Part shown: in pieces, positions 1 through 32,000 of the stretch
How the letters are laid out: every line of letters starts with the position of its first letter
Numbering within the stretch: the first letter of the stretch is position 1
From: an archaeon
Lineage (GTDB): Archaea; Asgardarchaeota; Thorarchaeia; Thorarchaeales; Thorarchaeaceae
Direction: 5' to 3'
DNA: 32,000 bases
Assembly (NCBI GenBank): GCA_024275415.1
Contig: JAJRZD010000049.1
Location: 17,614-49,613, forward strand
The notes under the pieces: model-generated
Seen by the model: the letters and a program-made list of their open reading frames with translations, nothing else
Databases searched by the model: none
Told to the model about the DNA's origin: nothing
Made by a program: the position numbers and the translations under genes

Positions 1-2
1 CA

Positions 3-398
3 GCGTTCTTTATCTTTCTAGAGATTCTTGCAGAGATAGATGATGCGCCTAGAAAAATAGGTTCTGAACCCCCTCCCAACGTCGATGAAGCTACTACTCG
101 AATAATTGAGCTCACGACTACATTAGTTTCTCTGATTTGCGAATGGGGTGAAACCGGAATTATAGGCGTGTCCAAGGAGTGCGCTCCCTCACTATATGAC
201 CTTGCTCGAACAGTGTTCAGAAAGACGAAGCTGCTTCAATCTGGAATGTGGACATGCGTATCGTGTGGGAAAATTGTCAACGTCAGCGAAACGAGGTCTC
301 TATTGTGTCCGGCATGCAACTCGGAGATTGTTAATGGCTCCCCACAGATCTTTGATGATAAGGCTAGAGATCGAACAGGATATGGCCAACTGAATTGA
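3..398 (+). CDS. Hypothetical protein, 5'-truncated by the window edge, with a C-terminal zinc ribbon
   Basis: The frame of track ORF 168..398 stays open back to position 3 (AFFIFLEILAEIDD...). It contains CVSC-x14-CPAC near the C-terminus. Confidence 0.75.
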   Translation, partial: AFFIFLEILAEIDDAPRKIGSEPPPNVDEATTRIIELTTTLVSLICEWGETGIIGVSKECAPSLYDLARTVFRKTKLLQSGMWTCVSCGKIVNVSETRSLLCPACNSEIVNGSPQIFDDKARDRTGYGQLN

Positions 399-413
399 GA
401 TGAATAGTATCGT

Positions 414-1055
414 TTACATTGACAGATGGAAATCCAATCCCTGCTGGAGCATCTGCATCGTGGTTTCTATCTGTGAATCTGCAATTGTCAGGCTGGGATG
501 CTGGTCGACGAGATTCTCCGCAGATATGTGTTCTATAAAGAGAATGACAATGTCTATGTTTGCTGCTGCTCCTATGCTTACCATGGGTGCTGTCAGCCCG
601 TCATAGAATTCGCTGTTTCCACTTGGGATGTCCATTCTTCTGAGAAGGTTCTCACCTTTCTTTGAAAAAGCCTGGCCTACAGTCGGGCCATCATATGGTT
701 GAAGGCCAATGAGGAATCTCATAGGGACGGTTCCCCTCAGGAAAAACAACAAATCCGTCACCCATTCGTAGTCTTTGACAAACACATCTCCGAAGACAAG
801 CATCAGCTCGTCAGAAACCATCGCTTGGACTGGGATTACTGGTGGTTTTGTTTCTGCCCTGTATGTACTCAATATCCTGAATGCAGGAGAATCGAAGATA
901 AACACCGGCTCGAATGGAGCCCTTTCATACAAACGCCGACAGATGGCCTGCCCTAACGGGTTCAAACCAAGTATCACTGCATGTTGTTCGGTTATCTTCC
1001 GTTTCTTGTACACCTCTAATATTGGAGAGATCCATTCTTGTTCGAAGGTCGTCAA
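414..1055 (-). CDS. Divergent PAC2/proteasome-assembly-chaperone-like (PNP-fold) protein
   Basis: 213-aa ORF with a TTG start. The pattern VILGLNPLGQAICRRL...FIFDSPAF...LMLVFGD...DGLTAPMV resembles PAC2/PbaA-family proteins. Recognised by eye only. Confidence 0.5.
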   Translation of the reverse strand: MTTFEQEWISPILEVYKKRKITEQHAVILGLNPLGQAICRRLYERAPFEPVFIFDSPAFRILSTYRAETKPPVIPVQAMVSDELMLVFGDVFVKDYEWVTDLLFFLRGTVPMRFLIGLQPYDGPTVGQAFSKKGENLLRRMDIPSGNSEFYDGLTAPMVSIGAAANIDIVILFIEHISAENLVDQHPSLTIADSQIETTMQMLQQGLDFHLSM

Positions 1056-1125
1056 TCATACTCGCCCTCTTTGGTTTCTTGTCCATGCTCTCGTTGATGG
1101 CAGGTAATGATGACACCCCCCCTGA

Positions 1126-2673
<1,548 letters not shown>

Positions 2674-2684
2674 CCTAGAATTTT

Positions 2685-2728
2685 AGGATTCATTCCAAAC
2701 GGAGTGAATCCTGTTCTCTTCTTTTTTG
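2685..2728. terminator. Hairpin plus T-tract between convergent genes
   Basis: AGGATTCATTCC-AAAC-GGAGTGAATCCT (2685-2712; 12-bp stem with one G-U) followed by GTTCTCTTCTTTTTT, 11 nt after the gdhA stop. Confidence 0.6.
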
Positions 2729-2741
2729 TAACTAAAATTCG

Positions 2742-3371
2742 TCATCCACGGATAATATCAAGCAGTTCTCCAAGTCTTTTCTTCACATCACTTTCAACGA
2801 TACTTAACTCAGCAAGTCCACGAATCTGTTCGACTCTTCTCTTACTGAACTCCTCATTGGATATCTTGCCTGCCTTCCGTAGTACTTCAAGTTTATCCAT
2901 TTCTGTGTTGATTTCTCTTCTTCTATTTCGCACCAGGTCGAAACCCTGTTTCAAGGACATCCATTCTATCATCGCATTCGTTCGCTCTTGCTCTATCTTC
3001 TCTTTCCTGATGCGTTCTTCGTCCATCTGTTTCAATTCTTTGTTTGCCTTTCGTATCTCCTTTTGAATCTCGAACAGTCGCGATTCGACTTCCCTCTTGA
3101 CCCGTACGAGCTGGGTAGACATCTGCCAACTCTTGTGGTACTCGTTCAGATGTTCTTTTTCGCTAATCTCTTTTCTCGCAAGTCTTTTGTCCAATTCATT
3201 CAGCTCTTCTTGGACTTTTGCAAGCTGTGACTTGACCTCTGCATATGACTTTCTCAGTGCGACCCATTCCACTGAGAACTGTGAGAGTACCTCCTTAGGA
3301 TCCATATAATATGGGTCATCCTCAGCCCGAGGTCTATCGGTTCCATGGCTCATGGGGTTTCTTACCTCCAT
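2742..3371 (-). CDS. Coiled-coil protein with two internal helical-hairpin repeats
   Basis: 209-aa, charge-rich heptad ORF. Residues 35-102 align without gaps to 136-203 (EWxxL...EISE / EWxxL...KISN). Confidence 0.85.
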   Translation of the reverse strand: MEVRNPMSHGTDRPRAEDDPYYMDPKEVLSQFSVEWVALRKSYAEVKSQLAKVQEELNELDKRLARKEISEKEHLNEYHKSWQMSTQLVRVKREVESRLFEIQKEIRKANKELKQMDEERIRKEKIEQERTNAMIEWMSLKQGFDLVRNRRREINTEMDKLEVLRKAGKISNEEFSKRRVEQIRGLAELSIVESDVKKRLGELLDIIRG

Positions 3372-3472
3372 CCTGTCGATTTCATGTATGGTAGGGACTT
3401 AAGGATTTGGAGCTTGTACTTGTAAACTATCAGCTTAAAAGGTAGATTGGCAACTAATGAAACTGTGTCAAA

Positions 3473-4549
3473 ATGCATTTAGAGATTGAGCCAGTACCAT
3501 CTAGCTTTCGTAAGGCGATTCCCCATGATGTGTTGAATCTGGCATTTGGCTCCGTCTTCACGGATCATATGTTCACCATGCAGTATTCCGGGGGGATTTG
3601 GCACAGTGCCAAGATTGAGCCCTATCACCCTTTGCTCATCGACCCCGCTGCTTTAGTGCTTCATTATGGTCAGGGCATCTTCGAAGGTCTGAAAGCATAT
3701 AGGCGGGGAGAACGAATCTTCCTATTTCGGCCAAGGATGAACCTTGAACGGATGAACAGATCCGCAGAGCGAATGGTAATGCCCCAAATTAATTCAGACT
3801 TTGTTCTTTCCTCGCTTGAGCAGCTCCTGACTATCGAAAAAGAATGGATTCCAACTCAGAACGGAACGTCACTTTACATCCGTCCTACAATGATAGCAAC
3901 GGAGCCCAAGCTGGGAGTCAAACCCTCTGATGACTACCTATTCTTTATTCTTCTAAGTCCCGTAGGACCCTATTTCAAAGAAGGATTTCGCCCTGTGGGA
4001 ATATATGTGGCTGACCAACACGTACGTGCGGCCGAAGGGGGTACCGGTCAAGCAAAGACTATTGGCAACTATGCCGCATCACTGCTTGCAAGCACCATTG
4101 CCAAACAAGCCGGGTATTCCCAAGTACTATGGCTAGATGCAAAAGAACGCAGATATTTGGAAGAGGTGGGGACGATGAACATATTCGTGGTCTTTGACGA
4201 TGAGATTGTCACCCCTCCTCTGAGAGGAACAATCCTCCCGGGCATAACCCGTGATTCTGTTTTGACACTGCTCAAACATTGGGGATATACTGCCACTGAG
4301 CGACTCCTATCTATTGAGGAGGTTCTAGATGGACTAACCTCCGGAAAAATCAAAGAGATCTTTGGCTGTGGCACTGCTGCAATTATCGCCCCTGTTGGTA
4401 GGCTACACTACCAAGATAAGACCTACACAATTGCTAGCGAGTCAATTGGCCCGTTATCGCAACGTCTTTTTGACGAGTTGACTGGCATCCAGTGTGGTGA
4501 GCGTGACGACCCCTTTGGTTGGGTTCGGGTCGTGAATGAGAGCGGCTGA
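3473..4549 (+). CDS. ilvE: Branched-chain amino acid aminotransferase (PLP fold IV)
   Basis: Motifs FGSVFTDHM, LHYGQGIFEGLKAY, LYIRP, AKTIGNYA (PLP lysine), EEVGTMNIF, ILPGITRDS and GCGTAAII are present. Confidence 0.95.
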   Translation: MHLEIEPVPSSFRKAIPHDVLNLAFGSVFTDHMFTMQYSGGIWHSAKIEPYHPLLIDPAALVLHYGQGIFEGLKAYRRGERIFLFRPRMNLERMNRSAERMVMPQINSDFVLSSLEQLLTIEKEWIPTQNGTSLYIRPTMIATEPKLGVKPSDDYLFFILLSPVGPYFKEGFRPVGIYVADQHVRAAEGGTGQAKTIGNYAASLLASTIAKQAGYSQVLWLDAKERRYLEEVGTMNIFVVFDDEIVTPPLRGTILPGITRDSVLTLLKHWGYTATERLLSIEEVLDGLTSGKIKEIFGCGTAAIIAPVGRLHYQDKTYTIASESIGPLSQRLFDELTGIQCGERDDPFGWVRVVNESG

Positions 4550-4556
4550 CCCGATG

Positions 4557-5012
4557 TTAGTACAAGTCCTCAGAAGACCTCTTCTCGACATCCGATTCTG
4601 GAGGAGAGATTTCATCAAGGGATTCCCATGACGGAGGATCTAAATATGCCTCTGATGGTATCGCAGGTTTCTCAAAGCTAGTGTCTTCAGGTATGGGTTC
4701 AGATAGGATGTCATCGGTCGTTGTTGGTTCTTCTGTGCTGTCTTTTGTTGTTCCAGAGAGATCAGTGCTGTCTTCTTCCTCTTCAAATTCTTCTTCCTCT
4801 TCTTCTTCCTCCTCTTCTTCATATTCCATGAGTCGAAGGGTGGCTACGAGTTTTCCTTGTTCTATCTTTTCAAGAAGTAGTCTGAACATTCTTTCTACGA
4901 CCAAGCTTTTTCCTTTTGCCTCGAACTCGATATTGCCAATCTCGAATTCGACCTCTGCATAATCGATTTTGTCCTTCTTCTTTTTGTCTGATGTGTTTTC
5001 TTTCTCGGTCAT
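4557..5012 (-). CDS. Hypothetical protein with a small folded N-terminal domain and a long acidic disordered tail
   Basis: ATG at 5012 is preceded by a G-rich SD-like GAGGGCGGG. 151 aa: beta-hairpin/helix segment EVEFEIGNIEFEAKGKSLVVERMFRLLLEKI, then poly-Glu and an S/T/P/E/D tail. Confidence 0.75.
   Translation of the reverse strand: MTEKENTSDKKKKDKIDYAEVEFEIGNIEFEAKGKSLVVERMFRLLLEKIEQGKLVATLRLMEYEEEEEEEEEEEFEEEEDSTDLSGTTKDSTEEPTTTDDILSEPIPEDTSFEKPAIPSEAYLDPPSWESLDEISPPESDVEKRSSEDLY
4773..4820 (-). repeat. GAA/GAG codon run encoding EEEEEEEEEEE-F-EEEE
   Basis: (TTC/CTC)n on the + strand: 11 Glu codons, one Phe codon, 4 Glu codons. Confidence 0.9.
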
Positions 5013-5121
5013 GCAATTACCCGCCCTCGATACTATCTCGGAAGTTAATAAACACTTCACATAGATGCTCGTGTGTCCCAAAGCTTTTAGAATGATTCAG
5101 GTGTAGAGCATATCCTCGAAG

Positions 5122-5631
5122 GTGCAAGCATTGCCATCTCGTCTCTCAGTCGATTATACCAAATGTACAGGATGCCGAATCTGCGAGCTAGCGTGTTCAG
5201 CAAAGAACGAAGGAAGATTTCAGCCCAGCATTGCTCGTCTTAAGATTGTGAAATATGATGATCTAGGACTGGACATCCCACACGTATGCAGCCCCTGCGA
5301 AGAGGCTCCCTGTGTGGAGATATGCCCCGTGTATGCAATGCGGCAGGATCCAATAAGCAAGATGACCTATCTTGATGAGGACAAGTGTATCCTGTGTAAG
5401 TCTTGTGTGGGAGTATGTGTGAATGGCGTGATACTCCTTGACACAGTAAGGATGCGCATCATCAAGTGCGACCATTGTGATGGAGATCCTGAGTGTGCAA
5501 AGGTCTGCCCTACTGGTGCTATCCATTACGGATCAATCAGCAAACTGACGACAATTGAACGACACGCCAAAATAGGCACCTATCTGGACGAAATAAAACG
5601 AGTCGCTGAGAAATCCACTGGAGAGGCGTGA
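5122..5631 (+). CDS. DmsB/HycB/CooF-type 4x[4Fe-4S] electron-transfer subunit
   Basis: Four Cys clusters: CTGCRICELAC, CSPCEEAPCVEICP, CILCKSCVGVC and CDHCDGDPECAKVCP. It abuts the AOR gene. Confidence 0.92.
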   Translation: MQALPSRLSVDYTKCTGCRICELACSAKNEGRFQPSIARLKIVKYDDLGLDIPHVCSPCEEAPCVEICPVYAMRQDPISKMTYLDEDKCILCKSCVGVCVNGVILLDTVRMRIIKCDHCDGDPECAKVCPTGAIHYGSISKLTTIERHAKIGTYLDEIKRVAEKSTGEA

Positions 5632-5632
5632 T

Positions 5633-7507
5633 TTGGTGAATGGTGGGTATACTGGCAAGATTCTACGGGTTGATTTGACCAAGGGCGATTTCAAGGTCGA
5701 GAGCCTTCCAACAGAGTGGGTTCTCAAGTACATTGGGGGAGATGGCTTTGCAGCTCGTCTGCTCTACGACGAGGTTCCTGCAAGGACAGATCCTCTGAGT
5801 CCCGAGAACAAGCTTCTCATTGCGACCGGCCCCATTACAGGCACATTGTGGCCGATGAGTGGTAGAACTGTCTTTGTTTCAAAGGCTGCCCAGACTGGGA
5901 TTTGGGGTGAAAGCCATGTTGGAGGATTTCTTGGCCCAGAGTTGAAATATGCTGGATATGATATGCTAGTAGTAGAAGGTCGTTCAGAGAATCCGGTTCA
6001 TATCTCAATCCATGATGGCGATTTGGAACTGATTGATGCAACTCCACACTGGGGGATGAGAACCGATGAGGTCACAGCAGCCATGCGAAAACACCATAAT
6101 GATCCTGACGTCCAAGTGGGCGCCATCGGCCCTGCTGGAGAACAACTTGTCCGATTTGCCTCAGTCATAGTGAACAATGCTAGAGCAGCTGGGCGGACAG
6201 GGATGGGTGCTGTCTTGGGCTCGAAGAATGTGAAAACCATATCCATTCGAGGACATGGGTCGGTGGAAGTTGCTGAACATGAGGAGTTCTTCAAGCTTGC
6301 AAAGAAGGCTCATCAAAAGGTTCGTCAAAATCCCCAGGCTCGTGAGATGGGTAAATGGGGTACATGGATTCTTACCGCTGTGAAACAGGAGATTGGCGAA
6401 CTTCCCACATTTAACCACCGGACTGGCGTCTTCTCTGGATGGGAATCTCTCAGTGGGGAGTATATCCGCCCTAGGTTCACAGTCAGTGACCGAGCATGTT
6501 TTGGTTGCTCTCTGGGATGCAAGAAGATGAACTACATCCCTGATGGGCCATATGCCGGCACGCTCGAAGAGGGGCCAGAATACGAAGGTCTGATGGCATT
6601 TGGCAGTCTGCTTGGAATTGACGACTATCCTACAACTCTCAAGGCGAATCAGATTTGCAACAAGTACGGGATGGATATAATCTCAGTTGGATCTACAATC
6701 GCTTTTGCAATGGAATGCTACGAGAATGGCATCATCGACGACTCGGATACCGGTGGTGTTCCACTTGAATGGGGAAATACGGAGTCCGCAATCAAGATTC
6801 TTCAGATGATTGCTTCTCGTGAAGGATTCGGTGACATACTTGCAGAAGGGAGCAAGATTGCATCCGAAAAGATTGGAAAAGGTTCTGAGGCGTACGCGAT
6901 ACATGTCAAAGGACTGGAGGTTTCTGGACAAGACGGTCGCACTCATCGTAGCATTGGGCTCTCACATGCAACATCAGCCAGAGGTGCGGATCATCTGAGG
7001 TCTCTGGTCGTCGTCGATCAGCTCGGTTATGAGAAGGTCGCGGCTGAACGCTGGGGTGTAGACAAGCTGCCTGAGATTCTCAATCCCTATACTGAACAGT
7101 ACAAGGCTACTGCTGTTGTCGAAACTGAGAACACATATTGCATCCGAGACACACTCATTGTCTGTTGGTACTCTGTATCGTGGCCCCCAGTATTCTGGAT
7201 GAGTGACTTTGCGGAGATGCTGCCTCTGGCAACTGGCATAGATGCGTTTGGCGATGTCACTACACTGGTTGAGATCGGTGAGCGTCAACTTAATCTGAAA
7301 CGGCTGTTCAATGCTCGGGAAGGGATTACTCGAAAGGATGATCAACTCCCAAAGCGGTTCACTCACGAGCCGATGCCTGAAGGACCTGGGAAGGGACAGG
7401 TGGTTGACCTAGAATCGCTTCTTGATGATTACTATAGGCTCCGGGGCTGGGATCCCGAAACAGGTTTGCCCACAAAAGAAACCCTGCGACGCTTGTCACT
7501 TGAATGA
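5633..7507 (+). CDS. aor: Tungsten-dependent aldehyde:ferredoxin oxidoreductase family protein (AOR/WOR)
   Basis: Motifs GKILRVDL, GGDG, ELKYAGYD, AAGRTGMGAVLGSKN, CFGCSLGC, GPEYE, CNKYGMD and RGADH are present; 624 aa. Confidence 0.93.
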   Translation: MVNGGYTGKILRVDLTKGDFKVESLPTEWVLKYIGGDGFAARLLYDEVPARTDPLSPENKLLIATGPITGTLWPMSGRTVFVSKAAQTGIWGESHVGGFLGPELKYAGYDMLVVEGRSENPVHISIHDGDLELIDATPHWGMRTDEVTAAMRKHHNDPDVQVGAIGPAGEQLVRFASVIVNNARAAGRTGMGAVLGSKNVKTISIRGHGSVEVAEHEEFFKLAKKAHQKVRQNPQAREMGKWGTWILTAVKQEIGELPTFNHRTGVFSGWESLSGEYIRPRFTVSDRACFGCSLGCKKMNYIPDGPYAGTLEEGPEYEGLMAFGSLLGIDDYPTTLKANQICNKYGMDIISVGSTIAFAMECYENGIIDDSDTGGVPLEWGNTESAIKILQMIASREGFGDILAEGSKIASEKIGKGSEAYAIHVKGLEVSGQDGRTHRSIGLSHATSARGADHLRSLVVVDQLGYEKVAAERWGVDKLPEILNPYTEQYKATAVVETENTYCIRDTLIVCWYSVSWPPVFWMSDFAEMLPLATGIDAFGDVTTLVEIGERQLNLKRLFNAREGITRKDDQLPKRFTHEPMPEGPGKGQVVDLESLLDDYYRLRGWDPETGLPTKETLRRLSLE

Positions 7508-7514
7508 GCGACTG

Positions 7515-7748
7515 TCAGAGCAATCGTTCCTTGTCAGCCGTTCTTGGGATTGACACGTACAGGACGTCCTCATATCCCAAAATGCCATATCCTGATGGAT
7601 TCTCGAGTCTGACCATGTCATCATATGCTTCGCTGACTCGCACATTGGGTATTTTTGCTAACGTATCCTTTTGCATATAGCGTAAATAGACAGTGAAGAT
7701 CTGCCCGGTCTGCTTCAAGTTGTTGAAAATGGCTTTCCAATCAGGCAT
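7515..7748 (-). CDS. Small beta-barrel protein, possibly Sm/Hfq- or SH3-like
   Basis: GGAG SD before the ATG at 7748 (MPDWKAIF). 77 aa, one helix then beta-strands (FTVYLRY, VRVSEAYDDMVRL, GILGYEDVLYVSI). Confidence 0.65.
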   Translation of the reverse strand: MPDWKAIFNNLKQTGQIFTVYLRYMQKDTLAKIPNVRVSEAYDDMVRLENPSGYGILGYEDVLYVSIPRTADKERLL

Positions 7749-7804
7749 CCATGTATCTCTCCTGTGTATATCTACGGAACTATATGAATGCATTTAACAG
7801 TTGT

Positions 7805-8284
7805 CTATTGTGTAATGTCAAAATCATTAGGTTTTGTCTGCGAGTACAATATTGGTTCCAACCCCATTGCAATGAATGTGTTTCGTACAATCTTCAGTGG
7901 GCTCTCACCCAGCTGGTGCATTACAATATGTGAAGTACATCCTTTCTTGCAATCCGAGGAGCCGAACCCTTTTGGCCCGTATTCGAATTGACCAGAGGCA
8001 AGTAATTGTGAAACTACCTCGCATTCCCTGTTTCGTTCTGATGTGGACCAGATCGCATCAAGCAGAGTTACGTTCTCTCTAAGCAAGTAATCGATGTGCC
8101 AATGACTCTTCTTATCAGACCTGAAATGACGAGATAACCTGTTCGCAAGGTTGGTCGCTGTGGTTCCTAGTGCCGAGCCGACATACACCCAGAACCCCTG
8201 CTCGAAAACATCTTTCCTCTTGGCCCCGACATTCACGGCTGTGGTTTTTGGCATCTCGATGATGAGCGTATATACACCTTTCAT
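7805..8284 (-). CDS. DUF123 / GIY-YIG (Uri) superfamily nuclease
   Basis: Motifs KGVYTL, YVGSALG, RLSRH, HWHIDYL, ECE and GFGSSDCKKGCTSH are present. Confidence 0.88.
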   Translation of the reverse strand: MKGVYTLIIEMPKTTAVNVGAKRKDVFEQGFWVYVGSALGTTATNLANRLSRHFRSDKKSHWHIDYLLRENVTLLDAIWSTSERNRECEVVSQLLASGQFEYGPKGFGSSDCKKGCTSHIVMHQLGESPLKIVRNTFIAMGLEPILYSQTKPNDFDITQ

Positions 8285-8345
8285 TCGACTAACATCTCTT
8301 TCGTGACATCAACTTCAACTTGCGATATTATCATAAGGTCTTTGG

Positions 8346-9308
8346 ATGATAACAAAATTGACAATGTATGGTAGTGAGATTATCCCCGGAATCTATGTCG
8401 TCAAGGGAAAGTTTGCTGACGAGTTTGGCTTCATTTCAAGTTACGTCATTGTAGATGGGGACACTGCGGCAGTAATCGACCCGGGGACAGCTGGTGACCC
8501 TGGAAAAGACACGTTGGAATTTGTAAAGCACCTTGGTCTGAATCCCAAGAGTGACATCACAACCATCCTTTGCACTCACGGTCATCCTGACCATATCGGA
8601 GGGGCGGGGATTTTGAAGAAGGCTACTGGTGCTTCGATCATGATTCACGAAGATGATGCAGTCCTTCTATCCAATCCTTCCGAGTTCATTGACTCCCGAT
8701 TGAAGCTGACCTTTGCAGGACGGATGGCGATGAAGGTCGATAGGGGTCCGCTCCGTGTGAACTACCGTCCAGTTGATCCTGACAGATTACTTGATCGTGG
8801 TGATACGATCAGGATTGGTGATGTGTCCTTGAGAGTCATCCATACCGGAGGGCATTCTGCTGGACATTGTGTCTTTTATGACTCGGCTAGGAAGGTGTTG
8901 TTCTCGGGTGATGAAGTGAACAATTTCCCAAATGACCCCCGAAAGTTCTATATCGACCTTAGTGGGAGTCTGGCAATCCGCCGCTCATCGTTGGAATCGC
9001 TTCAGAAACTAGACATCGAATTTCTACTTCCTTCTCATGATGTGTCCCACATGATGGGAGAGGTCAGTCTGCAATTCCGAGAGGCTGCTGATGCAATATT
9101 ACAATTCCAAGACAATGTCCTCAGTCATCTATCAGCGCGAGGGTCAGCAGATTTGGAACAGCTTGTTTTTGACATTCAACAAGCACGGAGTATACCTATC
9201 CCTACTGACGCCTATTCACTGTTCACCACAACACTTGAGGCATGTCTTCAGGACTTAGCTCGTGCCGGTCTGATTAGGTGCAATGAAGGGATTTGGAACC
9301 CCATCTGA
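8346..9308 (+). CDS. Metallo-beta-lactamase-fold hydrolase with a C-terminal winged-helix-like extension
   Basis: Motifs IDPG, THGHPDHIGG, TGGHSAGH, LFSGD and LPSH are present. The tail GSADLEQLV...LQDLARAGLI resembles a wHTH. The start may be the ATG at 8364. Confidence 0.9.
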   Translation: MITKLTMYGSEIIPGIYVVKGKFADEFGFISSYVIVDGDTAAVIDPGTAGDPGKDTLEFVKHLGLNPKSDITTILCTHGHPDHIGGAGILKKATGASIMIHEDDAVLLSNPSEFIDSRLKLTFAGRMAMKVDRGPLRVNYRPVDPDRLLDRGDTIRIGDVSLRVIHTGGHSAGHCVFYDSARKVLFSGDEVNNFPNDPRKFYIDLSGSLAIRRSSLESLQKLDIEFLLPSHDVSHMMGEVSLQFREAADAILQFQDNVLSHLSARGSADLEQLVFDIQQARSIPIPTDAYSLFTTTLEACLQDLARAGLIRCNEGIWNPI

Positions 9309-9422
9309 TTACTACGTTCCAGCTATATTCAAAAAGCGGTATCGCTATTGTTATTCTCCCAGCTCAGTTCGTACTTAACGAGCTACACGGACTGTCCCAC
9401 GATTCTTGAGAGGGATTTTGAG

Positions 9423-12026
9423 ATGTCAGGTAAGAAACGCGGACTTCAAACACCTAGTACGGTAGAAGCGATTCGGATGGCCTCTGCTTCGATTCTTGGC
9501 ACTACTACAGGCAAAGGGTATCCGCTTGGGAGTGCAATTGGTACAGGTAGTAAGATGGAAGAGAATTCAGAGGATGTCGCCCTTCGTATCACGCCATTGA
9601 TTTTCTCATTACATGATGAGTTGCTCTCTTCTGAGAATCTAGAACTCCTTTCAATTGAATGGGATTTGGAAGGTGGACATGGACAAGAAGTATTACCTGA
9701 ACATCTAATTATCACCGGAGGGAAATTTGGTGATGTGTCCTCTCATATCTGCGCATTGAGTTGGGAGAAGGGTATCATCGATCCTTTCAAGATGGATTCC
9801 TATATCAGTGGGGTTGCGAAAAAGCTGTCTGATATTGAGCGAGCAATCATTGTGAACTCGCTAGAGTACGAAACTGATGGTATTATGATCTTGAAGCGTT
9901 TCTCCGACCGCTTCAATAGTGTGACCTTTGTAGAGATGCTTGACCGTCAGTTTCAGGAAACATGGGAGTCCCAAAAGGTAAAGGTCGAGAATGTTGATAT
10001 CGAAACAGTTCTGAAGTATGAATATCGGGATGACTTCGCATCTAATCCTCCCGGCCCCCGCATCCAGAGAAGAAAATCTGCCGAGTTCATGATGCCTGAT
10101 GCAAATGAAAATGAATTAGTACTCCATCTACAACATCGTCTTCTTTCACCAAAGGGGCTTGAAGCAATAGCATCACGTATCCCTGATATGGGACGGAATA
10201 TCCTTGCAGAACTCAACGAGTATGCATATAGCATAGAAGAGGTTGACATCGCACGGGCCGGCATTGCTGCTTTGGTTTCATTCCTCGGGAAAGAAGAGGT
10301 CACCTTATCTGAACTGTCTTATCTTGCCTCTCAGACAGGGGAGTTCTCCGAGGCCATGTCTGATACAGTTGATGCTCTTGCTGAGGTCTTGGAGCAGCAT
10401 GCGACATCAGGGAGCCGATTCACCATTGACGAACACCAGCAGGCACTGCTGTCTCTTTTGGAAAACCAATCTGACTATCTCAATCCACTTCAGATAGCAT
10501 TTGGGAAGGCACTTCTTGAGCACTTAGCCAAATCCATTCGAAGGGAATTCCCGACAGCAGAGGTTATCCGTGCTTGGGAACTAAAGGCTACCCTCTCCTA
10601 TTTCGTTGCCTTTGCAAGACGGGTTCTCGGATACATCTCCCGGGAGCTACAGCAGTTCCTTCAGCTGTCATCGGTTCACAGCATTATGCGTCAGACGCTG
10701 CAAGAGTTCAAAGATGAAGCGGAAGGCGAGATATCTGATCCCACTGAACTCATGCTGTTCCACAAGTTCTACTCTGAGCTGTATTCGTTGCTTAATGCGA
10801 TAATTGATAGAAAATCCTACGAAGGGTTTGAACGCAAACCCATCGAGGTTCTTGTTGATGAGATTACCAATGAAGTAAGTGGTGCATTCAAGTCAATCGA
10901 TGTCTGGGAGTTGATTGGTTTTGGAGATCTGGCTGAGATAGCCCGAACCGAGATTCAGTCGCGTTCTGATTCTGAATCACAGGCCGTTTCCAATGAAACC
11001 CTCCTATCTTTACTGTCGGACTATGAGAAGTTCGTGACCGAAACACTTCCAGATGTAGCTGAAACCTTCCTTTCGAAGCATTTTCTCACGGCCGTCATTG
11101 ACACGATGTCCGAAACAGAGGACGGTCTAATCGCTATCATACGGAGATTGATTGATGCTGAGTCTGAAAAGCCTGATGAGTGGCGCAAAGAAGCCGAACT
11201 CTGGCTTTCACAGCTTGGTGCGCTTATCGATGAATCAATGCCTCTTTCTGAAAAGCTATTCACCCTAATCAAATTAGCCTACATGCAGCTCGGGGAAGGA
11301 GTTTCTCCCGACAGTGTGATTGAAAGGATTCAAGAGGATACGAATGATTTGGAAACGGCATACAATGAGGAAGTCGAAAAATGGGTCGAAACGTGCCGAC
11401 AGATTGATCGGGAAAATGAACCTATACGCGAGAACAATGAGAAGCGTGAAGCAAAACTTGTTGAGGCTGTCAAGTCTTTTGAGGCAGAAATGAAACAGTA
11501 CGAGGAAGCTTTGGAATCTCACAAGCATTTGCTTGCAGCACACCAGCTCGAGGCGGACGGGTCTTCACCACCCCCTCCATCTCCAGAAAAACCCGAGAGC
11601 TTGGAGTCTAGACGGGCACGAATTGACAAGGAATTCCCAGAGATGGTGGAAAAGCAGAAACCTCCCAAGCCCGAACCATCTGAACGATTGATAATACACG
11701 CAGCTCTAAGGGATTTATTAAAAGAGAGCTTTGAGAAAATGAAACGAAGTCAAGAACGGATGGAGCAAGTGTTAACGCTTCGTCTTAGGGCTTTGAGGGC
11801 AGAAGGTGCAAAAATGGCTGAGGGATTGACCATTGGGATCAGCACAGGTTTCTTGGAATTCCTGATGAACTCCGAGATTAGAAAGCTCGGTCAGCTGCTA
11901 CCTCGGGTCAAAAGAGCGTACTTGCGAGATACTGACGATCCTAGCTTGGTCTATTTGGTCACTTATGAATTCCGAGGAAACATGCTTTCAGTTTCCATCG
12001 GGAACAATCTACTGAGGAGGCAATGA
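9423..12026 (+). CDS. Large unknown protein (867 aa): longin-like N-terminus, helical body, Pro-tipped coiled coil, small C-terminal alpha/beta domain
   Basis: Long uninterrupted ORF. ATG 9423 follows GAGAGGG. Its stop overlaps the next start (ATGA at 12023-12026). Domain calls rest on secondary-structure pattern only. Confidence 0.85.
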   Translation: MSGKKRGLQTPSTVEAIRMASASILGTTTGKGYPLGSAIGTGSKMEENSEDVALRITPLIFSLHDELLSSENLELLSIEWDLEGGHGQEVLPEHLIITGGKFGDVSSHICALSWEKGIIDPFKMDSYISGVAKKLSDIERAIIVNSLEYETDGIMILKRFSDRFNSVTFVEMLDRQFQETWESQKVKVENVDIETVLKYEYRDDFASNPPGPRIQRRKSAEFMMPDANENELVLHLQHRLLSPKGLEAIASRIPDMGRNILAELNEYAYSIEEVDIARAGIAALVSFLGKEEVTLSELSYLASQTGEFSEAMSDTVDALAEVLEQHATSGSRFTIDEHQQALLSLLENQSDYLNPLQIAFGKALLEHLAKSIRREFPTAEVIRAWELKATLSYFVAFARRVLGYISRELQQFLQLSSVHSIMRQTLQEFKDEAEGEISDPTELMLFHKFYSELYSLLNAIIDRKSYEGFERKPIEVLVDEITNEVSGAFKSIDVWELIGFGDLAEIARTEIQSRSDSESQAVSNETLLSLLSDYEKFVTETLPDVAETFLSKHFLTAVIDTMSETEDGLIAIIRRLIDAESEKPDEWRKEAELWLSQLGALIDESMPLSEKLFTLIKLAYMQLGEGVSPDSVIERIQEDTNDLETAYNEEVEKWVETCRQIDRENEPIRENNEKREAKLVEAVKSFEAEMKQYEEALESHKHLLAAHQLEADGSSPPPPSPEKPESLESRRARIDKEFPEMVEKQKPPKPEPSERLIIHAALRDLLKESFEKMKRSQERMEQVLTLRLRALRAEGAKMAEGLTIGISTGFLEFLMNSEIRKLGQLLPRVKRAYLRDTDDPSLVYLVTYEFRGNMLSVSIGNNLLRRQ

Positions 12027-14485
12027 ATATGTCAAGTTCCTGGTTACTCAAGACTCGCCAGATGAGTGAGGCTGGAAAAGAGATTATCCTTTCTGAGGCA
12101 TTAGCGACACATATGCGTAGCCCACGTGACCGGAAATTGGTAATGGGTGAGTTTGCAGAGAAACACCCACTGGAGGATCTTATCTCATTCTTTGGCGCAT
12201 TCTATCTCTATCACTATCAGGGTCTCCGACTTCTCCAAATCGATAGTGCTGACGATTTGTCAATTGAGGAAATGGAGGCGCTCACAAAGAAGGAACGAGA
12301 ACTTCTTGAGGTAGAGGTTCGAATGATGCTCGGAGAGAAGCAGCGAGAAGAGATTGATGTGAGTAGGATCTCCAGTGAGTTCATCGTTTCAATGTGCGAT
12401 TATCTCTTGGGTTCTGTCCCGAAAGATGACCGCGAATCTATCAGTGATGTCATTTCTCTTCTAAAGGATCATTTTCAAATGATTCCGACTTCCTATTCGC
12501 TGAATAGCGAGATTGATTTTATCAACGAGGTCGCCGGATGGGGCAGCACATGGCGTCGTGAACTATATGTTAAGGCATCTGGTCTCAAAGAGGCTGCATT
12601 GTCTCTTCGAGACGAGCTGCTCAAGCCTCATTATGAAGAGATTGTCGAGTCAACGGTTCTCCTGAAAGGGATTGAGAAAATCACAGGCCAAATTCGTCTG
12701 ATGTGCGGAAGGGTATTCACTGACGACCTACCCCGTGAACAGTGGGCGAAGGTCGCAGAGGCCGTCCTAGAACACTTCAGAAACCCCAATGTTTCTCTTC
12801 CTGCGCTCAGAGAAGCCAACCGGATTCGAATCTCAGTGATAGATGTCTTGGAACAGGAGATAGAAACCCCTATGACCTTTGAAGAGTACGAGTCCCTCCT
12901 CGTGAAGGTCATTGTTGAGGGGATAGGAAAGATTCCTGATGGTGTTGATCTTCTTGATACCCTTTCTTATTTTGTTGCAATACCATTGGATGATGTTCGG
13001 GCCGCCTTACGATCCAACAGGATTACGGATCCCTCCACGATCATCGAAGGTCTCAATGCAACCGTTGTTGACATGGACGCGTCAGAATCAGCAGAAACAT
13101 CCGATTCTCCATCGTTGAGTCAAGAAGAACTTGAAGAACTCACGCGAAACATAAGGCGCTTGGAGAAGATAGAGCATACACTGGAGAGACCTGTCAAGGG
13201 TATGTTGAAGGCGAAAGGACTGCGTGCTGCTGAGCTTGACAAGATTTCCATCGAGTTCTTGACTAAGCCCCGTTCATCTCTACTGGGTTTTGAAATCCAA
13301 GTCCTTGAAGAACTCAAGAAAAAAATACGGGTTCCTCCACCTGAGGAAATATCTCGTCTTCTTCAGCTTCGTGAGGAGTTCAAAAGTGGCTCACTTACTG
13401 GAGTTGAAATGTCTAGGTCTTCTGAATTGGGTCGGCAAATCCAGCATGGGAAGCATATGGTGACGCTAAGGGACGACTTGGTTTGGTTCTTTACTATTAG
13501 CATTCTGAAAAATCTTTCACGAGTTATTGAAACATATATCCGATCCAAGCATGACATTCAACGTTCAAAGACTTTGTTGAAAAGCATCTATGAAGACTCG
13601 AATACGCAACTCCAATTCTTGAGAGAAGAGATCTTGATTGACCTGCTGTCAATGAGACTGTACGAGATGAAGATGATTCACCCTGAACTCGATACCCAAA
13701 CAGTCTGCACTTGGTACCACGCTCGTTTGTCCAATACGGATCTCGATACAGCAAAGGAACGACTGGAAACCACCACCTCGCCTGTCTTTGGAGGAGTTGT
13801 CGATATGCCCTTGAAGCTATCCGAACTGAATTATGATAACTATGCCATCGCGTATGATCTTATGCAGAGGTTCCTTGATCGCCAACGGTCAGAACGTGAG
13901 GTTAGAATCGAAATAGTCGCCAAAACAAAAGAGGTTGAGAAGCAGAAGATTGCAGAGAAGAAGGCAGGCCTCGATGTCATGAATTTCATTTATACGAAGG
14001 CACACACCGTCTTCAGGGCTATCGGACGAGTCGGCGCCCGAGGCCTTGAATGGAACGCTAATGATGATGCGAAATGTGCGAACCTTTTGGCTTTCTTCCT
14101 CAACACAAGCCGCGGGCGTTCGATATGTGCTGTATGTGGTGAGGTTGCAAAGGATGGTGCCTGCAGTCTGCATGGCAAGGGACAGGTGAATGTTTCAAAT
14201 GACATCGACAATCTTTCGTGGTTTGTGATGCGTGCCCATACGGACATTAAAGAAGGATTGCTCGGTGCCAAGGCGGAACCTATGAGCTGGTCAGATGCAC
14301 GACAGATTGTCCAGAGGGAACTTGCCAATCTAAGACGACGCGGAAAAATCACGAGCAAAACCAACCCCAAGGAAATGATGCCCGGGGAAATCAACTACAT
14401 AGTGGGTCCTGCAATAGCGCGAGTAATCGGCAAATACTTCAATGAATCCTTGGAATATGCCGCTCGACGTGCTGGAATCGCCTAA
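12023..14485 (+). CDS. Large unknown alpha-helical protein (820 aa) with a C-terminal C2-CH zinc knuckle
   Basis: Long ORF coupled to the upstream gene by an ATGA overlap. CAVC-x8-CSLH lies at 14126-14173. Confidence 0.87.
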   Translation: MNMSSSWLLKTRQMSEAGKEIILSEALATHMRSPRDRKLVMGEFAEKHPLEDLISFFGAFYLYHYQGLRLLQIDSADDLSIEEMEALTKKERELLEVEVRMMLGEKQREEIDVSRISSEFIVSMCDYLLGSVPKDDRESISDVISLLKDHFQMIPTSYSLNSEIDFINEVAGWGSTWRRELYVKASGLKEAALSLRDELLKPHYEEIVESTVLLKGIEKITGQIRLMCGRVFTDDLPREQWAKVAEAVLEHFRNPNVSLPALREANRIRISVIDVLEQEIETPMTFEEYESLLVKVIVEGIGKIPDGVDLLDTLSYFVAIPLDDVRAALRSNRITDPSTIIEGLNATVVDMDASESAETSDSPSLSQEELEELTRNIRRLEKIEHTLERPVKGMLKAKGLRAAELDKISIEFLTKPRSSLLGFEIQVLEELKKKIRVPPPEEISRLLQLREEFKSGSLTGVEMSRSSELGRQIQHGKHMVTLRDDLVWFFTISILKNLSRVIETYIRSKHDIQRSKTLLKSIYEDSNTQLQFLREEILIDLLSMRLYEMKMIHPELDTQTVCTWYHARLSNTDLDTAKERLETTTSPVFGGVVDMPLKLSELNYDNYAIAYDLMQRFLDRQRSEREVRIEIVAKTKEVEKQKIAEKKAGLDVMNFIYTKAHTVFRAIGRVGARGLEWNANDDAKCANLLAFFLNTSRGRSICAVCGEVAKDGACSLHGKGQVNVSNDIDNLSWFVMRAHTDIKEGLLGAKAEPMSWSDARQIVQRELANLRRRGKITSKTNPKEMMPGEINYIVGPAIARVIGKYFNESLEYAARRAGIA

Positions 14486-14802
14486 GTTTCGGAGATGCTG
14501 GAACTTATCCACTCAAGGTACTTTGACAGACCTGACTTGATTCCTATCGTTATGAACTCGGGTGTTTCGTAAGGATGTTTCTCAAGCAGAGCATCCTGCA
14601 ATTCCGTTTCCATCTTTGCCTCAGTCTTCATTAGAAGGATTGCCTCTTCTTCATCCTCAATCTCACCTTTCCAGTGGTATATGCTCCTGACACCTCGAAT
14701 GATATTCACACAGGCGCATTTGCGCGCCTCGACGAGTGCTTTTGCGATTCTGACTGCATCCTTCTCCAGACACGTTGTGATAGCTAAGATGTAATCTGAC
14801 AT
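14482..14802 (-). CDS. cutA: Divalent-cation tolerance protein CutA
   Basis: MSDYILAITTC...LVEARKCACVNII...SIYHWKGEIE...E...MKT...HPYETPE; 106 aa from the ATG at 14802. The track's 228-aa version is an N-terminal overextension. Confidence 0.93.
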   Translation of the reverse strand: MSDYILAITTCLEKDAVRIAKALVEARKCACVNIIRGVRSIYHWKGEIEDEEEAILLMKTEAKMETELQDALLEKHPYETPEFITIGIKSGLSKYLEWISSSISET

Positions 14803-14916
14803 GAGTGTTGTATTCTGAATGGTGGTATAAATCCTTAGACCATTCTCGAACAGGTCTTTAAGAAACATATATACACAAGTCATTTTTGATAGCGAGTGTA
14901 AAAAGGGTGACTTGTT

Positions 14917-16314
14917 ATGGGAAATAGGTTTGCTCCCAAAGGAGTGATGCCTGCCTTGGTGACTCCATTCACAAAGGACGGCGATATCATTGAAGAGAGC
15001 TATAAGGCAATCATCGATTATACTATTGACAAGGGTGCGACTGGTGTCGTCCCCGCGGGAACCACGGGAGAGTTCGTCTATATGCGGACTGAAGAGCGAA
15101 AAAAGCTTCTTCGCCTCACTGTGGAATTTGTGGATGGGAGAGGTCCAATAATCGCTGGAACTGGTCAAAACAGTACTGATGCAACAATCGCCCTTACCAA
15201 ATACGCGGCTGATATCGGCTGTGATGCAGCACTTGTCATTTCTCCTTTCTATTTACGTCCTAGTGACAAGGGTTACTACGAGCACTATGAATCTGTTGCT
15301 ACCAGAAGCGACCTGCCTATCATCTTGTACAACATCCCTCAATGCACCCTCGGTGTCATCAACTCCCCTGTCGTTGAGGATCTTGCCGAGCTGGATAATA
15401 TCGTAGGGATAAAGGACAGTAGCGGTTCCATCGGGCATACTGTCGAACTGATTCAGAAACTCGATGGCAAAATTCCTGTGATTATAGGACATGATGAGTG
15501 TTTCCTCTCTGCGGTTTCGGCTGGTGCCAAAGCCGCCATTCTTGCGTCGGCAAACGTCATCCCACACATCTGGCTTCAGATTATGGAGCATATTCACGAT
15601 GGGCACATAGATGAAGCGATGAAGTTGCAGCATCGTGCACAGACCTTTGCAAGGATTGTCACAAGAAATGGTGGTGCACCTCCGGTGAAGGCTGCACTGA
15701 AAATGCTTGGGTTGAAAGCTGGCAAATCTAGAATGCCATTGGACTCAGGTGGCACCCTTTCTGTAGAGCTGAAAGATGAGATTCGTTTGGAGCTTGAGAG
15801 ATTGGGACTTCTGGATGACCCCCCCTCTCCCCCTGTTGATTCTTCAATCAGTATTGAAACAATCCTCTCAGATGAAGGGTTCTCCCTTGGGGCAGATGTC
15901 AAGTTTGGCTCAGGTGTTGCAGATATGGTTTCGGTAAGCATTGCCATAGGATCCAAAAATGGTGAATTGGGTCGCGCCTTTGTAAGATTGCTGACAACCC
16001 CGAAAGTCGGACAGGAGGCGTTGACCGTCATTCTTGAGCCCAATCTTGCAGTAAGACCAAGCAGCATCATGCTACCCACAAGAGCGATCACGTCAATGCG
16101 ACAAGCATCCCTGTTCTATGGTCCTGTCCAATCAGGTGCTGCAAAGGCTCTTTCTGAGTTCCTTGAGAACGGTCGGATTCCTGAGGAATCGATAAGAAAT
16201 GATGTTGCTATTCTGGCAATAGACATAGACCTTCAATCCCATCTCAGGCGGGAGGTCACTGCCCAAGCCAAACAAGCAGTCCTTGGTGCTCTTAGTGAGG
16301 TGTGGAGGGAATAA
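14917..16314 (+). CDS. DapA/NAL-family class I aldolase fused to a degenerate formaldehyde-activating enzyme (Fae)-like domain (paralogue A)
   Basis: Aldolase motifs: ALVTPF, GTTGEF, IIAGTG, SPFY, LYNIP, GIKDSSG. C-terminal ~135 aa: AFVRLLTTPKVG...VILEPNLAVRP...RQASLFYGPVQSGAAKA matches the Fae core. Confidence 0.88.
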   Translation: MGNRFAPKGVMPALVTPFTKDGDIIEESYKAIIDYTIDKGATGVVPAGTTGEFVYMRTEERKKLLRLTVEFVDGRGPIIAGTGQNSTDATIALTKYAADIGCDAALVISPFYLRPSDKGYYEHYESVATRSDLPIILYNIPQCTLGVINSPVVEDLAELDNIVGIKDSSGSIGHTVELIQKLDGKIPVIIGHDECFLSAVSAGAKAAILASANVIPHIWLQIMEHIHDGHIDEAMKLQHRAQTFARIVTRNGGAPPVKAALKMLGLKAGKSRMPLDSGGTLSVELKDEIRLELERLGLLDDPPSPPVDSSISIETILSDEGFSLGADVKFGSGVADMVSVSIAIGSKNGELGRAFVRLLTTPKVGQEALTVILEPNLAVRPSSIMLPTRAITSMRQASLFYGPVQSGAAKALSEFLENGRIPEESIRNDVAILAIDIDLQSHLRREVTAQAKQAVLGALSEVWRE

Positions 16315-16316
16315 CA

Positions 16317-17792
16317 ATGAGTGAGAAGTTCAGGTTCAAAGGTGTCTATCCGGCCCTTATTACGCCCTTCAATGAAGACGGTGTTGATGAAGAGAAATAT
16401 AGGGGTCTAATTGACTATGTGATAAAATCTGGTGCTACAGGGATTGTCCCGTGTGGCACAACAGGCGAATTCACCTCTATGCGATTTGATGAGAAGGCTG
16501 AGGCGATTCGTATCGCATGCGAAGCAGCAAAGGGCAAGGTTCCTGTAATCGCGGGAACTGGTGCCGCCTATACAGGTGATGCCATAAAGCTCACAAGGCG
16601 TGCCGTAGAGTTCGGAGCTGATGCTGCATTGGTGGTTTCTCCATACTTCTTGAAGCCCTCGAACAAGGAGATATTCGAGCATTTCGAGAAGGTTGCTAAC
16701 AACTCCGACATTCCAATCTTTGTTTACAACATCCCTCAAGTGACTGGCGTGCCGATCCACTGGACAGTGATTGATGGCCTGAGGGAGATTGATGGTATCA
16801 TCGGGCTCAAAGATTCTAGCGGGGATCTCGTGAATCTGACTACCGTGCTGGTTCGTAAACCCGAAGACTTTCAGGTCGTCGTAGGACATGATGAGGTCGC
16901 CCTCCCTGCTCTAGCAAGTGGTTGTGATGGTGCGATACTTGCAAGCGCAAACATCTTTCCAAACAGGTACCTTAAGATGCAATCCGCTCTGGCAAGTGGA
17001 GATTTGAAAGAGGCACTCCTCATCCAGAGAAGCATTCAGAAGACGGTCAGGATTATTGTTAACAAAGGTGGAGGTCTTGCAGTAAAGACTGCGCTCAACA
17101 TGATGGGTATTCCTGTGGGTTCAGCAAGAGGCCCTCTTCTTGAGGGTGACCTGCTCTCGTATGAGGATATCGACGAACTTCGTACATGCTTGGAAGACCT
17201 CCAATTGATTCCGCGTGGGTCGGTCACATTTCGGATGGGCGACAAAACCATCGTTGCTGAAGGATACCCAAAGGCGGTTGGTCTGGTTCCTGATGCCGTG
17301 GACGACCTCACACTATTGCATGGAGAGGCTCTCACGGGAGGTGGTTATGAAGTAGCCCATGTTGATCTGATTATGGGCATTCGCGGAGGACCTATCGATT
17401 CTGCTCTTGAATTAGCTGGTCAGATACGCGAAGGATATCACAGTTCCAATATCATCAATGACTTGGAGCCTGAAACTGTGTTTGCACCCACAGTCACGAT
17501 AACCCATGAGAATCATAGGCGCCTAGTCTATGACATCGCTCAAAAAGCAGTCATTGACGCAGTCAGGCGGACGATAACGGATGGTGTGATCCCTGATGAA
17601 CTTGTGCCAGATCTGGTCATTGCAGCCAATGTGTTTGTGCATCCCAGTGCTGTGAATGCCCGAAGAGTACACATCAATAATTTCAGGGCCGTGCGTCATG
17701 CGATACGACGTGCAATCGAGGGACGACAACCTACATCTGAGATAGTTGCACGAAAGGAGTCTGCCCGACATCCATTTGCGTACAACCCCTAA
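16317..17792 (+). CDS. DapA/NAL-family class I aldolase fused to an Fae domain (paralogue B)
   Basis: Aldolase motifs: ALITPF, GTTGEF, VIAGTG, SPYF, VYNIP, GLKDSSG. C-terminal HGEALTGGGYEVAHVDLIMG...VFVH...RHAIRRAIEG...ARHPF matches Fae (GEALxGxGxEVAHxDLxxG...HPF). Start at ATG 16317 after GGAGG. Confidence 0.9.
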   Translation: MSEKFRFKGVYPALITPFNEDGVDEEKYRGLIDYVIKSGATGIVPCGTTGEFTSMRFDEKAEAIRIACEAAKGKVPVIAGTGAAYTGDAIKLTRRAVEFGADAALVVSPYFLKPSNKEIFEHFEKVANNSDIPIFVYNIPQVTGVPIHWTVIDGLREIDGIIGLKDSSGDLVNLTTVLVRKPEDFQVVVGHDEVALPALASGCDGAILASANIFPNRYLKMQSALASGDLKEALLIQRSIQKTVRIIVNKGGGLAVKTALNMMGIPVGSARGPLLEGDLLSYEDIDELRTCLEDLQLIPRGSVTFRMGDKTIVAEGYPKAVGLVPDAVDDLTLLHGEALTGGGYEVAHVDLIMGIRGGPIDSALELAGQIREGYHSSNIINDLEPETVFAPTVTITHENHRRLVYDIAQKAVIDAVRRTITDGVIPDELVPDLVIAANVFVHPSAVNARRVHINNFRAVRHAIRRAIEGRQPTSEIVARKESARHPFAYNP

Positions 17793-17914
17793 AGGCACAA
17801 CGAGAACCATTTCTCCTGTGAAAGTGCGGACGCTGGCAACTTTCAGACTGATACGATAAGTCCCCGAAACCCAATTTGACCATTTGTTAAGCCGCATGGT
17901 GTCAGTAAGGTGTA

Positions 17915-17938
17915 ACCTCCTTGTGATTTGAGGGAGGT
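17915..17938. promoter_or_regulatory. Hairpin pairing an anti-SD-like ACCTCC with an SD-like GGAGGT
   Basis: ACCTCCTT-GTGATTTG-AGGGAGGT (8-bp stem with one G-U). An ATG follows 5 nt later at 17944. Confidence 0.4.
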
Positions 17939-17943
17939 CATCA

Positions 17944-18012
17944 ATGAGAAAACAAACTATCTATAGAATGCATCTAGAAGGCGTGTGGCTCACTTCTATG
18001 AGGGTTGGTTAA
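17944..18012 (+). CDS. Possible 22-aa micro-ORF (MRKQTIYRMHLEGVWLTSMRVG)
   Basis: The only support is a perfect GGAGGT SD 5 nt upstream. Confidence 0.2.
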   Translation: MRKQTIYRMHLEGVWLTSMRVG

Positions 18013-18177
18013 AATGTACTCGGTTATATAGTCGAAATGGATAGTAACGCCATCACACATCTAGTTGAGTTGTGATTGAACCGAGAGTCTAAGGGTTCTT
18101 GGATTCAGTCACAAGTCAGCTAGCGTCTAGCATCCCATTCAGGTTGCCGCGCCGCCACCGCATCCGATGGAGTGCAA

Positions 18178-18402
18178 ATGATGGCTGGAACATATGAGGT
18201 TGCCTTGAAACAGATCCCCTCGCGAAAGTTAAGGAAGCGGGTCAAGGATTTTGTGAAAGGAAATGATGTTTCAGTAAGGGACATCACCGGACAGCATTAC
18301 TCCGTAGGTCTTGAACGGAACAAGTTGATTTTGAGACCTGAGGAGAATATAGGTTCACATTCTGACGGGGGTTGTGTACCTGTAGATTGTCCTCATGCTT
18401 GA
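18178..18402 (+). CDS. Small basic hypothetical protein (74 aa)
   Basis: GGAG at 18169-18172 precedes ATGATG. The sequence is protein-like (TYEVALKQIPSRKLRKRVKDFVKG...HYSVGLERNKLILRP) and lies in otherwise unassigned space. Confidence 0.5.
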   Translation: MMAGTYEVALKQIPSRKLRKRVKDFVKGNDVSVRDITGQHYSVGLERNKLILRPEENIGSHSDGGCVPVDCPHA

Positions 18403-18650
18403 AGGCACTATGGTTTCAGCCAGTATTTCTTTTTTGACAAGGTGGTGTGTGGCTTGTCTCAGCCTGCTCTTGGTTCTTCATTGCTGTTGCTCAGACAGGG
18501 GTAACAGCTTCATTGACCTATCAGAATGATAGTAGCCACACTCTAGTATCATTGACTCACCGCTAATAAAGATTCAATAGGGTGATTTGTTACTAACCGT
18601 CCGCATTAATGTTCGCATTTTGGGATTTAATCGACGTTCAATGAGGCAAC

Positions 18651-19697
18651 ATGGCAATGAACCGAAAGATGGTAGGACAATATACACTTCGAATGATCGG
18701 GCTCATTCTCTTTGTGGTCATTATTGCAAATACTGATTTCACAGGGGTTGGTTATATCCTGACCAACATTAACCTCCTTTACCTGATTGCTCTTGTTGTA
18801 CTAGTCCTGCCAATCATGCTACTCAAGGGCTTCCGCTGGTATGTGATTGCGAATTCGTTGGGAATGAACCTCAAGCCTGATGAGGCTACAACTGGGTTAT
18901 GCATCGCACAGATGACCGGTCTGACCCTACCGGGTGCTTTGGGAGACCTGATTCGTATCCCATTCTTGAAATGTCGCGGCAATCCTTCCGACAAGTCGAT
19001 ACTTAGTCTGTTCCTGGATGCTATTGCAGCATCCATTGTCCCTTACTCGGTTTCTATCATTGCGATGATAGAATTCTTCAATCTTGATGTTTCGTTGATT
19101 GTTGCGGTTGTATTCTTTGGACTGTTGTTCGTCATTGGTGTCTATGGCATCTTCAAGATTATCATGTTCATCATCGGCCCGTGGATGTATCAGGCACGAT
19201 TAAGGCGGATACAGCGAGGAGGTGCTCTAGGAAGGATAGTGTTTCAGACCCGTGATTCCATTCGTTTCATTGGTTTGCCATCGTTCTTCTTAGCAACTCT
19301 GTTGTCTGGGTTGGCATGGCTGGTCTATTCTATGCAAGGATGGCTCCTCGCGCGTGTCTTGCAACTTGATGTCACATGGTATCACATCGCCTTGGCATTG
19401 ACGTTGACCTCCTTGATTACAGCACTTCCCATCTCGATTCAAGGAGTAGGTATCCGAGAAGGCGTCCTTTTGTTCATCCTGAGTACATTATTGGGTTTAG
19501 AAGCCAGTTCAGTCGTAGTATTTGCAATAGCATTGACCCTGATTTCCCTGACCCCTGCAGCGTGGGGAATCATAAGTTGGATTCGTGATCCCTTCGTCCG
19601 CTTGGAACCCGAACATGTGGAGGATGCCATAACGCAGCCTATTGAGGTGTTCTTAAACCTCAGTAATTCTGAATTTGAGATTTCGCACAATACATGA
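18651..19697 (+). CDS. Lysylphosphatidylglycerol-synthase TM-domain / UPF0104 (AglD2-like) flippase-type membrane protein
   Basis: About 8 hydrophobic segments. Motifs KGFRW, TLPGALGDLIR and ALPISIQGVGIREG are typical of this family. Confidence 0.85.
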   Translation: MAMNRKMVGQYTLRMIGLILFVVIIANTDFTGVGYILTNINLLYLIALVVLVLPIMLLKGFRWYVIANSLGMNLKPDEATTGLCIAQMTGLTLPGALGDLIRIPFLKCRGNPSDKSILSLFLDAIAASIVPYSVSIIAMIEFFNLDVSLIVAVVFFGLLFVIGVYGIFKIIMFIIGPWMYQARLRRIQRGGALGRIVFQTRDSIRFIGLPSFFLATLLSGLAWLVYSMQGWLLARVLQLDVTWYHIALALTLTSLITALPISIQGVGIREGVLLFILSTLLGLEASSVVVFAIALTLISLTPAAWGIISWIRDPFVRLEPEHVEDAITQPIEVFLNLSNSEFEISHNT

Positions 19698-19734
19698 GGT
19701 TAATTTCTTAACAGAAACCGTCAGACATTGGTAC

Positions 19735-20877
19735 ATGCCCGACACTGGCAGACTGTTGAATTTAGCAAAAGAAATGATATCTGCGAATTCTGAGAACCCT
19801 CCTGGTTATGAGAAAGACGTCGCTGCGATTCTAAAAGACCATTTGGAATCCGAAGGACTATCATGTAGGTCTGTTGGATCCAGCGAGAGACCCAATCTCA
19901 TCTTCTCCACCAATGACGATGCAGTTGGGCCGTTGGTCATCCACGGACACATGGATACAGTTCCCGCTGGCAATCTTGATCAATGGTCGCATGATCCGTT
20001 CAAAGCAGAGGTCGTTGACGGGCGCCTTTACGGTCGTGGTGCATGTGACATGAAAGGGCCTTTGGCTGCATTGGCTGAAACCATGATACTTTACAGCGAG
20101 AAGAACTACGATGTCCCTCTTGTGCTTCTCTGCACTTCTGATGAAGAGAGTGGATGTTCGGGAGCGGAAGTGGTTGCGGATAGTGGTTTCCTGAAGGGTG
20201 TAAAGTATGGTGTCTGTGCTGAGCCCACCGGATTGGATGTGCTTGTAGGTGAGAAAGGCATGCTCTGGACAAAGGTCGCCGCACACGGGAAGGCCGCTCA
20301 CGGTTCACGGCCAGGAGAAGGGCGAAATGCAATCCTTCTATGCCAAAGGGCATTGGATGTTCTGACCCAGCATGATTATCATTCAGAGCCCAATGACTTA
20401 CTCGGTCAGATGACCATCAACATTGGGATGATACAGGGCGGTGTTAAGATCAATGTGGTTCCTGACTATTGCGAGGCAAGTATTGATATGAGGACTGTAG
20501 CAGGACAAACTGTTGAGAGTATCATGGATGAAATGAATCAGGTACTCGCAGATGCTGGTATGGACGAATCCATTTCCATTGAATACGTTCATGGAAAGCC
20601 CGCGGTAATAACTCCTGATGATGCTCTAATCGTCAGAATTGCGCAGGATGTTGTTGCGTCTGTCACAGGAGCCAGAAACCCTCTGACTGCTGCAACATAT
20701 GGTACCGATTGTTCAGTGCTTCAACCTCGGATTAACATTCTGAATGTCATATGTGGACCTGGTTCTATTGAGCAAGCTCATCAACCTGACGAGTACATCC
20801 AAATTAGCCAGCTCGAAGATGCTGTGAATGTCTATCTCACGATTGCAGAGCGTGTCCTACAGGAGAAGAGTCCCTGA
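19735..20877 (+). CDS. M20 family metallo-amidohydrolase (ArgE/DapE-like)
   Basis: Motifs HGHMDTVP, GRGACDMKG, SDEESG, AEPT, GKAAHGS and GPGSIEQAHQPDEY are present. Start ATG 19735. Confidence 0.93.
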   Translation: MPDTGRLLNLAKEMISANSENPPGYEKDVAAILKDHLESEGLSCRSVGSSERPNLIFSTNDDAVGPLVIHGHMDTVPAGNLDQWSHDPFKAEVVDGRLYGRGACDMKGPLAALAETMILYSEKNYDVPLVLLCTSDEESGCSGAEVVADSGFLKGVKYGVCAEPTGLDVLVGEKGMLWTKVAAHGKAAHGSRPGEGRNAILLCQRALDVLTQHDYHSEPNDLLGQMTINIGMIQGGVKINVVPDYCEASIDMRTVAGQTVESIMDEMNQVLADAGMDESISIEYVHGKPAVITPDDALIVRIAQDVVASVTGARNPLTAATYGTDCSVLQPRINILNVICGPGSIEQAHQPDEYIQISQLEDAVNVYLTIAERVLQEKSP

Positions 20878-20949
20878 GAAAGATTAAAGTCGTTCTGGTA
20901 ATGGATGAAACACCGGTGTGATTATAGATTAAGGAAAGGGAGCTTGTTT

Positions 20950-21369
20950 ATGATATTCGGAAGAACCAAACAAAAGCCAATCATCAAGAAATTGAAGAAG
21001 ATGCAGTCAGATATCGAGAAAGGCAAAGTTCCCAAGCTCCCTGAAACAAGGACTAGACAGGAAATTATTACAGAGATTTTCGTCGGGCATCTTGAATCCA
21101 TAGGGCTTCAGCCGGCATCAGACTCTGGTTTCCTTCCTTCCTCTCAGACCCCTCTAGCGAAATACCTTCGGCGGCTTGGTGTTACTGACGACATAATCGA
21201 TGCGGTCATTGCAGGACTAGCTGAGGAGGAATCCGCTCGTGCCGTCATGGACATAGTGGAAGCAGCTGCTGACACTCCCGAAATCAACCTTCATGGTGAC
21301 TATTTAACACGAGCAAAAGAACTTGCAGTATTGGAGTGGAAAAAGCGGAAACAATTCGAAACGTCTTGA
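20950..21369 (+). CDS. Hypothetical helical protein (139 aa)
   Basis: The ORF fills the gap in a co-directional run; GGGAG lies upstream of ATG 20950. No family recognised. Confidence 0.75.
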   Translation: MIFGRTKQKPIIKKLKKMQSDIEKGKVPKLPETRTRQEIITEIFVGHLESIGLQPASDSGFLPSSQTPLAKYLRRLGVTDDIIDAVIAGLAEEESARAVMDIVEAAADTPEINLHGDYLTRAKELAVLEWKKRKQFETS

Positions 21370-21381
21370 GGTAGCATCAAT

Positions 21382-22104
21382 ATGACCGAATTACTTCATA
21401 TGCGAGACAACTATATTCGAGAATTCGATGCCACTGTCATAGACATAATTGACAACTCAATCATTCTTGATAGGACTGCCTTTTATCCCGAGGGCGGAGG
21501 ACAGATTGGTGATACTGGGATTCTGAGGAATGAACACAGCGAGGTTCGAATAATAGGGACTAGGAAGAGAGAAGGGATTATCCATCACATCGTTGATGGC
21601 ACTCATTCCTTCTCTACTGGTGATACAATCACTGGCACTCTTAATTGGGATCAACGGTACGAATGCATGCGATTCCATACAGCCCAGCATATCCTCTCAC
21701 GTTATTTGCAGACGAACTATGGGCTCGAAACCGTAGGGAATCAAATCTCATGTGGTACAAGTAGAGCAGATTACGCTCCTCTGGAGAAATTTGATGAGGA
21801 GATGAAAGAGCAGGTCGCTCAAGGCGTGAATGAACTCATAGCTCAGAACATGGATGTCATTTTGCAATTCATGCCAAGGGATGATGCTATTCGGTTCTTG
21901 AAGGAGCGGGGCTATCAATACCGCTATCTTGAGATGGTTCCCAAGGAAGTAAAGGACTTCCGGATAATAATCATTGGGGACTATGATGCTGCATCATGTG
22001 CCGGTACTCATGTTGCAAATACAAAAGAGATTGGAAGTATCAGATTGGGCAAGACCAAGAATGTTGGTGCTGGGAAACGAAGAATCTATTTCTCTCTCAA
22101 GTGA
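21382..22104 (+). CDS. alaX: Free-standing alanyl-tRNA editing protein (AlaX-M type)
   Basis: Motifs LDRTAFYPEGGGQ and GDTG, plus Zn ligands HTAQH and CAGTH; 240 aa. Confidence 0.92.
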   Translation: MTELLHMRDNYIREFDATVIDIIDNSIILDRTAFYPEGGGQIGDTGILRNEHSEVRIIGTRKREGIIHHIVDGTHSFSTGDTITGTLNWDQRYECMRFHTAQHILSRYLQTNYGLETVGNQISCGTSRADYAPLEKFDEEMKEQVAQGVNELIAQNMDVILQFMPRDDAIRFLKERGYQYRYLEMVPKEVKDFRIIIIGDYDAASCAGTHVANTKEIGSIRLGKTKNVGAGKRRIYFSLK

Positions 22105-22178
22105 CCGCGAAGCAATGAGGGTACTGCACTTGCCAACATCTTTATGACCATAAGGAATCTTCACATACAGTGAGTGAG

Positions 22179-23465
22179 ATGAAGGCGCTTGTATTAACAG
22201 CTGGGATTGGCAATCGACTCCGACCACTGACAGCAAAGCGATCAAAATCGATGCTTATGATCGCTGGGAAGCCAGTACTGAGCTACATTTTTGAGAGTCT
22301 AAAAGAAAACGGGATCAAAGATGTGGTCGTTGTCACTGGTCACGGCAGGGAGGAGATAATAAACCGATTCCAGCATGGTGGTAATCTTGGTATCAAAATC
22401 AGGTATGCCCTCCAGCACAAGCAGAAAGGAGTAGAGAATGCAATCCTGACAGCAAAGGACGAACTTGAATCAGAAGAAGAATTCCTGCTCATCAATGGCG
22501 ATGTCCTAGTTGAGCCTGACATGATCCGCCGCACTCTAGGCAGCCATGAATCCATGGACGCGCATACAACCATGCTGGTGACGCTTGTTTCGAACCCGCA
22601 ACAGTTTGGCACAGTAAAGATTGGGAAGAATGGTATGGTCGAAAAGCTTGTGGAGAAGGGCGGTCCAGAACGCTATGTCAGCAATTATGCAGTTGCCGGG
22701 GTTTCCGTTTTCAATTCTGAGATTTTGACCTATCTTGAGAAATACAAGACCATGGAGAATGCAGTAGAGCACATGATTACCACAAAGCAAAACGTTGTGG
22801 CTTGTGTCTGGGAAAAGGAATGGGCCGAGTTCACTTGGCCATGGGATATCCTGAAAGCAAACAGAATCGTCATGGATCGGAAGCTGAAAGGAAAAGGGAG
22901 TTATATTTCTGAAACAGCAGATATCCATGACAGTGTAACAATCGAAGGCCCGGTGTATATTGATGATGCTGCTGTCATTCGTCCTCACTCTTCAGTAAAA
23001 GGACCCGTCTGGATAGGAAAGCGTGTCTTTATCGGCAATAATTCGCTTGTCCGCGATTATGCGAGCCTATGTGAGGATGTCCACATCGGGTATTCCGTAG
23101 AGATACGGAATAGTATGATCTTTGACAAGGTAGATGTGGGCAGGATGACCTACATAGCTGACTCTCTCATTGGGGCAGGGAGCTGTATCGAGGCTGGGGC
23201 ACAGCTCTGGAACTGGAGACCTGGAAGCGAACCTTTCTATCTTGATACAAATGGGAATAAGGTACAGATCCCACTAAGCAAGTTTGGAGCGATTATCGGA
23301 GACAGTGTAGTCATTGGCGTGAATACCTCCATATATCCAGCCCGCAGGATAGGTGAAGGTAGTTTCATTGCTCCCGGTTGTGTGATTGACCGAGACATCC
23401 CGCCCTACAGCGAAGTCCATATGAAACAGGAGTTAATCCTTTCAGAAAGGACTTCGAAGTGCTAG
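22179..23465 (+). CDS. Sugar-phosphate nucleotidyltransferase with a left-handed beta-helix (archaeal GlmU-like)
   Basis: MKALVLTAGIGNRLRPLT...K...GKPVL and NGD, then hexapeptide repeats (IEGPVYI...VKGPVWIG...GAIIGDSVVIGVN). Confidence 0.9.
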   Translation: MKALVLTAGIGNRLRPLTAKRSKSMLMIAGKPVLSYIFESLKENGIKDVVVVTGHGREEIINRFQHGGNLGIKIRYALQHKQKGVENAILTAKDELESEEEFLLINGDVLVEPDMIRRTLGSHESMDAHTTMLVTLVSNPQQFGTVKIGKNGMVEKLVEKGGPERYVSNYAVAGVSVFNSEILTYLEKYKTMENAVEHMITTKQNVVACVWEKEWAEFTWPWDILKANRIVMDRKLKGKGSYISETADIHDSVTIEGPVYIDDAAVIRPHSSVKGPVWIGKRVFIGNNSLVRDYASLCEDVHIGYSVEIRNSMIFDKVDVGRMTYIADSLIGAGSCIEAGAQLWNWRPGSEPFYLDTNGNKVQIPLSKFGAIIGDSVVIGVNTSIYPARRIGEGSFIAPGCVIDRDIPPYSEVHMKQELILSERTSKC

Positions 23466-23594
23466 TGACCCTGCCAAACCACATACCAACACATTCCAAG
23501 TGTAGAAGCGACGTAAACCTATGAGCATCTTTTTAAGCCAAACTCTAGACAATGGCGATGAACTGCGGAACAAGATTAATGGAGAGTAATTACT

Positions 23595-24485
23595 ATTAGC
23601 CGCAAGAAATGGGGAAAATCTACCATAAAGACCGAGAAGGTTATCCGTGCTGCAATTCCAAAACCAGAAACATTGGCAGAGATTGACCAATACCTGAGCA
23701 AAGCACGATCTATAACTCCGTACGATTTGGCAAATCGATTTGGAATTCGGATGAGCGTAGCTCGAAAACTGTTACGTCAGAAAGAAACAGAAGGAGTAGT
23801 GGTGCCTTATATCCGCGGAGGCGGCTTTGTTGTGTATTCTACCCCTGCTGAGATTGCTAGGCGTGAAGGAGGCACTCCTATAATGACTGCGGATGTCTTG
23901 AAGGAGATATCATCATCAGTTTCACATGAAACTGTATTCGATGAAGAGATGGAAGCCGCTCTTGCCGCTGCTGCTTCTTCAGCCGGAACTATCGTCAAGC
24001 CTAGTAAATTGGCAAGAAAGCGACGTGAGGTCGGCGAGAGAAAAGAACGAAAGGAAACGCGTCCTGAAATAGTAGTTGAGCCTCTGACAGAGGAAACACC
24101 TCCAGTCCCAGAACCCCCCAAGGTGGAGGAGAAACCCAAGGAGGCTGCTAAGAAACCAAAGAAGGAAGAAAAGCCCAAGAAGGCTGCTCCAAAGACAGAA
24201 CCAAAGAAGGCTGACAAGAAACCCAAAAAGGAATCCAAGACAACTGCCAAAAAACCTGCGGCCAAGAAGGTTCGCAAACCAGAACTCGTTGATATCGAGG
24301 GTGTTGGTCCCAAAAAGGCAGAGAAAATTCGAGAAAGCGGTTTCAAGACTGTTGCAGCAATATCCAAGACCACAGCTGAAAAGCTCTCCAAGAAAGTTTC
24401 GGGAATCTCAGAGACCACAGCTCAGCATTACATCGATTCAGCCAAGAAACTAATTGAAGAATATGAAAAGGCCAAGGCACAATAG
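23595..24485 (+). CDS. rps25e: 30S ribosomal protein eS25 fused via a K/E/P/A linker to a helix-hairpin-helix domain; probable ATT start
   Basis: RKKWGK...ITPYDLANRFGIRMSVARKLL...GVV...VVY is the eS25 winged helix. C-terminal LVDIEGVGPKKAEKIRESGF...VSGISETTA is HhH-like. No ATG/GTG/TTG lies in frame between the TAA at 23577 and the TTG at 23673. Confidence 0.85.
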   Translation: MSRKKWGKSTIKTEKVIRAAIPKPETLAEIDQYLSKARSITPYDLANRFGIRMSVARKLLRQKETEGVVVPYIRGGGFVVYSTPAEIARREGGTPIMTADVLKEISSSVSHETVFDEEMEAALAAAASSAGTIVKPSKLARKRREVGERKERKETRPEIVVEPLTEETPPVPEPPKVEEKPKEAAKKPKKEEKPKKAAPKTEPKKADKKPKKESKTTAKKPAAKKVRKPELVDIEGVGPKKAEKIRESGFKTVAAISKTTAEKLSKKVSGISETTAQHYIDSAKKLIEEYEKAKAQ

Positions 24486-24505
24486 AACGCAACTCGCGGT
24501 GATAC

Positions 24506-24530
24506 GGAGGTAGTCCTAGAGATTACCTCC
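24506..24530. terminator. 10-bp hairpin downstream of rps25e
   Basis: GGAGGTAGTC-CTAGA-GATTACCTCC, about 20 nt after the stop codon; no long T-tract. Confidence 0.4.
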
Positions 24531-25003
24531 ATGCTATCGTTTATTGTAAGTTGTACAATCTTGGACACCAGAGTGTTGTACTCCCAGACAACGGCATTGG
24601 GAACGACTCCGTGAGGTTCTACATGTGTCATGGATTCCCTCACCGAGTATGTTTTGTCGAAACTATACACGCACCCACAACAAGATGTCCATGATCGTCT
24701 AGGTCTTGTACAGCTGTTGTCAACCTCATTCTCTGGCTCTAGCAACGAAACTGAATCCGTTATGGGTGCCAGTGCCATGCCATTTGTTGGTAAGTCTTAA
24801 GACCATTCTCTCAATTCACTTCTCAGAATTTCCTCTTAGGAACAGCCCTCGGATAATTTGAATAACCTTTCTTTTGACGCGAAAAACATGTGCATGTAAT
24901 TACCAAATAGAAAGTTCGAAAGCAAGTCATATTGAAATTGATGGCCCAAAAACTTGGATAATCTGAATGAGGTTTCAAGGGCGTCGCAGTAATATAGAAG
25001 CTG

Positions 25004-25030
25004 GGAGGTTATTTTTCTGATTCAACCTCC
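25004..25030. terminator. Inverted repeat downstream of the convergent 195-aa gene
   Basis: GGAGGTT-N13-AACCTCC. Confidence 0.3.
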
Positions 25031-25085
25031 ACGCTATTCTATCGTATTCTGTATATGATTCATGTAGAACCATTTGAAGCCCGAT

Positions 25086-25673
25086 TTATTTCAAAGCTGC
25101 AATCTGTTTGTCCAGTTCTTCCAGCTGCGAGTCCAATTCTGCTTCCTTGGACTTGTAGTCTTCTTCTGGGATGTACCCTCTCATATAATCGAACCGCAGG
25201 TCTGTCAAGGCCGCCTTCAACCGATCCTTTTGCTGGAGCAGAAAGTCCAGTTGATCATCGCCCCCCTTTGGAGGTTCAGGTGGTGCTTCACTAACGGCAG
25301 GCTGTGAAACCGGTGCAGGTGTCGGCTCAGGTGCAGGGGTTGGAGTTGAAACTGGCTGAGGTTCTGGTACAGGGGTCGGCTCAGGCGGTGGGGTTGGTGC
25401 CGGAGTTGGAGCTGCTTCGGGTGCCGGAGCCGTGTCAACTTTTGGGGATGAACCGCTTTGGACAGTTTCCATCTGTTCCATGTTCTTCCTCAGCATGTCA
25501 ATCTGATTCGCAATTTCAGTGAAGCTGTCATTGATTGTCTTGTTGATTGACATCTTCATCTTTGCGAAGTTCTCTGCGAGTTGATCAGCTAGCTTTTTTG
25601 TTTCTGCAACATTGCTAGCGAAACCTTCTATTGCTTTTAGTTTCTCTAATATCTCACCAATGTCAAAGGCCAT
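25086..25673 (-). CDS. Coiled-coil / Pro-rich linker / C-terminal helical hairpin protein
   Basis: SD AAGGTGA before the ATG. N-terminal heptads, about 60 aa of PAPEPTP-type repeats, then LTDLRFDYMRGYIPEEDYKSKEAELDSQL. Confidence 0.88.
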   Translation of the reverse strand: MAFDIGEILEKLKAIEGFASNVAETKKLADQLAENFAKMKMSINKTINDSFTEIANQIDMLRKNMEQMETVQSGSSPKVDTAPAPEAAPTPAPTPPPEPTPVPEPQPVSTPTPAPEPTPAPVSQPAVSEAPPEPPKGGDDQLDFLLQQKDRLKAALTDLRFDYMRGYIPEEDYKSKEAELDSQLEELDKQIAALK

Positions 25674-25776
25674 GAATTGTCACCTTTTTTATCGCCCTTA
25701 TGGAAAATATCCAGATTGCGAGTTCTTAACCTTTGTCATGACTAATACCTAAAATAGGTCTTCCTGTGTGCAAATC

Positions 25777-26628
25777 TCAGTTATCTTTCTTGTCTGATTT
25801 CCCTTCAAGGATCGCTCTTCGTATTATCTGGATGAGCCTATCTCGATATGAGATGTCAATGGCGACAAGTTCATAGGTCGGGATGCCGAGGATCTGTCCG
25901 ACACGTTCAGGCGTGAGTGCGGTTGGAAGATCTTGCTTGTTGGCAATTCCTAAGATCTTCGCATCTGGAACCTCATCTTTTACAAGTGTTACCAGTTTCT
26001 TACTTCTAAGCACATTCTCAAGTGTGCTGTCTGTAACAATCACTACCACTTGGGCATTAGCAATCATTTTCGCCCATAGAATACTGAATCGGGACTGTCC
26101 TGCAAGATCCCATAGAACGATATTGGCATTCTCCACCTCTTCTGGGAGTTTCTTGATGCTGACGCCGATGGTCGGATCATGGACGAGTGGAAGGGTTTCG
26201 CCTCGTAACAGGTGCAGTGTTGTGGTCTTCCCAACTCCTGCAAACCCTAGGATTGCAACCTTCACCATGGTCACGGCAATCTCATCGACTTTTTCATCAA
26301 ATCCGTCAAGAGGTTGATGATTCTTAGCCAGCTCTATATACTCGCGTTTGAATATATCAACCAATTGCCCCACTTTGTCCTCAATTTGTGCTGAATCATC
26401 TGCCTTATCAGCAATGAAAATGAATGTGAAGTCATCTTGAACAGTGTAGAAGAATCGTGATGTGGATAGGTTCATGAATTCAGTCTTTCCATCAAGGTTA
26501 ACTGTTCCAAGGAAATTCGTTAGGTTCACTAGAAACTCGACAAGACTGCTCCTTGCCTCGCTCTCTGCATACTCTTTTGAGAAGACGATATTTCCAGTTT
26601 TCTCGAGTATGTAGACGCTTCTAATCAC
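25777..26628 (-). CDS. Longin-domain-fused small GTPase (Ras superfamily, mixed Rab/Arf features)
   Basis: N-terminal MIRSVYILEKTGNIVFSKEY...FFYTVQDDFTFIFIAD is longin-like. GTPase motifs: G1 GFAGVGKT, G2 PTIG, G3 WDLAGQ, G4 NKQD. Confidence 0.92.
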   Translation of the reverse strand: MIRSVYILEKTGNIVFSKEYAESEARSSLVEFLVNLTNFLGTVNLDGKTEFMNLSTSRFFYTVQDDFTFIFIADKADDSAQIEDKVGQLVDIFKREYIELAKNHQPLDGFDEKVDEIAVTMVKVAILGFAGVGKTTTLHLLRGETLPLVHDPTIGVSIKKLPEEVENANIVLWDLAGQSRFSILWAKMIANAQVVVIVTDSTLENVLRSKKLVTLVKDEVPDAKILGIANKQDLPTALTPERVGQILGIPTYELVAIDISYRDRLIQIIRRAILEGKSDKKDN

Positions 26629-26630
26629 AT

Positions 26631-32000: not shown

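What the first reader, a model, noticed from the sequence alone, without database searches (positions are those of the whole stretch)
14917..17792. Tandem aldolase-Fae fusion pair: candidate formaldehyde-channelling C1 enzyme complex
Seen: two adjacent co-directional genes (2 nt apart), each a complete DapA/NAL-family TIM-barrel with the Schiff-base Lys (GIKDSSG / GLKDSSG) fused to an Fae-like C-terminal domain. Established: Fae condenses formaldehyde with H4MPT. The Fae fusion I know is Fae-Hps, where the partner is the formaldehyde-releasing aldolase of the reverse RuMP route. DapA/NAL-family enzymes use pyruvate as aldol donor. Inference: this is an analogous, independently built module for pyruvate + formaldehyde <-> 4-hydroxy-2-oxobutanoate (or a related hydroxymethyl 2-oxoacid), passing formaldehyde directly to or from methylene-H4MPT. 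That would link amino-acid catabolism (for example homoserine) to the H4MPT Wood-Ljungdahl branch, or be a natural version of the engineered homoserine-cycle step. I know of no characterised DapA-Fae fusion.
Basis: partly seen in the sequence, partly recalled or inferred. Interest (0 to 1): 0.9.

Follow-up and report, generated by a model that had tools for sequence, protein, structure and literature searches.

The report
Two-subunit aldolase-Fae fusion enzyme pair
Two neighbouring genes of a Thorarchaeota (Asgard) genome each join a pyruvate-type aldolase, mislabelled in databases as the lysine enzyme DapA, to one half of a formaldehyde-activating (Fae) site; they most likely form one unstudied two-subunit enzyme that links the archaeal one-carbon carrier to a 2-oxo acid.

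Summary
Gene A (14917-16314) and gene B (16317-17792) lie 2 nt apart. Each encodes a DHDPS-family barrel with its Schiff-base lysine, followed by an Fae domain.

They are not DapA:
- Both lack the DHDPS arginine that binds aspartate semialdehyde.
- The genome has no DapB.
- A related Asgard genome holds a canonical dapA-dapB pair as well as a fusion.

The two Fae domains have decayed in complementary ways.
- B keeps the His/Asp motif and the C-terminal arm.
- A keeps only the PNL/GP.Q segment.
- A complex model places exactly these retained surfaces against each other (score 0.89, best control 0.00). This may partly reflect memory of the solved Fae pentamer.

An undivided single-gene form with a complete Fae domain occurs in Loki-type Asgard archaea and in Bathyarchaeota. 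The tree suggests one old duplication gave rise to A and B.

Fae domains of any type track the H4MPT marker Mch across 151 Asgard genomes, and nearly all fusion carriers have Mch.

The pyruvate + formaldehyde (4-hydroxy-2-oxobutanoate) chemistry remains inferred. Fusion carriers often lack homoserine dehydrogenase, which hints at an anabolic route.

This scan had already found the family in at least 24 other genomes. I found no paper that describes it.

The parts
14917..16314 (+). Gene A (465 aa, P0001): class I aldolase barrel + partial Fae-like domain ('A-type' subunit)
   Evidence: ORF; Pfam DHDPS + Fae; AF2 model pLDDT 91.1, pTM 0.82
14935..15744 (+). A, DHDPS-family TIM barrel (residues 7-276). 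It has GTTGEF, Tyr138 (YNIP), Lys166 (GIKDSSG; codon 15412-15414) and GHDE. Cys stands at the DHDPS Arg138 position.
15928..16296 (+). A, Fae-like domain (residues 338-460). It keeps block 2 (LEPNL..RP ... MRQAS.YGPVQ, Gln405). It has lost the His/Asp motif (Ser339, Ser341), the FVHP block and the C-terminal arm.
16304..16308 (+). GGAGG Shine-Dalgarno-like site inside the 3' end of A, 8 nt before the ATG of B. This fits translational coupling.
   Evidence: sequence read directly
16317..17792 (+). Gene B (491 aa, P0002): class I aldolase barrel + Fae domain lacking block 2 ('B-type' subunit)
   Evidence: ORF; Pfam; AF2 model pLDDT 90.2, pTM 0.89
16335..17150 (+). B, DHDPS-family TIM barrel (residues 7-278). 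It has GTTGEF, Tyr137, Lys165 (GLKDSSG; codon 16809-16811), GHDE and the invariant Trp149. Val stands at the DHDPS Arg138 position.
17322..17777 (+). B, Fae domain (residues 336-487). It keeps GEAL..EVAH348-V-D350-L, GGP, NVFVHP, NNF.A and the C-terminal arm SARHPF. A 5-6 residue deletion removes the PNL loop, and GPAQ has decayed.

Best explanation
A and B are the two subunits of one heteromeric bifunctional enzyme. It descends from a single-gene aldolase-Fae fusion that still exists in Loki-type Asgard archaea and in Bathyarchaeota.

Each subunit has a Schiff-base (class I) 2-oxoacid aldolase barrel. The barrel derives from DapA but no longer has the arginine that binds aspartate semialdehyde.

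The two C-terminal domains pair to form one composite Fae site:
- B gives the His348/Asp350 acid-catalyst motif and the C-terminal arm.
- A gives the PNL/Gln405 wall.

The Fae site interconverts formaldehyde + H4MPT and methylene-H4MPT. The barrel(s) join or split formaldehyde and the enamine of a 2-oxo acid, most likely pyruvate <-> 4-hydroxy-2-oxobutanoate. The net reaction moves a C1 unit between methylene-H4MPT and a 2-oxo acid without releasing free formaldehyde.

Shown here: the domain identities, the conserved residues, the complementary decay, the predicted interface, the co-occurrence with H4MPT genes, and the non-DapA status.

Inferred: the substrates, the direction, channelling and the stoichiometry.
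For: - Domains.
- The sequence match of B to solved Fae 1Y5Y (E 1e-21) includes the EVAH-x-D motif. A matches only the middle part (E 1.8e-8).
- Complementary decay, measured on 54 columns conserved in canonical Fae. Block 1: A keeps 0-0.4, B keeps 0.9-1. Block 2: A keeps 0.85-0.92, B keeps 0-0.3. Blocks 3-4: A keeps 0-0.4, B keeps 1.0.
- Invariant residues in 43-sequence alignments fall in the retained blocks.
- Complex model of the two Fae domains: score 0.89, best of 3 controls 0.00. Runs agree in at least 81% of contacts; partner pLDDT at least 79. The mark was reached by 58 of 80 solved complexes and 2 of 110 mismatched pairs. The interface is A 372-380 and 402-406 against B 335-339, 348, 350, 358-363 and 483-487.
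- A-then-B order and tight spacing hold in Thor, Baldr, Hermod, Bathy, Korarchaeota and an Anaerolineae bacterium.
- Single-gene forms pass the Fae equivalog cut-off (191-225 bits against 118).
- Both barrels keep GTTGEF, YNIP, KDSSG and GHDE across phyla.
- Arg138 is absent, whereas the canonical DapA of a related genome has YNVPGRT and LSGDD.
- DapB was not found in this genome, and true DapB occurs in only one Asgard family.
- Mch and Ftr are present. Fae tracks Mch family by family in 151 genomes.
- Roughly 9 of 64 fusion carriers have homoserine dehydrogenase, against about 47 of 87 non-carriers.
Against: - There is no biochemical datum for any member.
- No conserved neighbour names a substrate.
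- In one divergent lineage (contig PWJQ01...) both barrels have lost the Schiff-base lysine. There the Fae part can evidently matter without aldolase chemistry.
- The complex model may score high from memory of the solved Fae homopentamer.
- Solved Fae is a pentamer (from my recollection of its structure paper) and DHDPS enzymes are dimers or tetramers (general knowledge), so the real assembly is unknown.
- The Hom anticorrelation is not corrected for kinship and has exceptions: Baldr, families f16 and f18, and four Loki genomes have both.
- Canonical homoserine kinase was not found in Thorarchaeota, and their ThrC-like genes score only just above the cut-off.
Confidence: 0.5

Rival explanations
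1. The pair is simply the organism's formaldehyde-activating enzyme, for general formaldehyde detoxification or assimilation. The aldolase barrels serve only as an oligomerisation scaffold with no coupled aldol reaction.
For: These are the only Fae domains in the genome, and there is no Fae-Hps or stand-alone Fae. One lineage lost the Schiff-base lysine in both barrels yet kept the pair.
Against: Lys, Tyr, GTTGEF and GHDE are invariant or nearly invariant in both barrels across Asgard, Bathyarchaeota, Korarchaeota and Chloroflexi. In many Asgard genomes the single-gene fusion sits beside a normal Fae-Hps, so it is not just 'the Fae'.
Confidence: 0.2
2. The barrels use another aldehyde or another 2-oxo acid, for example glyoxylate, acetaldehyde or glycolaldehyde as the aldehyde, or 2-oxoisovalerate as the donor (giving ketopantoate). 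The Fae-like site then binds H4MPT or another pterin for a reaction other than formaldehyde condensation.
For: The aldolase pocket differs from every characterised subfamily: all NCBIfam models other than dapA score far below their cut-offs. It has a GxDE motif, which I recall as typical of the NAL subfamily. The window's own Fae domains score below the Fae equivalog cut-off.
Against: The single-gene ancestors have a fully canonical Fae domain scoring well over the equivalog cut-off. PanB is present in this genome and in most fusion carriers, so there is no ketopantoate gap to fill.
Confidence: 0.2
3. They are true DapA enzymes (4-hydroxy-tetrahydrodipicolinate synthase) of lysine synthesis, as annotated, carrying an accessory domain.
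For: TIGR00674 dapA scores 226 and 234 bits, over the 206 cut-off. The nearest solved structures are all DHDPS. They are the only DHDPS-family genes in the genome.
Against: The arginine that binds aspartate semialdehyde is replaced by Cys or Val in every family member. DapB was not found in this genome (92.9% complete) or in most fusion-carrying families. A Loki-type genome has a canonical dapA next to dapB in addition to the fusion. In the tree the fusions form a clade apart from stand-alone DHDPS genes (99/99).
Confidence: 0.03

Closest known systems
Archaeal bifunctional Fae-Hps (5,6,7,8-tetrahydromethanopterin hydro-lyase / 3-hexulose-6-phosphate synthase; NCBIfam NF009833)
   Same: An Fae domain is fused to a TIM-barrel enzyme that makes or uses formaldehyde by aldol chemistry. 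It is found in H4MPT-containing archaea, including most other Asgard families with Mch. The single-gene aldolase-Fae form has an equally canonical Fae domain.
   Different: - The partner is a Schiff-base 2-oxoacid aldolase of the DHDPS family, not an OMP-decarboxylase-fold Hps.
- The domain order is reversed: Fae is C-terminal.
- Here the Fae site is split between two paralogous subunits.
- NF009833 scores 65 and 86 bits against a cut-off of 274.
Formaldehyde-activating enzyme Fae of Methylobacterium extorquens (PDB 1Y5Y/1Y60)
   Same: The fold and motifs are shared. B aligns over residues 8-168 with E 1e-21 and keeps the His/Asp motif and the C-terminal arm. From my recollection of the structure paper, H4MPT binds between adjacent subunits, His22 is the acid catalyst and Gln88 contacts the pterin.
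   Different: That enzyme is a homopentamer of complete subunits. Here neither subunit is complete, and the site can form only at an A:B interface.
DapA / DHDPS (TIGR00674) and the wider DHDPS/NAL class I aldolase family (PF00701)
   Same: The barrel, Schiff-base Lys, Tyr133 and Thr44/45 equivalents are shared. The nearest sequence relatives and solved structures are DHDPS.
   Different: There is no Arg138. GHDE stands in place of GDD. There is no DapB partner. A roughly 190-aa C-terminal extension is added.
Promiscuous 4-hydroxy-2-oxobutanoate aldolases used in the engineered homoserine cycle (from memory: E. coli RhmA/YfaU; the DHDPS-family YagE/YjhH were also tested)
   Same: The proposed chemistry is the same: pyruvate + formaldehyde <-> 4-hydroxy-2-oxobutanoate.
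   Different: Those enzymes act on free formaldehyde and have no C1-carrier module. Nothing here has been assayed.
Ketopantoate hydroxymethyltransferase PanB
   Same: It makes a net transfer of a C1 unit from a methylene-pterin to C3 of a 2-oxo acid.
   Different: PanB is a metal-dependent enzyme of a different fold that uses methylene-tetrahydrofolate directly. It is present alongside the fusion in this genome.

Membership tests
DapA / 4-hydroxy-tetrahydrodipicolinate synthase (TIGR00674) | Profile score over the curated cut-off | tested here: met
   226.1 (A) and 234.3 (B) bits against a cut-off of 206.15
DapA / 4-hydroxy-tetrahydrodipicolinate synthase (TIGR00674) | Schiff-base Lys161, Tyr133 and Thr44/45 (E. 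coli numbering, from memory) | tested here: met
   A has GIKDSSG (K166), YNIP (Y138) and GTTGEF. B has K165 and Y137.
DapA / 4-hydroxy-tetrahydrodipicolinate synthase (TIGR00674) | Arg138, which binds the carboxylate of aspartate semialdehyde (motif YNVP.RT) | tested here: not met
   A reads YNIPQCTL and B reads YNIPQVTG. The arginine is absent in all 30 fusions aligned. The canonical DapA of Asgard genome G040 reads YNVPGRT.
DapA / 4-hydroxy-tetrahydrodipicolinate synthase (TIGR00674) | Works with DapB in the diaminopimelate pathway | tested here: not met
   DapB_N was not found in the window's genome (92.9% complete). Full-length DapB occurs in only one Asgard family, and there it sits next to a separate dapA.
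Fae (PF08714 / TIGR03126) | Profile score over the cut-off | tested here: inconclusive
   Pfam gathering score is met by both (83.5 and 104 against 27). The NCBIfam equivalog cut-off of 118.05 is met by neither (75.2 and 114.9). Single-gene relatives score 191-225.
Fae (PF08714 / TIGR03126) | Catalytic His22 (with Asp24) in the E-x-A-H-x-D-L motif | tested here: met
   B has EVAH348-V-D350-L, kept in 92% of B-type sequences. A has DMVSVSI, kept in 0% of A-type sequences. The feature is met only by the pair, not by A.
Fae (PF08714 / TIGR03126) | PNL loop and GPxQ (Gln88) segment | tested here: met
   A has LEPNL and YGPVQ405 (kept in 77-92% of A-type). B has a deletion of the loop, and GP is lost (0-8%). 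The feature is met only by the pair, not by B.
Fae (PF08714 / TIGR03126) | C-terminal arm ending in (A/S)-(R/K/T)-H-P | tested here: met
   B has SARHPF, invariant in B-type sequences. A is truncated before it.
Fae (PF08714 / TIGR03126) | Homo-oligomer with active sites between identical subunits | tested here: not met
   The sequence pattern and the complex model (score 0.89, best control 0.00) point to a hetero-interface. The true oligomer cannot be tested here.
Fae (PF08714 / TIGR03126) | Host has the H4MPT C1 pathway | tested here: met
   Mch (E 5.5e-126) and Ftr (E 4.7e-52) are in the genome. Fae tracks Mch family by family in 151 Asgard genomes.
Fae-Hps (NF009833) | Hps (3-hexulose-6-phosphate synthase) domain fused to Fae | tested here: not met
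   There is no Hps domain. NF009833 scores 65 and 86 bits against a cut-off of 274. No Hps scores over the cut-off in the genome.
N-acetylneuraminate lyase / KDG-aldolase subfamilies | Profile score over the cut-off | tested here: not met
   nanA scores 138/162 against 382, PRK04147 158/176 against 281, and Arch_KDGaldase 115/119 against 390. A GxDE motif, which I recall as typical of NAL, is present.
4-hydroxy-2-oxobutanoate (pyruvate + formaldehyde) aldolase activity | Measured aldol condensation or cleavage | not testable with these tools
   This needs an enzyme assay.

The most novel reading that the evidence does not exclude
The enzyme is a natural methylene-H4MPT:pyruvate hydroxymethyltransferase. 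It makes 4-hydroxy-2-oxobutanoate from a Wood-Ljungdahl C1 unit and pyruvate. After transamination this supplies homoserine (and so threonine and methionine) in archaea that lack the aspartate-semialdehyde/homoserine-dehydrogenase route. That would be a natural counterpart of the engineered homoserine-cycle step, in some of the most abundant sediment archaea.
Probability: 0.2. Interest if true: 0.9.

Novelty: new variant of a known kind. Interest (0 to 1): 0.7.

Why it matters
If the chemistry is as inferred, this is an undescribed entry or exit point of the H4MPT one-carbon pathway. It would tie that pathway directly to pyruvate in Thorarchaeota, Lokiarchaeota-type Asgard archaea, Bathyarchaeota and relatives, which dominate many anoxic sediments.

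It would also:
- correct a systematic database error, since hundreds of these proteins are named DapA;
- give a natural template for formaldehyde-assimilating aldolases sought in synthetic methylotrophy;
- provide a clean example of an inter-subunit active site divided between two paralogues after duplication.

Tried and rejected
- **Ketopantoate idea.** I asked whether the fusion replaces a missing PanB in H4MPT archaea. It does not: PanB is present in this genome (E 5e-115) and in most fusion-carrying families.
- **True DapA.** Rejected.
- **Conserved gene neighbourhood as a clue to the substrate.** Neighbours differ between lineages.
  - A 312-aa U32-like protein lies next to the fusion in Baldr and three other Asgard families, but it was not found in this genome with that query.
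  - A 435-aa protein with no family match lies upstream of the Loki single-gene form. Its homologue sits elsewhere in this genome, in an uninformative context.
- **Tyr106/Tyr107 asymmetry.** In Thorarchaeota A reads F-Y or Y-Y and B reads Y-F. This is not a family-wide trait, because other lineages have Y-Y or F-Y in B. I did not build on it.
- **ThrC context in this genome.** Uninformative.
- **Rfam.** No RNA family in the window. The 858-nt spacer after B holds no convincing ORF.
- **Literature.** Searches found no description of the fusion. The Fae structure paper could not be read, so the roles of His22 and Gln88 rest on my memory of it.
Full report
**What is there**

The window comes from a Thorarchaeota (Asgard) genome of 3.5 Mb, 92.9% complete.
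- Close homologues carry that name.
- An Arf-type GTPase and an EAP30/Vps36 protein lie in the window.

Two co-directional ORFs fill 14917-16314 (A, 465 aa) and 16317-17792 (B, 491 aa).
- A stops at TAA 16312-16314 and B starts at ATG 16317.
- A GGAGG sits 8 nt upstream of that ATG, inside A.
- An 858-nt spacer with no convincing ORF follows B. CutA1 lies on the other strand upstream.
- The pair therefore looks like a self-contained, translationally coupled two-gene unit.

Pfam finds DHDPS (E 1e-74 to 1e-76) and Fae (E 2e-23 and 1e-29) in both proteins.

**Not DapA**

NCBIfam scores both over the dapA cut-off, and public records name them 4-hydroxy-tetrahydrodipicolinate synthase. Four results speak against that function.
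1. Both barrels keep the class I aldolase machinery: GTTGEF, YNIP Tyr, KDSSG Lys. The position of the DHDPS arginine that binds aspartate semialdehyde holds Cys (A) or Val (B), and no aligned family member has an arginine there. GHDE replaces the DHDPS GDD.
2. A canonical Asgard DapA, taken from genome G040, reads YNVPGRT, GIKCASG and LSGDD. It sits directly upstream of dapB, and the same genome also carries a fusion.
3. DapB was not found in the window's genome. Full-length DapB occurs in only one of the 27 sampled Asgard families.
4. In a tree of the aldolase domain, the fusions form a clade (99/99) apart from the stand-alone DHDPS-family genes of the same genomes.

**Two halves of one Fae site**

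I aligned the Fae parts of 13 A-type, 12 B-type and 5 single-gene fusions with 4 Fae-Hps proteins. I then scored the 54 columns conserved in canonical Fae.

| Fae block | Motif | Kept in A-type | Kept in B-type |
|---|---|---|---|
| 1 | GEAL...E-x-A-H-x-D-L...GP | 0-0.4 | 0.9-1.0 |
| 2 | L-x-PNL-x-x-KP ... GP-x-Q | 0.85-0.92 | 0-0.3 (5-6 residue deletion) |
| 3 and C-terminal arm | F-V-H-P, N-N-Y-x-A, S-A-R-H-P-F | 0-0.4, arm missing | 1.0 |

- In this window, B has His348 and Asp350 where M. extorquens Fae has His22 and Asp24. A has Ser339 and Ser341 there, but keeps Gln405 in YGPVQ.
- In 43-sequence alignments, the invariant residues of each subunit's Fae part fall in its retained blocks.
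- From my memory of the Fae structure paper, which I could not open, H4MPT binds between adjacent subunits, His22 is the acid catalyst, and Gln88 and the C-terminal arm move on binding.

A complex model of A 300-465 with B 305-491 supports binding.
- Score 0.89, best of three controls 0.00.
- Runs agree in at least 81% of contacts, and partner pLDDT is at least 79.
- The mark was reached by 58 of 80 solved complexes and 2 of 110 mismatched pairs.
- The interface is made of exactly the retained surfaces: A 372-380 and 402-406 against B 335-339, 348, 350, 358-363 and 483-487.
- The pass may come partly from memory of the Fae homopentamer. It shows likeness of the interface, not binding.

Both full-length AF2 models are confident: B has pLDDT 90.2 and pTM 0.89, and A has 91.1 and 0.82.

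**Family and history**

A single-gene form of about 496 aa has all four Fae blocks. Its Fae score is far over the equivalog cut-off (191-225 against 118). It occurs in Lokiarchaeota-type and other Asgard families and in Bathyarchaeota.

The A-then-B pair occurs in:
- Thorarchaeota, Hermodarchaeota and Baldrarchaeum;
- another Asgard family;
- Bathyarchaeota and Korarchaeota;
- a 'Thermoplasmata' MAG and an Anaerolineae bacterium.

A pattern scan of one genome per species found relatives in 197 stretches.

In the tree, single-gene forms are basal. B forms a clade (100/96) and so does A (98/89). This fits one old duplication followed by spread. The Korarchaeota B barrel groups with its own A.

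In one divergent lineage both barrels have lost the Schiff-base lysine.

**Link to H4MPT**

- The genome has Mch and Ftr.
- In 151 sampled Asgard genomes, Fae domains of any kind occur in the same families as Mch and in none of the families without it. By my count from the match lists, three fusion carriers have no Mch match. All three are MAGs of 81-90% completeness, from families that otherwise have Mch.
- Most other Mch-positive Asgard families carry Fae-Hps. Thorarchaeota carry only the A/B pair, and this genome has no Hps over the cut-off.
- A published survey notes H4MPT-linked genes in Thorarchaeota and in Chloroflexi (PMC5020050).

**What it does**

The substrate is inferred, not shown. 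An Fae module fused to a Schiff-base 2-oxoacid aldolase that has lost the pocket for aspartate semialdehyde is most simply read as a formaldehyde-handling aldolase. That would be pyruvate + formaldehyde <-> 4-hydroxy-2-oxobutanoate, with the C1 unit passed to or from methylene-H4MPT.

On direction:
- Homoserine dehydrogenase was not found in this genome, nor in 24 of 26 Thorarchaeota.
- By my count from the match lists, about 9 of 64 fusion-carrying Asgard genomes have it, against about 47 of 87 without the fusion. The same trend holds inside the Loki-type family.
- Two nearly complete genomes (G040, G023) have a good ThrC, no Hom, and the single-gene fusion.

The evidence is weak:
- The counts are not corrected for kinship.
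- Baldr and some others have both genes.
- No canonical homoserine kinase was found in Thorarchaeota.
- Their ThrC-like genes score only just over the cut-off.

**Novelty**

I found no paper on the fusion in the searchable library.

This scan has noted the same family in at least 24 other genomes. Several follow-ups reached the same main reading. My tests agree with them. For this window they add:
- the quantified complementarity;
- the complex model;
- the dapA-dapB control;
- the PanB rejection;
- the Hom and ThrC counts.

Noticed in passing
L010:7628-8566, L020:2349-3287, L017:3181-4251, L019:2039-3064, L015:2421-3404: A 312-340 aa protein with no Pfam or NCBIfam match (P0272) lies next to the aldolase-Fae gene(s) in four Asgard families: Baldr, f12, f13 and f21. 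By language-model features its nearest clusters are Peptidase_U32-like (score 0.98). It was not found in the window's genome with this query.
   Followed up: partly
L016:3252-4559, L005:1-765; homologue at G000 contig C122 35210-36478 (L023:8187-9485): A 435-aa protein with no family match (P0273) lies directly upstream of the single-gene fusion in Loki-type genomes. It is 65% identical to a protein encoded elsewhere in this Thorarchaeota genome, which is unusually high conservation for an unknown.
   Followed up: partly
window 9348-12026 and 12023-14485: Two large overlapping ORFs (892 and 820 aa) directly upstream have no Pfam match at all.
   Followed up: no
window 23673-24485: A ribosomal protein eS25 domain is followed by a long extension that ends in a helix-hairpin-helix domain (Pfam S25 + HHH_5).
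   Followed up: no
window 25777-27737 and 27878-30310: Eukaryote-like genes lie here. An Arf/Roc-type small GTPase follows a 368-aa winged-helix protein. An 810-aa protein ends in an EAP30/Vps36 (ESCRT-II) domain.
   Followed up: no
window 19675-20877; L017:6850-8202: An M20 peptidase/deacylase gene lies downstream of the pair here. One also lies downstream of the single-gene fusion in an unrelated Asgard family. This may be coincidence.
   Followed up: no
L012:8544-11449 (P0307/P0132 and P0128): In one divergent, high-GC lineage both barrels have lost the Schiff-base lysine (ADSSG and LDATG), yet the pair is kept.
   Followed up: partly
L014 (P0133/P0308 and P0126): In Korarchaeota the aldolase barrel of B groups with the local A rather than with other B proteins. 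This suggests gene conversion or a separate duplication.
   Followed up: no
L017:5763-6755: A CitG-family (triphosphoribosyl-dephospho-CoA synthase-like) gene lies next to the single-gene fusion. From memory, homologues of this family sit in H4MPT-linked gene clusters of methylotrophs.
   Followed up: no
window 5122-7507: A ferredoxin gene is followed by an aldehyde:ferredoxin oxidoreductase gene, about 7 kb upstream of the pair. This is another aldehyde-handling enzyme in the region.
   Followed up: no

What the first reader, a model, noticed from the sequence alone, without database searches (positions are those of the whole stretch)
15900..17789. Complementary degeneration of the two Fae domains suggests an obligate heteromer
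Seen: paralogue B keeps the N-terminal GEAL...EVAHVDL motif and the C-terminal VFVH...HPF tail but has lost the central xxGPAQ motif (VYDIAQ) and shortened the PNL region. Paralogue A has lost the His motif (ADMVSVSI) and the HPF tail but keeps ILEPNLAVRP and FYGPVQSG. Established: Fae is a pentamer whose H4MPT site lies between subunits, and the His in VAHIDL is the proposed catalytic residue. Inference: subfunctionalisation, in which one composite active site forms at an A/B interface, rather than simple decay of one copy.
Basis: partly seen in the sequence, partly recalled or inferred. Interest (0 to 1): 0.72.

Follow-up and report, generated by a model that had tools for sequence, protein, structure and literature searches.

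The report
Split Fae site in paired aldolase fusions
Two neighbouring genes of this Thorarchaeota (Asgard) genome each fuse a pyruvate-type aldolase to a formaldehyde-activating (Fae) domain, and each Fae domain keeps exactly the half of the cofactor pocket that the other has lost, so the two proteins very probably work only together as one unstudied enzyme.

Summary
Gene A (14917-16314) and gene B (16317-17792) are tandem, translationally coupled DHDPS-like aldolase::Fae fusions.

- **Complementary loss.** A lacks the catalytic His motif and the C-terminal arm but keeps ILEPNL and GPVQ. B shows the reverse. The split holds in 29 diverse A and 30 diverse B sequences: His 0/29 vs 29/30, PNL 27/29 vs 0/30, GPxQ 27/29 vs 0/30, C-arm 0/29 vs 30/30.
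- **Distribution.** The A-then-B pair recurs in three Asgard families and on Korarchaeota-, Anaerolineae-labelled and unassigned contigs. A and B each form one clade. Other Asgard families carry one intact copy.
- **Predicted contact.** The complex model (ipSAE 0.85, best control 0.00) puts B's His face against A's PNL face. Each paralogue is conserved only on that face.
- **Verdict.** An obligate A/B heteromer with one composite Fae-type site is well supported, but not shown biochemically. It is probably not a pentamer.
- **Not DapA.** There is no Arg138, and I found no DapB in the genome.
- **Possible pathway.** Thorarchaeota mostly lack homoserine dehydrogenase yet keep threonine synthase, which hints at a pyruvate + C1 route to homoserine.

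I found no paper on this family. This scan has reported the same family, and both ideas, on many other genomes.

The parts
14917..16314 (+). Gene A: 465-aa DHDPS-like aldolase::Fae-like fusion (P0001)
   Evidence: ORF. PF00701 255 bits at residues 7-276 and PF08714 83.5 bits at 338-460. 119 homologues at 64-75% identity, 452-489 aa except one 442-aa fragment.
14935..15744 (+). A aldolase barrel. It keeps Thr-Thr (GTTGEF 15058-15075), Tyr107 (SPFYLRP 15241-15261), Tyr133 (LYNIPQCT 15325-15348) and the Schiff-base Lys (GIKDSSG 15406-15426). Cys replaces DapA Arg138.
   Evidence: In Thor A sequences: K 120/120, Y107 108/120, Cys at the R138 position 116/120.
15892..16311 (+). A Fae-like domain, the cofactor-pocket half. 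ILEPNL (16030-16047) and MRQASLFYGPVQ (16096-16131) are kept. The His motif is replaced by ADMVSVSI (15919-15942), FxHP is lost (IDIDL 16219-16233), and there is no C-terminal arm.
   Evidence: Predicted interface residues 347-384, 394 and 427-430.
16304..16319 (+). A/B junction: GGAGG (16304-16308) lies inside the end of A, the A stop TAA is at 16312-16314, then 2 nt, then the B ATG at 16317.
   Evidence: B homologues are 491-492 aa, which fits the ATG rather than the GTG at 16302. The A and B genes overlap by 4 bp in L021 and L023.
16317..17792 (+). Gene B: 491-aa DHDPS-like aldolase::Fae fusion (P0003; P0002 is the version read from GTG 16302)
   Evidence: ORF. PF00701 248 bits and PF08714 103.9 bits. 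More than 100 homologues at 65-83% identity.
16335..17150 (+). B aldolase barrel. Lys (GLKDSSG 16803-16823), Thr-Thr and Tyr133 are kept here, but Tyr107 is Phe (SPYFLKP 16638-16658) and Val sits at the Arg138 position.
   Evidence: In Thor B sequences: Y107F 109/112, Lys lost in 4/112. Lys and Thr-Thr are both lost in L016 and L018.
17319..17789 (+). B Fae domain, the catalytic half. HGEAL (17319-17333), EVAHVDL with the His22 equivalent (17349-17369), NVFVHP (17628-17645) and the SARHPFAYNP arm (17760-17789) are kept. The PNL loop is deleted (IINDLEP 17451-17471) and GPAQ is replaced (LVYDIAQ 17523-17543).
   Evidence: Predicted interface residues (P0003 numbering) 330-339, 350, 352, 358-377, 388-394, 436-443, 461 and 465.

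Best explanation
A and B are the two subunits of one enzyme. An ancestral aldolase::Fae fusion had a complete Fae domain, a form that still exists as a single copy in other Asgard families. It duplicated once, and the inter-subunit Fae site was then partitioned between the copies.

- **B's share:** the face with the acid catalyst (the His22 equivalent in EVAHVDL), the GEAL strand, VFVHP and the C-terminal arm.
- **A's share:** the opposite face, with helix 1, the ILEPNL loop and the GPVQ pocket (the Gln88 equivalent).
- **Resulting site:** only a B(His face):A(PNL face) contact rebuilds a full tetrahydromethanopterin/formaldehyde site. The reverse contact is degenerate. The Fae module is therefore most likely an A:B pair with one composite site, not the classical homopentamer.
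- **Aldolase domains:** they are not DapA. A's barrel looks catalytically intact, and B's is decaying. By analogy with Fae-Hps, the barrel most likely makes or uses formaldehyde next to the Fae site.

Shown here: the motif partition, its conservation, co-occurrence and gene order, and the single origin of each paralogue. Inferred: physical heteromer, composite site, stoichiometry and substrates.
For: - **Motif partition is all-or-none** in diverse sequences. A: His 0/29, PNL 27/29, GPxQ 27/29, C-arm 0/29. B: 29/30, 0/30, 0/30, 30/30. Single-copy form: 10/10 for all motifs. The retained motifs are 95% or more conserved in 120 A and 112 B Thor homologues.
- **Gene order A then B is conserved.** The genes are adjacent or overlap by 4 bp in Thor (window, L016-L018), in two other Asgard families (L014, L015), and on Korarchaeota-labelled (L021), Anaerolineae-labelled (L019) and unassigned (L023) contigs. 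In the window only 2 nt separate the A stop from the B ATG, with GGAGG upstream.
- **Single origin.** In the tree, A forms one clade (support 87) and B forms one clade (99). The intact single-copy forms group with B.
- **Predicted complex of the two Fae domains.** ipSAE is 0.85 against 0.00 for the best of 3 controls. That mark was reached by 58 of 80 solved complexes and by 2 of 110 mismatched pairs. The runs share 84% of contacts and pLDDT is about 81. B's GEAL, D350/L352 and VFVHP touch A's 355-376.
- **Face-specific constraint.** A: 0.42 on the unused face vs 0.64 on the used face. B: 0.75 on the used face vs 0.44 on the unused face. Canonical Fae scores 0.80/0.76.
- **A is not lost or broken in relatives**.
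- **The organism uses H4MPT.** Mch and Ftr are present, and these two genes are its only Fae homologues.
- **Recalled, paper not held:** the abstract of Acharya et al. 2005 (JBC 280:13712). It says methylene-H4MPT binds in a cleft between adjacent Fae subunits, the C-terminal arm becomes rigid, Gln88 flips, and His22 is the acid catalyst. Counting the 1Y5Y alignment puts the VAHIDL His at 22 and the GPAQ Gln at 88.
Against: - There is no biochemical or structural measurement.
- The predicted interface may reflect the model's memory of the solved Fae pentamer, and it was built from the same alignments used for the conservation test, so the test is partly circular.
- Over all 59 canonical-conserved columns, the negative association between 'kept in A' and 'kept in B' is not significant (8 both, 11 A only, 25 B only, 15 neither; Fisher p 0.17). 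The complementarity lies in a few motif blocks, and 15 conserved positions are lost from both copies.
- Neither domain reaches the NCBIfam Fae equivalog cut-off (75.2 and 114.9 against 118.05), so the chemistry may have drifted.
- GPVQ itself was not among the confident contact residues.
- In some lineages one aldolase Lys (L016, L018) or both (L023) are lost, so the coupled-aldolase part cannot hold for the whole family.
Confidence: 0.68

Rival explanations
1. The A/B heteromer is real, but the composite pocket no longer performs the Fae reaction. It would bind another pterin or ligand, or act only as an assembly or regulatory module for the aldolase barrels.
For: - 15 of 59 canonical-conserved Fae columns are lost from both paralogues.
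- Both domains fall below the TIGR03126 equivalog cut-off.
- The Thor A and B branches are long (0.57 and 0.65).
- Some lineages lose the aldolase Lys in one or both copies yet keep the proteins.
Against: - The residues retained are exactly those recalled as catalytic or cofactor-binding in Fae: His22, Gln88 and the C-arm.
- The organism has H4MPT enzymes and no other Fae.
- The intact single-copy relatives score about 190 bits on the Fae profile.
Confidence: 0.15
2. B is the only working Fae, as a homo-oligomer with a remodelled pocket. A's Fae-like domain is a non-catalytic remnant kept for folding or for the aldolase function.
For: - B keeps 33 of 59 canonical-conserved columns against 19 for A.
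- B scores 114.9 bits, just under the 118.05 equivalog cut-off.
Against: - B lacks the PNL loop and the Gly-Pro of GPAQ in 30 of 30 sequences, while A keeps them in 27 of 29 across distant lineages.
- B's own PNL-side face is poorly conserved (0.44), which is not expected for a homo-oligomer that uses both faces.
- A is never missing where B is present, apart from contig ends.
Confidence: 0.12
3. Simple decay: one copy is on its way to becoming a pseudogene.
For: A's Fae domain is the more degenerate of the two.
Against: - Both reading frames are intact here, and all listed homologues are full-length apart from fragments, at 64-83% identity.
- The pattern predates the split of several archaeal lineages.
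- The retained motifs are nearly invariant.
Confidence: 0.02

Closest known systems
Formaldehyde-activating enzyme Fae (M. extorquens, PDB 1Y5Y/1Y60; PF08714, TIGR03126; EC 4.2.1.147)
   Same: Same fold family. The site lies between neighbouring subunits (recalled). The His22, Gln88 and C-arm equivalents are all present when A and B are taken together. The host has H4MPT enzymes.
   Different: Fae is a free-standing 170-aa homopentamer with five identical sites. Here the site residues are split between two paralogues, each is fused behind an aldolase barrel, and neither reaches the equivalog cut-off. An alternating ring of five is impossible.
Fae-Hps bifunctional enzyme of methanogens and many Asgard archaea (NF009833)
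   Same: Fae is fused to an enzyme that handles formaldehyde, which is the best precedent for coupling a C-C lyase to Fae. It is present as a 400-430-aa gene in other Asgard families.
   Different: In Fae-Hps the partner is a hexulose-phosphate synthase at the C-terminus and the Fae domain is complete (about 230 bits). Thor-family genomes lack it and carry only the A/B pair.
Single-copy aldolase::Fae fusion ('S-type') of other Asgard families, one cluster labelled Lokiarchaeota (L003-L012, P0243)
   Same: Same two-domain architecture and same lack of Arg138. It groups with B in the tree.
   Different: It has all Fae motifs in one chain (10/10), both faces are conserved, and there is no paralogue beside it. 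It looks like the unsplit ancestor state.
DapA, 4-hydroxy-tetrahydrodipicolinate synthase (TIGR00674; e.g. PDB 3HIJ, 1DHP)
   Same: DapA structures are the closest solved barrels (E 6e-52). The proteins score above the NCBIfam dapA cut-off. The Schiff-base Lys, Tyr133 and Thr44/45 are kept.
   Different: Arg138, which binds aspartate semialdehyde, is never present (Cys in A, Val in B). No DapB was found in the genome. The database name 'DapA' is therefore probably wrong.
Trypanosoma brucei deoxyhypusine synthase heterotetramer of one impaired and one dead paralogue (recalled from memory, not checked here)
   Same: Conceptual analogue only: after duplication, an inter-subunit active site is completed only at the interface between two degenerate paralogues.
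   Different: It is an unrelated fold and chemistry, and a eukaryotic parasite.

Membership tests
Fae (PF08714 / TIGR03126) | Match to the Pfam Fae profile above the gathering score | tested here: met
   A scores 83.5 bits and B 103.9 bits against a cut-off of 27.
Fae (PF08714 / TIGR03126) | NCBIfam equivalog score (118.05 bits) | tested here: not met
   A scores 75.2 bits and B 114.9 bits.
Fae (PF08714 / TIGR03126) | Catalytic His22 in the VAHIDL strand, within one chain that also has the cofactor pocket | tested here: not met
   The His is present only in B (29/30) and never in A (0/29). The PNL and GPxQ motifs are present only in A. All features are met only by A and B taken together.
Fae (PF08714 / TIGR03126) | Homopentamer with five identical inter-subunit sites | not testable with these tools
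   Only an A:B domain pair was modelled. Relaxed conservation of the unused faces argues against a closed ring.
Fae (PF08714 / TIGR03126) | Host makes and uses tetrahydromethanopterin | tested here: met
   Mch scores 420 bits and Ftr 177 bits in the same genome.
DapA (TIGR00674, EC 4.3.3.7) | Profile score above the cut-off, with Schiff-base Lys161, Tyr133 and Thr44 | tested here: met
   226 and 234 bits against a cut-off of 206. Residues are kept in the window's A and B.
DapA (TIGR00674, EC 4.3.3.7) | Arg138, which binds the carboxylate of aspartate semialdehyde | tested here: not met
   A has Cys (116/120), B has Val (103/112) and S-type has Cys/Leu/Val. Arg is never present. The alignment to 3HIJ shows 'PGRS' against 'PQCT'.
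DapA (TIGR00674, EC 4.3.3.7) | Diaminopimelate pathway context (DapB) | tested here: not met
   No DapB_N match in the genome, which is 92.9% complete. The control search hit 12 of 14 genomes. A and B are the only DHDPS-family genes.
Fae-Hps (NF009833) | Fae domain followed by a hexulose-6-phosphate synthase domain, with a score of 274 bits or more | tested here: not met
   65 and 86 bits, with matches to the Fae part only.

The most novel reading that the evidence does not exclude
The A/B complex would be a natural formaldehyde-channelling 4-hydroxy-2-oxobutanoate aldolase. The composite Fae site would release (or capture) formaldehyde from methylene-H4MPT. A's aldolase barrel would join it to (or split it from) pyruvate. 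Transamination would then give homoserine.

This would supply threonine and methionine synthesis in Thorarchaeota, which have threonine synthase but almost never homoserine dehydrogenase. So far this reaction is known only from engineered 'homoserine cycle' pathways.

Evidence:
- Homoserine dehydrogenase was found in 3 of 41 Thor-family genomes, and thrC over its cut-off in 35 of 41.
- One conserved orphan TIM-barrel gene lies next to the single-copy fusion in f9, f24 and f27. It lies in an aminotransferase-homoserine dehydrogenase-AOR operon in one f22 locus (L070), within 2-7 kb of homoserine dehydrogenase in eight more f5, f22 and f25 genomes, and next to a thrC-like gene in Thor genomes.

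Against:
- The anticorrelation is only partial. f9, f16, f8 and f18 have both genes.
- Some lineages lack the aldolase Lys.
- Related genomes are not independent observations.

Other agents of this scan reached the same idea on other genomes. That is not independent evidence.
Probability: 0.25. Interest if true: 0.85.

Novelty: new variant of a known kind. Interest (0 to 1): 0.66.

Why it matters
- **Annotation.** Databases label both genes as the lysine enzyme DapA. That name is probably wrong for this family, which forms over a dozen 50%-identity clusters with hundreds of listed homologues, mostly from Asgard archaea.
- **Enzyme evolution.** If the reading holds, it is a clean natural case of duplication, degeneration and complementation acting on an active site that lies between subunits. 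A homo-oligomeric C1 enzyme would have become an obligate two-gene enzyme.
- **Asgard metabolism.** In Thorarchaeota the pair is the only Fae-type function present, so it bears directly on reconstructions of the H4MPT Wood-Ljungdahl branch of Asgard archaea.
- **Testable pathway.** It offers a candidate for the missing route to homoserine in these organisms that can be tested at the bench.

Tried and rejected
- **Literature.** Five full-text searches found no paper on a DHDPS/DapA-Fae fusion or on Fae in Thorarchaeota beyond passing mentions. The Fae structure paper is not held, and a review held no structural detail. The roles of His22, Gln88 and the C-arm therefore rest on my recollection of that abstract plus residue counting.
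- **Global column test.** The test of complementarity over all conserved columns was not significant (p 0.17). I rely on the motif and face tests instead.
- **Sequencing runs.** None was listed for this stretch, so there is no RNA holder and no expression data.
- **DapA reading.** Rejected: no Arg138 and no DapB.
- **Recurrent 312-aa orphan neighbour.** This neighbour of non-Thor loci has no Pfam match and was not found in this genome with that query.
- **432-aa orphan.** It gave no usable atlas hit. Its model (pLDDT 83) gave only weak generic TIM-barrel matches, with TM about 0.3-0.4 to DAHP synthase and aminomutases. Its distribution does not track the fusion strictly.
- **Strict replacement of homoserine dehydrogenase by the fusion.** Rejected as a rule, because several families have both.
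- **Window neighbours.** The neighbours of A/B in the window (CutA, an LPG-synthase-like membrane protein, an M20 peptidase, two large ORFs without Pfam matches) gave no functional clue.
- **Promoter and terminator scan.** The counts were at chance level.
Full report
**What is there.** The window comes from a Thorarchaeota-type Asgard genome (source names; contig C28 of a 3.5-Mb assembly that is 92.9% complete). The interval holds the end of gene A (14917-16314, 465 aa) and all of gene B (16317-17792, 491 aa from the ATG; a GTG at 16302 is also open). Both are two-domain proteins. The N-terminal domain is a DHDPS-family class I aldolase barrel (PF00701, 255 and 248 bits). The C-terminal domain is Fae-like (PF08714, 83.5 bits over profile positions 13-135 for A, and 103.9 bits over 2-158 for B). 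A's stop codon TAA (16312-16314) lies 2 nt before B's ATG, and a GGAGG sits 8 nt upstream of that ATG. This layout suggests translational coupling. A and B are the only Fae homologues and the only DHDPS homologues in the genome.

Aligned to M. extorquens Fae (1Y5Y) and to 12 Asgard Fae-Hps enzymes, the two domains differ as follows:
- B keeps GEAL, EVAHVDL (the His22 equivalent), NVFVHP and the SARHPF C-terminal arm.
- B has a 5-residue deletion of the PNL loop, and LVYDIAQ in place of FGPAQ.
- A has Ser at the His position (ADMVSVSI), no FxHP and no C-terminal arm.
- A keeps ILEPNL and MRQASLFYGPVQ.

Counting the 1Y5Y alignment (chain index + 1) places the VAHIDL His at 22 and the GPAQ Gln at 88. 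These are the two residues I recall from the abstract of the Fae structure paper. That abstract also says that methylene-H4MPT lies in a cleft between adjacent subunits and that the C-terminal arm becomes rigid on binding. The paper is not held, so this part rests on memory.

**The pattern is ancient and is not decay.**
- Among 120 Thor A and 112 Thor B homologues (64-83% identity, full-length), the retained motifs are 95% or more conserved.
- The same tandem pair, A upstream of B, occurs in two other Asgard families (L014, L015). It also occurs on contigs whose proteins are labelled Korarchaeota/Thermoproteota (L021) and Anaerolineae (L019), and in an unassigned archaeal assembly (L023). The genes overlap by 4 bp in L021 and L023.
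- In 29 diverse A and 30 diverse B sequences the signature is all-or-none. His: 0/29 vs 29/30. PNL: 27/29 vs 0/30. GPxQ: 27/29 vs 0/30. FxHP: 3/29 vs 30/30. C-arm: 0/29 vs 30/30.
- In a sample of 201 Asgard genomes, 40 of 43 Thor-family genomes have Fae hits, and 37 of those have exactly two. Of the five exceptions I re-checked, three are truncations at contig ends, one shows only a partial B-like copy, and in one the pair was not found.
- Other Asgard families carry one roughly 500-aa aldolase::Fae gene with every motif intact ('S-type', 10/10), usually alongside a canonical Fae-Hps.
- A maximum-likelihood tree rooted on DapA-like proteins makes A one clade (support 87) and B one clade (99). 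S-type groups with B (82). The simplest history is one duplication of an intact fusion followed by complementary loss.

**Mapping onto an interface.** I submitted the two Fae domains, each with its own alignment, to the complex predictor.
- The score (ipSAE) was 0.85, against 0.00 for the best of three controls.
- That mark was reached by 58 of 80 solved complexes and by 2 of 110 mismatched pairs.
- The three runs share at least 84% of contacts, and partner pLDDT is about 81.
- Because a Fae pentamer has been solved, the pass may come from likeness to that structure. It supports binding but does not show it.

The orientation is informative. B contributes 330-339 (GEAL), D350 and L352 beside the His, helix 358-377, 388-394 and 436-443 (VFVHP). 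A contributes 347-384 (helix 1 and EALTVILEPN), 394 and 427-430. I used these two residue sets as face X (B's) and face Y (A's).
- Canonical-conserved columns on face X only: kept in B 8 of 10, in A 1 of 10.
- Canonical-conserved columns on face Y only: kept in A 4 of 7, in B 0 of 7.
- Within-clade conservation for A: 0.42 on X vs 0.64 on Y (Mann-Whitney p 0.006).
- Within-clade conservation for B: 0.75 on X vs 0.44 on Y (p 0.0001).
- Canonical Fae (0.80/0.76) and S-type (0.76/0.65) are conserved on both faces.

Each paralogue is therefore under constraint only on the face that builds the B:A contact. A ring of five cannot alternate A and B, and the reverse contact appears relaxed. I infer an A:B Fae pair with one composite site rather than a pentamer. 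This is inference only.

Caveats:
- The faces come from a model built on the same alignments.
- Over all 59 canonical-conserved columns the A/B complementarity is not significant (8 both, 11 A only, 25 B only, 15 neither; p 0.17).
- B is much the more Fae-like of the two.

**The aldolase domains.**
- The nearest solved structures are DapA (E 6e-52), and both proteins pass the NCBIfam dapA cut-off.
- The Arg that binds aspartate semialdehyde is never present. A has Cys in 116 of 120, B has Val, and S-type has Cys, Leu or Val.
- No DapB was found in the genome. They are not DapA.
- In this window both barrels keep the Schiff-base Lys, Thr-Thr and Tyr133.
- Tyr107, which in DapA reaches into the partner's active site, is kept in A (108/120) but is Phe in B (109/112).
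- Some Thor genera have lost B's Lys and Thr-Thr (L016, L018). One lineage lacks the Lys in both A and B (L023).
- A therefore looks like the catalytic aldolase, and B's barrel looks as if it is decaying.

**Physiological context.** The genome encodes Mch and Ftr, so it uses H4MPT. By analogy with Fae-Hps, the barrel probably makes or consumes formaldehyde beside the Fae site.

One more specific lead concerns homoserine.
- Homoserine dehydrogenase was not found in this genome. It was found in only 3 of 41 Thor-family genomes (1 of 20 high-quality; control 14 of 14). Threonine synthase is over its cut-off in 35 of 41, including this genome.
- Phylum-wide, the anticorrelation with the fusion is only partial. 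Families f1, f12, f13, f21 and f27 lack the dehydrogenase almost entirely, but f9, f16, f8 and f18 have both.
- A highly conserved 432-aa orphan protein (60-79% identity across families, no Pfam match, predicted TIM barrel) sits directly upstream of the S-type fusion in f9, f24 and f27. In the one f22 locus I annotated (L070) it lies in an operon of orphan, aminotransferase, homoserine dehydrogenase and AOR. In eight more f5, f22 and f25 genomes it lies within 2-7 kb of homoserine dehydrogenase, and beside a thrC-like gene in Thor genomes.

This fits a pyruvate + C1 route to 4-hydroxy-2-oxobutanoate and then homoserine. It is circumstantial. I give it about 25%.

**Novelty and earlier notes.** I found no publication on this family. 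This scan has already reported the same paired fusion, the split-site reading and the homoserine idea on many other genomes. Those notes agree with my results but are not independent evidence. I ran the homoserine searches before reading the homoserine notes.

- the face-specific conservation test;
- the argument against a pentamer;
- the rooted A/(S,B) tree;
- the asymmetric decay of B's aldolase (Tyr107Phe, and Lys loss in some genera);
- the check that the apparent single-gene genomes I re-examined are mostly assembly truncations.

Noticed in passing
L039:1477-2772 (own genome, G000:C122:35186-36481; not in the window): A 432-aa protein with no Pfam match, 60-79% identical across Asgard families. 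The model (pLDDT 83) is a TIM barrel with an N-terminal helical domain and gives only weak generic barrel matches. It sits beside the single-copy aldolase::Fae gene in f9, f24 and f27. It lies in an orphan-aminotransferase-homoserine dehydrogenase-AOR operon in L070 (f22), within 2-7 kb of homoserine dehydrogenase in eight more f5, f22 and f25 genomes, and beside a thrC-like gene in Thor genomes.
   Followed up: partly
Own genome and Thor family: Homoserine dehydrogenase (PF00742) was not found in this genome. It was found in only 3 of 41 Thor-family genomes, although threonine synthase is over its cut-off in 35 of 41. The source of homoserine in these archaea is unexplained.
   Followed up: partly
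L073:2715-4193 (-), Thor genome G075: The roughly 500-aa thrC-like gene next to the orphan barrel is a PLP-enzyme (PALP) domain fused to a C-terminal PadR-type transcription-regulator domain, with a weak DUF7129 match at the N-terminus. An ECF-type riboflavin transporter S component lies between it and the orphan.
   Followed up: no
L016:3766-5232, L018:4049-5515 and L023:4544-7446: In some Thor genera B has lost the Schiff-base Lys (GLSDASG) and Thr-Thr (CASLGEF) while A keeps them. In L023 both A and B lack the Lys. The proteins remain full-length.
   Followed up: partly
window 9348-12026 and 12023-14485 (+): Two large ORFs (892 and 820 aa) overlap by 4 nt directly upstream of the CutA/A region. 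Neither has a Pfam match at E <= 0.001.
   Followed up: no
window 5633-7507 (+): An aldehyde:ferredoxin oxidoreductase (AFOR_N + AFOR_C) lies 7 kb upstream of A. The same enzyme type closes the orphan-aminotransferase-homoserine dehydrogenase operon in L070. This may be coincidence.
   Followed up: no
L015:2349-3287, L008:2304-3251, L014:2039-3058, L009, L003, L004: A second recurrent neighbour of the fusion genes outside Thor: a roughly 312-aa protein with no Pfam match. It was not found in this genome with that query.
   Followed up: partly
window 14482-14919 (-): A CutA1 divalent-ion tolerance gene is transcribed divergently from A. The longest ORF call (TTG at 15168) would overlap A's 5' end, so the true start is probably further downstream.
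   Followed up: no

What the first reader, a model, noticed from the sequence alone, without database searches (positions are those of the whole stretch)
23577..23675. Ribosomal protein eS25 appears to initiate at a non-AUG (ATT) codon
Seen: the frame upstream of the track's TTG (23673) encodes SRKKWGKSTIKTEKVIRAAIPKPET, matching the conserved basic KKKW(S/G)K segment of eS25 and preceded by a stop at 23577-23579. No ATG/GTG/TTG lies in between. ATT codons sit at 23589 and 23595, downstream of an SD-like GGAG (23581-23584); ATT 23595 gives MSRKKWGK. A 22-codon upstream ORF (23521-23589) ends with TAA overlapping ATT 23589 (TAATT, like TAATG coupling). Established: bacterial infC uses AUU for autoregulation by start-codon stringency, and eukaryotic eS25 acts in non-canonical initiation. 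Inference: possible initiation-fidelity feedback on a ribosomal protein gene.
Basis: partly seen in the sequence, partly recalled or inferred. Interest (0 to 1): 0.72.

Follow-up and report, generated by a model that had tools for sequence, protein, structure and literature searches.

The report
eS25 gene starts at ATT/ATC
In this Thorarchaeota (Asgard archaeon) genome and about 35-40 related species, the only gene for ribosomal protein eS25 has no ATG/GTG/TTG start and almost certainly begins at a weak ATT or ATC codon behind a strong ribosome-binding site. This is a real, conserved example of a known oddity, and it makes gene callers truncate the protein.

Summary
TAA lies at 23577-23579. 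The frame then reads WRVITISRKKWGK with no ATG/GTG/TTG before TTG 23673, and Pfam's eS25 model already matches from RKKWGK.

The window comes from a Thorarchaeota genome. Of 54 distinct Thorarchaeota eS25 loci, 35 have no in-frame canonical start between the upstream stop and the Ser codon. Forty carry GGAG(A/T)GTAAT-Y NCY ATY AGY. In nine loci (about seven lineages) the codon matching 23595 is ATG, GTG or TTG. In three loci the codon matching 23589 is ATG.

The first 25 codons are under purifying selection (pN/pS 0.18). Both ATY positions exclude ATA and any amino-acid change, unlike true Ile codons of the same genes.

Genome-wide, GGAG-to-start spacing peaks at 8-12 nt. This favours ATT 23595 (10 nt) over ATT 23589 (4 nt). 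The initiator tRNA is an ordinary CAU tRNA.

The "uORF" ATG 23521 sits in a conserved TATA-like promoter block, and its frame and stop vary, so coupling is not supported. The feedback idea remains untested.

GenBank already starts a congeneric CDS at this ATT. A paper infers an ATT start in another Asgard gene, and this scan has noted similar cases on other DNA. Verdict: a real new member of a known kind.

The parts
23521..23537 (+). Conserved upstream block ATGAGCATC + TTTTTAAG (TTTAAAAG in most relatives). Read as the promoter (TATA box with its upstream element).
   Evidence: Present in 52 of 54 loci at 54-59 nt from the start codon. It varies like a TATA box (AA<->TT swaps) rather than like codons. 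TATA-type hexamers are 4-8x enriched at -70..-15 of long ORFs in this genome. Nothing upstream of it is conserved. That this block is the promoter is an inference, and no 5'-end data exist.
23552..23563 (+). Conserved block (consensus TTCGCGNTGAMC) about 15-25 nt after the TATA-like motif. Probable transcription start region.
   Evidence: Alignment A3. Inferred from the usual archaeal TATA-to-start distance (established knowledge); not measured.
23581..23591 (+). Shine-Dalgarno GGAG (23581-23584), possibly extended as GGAGAGTAATT, which includes the first ATT (23589-23591).
   Evidence: GGAG[A/T]GTAAT is invariant in 40/40 non-canonical loci. The 16S 3' end in the family is GGAUCACCUCCU. The predicted duplex AGGAG(A)GU(A)AUY with the anti-SD scores -7.9 to -10.5 kcal/mol, against -6.2 for the core alone.
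23595..23597 (+). ATT, the proposed initiation codon (ATC in most relatives).
   Evidence: Homologous to ATG/GTG/TTG in nine relatives, and ATT/ATC in 43 of 54 loci. It lies 10 nt from GGAG, where the genome-wide peak is 8-12 nt. The three-base codon periodicity of variation begins right after it. A GenBank CDS of a congeneric genome starts here.
23595..24485 (+). Full eS25 coding sequence (296 codons): eS25 winged-helix domain, Lys/Pro/Ala-rich linker, C-terminal helix-hairpin-helix domain.
   Evidence: Pfam PF03297 and PF14520. Single eS25 copy in the genome. pN/pS 0.18-0.24.
23673..23675 (+). TTG, the first canonical start codon in frame. Not the real start.
   Evidence: It would remove the conserved SRKKWGK...PKPET segment. 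It is not conserved: the first downstream canonical codon lies 14-51 codons in among relatives, and in 16 of them it lies inside the winged helix.
23751..23753 (+). ATG used by the public gene call for this very contig (244-aa product, P0002). It truncates the protein by 52 codons.

Best explanation
The single eS25 gene of this Thorarchaeota genome is transcribed from its own promoter (TATA-like TTTTTAAG at 23530-23537), giving a 5' leader of roughly 30-40 nt. Its Shine-Dalgarno sequence (GGAG 23581-23584, probably extended through GTAATT) pairs with the 16S 3' end. That pairing places the ordinary CAU initiator tRNA over the near-cognate codon AUU at 23595-23597. The product would be Met-Ser-Arg-Lys-Lys-Trp-Gly-Lys..., 296 residues long. 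The weak start codon is a conserved, selected feature of the family: ATT or ATC in about 40 of 54 species-level genomes. It most likely holds down or tunes the output of this protein.

Shown: there is no canonical start; the upstream segment is coding; the codon is homologous to canonical starts elsewhere; the SD geometry fits; the initiator tRNA is normal.

Inferred: that initiation really occurs at 23595 rather than 23589, that Met is inserted, the promoter and transcription start assignment, and the purpose (dosage tuning).
For: 1. No ATG/GTG/TTG lies between TAA 23577 and TTG 23673. The same holds in 35 of 54 distinct Thorarchaeota loci, where the open window before Ser is as short as 6 codons.
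2. Codons 1-25 after the ATT have pN/pS 0.18. They belong to the Pfam eS25 match and align with the KKW motif of solved eS25 chains.
3. At the position of 23595, relatives have ATG (L013, L073, L028), GTG (L027) or TTG (L019, L025, L029, L057, L079). Several of these have a stop 1-3 codons upstream. L057 (TTG) is nested in an ATT_ATC clade and carries a 1-nt deletion that puts the first ATT out of frame.
4. In this genome the GGAG-to-start distance peaks at 8-12 nt (95, 89, 55, 57 and 32 cases) and is at background at 4 nt (16 cases). ATT 23595 is at 10 nt. Canonical relatives sit at 9-13 nt.
5. Both ATY positions show 0/40 ATA and no amino-acid replacement. Five conserved Ile columns of the same genes in the same genomes each show ATA (5-33%) and Val/Leu replacements, and ATA makes up 21-22% of Ile codons.
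6. The initiator tRNA (C43, A1:U72, GGG/CCC stem) has anticodon CAU, and no GAU variant was found in five family genomes.
7. GenBank's CDS in a congeneric genome begins at this ATT. This is an algorithmic call, not an experiment.
8. Precedent: a likely ATT start with a well-placed RBS was inferred for an Asgard tubulin gene (PMC13394414).
Against: There is no direct evidence of the N-terminus or of the transcript 5' end. No sequencing run could be listed, and no proteomics exist.

The first ATT (23589) is as strictly conserved as the second. It is ATG in three relatives (L020, L022, L023), and GenBank annotators chose it in several genomes (MTISRKKW...). It therefore cannot be excluded as the start or as a second start.

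Near-cognate codons usually initiate at a few per cent of AUG efficiency in tested systems (my own knowledge of bacterial and yeast reporter data). That is odd for a ribosomal protein needed in bulk.

Genome-wide, ATT/ATC/ATA/CTG behind an SD are not enriched (odds ratio 1.17, p = 0.27). The organism does not use such starts generally.
Confidence: 0.66

Rival explanations
1. Initiation is at the first ATT (23589), giving Met-Thr-Ile-Ser-Arg-Lys-Lys-Trp, or at both ATT codons. The second ATY would then be an ordinary but strictly kept Ile codon.
For: The first ATY is invariant apart from T/C in 40/40 loci and is ATG in L020, L022 and L023. T/C wobble-type variation begins at this codon, while GTA just before it never varies. 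Several GenBank CDS start here.
Against: It lies only 4 nt from GGAG, a distance at background level in this genome. In nine relatives the canonical start is at the second position and the first position is not conserved or is out of frame (L057, L019). Its conservation, including the T/C-only third base, is explained by pairing with the G of the anti-SD in an extended SD duplex. That duplex recurs as AGGAGAGTCATC in L027, which starts at GTG further on.
Confidence: 0.22
2. Translation of eS25 depends on the upstream 22-codon ORF (23521-23589). This would work by termination-reinitiation at the TAATT overlap or by a programmed frameshift from that ORF into the eS25 frame.
For: In 28 of 54 loci an ORF from the conserved ATG ends at the TAA overlapping the first ATY. 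In L020 and L022 it is in frame with eS25.
Against: The ATG lies directly upstream of a TATA-like motif of the type enriched in promoter regions, so it is probably not transcribed. Four loci lack the ATG. The ORF occupies all three frames (33/10/7) and has 15 different stop positions, and the closest relative L009 differs in frame. Sequence variation in the block is not codon-like. There is no slippery site at GGA GAG TAA. No conserved RNA structure was found between -110 and +45.
Confidence: 0.04
3. The gene starts at a downstream canonical codon (TTG 23673 or ATG 23751), and the upstream conserved segment is untranslated or a relic. Alternatively, ATT is an assembly error for ATG.
For: Gene callers chose ATG 23751 for this contig, and downstream starts in about half of the database homologues.
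Against: pN/pS of the upstream segment is 0.18, and it carries the eS25 KKW motif. Downstream canonical codons are not conserved and often lie inside the winged helix. ATT/ATC recurs in about 40 independent assemblies.
Confidence: 0.03

Closest known systems
AUU-initiated bacterial genes infC (IF3) and pcnB of E. coli
   Same: An SD-led gene of the translation apparatus whose conserved start codon is the near-cognate AUU. Gene callers mis-set its start.
   Different: The domain differs (archaeal aIF1/aIF1A/aIF2 machinery rather than IF3). The codon alternates between AUU and AUC across species. No evidence exists here for factor-dependent autoregulation, which is the defining property of infC.
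Inferred ATT start of Asgard (Kariarchaeaceae) tubulin gene atubA (PMC13394414)
   Same: An Asgard archaeon. A conserved N-terminus lies upstream of the annotated start, and a rare ATT sits at a plausible distance from a ribosome-binding site. It was inferred from sequence and structure prediction only.
   Different: That is a single gene in one genome. Here the feature is kept across a whole family (about 40 species-level genomes) and concerns a ribosomal protein.
Canonical eS25 genes of other Asgard and TACK archaea and of eukaryotes
   Same: The same protein family (PF03297) with a KKW-type basic N-terminal segment and a winged helix.
   Different: Other-family Asgard genomes examined (L031-L037) have ATG starts. 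The Thorarchaeota protein starts right at the KKW motif, lacks the roughly 20-residue Lys-rich tail of eukaryotic and crenarchaeal eS25, and carries a C-terminal HhH extension.

Membership tests
Ribosomal protein eS25 (Pfam PF03297) | Significant match to the family profile above the curated cut-off | tested here: met
   43.5 bits against a cut-off of 28.8, residues 8-87 of P0001. phmmer hits to eS25 chains of solved archaeal and eukaryotic ribosomes, E 6e-8 to 6e-3.
Ribosomal protein eS25 (Pfam PF03297) | Basic KKW(S/G/T)K segment preceding the winged helix | tested here: met
   RKKWGK aligns to RKKWTK (5xyi_Z) and KKKWGD (7qep_D5).
Ribosomal protein eS25 (Pfam PF03297) | It is the organism's eS25 gene rather than a spare paralogue | tested here: met
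   Only one eS25-type match in the 92.9%-complete genome. The other hits are to the HhH part.
SD-led initiation at a near-cognate (AUU/AUC) start codon | No in-frame ATG/GTG/TTG between the upstream stop and the conserved, selected N-terminus | tested here: met
   35 of 54 loci; pN/pS 0.18.
SD-led initiation at a near-cognate (AUU/AUC) start codon | The candidate codon is positionally homologous to canonical start codons in relatives | tested here: met
   ATG/GTG/TTG at the same alignment column in nine loci.
SD-led initiation at a near-cognate (AUU/AUC) start codon | Shine-Dalgarno motif at the organism's usual distance | tested here: met
   GGAG lies 10 nt upstream. The genome-wide peak is 8-12 nt. 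The anti-SD CCUCCU is present in family 16S.
SD-led initiation at a near-cognate (AUU/AUC) start codon | Experimentally determined N-terminus or initiating-ribosome position | not testable with these tools
   No RNA or DNA run could be listed. No proteomics are accessible.
infC-type autoregulation through start-codon stringency | Expression from the AUU responds inversely to the level of the fidelity factor or of the gene's own product | not testable with these tools
   Needs reporter or in vitro translation assays. The only related fact here is that aIF1 of this genome has a normal SD-led GTG start.
uORF termination-reinitiation coupling | A conserved, transcribed upstream ORF whose stop overlaps or abuts the main start in a conserved register | tested here: not met
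   Frame and stop vary. The ATG lies upstream of the TATA-like motif.
Dedicated initiator tRNA matching the odd start codon | An initiator-like tRNA with anticodon GAU | tested here: not met
   The initiator tRNA has CAU. The pattern GGGCTNATAACCC gave only CAT in three relatives. tRNA-Ile(GAU) has no initiator features.

The most novel reading that the evidence does not exclude
The weak AUU/AUC start is a regulatory device rather than a simple throttle. Because eS25 sits next to the initiator tRNA and E site on eukaryote-type small subunits (PMC7531240), ribosomes lacking eS25, or changes in aIF1 level, could alter acceptance of the near-cognate codon. The cell would then sense eS25 occupancy or initiation stringency and adjust synthesis of the eS25-HhH protein. 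This would be an archaeal counterpart of infC autoregulation, and possibly a source of ribosomes that are sub-stoichiometric in eS25.
Probability: 0.1. Interest if true: 0.75.

Novelty: new member of a known kind. Interest (0 to 1): 0.42.

Why it matters
Practical: about half of the database homologues of Thorarchaeota eS25, including the one from this contig, are truncated. Others are labelled 'hypothetical' or 'HhH domain protein'. This can make eS25 look absent or partial in Asgard ribosomal-protein surveys and marker sets.

Biological: it shows that an Asgard lineage has kept a near-cognate start on a core ribosomal protein gene over family-level divergence, repeatedly swapping ATT and ATC while avoiding ATA. 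That implies selection for a weak start. The leader (SD plus AUY) is a defined substrate for testing start-codon stringency of the archaeal/eukaryote-type initiation machinery (aIF1, aIF1A, aIF2).

It is not a new mechanism. Near-cognate starts are known, one has been inferred in another Asgard gene (PMC13394414), and this scan has logged similar cases in other archaea.

Tried and rejected
- Sequencing runs: none was listed for 23300-24500 (kind any) or 23500-24490 (kind rna). The read-level check for ATG/ATT and any 5'-end mapping could therefore not be done.
- Conserved RNA structure in -110..+45: RNAalifold on 22 sequences gave no pairs. A structured leader or IRES-like element was rejected.
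- Special initiator tRNA with GAU anticodon: rejected. ARAGORN misses most tRNAs here because of introns. The initiator was found by pattern search and has CAU.
- Generally relaxed start-codon use in this genome: not seen. ATT/ATC/ATA/CTG behind GGAG or GGAGG/GGTGA are not enriched over other non-start codons. A few single candidates exist (see Noticed in passing).
- Own 16S 3' end: the gene is truncated at a contig end, so relatives were used instead.
- The search for related loci with the 17-sequence alignment failed for lack of a conserved stretch. It was repeated with 7 closer sequences.
- TTTWWAAG itself is too rare upstream of SD-led genes for a positional test. A hexamer-enrichment test was used instead.
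- aIF1 start codon as a co-varying feature: an ordinary GTG.
- Literature: no paper was found on eS25 start codons in archaea.

Full report
**What is in the sequence**

TAA lies at 23577-23579. The in-frame codons that follow are TGG AGA GTA ATT ACT ATT AGC CGC AAG AAA TGG GGA AAA. The frame stays open to 24485, and its first ATG/GTG/TTG is TTG 23673.

Pfam's eS25 model (PF03297) scores 43.5 bits against a cut-off of 28.8. The match begins at RKKWGK, 24 codons before that TTG. The C-terminus carries an HHH_5 domain. RKKWGK aligns with the KKW motif of eS25 chains in solved ribosomes. The genome (3.5 Mb, 92.9% complete) has only this one eS25 gene.

**Whose genome**

Record titles of 46 related loci name Candidatus Thorarchaeota / Promethearchaeota, that is, Asgard archaea.

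**Comparative picture**

I collected 70 loci, 54 of them distinct.

- 40 read GGAG[A/T]GTAAT-Y NCY ATY AGY CGN AAR AAR TGG.
- 35 of the 54 have no in-frame canonical start anywhere between the upstream stop and the Ser codon. That window can be as short as six codons.
- Five more have only a non-conserved GTG or TTG further upstream, before or inside the SD.
- At the column of 23595 the codon is ATC or ATT in 43 loci, ATG in 3, GTG in 1 and TTG in 5.
- At the column of 23589 it is ATT or ATC in 40 and ATG in 3.

On a tree of the eS25 domain, poorly resolved at its base, canonical versions are scattered among non-canonical clades. L057 (TTG) is nested in an ATT_ATC clade (support 98/81). It has a 1-nt deletion that puts the first ATT out of frame. 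Genomes of other Asgard families that I looked at have ordinary ATG starts. These genomes are kin, so the counts are not independent events.

**Is the upstream segment translated?**

Across the 40 non-canonical genomes, codons 1-25 (23598-23672) have pS 0.72 and pN 0.13, giving pN/pS 0.18. The next 50 codons give 0.24.

Per-column variation shows clean three-base periodicity starting right after 23597. From 23581 to 23590 almost nothing varies, including would-be third codon positions.

Downstream canonical codons are not conserved. They lie 14-51 codons in, and in 16 genomes the first one is inside the winged helix. A downstream start or a pseudogene is therefore not tenable. Recurrence in about 40 independent assemblies excludes an assembly error.

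**Which ATT?**

In this genome the distance from GGAG to the start of long ORFs peaks at 8-12 nt (95, 89, 55, 57 and 32 cases). At 4 nt it is at background (16 cases). ATT 23595 is 10 nt from GGAG and ATT 23589 is 4 nt. Relatives with canonical starts at the second position sit 9-13 nt from GGAG.

The 16S 3' end in the family is GGAUCACCUCCU. The minimum-energy duplex pairs AGGAG, bulges A, then pairs GU and AUY. It scores -7.9 kcal/mol (ATT) or -10.5 (ATC), against -6.2 for the core alone. This would explain why GTAAT-Y is frozen, and why its last base is only T or C, since it pairs with a G. The same pattern, AGGAGAGTCATC, precedes the GTG start of L027.

A phylogeny-matched control shows that both ATY positions are special. 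ATA is 0/40 at each and no amino-acid replacement occurs. Five conserved Ile columns of the same genes each contain ATA (5-33%) and Val/Leu replacements, and ATA makes up 21-22% of Ile codons.

I therefore favour 23595. I cannot exclude 23589 or dual use, because three relatives have ATG there and GenBank pipelines chose it in several genomes.

**Decoding**

The initiator tRNA is normal. It lies on contig C43 and has A1:U72, a GGG/CCC anticodon stem, anticodon CAU and two introns. Relatives show only CAT in the initiator anticodon-loop pattern. tRNA-Ile(GAU) has no initiator features. AUU and AUC would thus be read by third-position mismatch, as in other near-cognate starts.

Such starts are not general here. 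ATT/ATC/ATA/CTG behind an SD are not enriched (odds ratio 1.17, p = 0.27), though a few single candidates exist.

**The upstream ORF**

The ATG 23521 belongs to a block ATGAGCATC-TTTWWAAG, conserved in 52 of 54 loci and placed 54-59 nt before the start.

- The block varies like a TATA box (TTTAAAAG/TTTTTAAG) and not like codons.
- TATA-type hexamers contained in it are 4-8x enriched at -70..-15 of long ORFs in this genome.
- Nothing upstream of it is conserved.
- Four loci lack the ATG.
- The ORF lies in frames 2, 1 and 0 in 33, 10 and 7 loci and stops at 15 different places.
- The nearest relative (L009) already differs in frame.

TAA and TAG inside GAGTAATTACTATTAG close the two other frames automatically, so the TAATT overlap is a by-product.

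No conserved RNA structure was found. Coupling, frameshifting and IRES-like readings are therefore unlikely. The promoter reading itself is an inference without 5'-end data.

**What is known already**

- aIF1 discriminates against non-canonical starts in archaea (PMC6237735).
- eS25 is one of three small-subunit proteins shared by TACK/Asgard archaea and eukaryotes, and it contacts the initiator tRNA in eukaryotic complexes (PMC7531240).
- A rare ATT start with a well-placed RBS was inferred for an Asgard tubulin gene (PMC13394414).
- GenBank's CDS in the congeneric record JBHLQM010000006.1 starts at the second ATT.
- The gene call for this very contig starts at ATG 23751 and loses 52 codons.
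- Earlier notes of this scan describe comparable conserved ATT/ATC/CTG starts in methanogens, Bathyarchaeia and another genome with Asgard-type genes. I did not re-test those.
- I found no paper on eS25 start codons.

**Verdict**

A conserved near-cognate start is well supported by comparative evidence, though not by experiment. The exact codon is probably 23595. uORF coupling is rejected. The fidelity-feedback idea is an untested speculation, to which I give about 10%. This is a solid new member of a known kind. It is useful for annotation and as a test substrate for archaeal start-codon selection, and it is moderately interesting.

Noticed in passing
window 23850-24485: eS25 is fused to a Lys/Pro/Ala-rich linker and a C-terminal helix-hairpin-helix domain (HHH_5, 46.9 bits). 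Most Thorarchaeota homologues share this, and many are labelled 'HhH domain protein', 'histone H1/5' or 'flap endonuclease-like' in databases.
   Followed up: partly
G000 contig C21:152486-153043 (+) = L093:201-758: A small Ras/Rab-like GTPase whose P-loop (GEGGVGKT) lies upstream of the first canonical start. TAGGAGG-8 nt-ATT is the only plausible start. Paralogues and orthologues in relatives have ATG/TTG/GTG there, so this ATT is not conserved.
   Followed up: partly
G000 contigs C63:3218-3766 (-), C10:53560-55827 (+), C116:691-1695 (+), C21:72577-72999 (-): Further single candidates for SD-led non-canonical starts: a GTPase (GGAGG-7-CTG), a 756-aa HhH protein (AGGAGG-9-ATA), an integrase (AGGAGG-9-CTG) and a DUF86-like protein (AGGAGG-8-ATA).
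   Followed up: no
G000 contig C43, minus strand, from position 12108 of the reverse complement: The initiator tRNA (A1:U72, CAU) carries two introns, one in the D-arm region and one after position 37/38. ARAGORN finds only 16-23 tRNAs in this genome, against 31 by the Rfam model.
   Followed up: partly
L087 (G014:C2:589938-592348): The 16S rRNA match spans 2411 nt for a 1478-position model, suggesting a large insertion or intron in the rRNA gene of this relative.
   Followed up: no
window 23552-23563 and relatives (alignment A3 columns ~75-88): A 12-nt block TTCGCGNTGAMC between the TATA-like motif and the SD is conserved beyond what a simple initiator element needs. It could be the 5' end of the mRNA or a protein-binding site.
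   Followed up: no

What the first reader, a model, noticed from the sequence alone, without database searches (positions are those of the whole stretch)
23850..24485. eS25 carries a ~200-aa extension ending in a helix-hairpin-helix domain
Seen: after the eS25 winged helix come a helical segment, an Ala run, a basic RKRREVGERKERKE patch, a histone-H1-like K/P/A/E linker (KKPKKEEKPKKAAPKTEPKKADKKPKK), and a tandem HhH domain (~24280-24455). Established: eS25 is normally about 100-125 aa, and such HhH domains bind nucleic acid non-specifically (RadA N-terminus, some haloarchaeal r-protein extensions). Inference: a tethered nucleic-acid-binding arm on the small-subunit head that could capture mRNA or link ribosomes to RNA polymerase or DNA.
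Basis: partly seen in the sequence, partly recalled or inferred. Interest (0 to 1): 0.62.

Follow-up and report, generated by a model that had tools for sequence, protein, structure and literature searches.

The report
Thorarchaeal eS25 with tethered HhH arm
The only gene for small-subunit ribosomal protein eS25 in this Asgard (Thorarchaeia) genome is three times the usual length, ending in a floppy lysine-rich leash and a small helix-hairpin-helix domain; the design is real, but what the arm binds is untested.

Summary
The gene is the genome's only eS25. It most likely starts at ATT 23595, not at any ATG/GTG/TTG, and ends at 24485 (296 aa).

The protein has four parts:
- residues 1-82: the eS25 motif and winged helix;
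- residues 83-165: a conserved helical and basic block found only in this class;
- residues 166-227: a disordered K/P/E/A leash, net charge about +11;
- residues 228-296: a confident (HhH)2 domain.

All 67 Thorarchaeia genomes with a detectable eS25 have one long eS25. About 270 other Asgard genomes with a match have the ordinary ~90-140 aa form.

The HhH cap is patchy. It occurs in 9 of 17 genera in 1-2 copies and has been gained or lost several times. Forms without it carry a tail about twice as long and three times as cationic.

The same module sits at the N-terminus of large-subunit protein eL32 in most of the class. The eS25 copies are not monophyletic against the eL32 copies (AU p = 0.0006), so the module has moved between the two genes. 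In this genome it also sits on Rpo6, topoisomerase VI-A and RadA.

Best reading (about 0.45): a ribosome-anchored flexible tether that binds duplex nucleic acid without sequence preference, as Caulobacter PhaH does. Binding is untested. This scan has already found similar HhH arms on other archaeal ribosomal proteins. I found no paper describing this one.

The parts
23529..23537 (+). TATA-like promoter box (CTTTTTAAG; CTTTAAAAG in relatives), about 60 nt before the start codon
   Evidence: Conserved at the same distance in the nucleotide alignment of 65 Thorarchaeia eS25 loci. The promoter role is inferred from the archaeal TATA consensus.
23580..23587 (+). Shine-Dalgarno-like element TGGAGAGT ((T)AGGAGAGT in relatives)
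   Evidence: Conserved at the DNA level whatever its reading frame, and it holds an in-frame TAG in several genera. It is complementary to the CCUCC at the 16S 3' end seen in relatives.
23595..24485 (+). eS25 coding sequence: ATT start, TAG stop, 296 aa
   Evidence: A TAA at 23577 closes the frame upstream, and there is no ATG/GTG/TTG before 23673. Yet protein conservation runs from SRKKWGKS onward. The homologous codon is ATG/GTG/TTG in 12 genomes and ATT/ATC in 52 of 67. This is the only eS25 in the genome.
23595..23840 (+). eS25 core: basic N-terminal KKW motif (residues 1-25) and winged helix (residues 26-82)
   Evidence: PF03297, 43.5 bits. The PDB profile search aligns residues 3-83 to eS25 chains. 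Foldseek gives rmsd 1.2-2 A to eS25 in solved ribosomes. VIA gives Z 10.7 to P. calidifontis eS25.
23841..24089 (+). Class-specific conserved extension (residues 83-165): three helices (84-91, 98-108, 117-130), a basic helix (136-152) and the PEIVVEPL motif
   Evidence: Conserved in all Thorarchaeia eS25, with K135 invariant and A126, P136, R143, R144, K150, P157, E158 and P163 nearly invariant. pLDDT is 64-91. There is no Pfam or PDB sequence match. It is absent from other Asgard eS25.
24090..24275 (+). Disordered Pro/Glu then K/P/E/A (histone-H1-like) linker, residues 166-227
   Evidence: pLDDT is below 50. A degenerate 21-nt tandem repeat lies at 24130-24231. Linker length and repeat number vary widely among relatives.
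24276..24482 (+). (HhH)2 domain, residues 228-296, with hairpins GVG and SGIS
   Evidence: PF14520, 46.9 bits. RadA N-terminus, E = 2e-9. P. furiosus Rad51, E = 2.6e-7. pLDDT 96-98. VIA Z 9.6/9.5 to NusA AR1/AR2 and 8.8 to the Rad51 N-terminal domain. The hairpin glycines are invariant in 22 eS25 copies.
24489..24554 (+). Hairpin after the stop codon, followed by a T-rich run (possible terminator)
   Evidence: RNA fold -25.2 kcal/mol, z = -3.3 against shuffles. The function is inferred.

Best explanation
This is the genome's single gene for ribosomal protein eS25, translated from a weak ATT start codon.

The core (residues 1-82) should sit at the usual eS25 site on top of the small-subunit head. 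A block found only in Thorarchaeia (residues 83-165: acidic helices, then a basic helix) most likely lies on the ribosome surface and anchors the rest. From there a disordered, lysine-rich leash of about 60 residues carries a folded (HhH)2 domain.

The most likely mechanism is a flexible, polycationic tether. Its tip grips the backbone of duplex nucleic acid without sequence preference. The most probable ligand is chromosomal DNA (the nucleoid); structured RNA is the alternative. A matching arm on eL32 of the large subunit would act in parallel. In relatives without the HhH cap, a tail twice as long and about three times as cationic would do the same job, much as histone-like tails and HhH domains replace one another in bacterial granule-to-nucleoid tethers.

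Shown here: the gene, its domains, their conservation, and the movement of the module between eS25 and eL32. Inferred: residence on the ribosome, anchoring by the middle block, and any binding.
For: Identity and anatomy:
- Pfam places eS25 and HHH_5 on one frame.
- It is the only eS25 in a 92.9%-complete genome.
- Fold matches to eS25 in solved ribosomes: rmsd 1.2-2 A and Z 10.7.
- The AlphaFold2 model shows two confident domains joined by a stretch with pLDDT below 50.

Conservation:
- 67 of 67 Thorarchaeia genomes with an eS25 match have the long form.
- All 24 high-quality genomes have exactly one.
- Other Asgard genomes have the short form.

The tail behaves as one functional unit:
- HhH-bearing forms have a linker of median 66 aa and net charge +10.5.
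- HhH-less forms have a tail of median 127 aa and net charge +30.
- The same contrast holds inside the window's own genus.

The role belongs to the ribosome as a whole:
- eL32 carries 1-4 copies of the same module in most genera.
- The eS25 copies are interleaved with eL32 copies on the domain tree. The g13 eS25 domain 1 is sister to the g13 eL32 domain 1 (support 100/96), and the g10 eS25 copy lies inside an eL32 clade (98/84). Monophyly of the eS25 copies is rejected (AU p = 0.0006).

Pointers to nucleic acid as the ligand:
- The closest sequence families are the RadA/Rad51 N-terminal domain and the topoisomerase V HhH repeats.
- Both hairpins keep their glycines in all copies.
- In this genome the other carriers are Rpo6, topoisomerase VI-A and RadA, all DNA-associated, plus one membrane protein.
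- The one tested protein of the same cargo-linker-HhH design, Caulobacter PhaH, binds DNA non-specifically through its HhH and holds granules on the nucleoid (PMC13052382). There is a weak NCBIfam match to PhaH, E = 0.045.
Against: - No binding of any kind was tested.
- The HhH cores carry little net charge: eS25 copies have median -1 and range -6 to +3, and extra eL32 copies go down to -9.
- The top structural matches are NusA AR1/AR2, which bind proteins, not DNA.
- The cap has been lost repeatedly, even within the genus, so it is dispensable.
- Packing of the middle block is only moderately confident: pLDDT falls to 64-76 when it is modelled alone.
- Residence of the long protein on the ribosome is assumed only because it is the sole eS25.
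Confidence: 0.45

Rival explanations
1. The HhH domain is a protein-docking module, like the NusA acidic repeats that bind the RNA polymerase alpha-CTD or lambda N, or like the ERCC1-XPF (HhH)2 pairing. It would recruit a partner such as RNA polymerase, a helicase or a recombinase, or another HhH arm, to the ribosome. The lysine-rich leash would be only a spacer.
For: - The best structural matches of the domain are NusA AR1 (Z 9.6) and AR2 (Z 9.5).
- Many copies are neutral to acidic.
- The same module sits on Rpo6 of RNA polymerase in this genome and in published Thorarchaeota Rpo6 models (PMC13257274).
- Movement of the module between eS25 and eL32 would also suit a shared protein partner.
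Against: - By sequence the nearest families are the DNA-binding RadA/Rad51 N-terminal domain and topoisomerase V repeats.
- HhH-less relatives compensate with more positive charge, not with another fold. That fits a polyanion as ligand.
- PhaH, which has the same design, binds DNA.
Confidence: 0.2
2. The whole extension, HhH included, is an internal structural element. It lies on the ribosome's own rRNA, as eukaryotic ribosomal-protein extensions do, and stabilises the small-subunit head or helps its assembly.
For: - The middle block (residues 83-165) is conserved across the class and has a basic helix typical of rRNA-binding extensions.
- HhH-like folds do bind rRNA; uS13-type matches appear among the profile hits.
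Against: - The HhH cap varies from 0 to 2 copies, even within one genus.
- Linker length varies from 37 to 162 aa, with repeat expansion, and the linker is predicted disordered. A fixed rRNA contact would not tolerate that.
- The two complete Thorarchaeia 16S genes I could read share no head insertion that could serve as a partner (very small sample).
Confidence: 0.15
3. The HhH cap is a nearly neutral passenger. It is a promiscuous small domain that spreads among genes with low-complexity linkers by recombination and has no specific role on eS25.
For: - Distribution is patchy, with at least 8 changes on the core tree.
- The module sits on many unrelated hosts in the same genomes, with up to 21 matches per genome.
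- The linkers are repeat-rich and prone to recombination.
Against: - The hairpin glycines and core alanines are invariant in all 22 eS25 copies, although overall identity is only 30-74%. That indicates purifying selection.
- The domain is retained in 9 genera.
- Tail charge compensates when it is absent.
Confidence: 0.1

Closest known systems
Haloarchaeal eL32 (L32e) with an N-terminal HhH domain (NCBIfam NF009401/PRK12766; PDB 1JJ2 chain X, 1S72 chain Y, 9L94 chain Q)
   Same: A ribosomal protein joined through a low-complexity linker to one (HhH)2 domain. The window's HhH matches it by sequence (E = 1e-5; 6e-4). Thorarchaeia eL32 has the same layout.
   Different: The host protein, the subunit and the end of the protein all differ: here it is eS25, on the small-subunit head, at the C-terminus. 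The linker here is lysine-rich and not acidic. The function of the haloarchaeal domain is also unknown. From memory, it is not ordered in the H. marismortui crystal structures; I did not check this here.
Caulobacter crescentus phasin PhaH (NCBIfam NF045508)
   Same: The same cargo-domain / low-complexity-linker / C-terminal-HhH design. Its HhH binds DNA non-specifically and holds the cargo on the nucleoid (PMC13052382). There is a weak sequence match over linker plus HhH (E = 0.045).
   Different: It is bacterial and its cargo is a storage granule, not a ribosome. The match is far below the family cut-off, so this is an analogy of design and not membership.
RadA/Rad51 N-terminal (HhH)2 domain (TIGR02236; PDB 1PZN, 3LDA)
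   Same: It is the closest sequence family of the cap (E = 2e-9; 2.6e-7). The fold is the same (Z 8.8, rmsd 2.7 A over 64 residues), as is the GVG ... GIS hairpin pair.
   Different: There is no recombinase ATPase domain. The genome has its own RadA elsewhere.
Long-form bacterial bL21 and bS2 with a C-terminal linker and HhH (NCBIfam NF008916/PRK12278, NF008966/PRK12311)
   Same: A ribosomal protein followed by an Ala/Pro/Lys-rich linker and a C-terminal HhH. Matches are weak: E = 2.9e-5 and 7e-3. P0120 and P0121 are examples.
   Different: They are bacterial, the host proteins are unrelated, and their function is equally unknown.
Canonical archaeal eS25 (Saccharolobus solfataricus, PDB 9FHL chain c; Pyrobaculum calidifontis, 9E71 chain BW)
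   Same: The winged-helix core is the same (35% identity over 65-75 aligned residues; Z 8.5-10.7). [quoted passage not shown]
   Different: The Thorarchaeia protein begins directly at the KKW motif, which aligns to about residue 28 of the S. solfataricus protein. It therefore lacks the Gly-Gly N-terminal tail that reaches uS13 near the P site. It adds about 210 residues at the C-terminus.

Membership tests
Ribosomal protein eS25 (Pfam PF03297) | Sequence match to the family profile above the curated cut-off | tested here: met
   43.5 bits against a cut-off of 28.8. The genome search gives 46.8 bits.
Ribosomal protein eS25 (Pfam PF03297) | Winged-helix fold superposable on eS25 in solved ribosomes | tested here: met
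   Foldseek: rmsd 1.2-2.0 A over 62-66 residues, target TM about 0.8. VIA: Z 10.7 to 9e7f_BW.
Ribosomal protein eS25 (Pfam PF03297) | Sole copy in the genome, so it must supply the ribosomal function | tested here: met
   There is one match over the cut-off. The next best has E = 0.0086 and lies in an unrelated frame. Every relative has one copy.
Ribosomal protein eS25 (Pfam PF03297) | Physical presence in the small subunit | not testable with these tools
   This needs ribosome proteomics or cryo-EM.
(HhH)2 domain, HHH_5 / RadA N-terminal type (Pfam PF14520) | Profile match above the cut-off | tested here: met
   46.9 bits against a cut-off of 27.
(HhH)2 domain, HHH_5 / RadA N-terminal type (Pfam PF14520) | Two helix-hairpin-helix motifs with Gly-hydrophobic-Gly/Ser hairpins | tested here: met
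   GVG and SGIS are present in the window. G13, G15 and G47 are invariant in 22 eS25 copies.
(HhH)2 domain, HHH_5 / RadA N-terminal type (Pfam PF14520) | Five-helix (HhH)2 fold | tested here: met
   pLDDT 96-98. Z 9.6 to NusA AR1, 8.8 to the Rad51 N-terminal domain and 8.2 to the RAD51C N-terminal domain.
(HhH)2 domain, HHH_5 / RadA N-terminal type (Pfam PF14520) | Sequence-independent binding of duplex nucleic acid | not testable with these tools
   This needs gel-shift or anisotropy assays. Net charge of the core is only +3 here and has a median of -1 in relatives.
Ribosomal proteins with a tethered HhH arm (haloarchaeal eL32 type) | A ribosomal-protein core, a low-complexity linker and a terminal HhH domain on one polypeptide, conserved in relatives | tested here: met
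   The fusion occurs in 9 of 17 genera of the class.
PhaH-type nucleoid tether | Membership of NCBIfam NF045508 | tested here: not met
   13.9 bits against a cut-off of 250. This is a resemblance of design only.
PhaH-type nucleoid tether | The cargo is held on the nucleoid through the HhH domain | not testable with these tools
   This needs localisation or fractionation experiments.

The most novel reading that the evidence does not exclude
In Thorarchaeia both ribosomal subunits (eS25 on the small-subunit head, eL32 on the large subunit) and RNA polymerase (Rpo6) carry interchangeable HhH arms on flexible leashes. These arms could hold all three on the chromosome. That would give nucleoid-bound translation, and a factor-independent physical route to transcription-translation coupling, in close archaeal relatives of eukaryotes.
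Probability: 0.15. Interest if true: 0.8.

Novelty: new variant of a known kind. Interest (0 to 1): 0.5.

Why it matters
eS25 sits on the small-subunit head by the E and P sites and matters for unusual initiation modes in eukaryotes. Its archaeal role is barely studied.

A whole class of Asgard archaea has tripled its length with a conserved block and a polycationic leash. Many lineages add a DNA-repair-type HhH domain that also sits on eL32 and on RNA polymerase subunit Rpo6.

If these arms bind DNA, Thorarchaeia ribosomes are physically tied to the nucleoid. That bears on how transcription and translation were organised in the lineage that gave rise to eukaryotes.

There are practical consequences too:
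- Gene callers truncate this protein, because of its ATT start.
- Annotators name it 'helix-hairpin-helix domain-containing protein', 'histone H1/5' or 'TonB'. eS25 can therefore be scored as missing or mis-sized in surveys of Asgard ribosomal proteins.

Tried and rejected
- Pairing of the eS25 HhH with the eL32 HhH (complex prediction): no support, and no verdict either way.
- Public sequencing runs holding this stretch: none was listed, and no RNA holder was listed.
- Ongoing gene conversion between the eS25 and eL32 HhH cassettes, as the scan saw for uS3/eL32 in another archaeon: not found. Within-genome DNA identity is 55-73%, and the longest exact match in an alignment over 100 nt is 16 nt. 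The exchanges are therefore old.
- A 16S head expansion shared across the class that could partner the middle block. The window genome's own 16S is cut at about position 850. Two complete Thorarchaeia 16S genes share only an insertion site near position 876 (47 nt and 849 nt, probably intron-related) and no common head insertion. The sample is too small to conclude anything.
- A known fold or family for residues 83-165. There is no Pfam or NCBIfam hit and no PDB profile hit beyond residue ~92. The fold searches were filled by the winged helix and the HhH. When modelled alone, pLDDT is only 64-76, so I ran no separate fold search. This does not show that the fold is new.
- DDRGK1 similarity (PF09756 precomputed on three homologs; PDB 1WI9/8C0D at E = 0.002-0.01). 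It covers only the winged helix, so it reflects the shared winged-helix fold and nothing in the extension.
- Literature: no paper describes the eS25 extension. One paper notes an HhH-type segment on Thorarchaeota Rpo6.
- Chimeric assembly or a second standard eS25: rejected.

Full report
**The gene and its start**

The reading frame that holds the finding is open from 23580 to the TAG at 24483-24485. Pfam places Ribosomal_S25 (43.5 bits, cut-off 28.8) and HHH_5 (46.9 bits, cut-off 27) on this one frame.

No ATG, GTG or TTG lies in frame before 23673, and a TAA at 23577 closes the frame upstream. Yet protein-level conservation with relatives starts at SRKKWGKS, 26 codons before 23673.

I aligned the DNA of 65 Thorarchaeia loci. 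It shows:
- a TATA-like box;
- an AGGAGAGT element conserved whatever its frame, complementary to the CCUCC at the 16S 3' end;
- 10-13 nt further on, the codon that directly precedes Ser-[R/K]-K-K-W.

That codon is ATG, GTG or TTG in 12 genomes and ATT or ATC in 52 of 67. The gene here therefore most likely starts at ATT 23595 and encodes 296 residues. The genome's own gene call (P0002, 244 aa from an internal ATG) is truncated. The scan had already noted this start codon (e1-5424355). I reached the same conclusion independently.

**Identity**

The genome is 3.5 Mb in 127 contigs and 92.9% complete. It has a single eS25 match above the Pfam cut-off.

The AlphaFold2 model built on 46 homologs gives:
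- pLDDT above 90 for the winged helix (residues 24-82);
- 80-91 for three further helices (84-91, 98-108, 117-130);
- about 70 for a basic helix (136-152);
- below 50 for most of 164-220;
- 96-98 for residues 228-296.

Foldseek's best hits are eS25 chains of solved ribosomes (rmsd 1.2-2 A over 62-66 residues). VIA-align gives Z 10.7 to Pyrobaculum calidifontis eS25. For the C-terminal domain it gives Z 9.6 and 9.5 to NusA AR1 and AR2 and 8.8 to the Rad51 N-terminal domain.

By sequence, the C-terminal domain is closest to the RadA N-terminus (E = 2e-9), P. furiosus Rad51 (2.6e-7) and topoisomerase V repeats. The linker (residues 177-227) has 22 K+R, 8 D+E, 7 P and 8 A in 51 residues. It overlaps a degenerate 21-nt tandem repeat.

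**Distribution**

Homologs of 165-370 aa in public protein sets are almost all labelled Thorarchaeota.

In the genome collection, 67 of 87 genomes of the window's class have an eS25 match, one each. All 24 high-quality genomes are among them. Their stop-to-stop frames are 165-414 aa. The shortest are cut by contig ends, and several of the longest contain scaffold gaps.

In a sample of 400 genomes of the phylum, eS25 frames outside this class are about 85-140 aa. I read eight of them. Seven end within 15 residues of the winged helix. One (G215) has an unrelated 95-aa K/E/T-rich tail.

The first 165 residues are conserved throughout the class (mean column identity 63%; K135 invariant; R143, R144, K150 and P157 nearly so). 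The only genome of the sister family (G001) has the core and a short K/S/T-rich tail, but no middle block and no HhH.

**The HhH cap is optional and mobile**

A profile of the cap finds it on eS25 in 9 of 17 genera:
- the window's genus: 4 of 6 species, one of them split only by a scaffold gap;
- g3, g4, g7, g10 and g14;
- g13 and g15, which carry two copies;
- a single species of g11.

It is absent from g2, g6, g8, g9, g12, g16, g17 and the rest of g11. No frame-shifted copy lies downstream in those loci. On a tree of the conserved core, presence needs at least 8 changes, of which strongly supported branches force 3 (quick tree).

Where the cap is absent, the tail is longer and more cationic: median 127 aa and net +30, against 66 aa and net +10.5. 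The contrast also holds within the window's genus: +22 and +46 against +11 to +18. These genomes are related, so this is a pattern and not a statistical test.

**The same module on eL32 and elsewhere**

In this genome the nearest relatives of the cap lie on five other proteins, all confirmed by Pfam:
- eL32: N-terminal HhH, a K/P/E linker, then the L32e domain;
- topoisomerase VI subunit A: two copies;
- RNA polymerase subunit Rpo6;
- a membrane protein;
- RadA.

Across the class, eL32 is 247-453 aa, and it carries 1-4 N-terminal HhH copies in 10 of the 12 genera of the window's family whose eL32 loci I read. In g2 and g8 it has a long K-rich extension without HhH. The sister-family genome has a plain 136-aa eL32.

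On a tree of 64 HhH domains, the eS25 copies are interleaved with eL32 copies:
- g13 eS25 domain 1 is sister to g13 eL32 domain 1 (support 100/96);
- the g10 eS25 copy lies inside an eL32 clade (98/84);
- the g1 and G034 eS25 copies form their own group.

The AU test rejects a single eS25 clade (p = 0.0006). The alignment has only 71 columns, so most deep forks are unresolved. Within genomes the two cassettes share only 55-73% DNA identity, with no long identical tracts. The transfers are therefore old and not ongoing gene conversion.

**What it most likely does**

From the S. solfataricus 30S structures, the eS25 core sits at the top of the head (PMC11698992). The conserved middle block has acidic helices followed by a basic helix, so it looks like a surface-bound ribosomal-protein extension. 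This is inference.

Beyond it, the variable, repeat-built, disordered and polycationic stretch with a folded tip is the anatomy of a tether. Three observations point to a polyanionic, sequence-independent ligand such as DNA:
1. Charge compensates when the cap is missing.
2. The module's other hosts in this genome are mostly DNA enzymes.
3. The one tested protein of this design, Caulobacter PhaH, binds DNA non-specifically through its HhH and keeps granules on the nucleoid. PhaM and PhaF do the same with histone-like tails (PMC13052382).

Two observations cut the other way. The HhH cores are near neutral (eS25 median -1; the window's copy, at +3, is among the most basic). And the top structural neighbours, the NusA acidic repeats, bind proteins.

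I therefore put the nucleic-acid tether at about 0.45, a protein-docking role at 0.2, an internal rRNA-binding role at 0.15 and a near-neutral passenger at 0.1.

**Comparison with what is known**

Tethered HhH domains on ribosomal proteins are on record for haloarchaeal eL32 and for long-form bacterial bL21 and bS2 (NCBIfam models). None has a known function.

This scan has also noted such arms on uS4, uL24, eL33, eL13 and uS3 of other archaea. The eS25 case is thus a further host, not a new principle.

I found no paper describing the eS25 extension. One 2026 paper mentions an HhH-type segment on Thorarchaeota Rpo6.

Specific to this case:
- a class-wide conserved block on eS25;
- the interchange between an H1-like tail and an HhH cap;
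- the pairing with eL32 across the two subunits;
- the weak ATT/ATC start.

Noticed in passing
window 23577-23597: eS25 has no canonical start codon. Comparison of 67 loci puts the start at ATT 23595, behind a conserved AGGAG-type ribosome-binding site. The homologous codon is ATT/ATC in 52 genomes and ATG/GTG/TTG in 12. The scan already recorded this as e1-5424355.
   Followed up: yes
G000:C73, locus L037 1495-2364 (+): The genome's eL32 is 290 aa: an N-terminal HHH_5 domain, a K/P/E linker of about 90 aa, then the L32e domain. Across the class eL32 carries 1-4 such domains (four in genus g14).
   Followed up: yes
locus L039 1405-2094 (+): RNA polymerase subunit Rpo6 (Rpb6 domain) carries an N-terminal HHH_5 domain. 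A 2026 paper (PMC13257274) notes a similar segment in Thorarchaeota Rpo6.
   Followed up: partly
locus L038 994-3147 (+): Topoisomerase VI subunit A is 718 aa. Two HhH domains flanked by lysine-rich low-complexity stretches (about 430 aa in all) precede the TP6A_N and Toprim domains.
   Followed up: no
locus L040 1495-3186 (-): A multi-pass membrane protein of about 560 aa ends in an HHH_5 domain. No other Pfam family matched.
   Followed up: no
window 23595-23669: Thorarchaeia eS25 begins directly at the KKW motif, which aligns to about residue 28 of S. solfataricus eS25. It therefore lacks the Gly-Gly N-terminal tail reported to contact uS13 near the P site.
   Followed up: partly
loci L118, L120, L121: The genome's 16S gene stops at a contig end near position 850. 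Two relatives carry insertions of 47 nt and 849 nt at about position 876, probably an intron site. That may be why the assembly breaks there.
   Followed up: partly
locus L110 (genome G215, another Asgard family): This eS25 has an unrelated C-terminal tail of about 95 aa rich in K, E and T, with no middle block and no HhH. It looks like an independent extension.
   Followed up: no
window 22170-23465 (+): The upstream neighbour is an NTP-transferase with a left-handed beta-helix. It just reaches the cut-off of the eIF2B-epsilon LbH family (54.6 bits against 54). eS25 is not in a ribosomal-protein operon.
   Followed up: no
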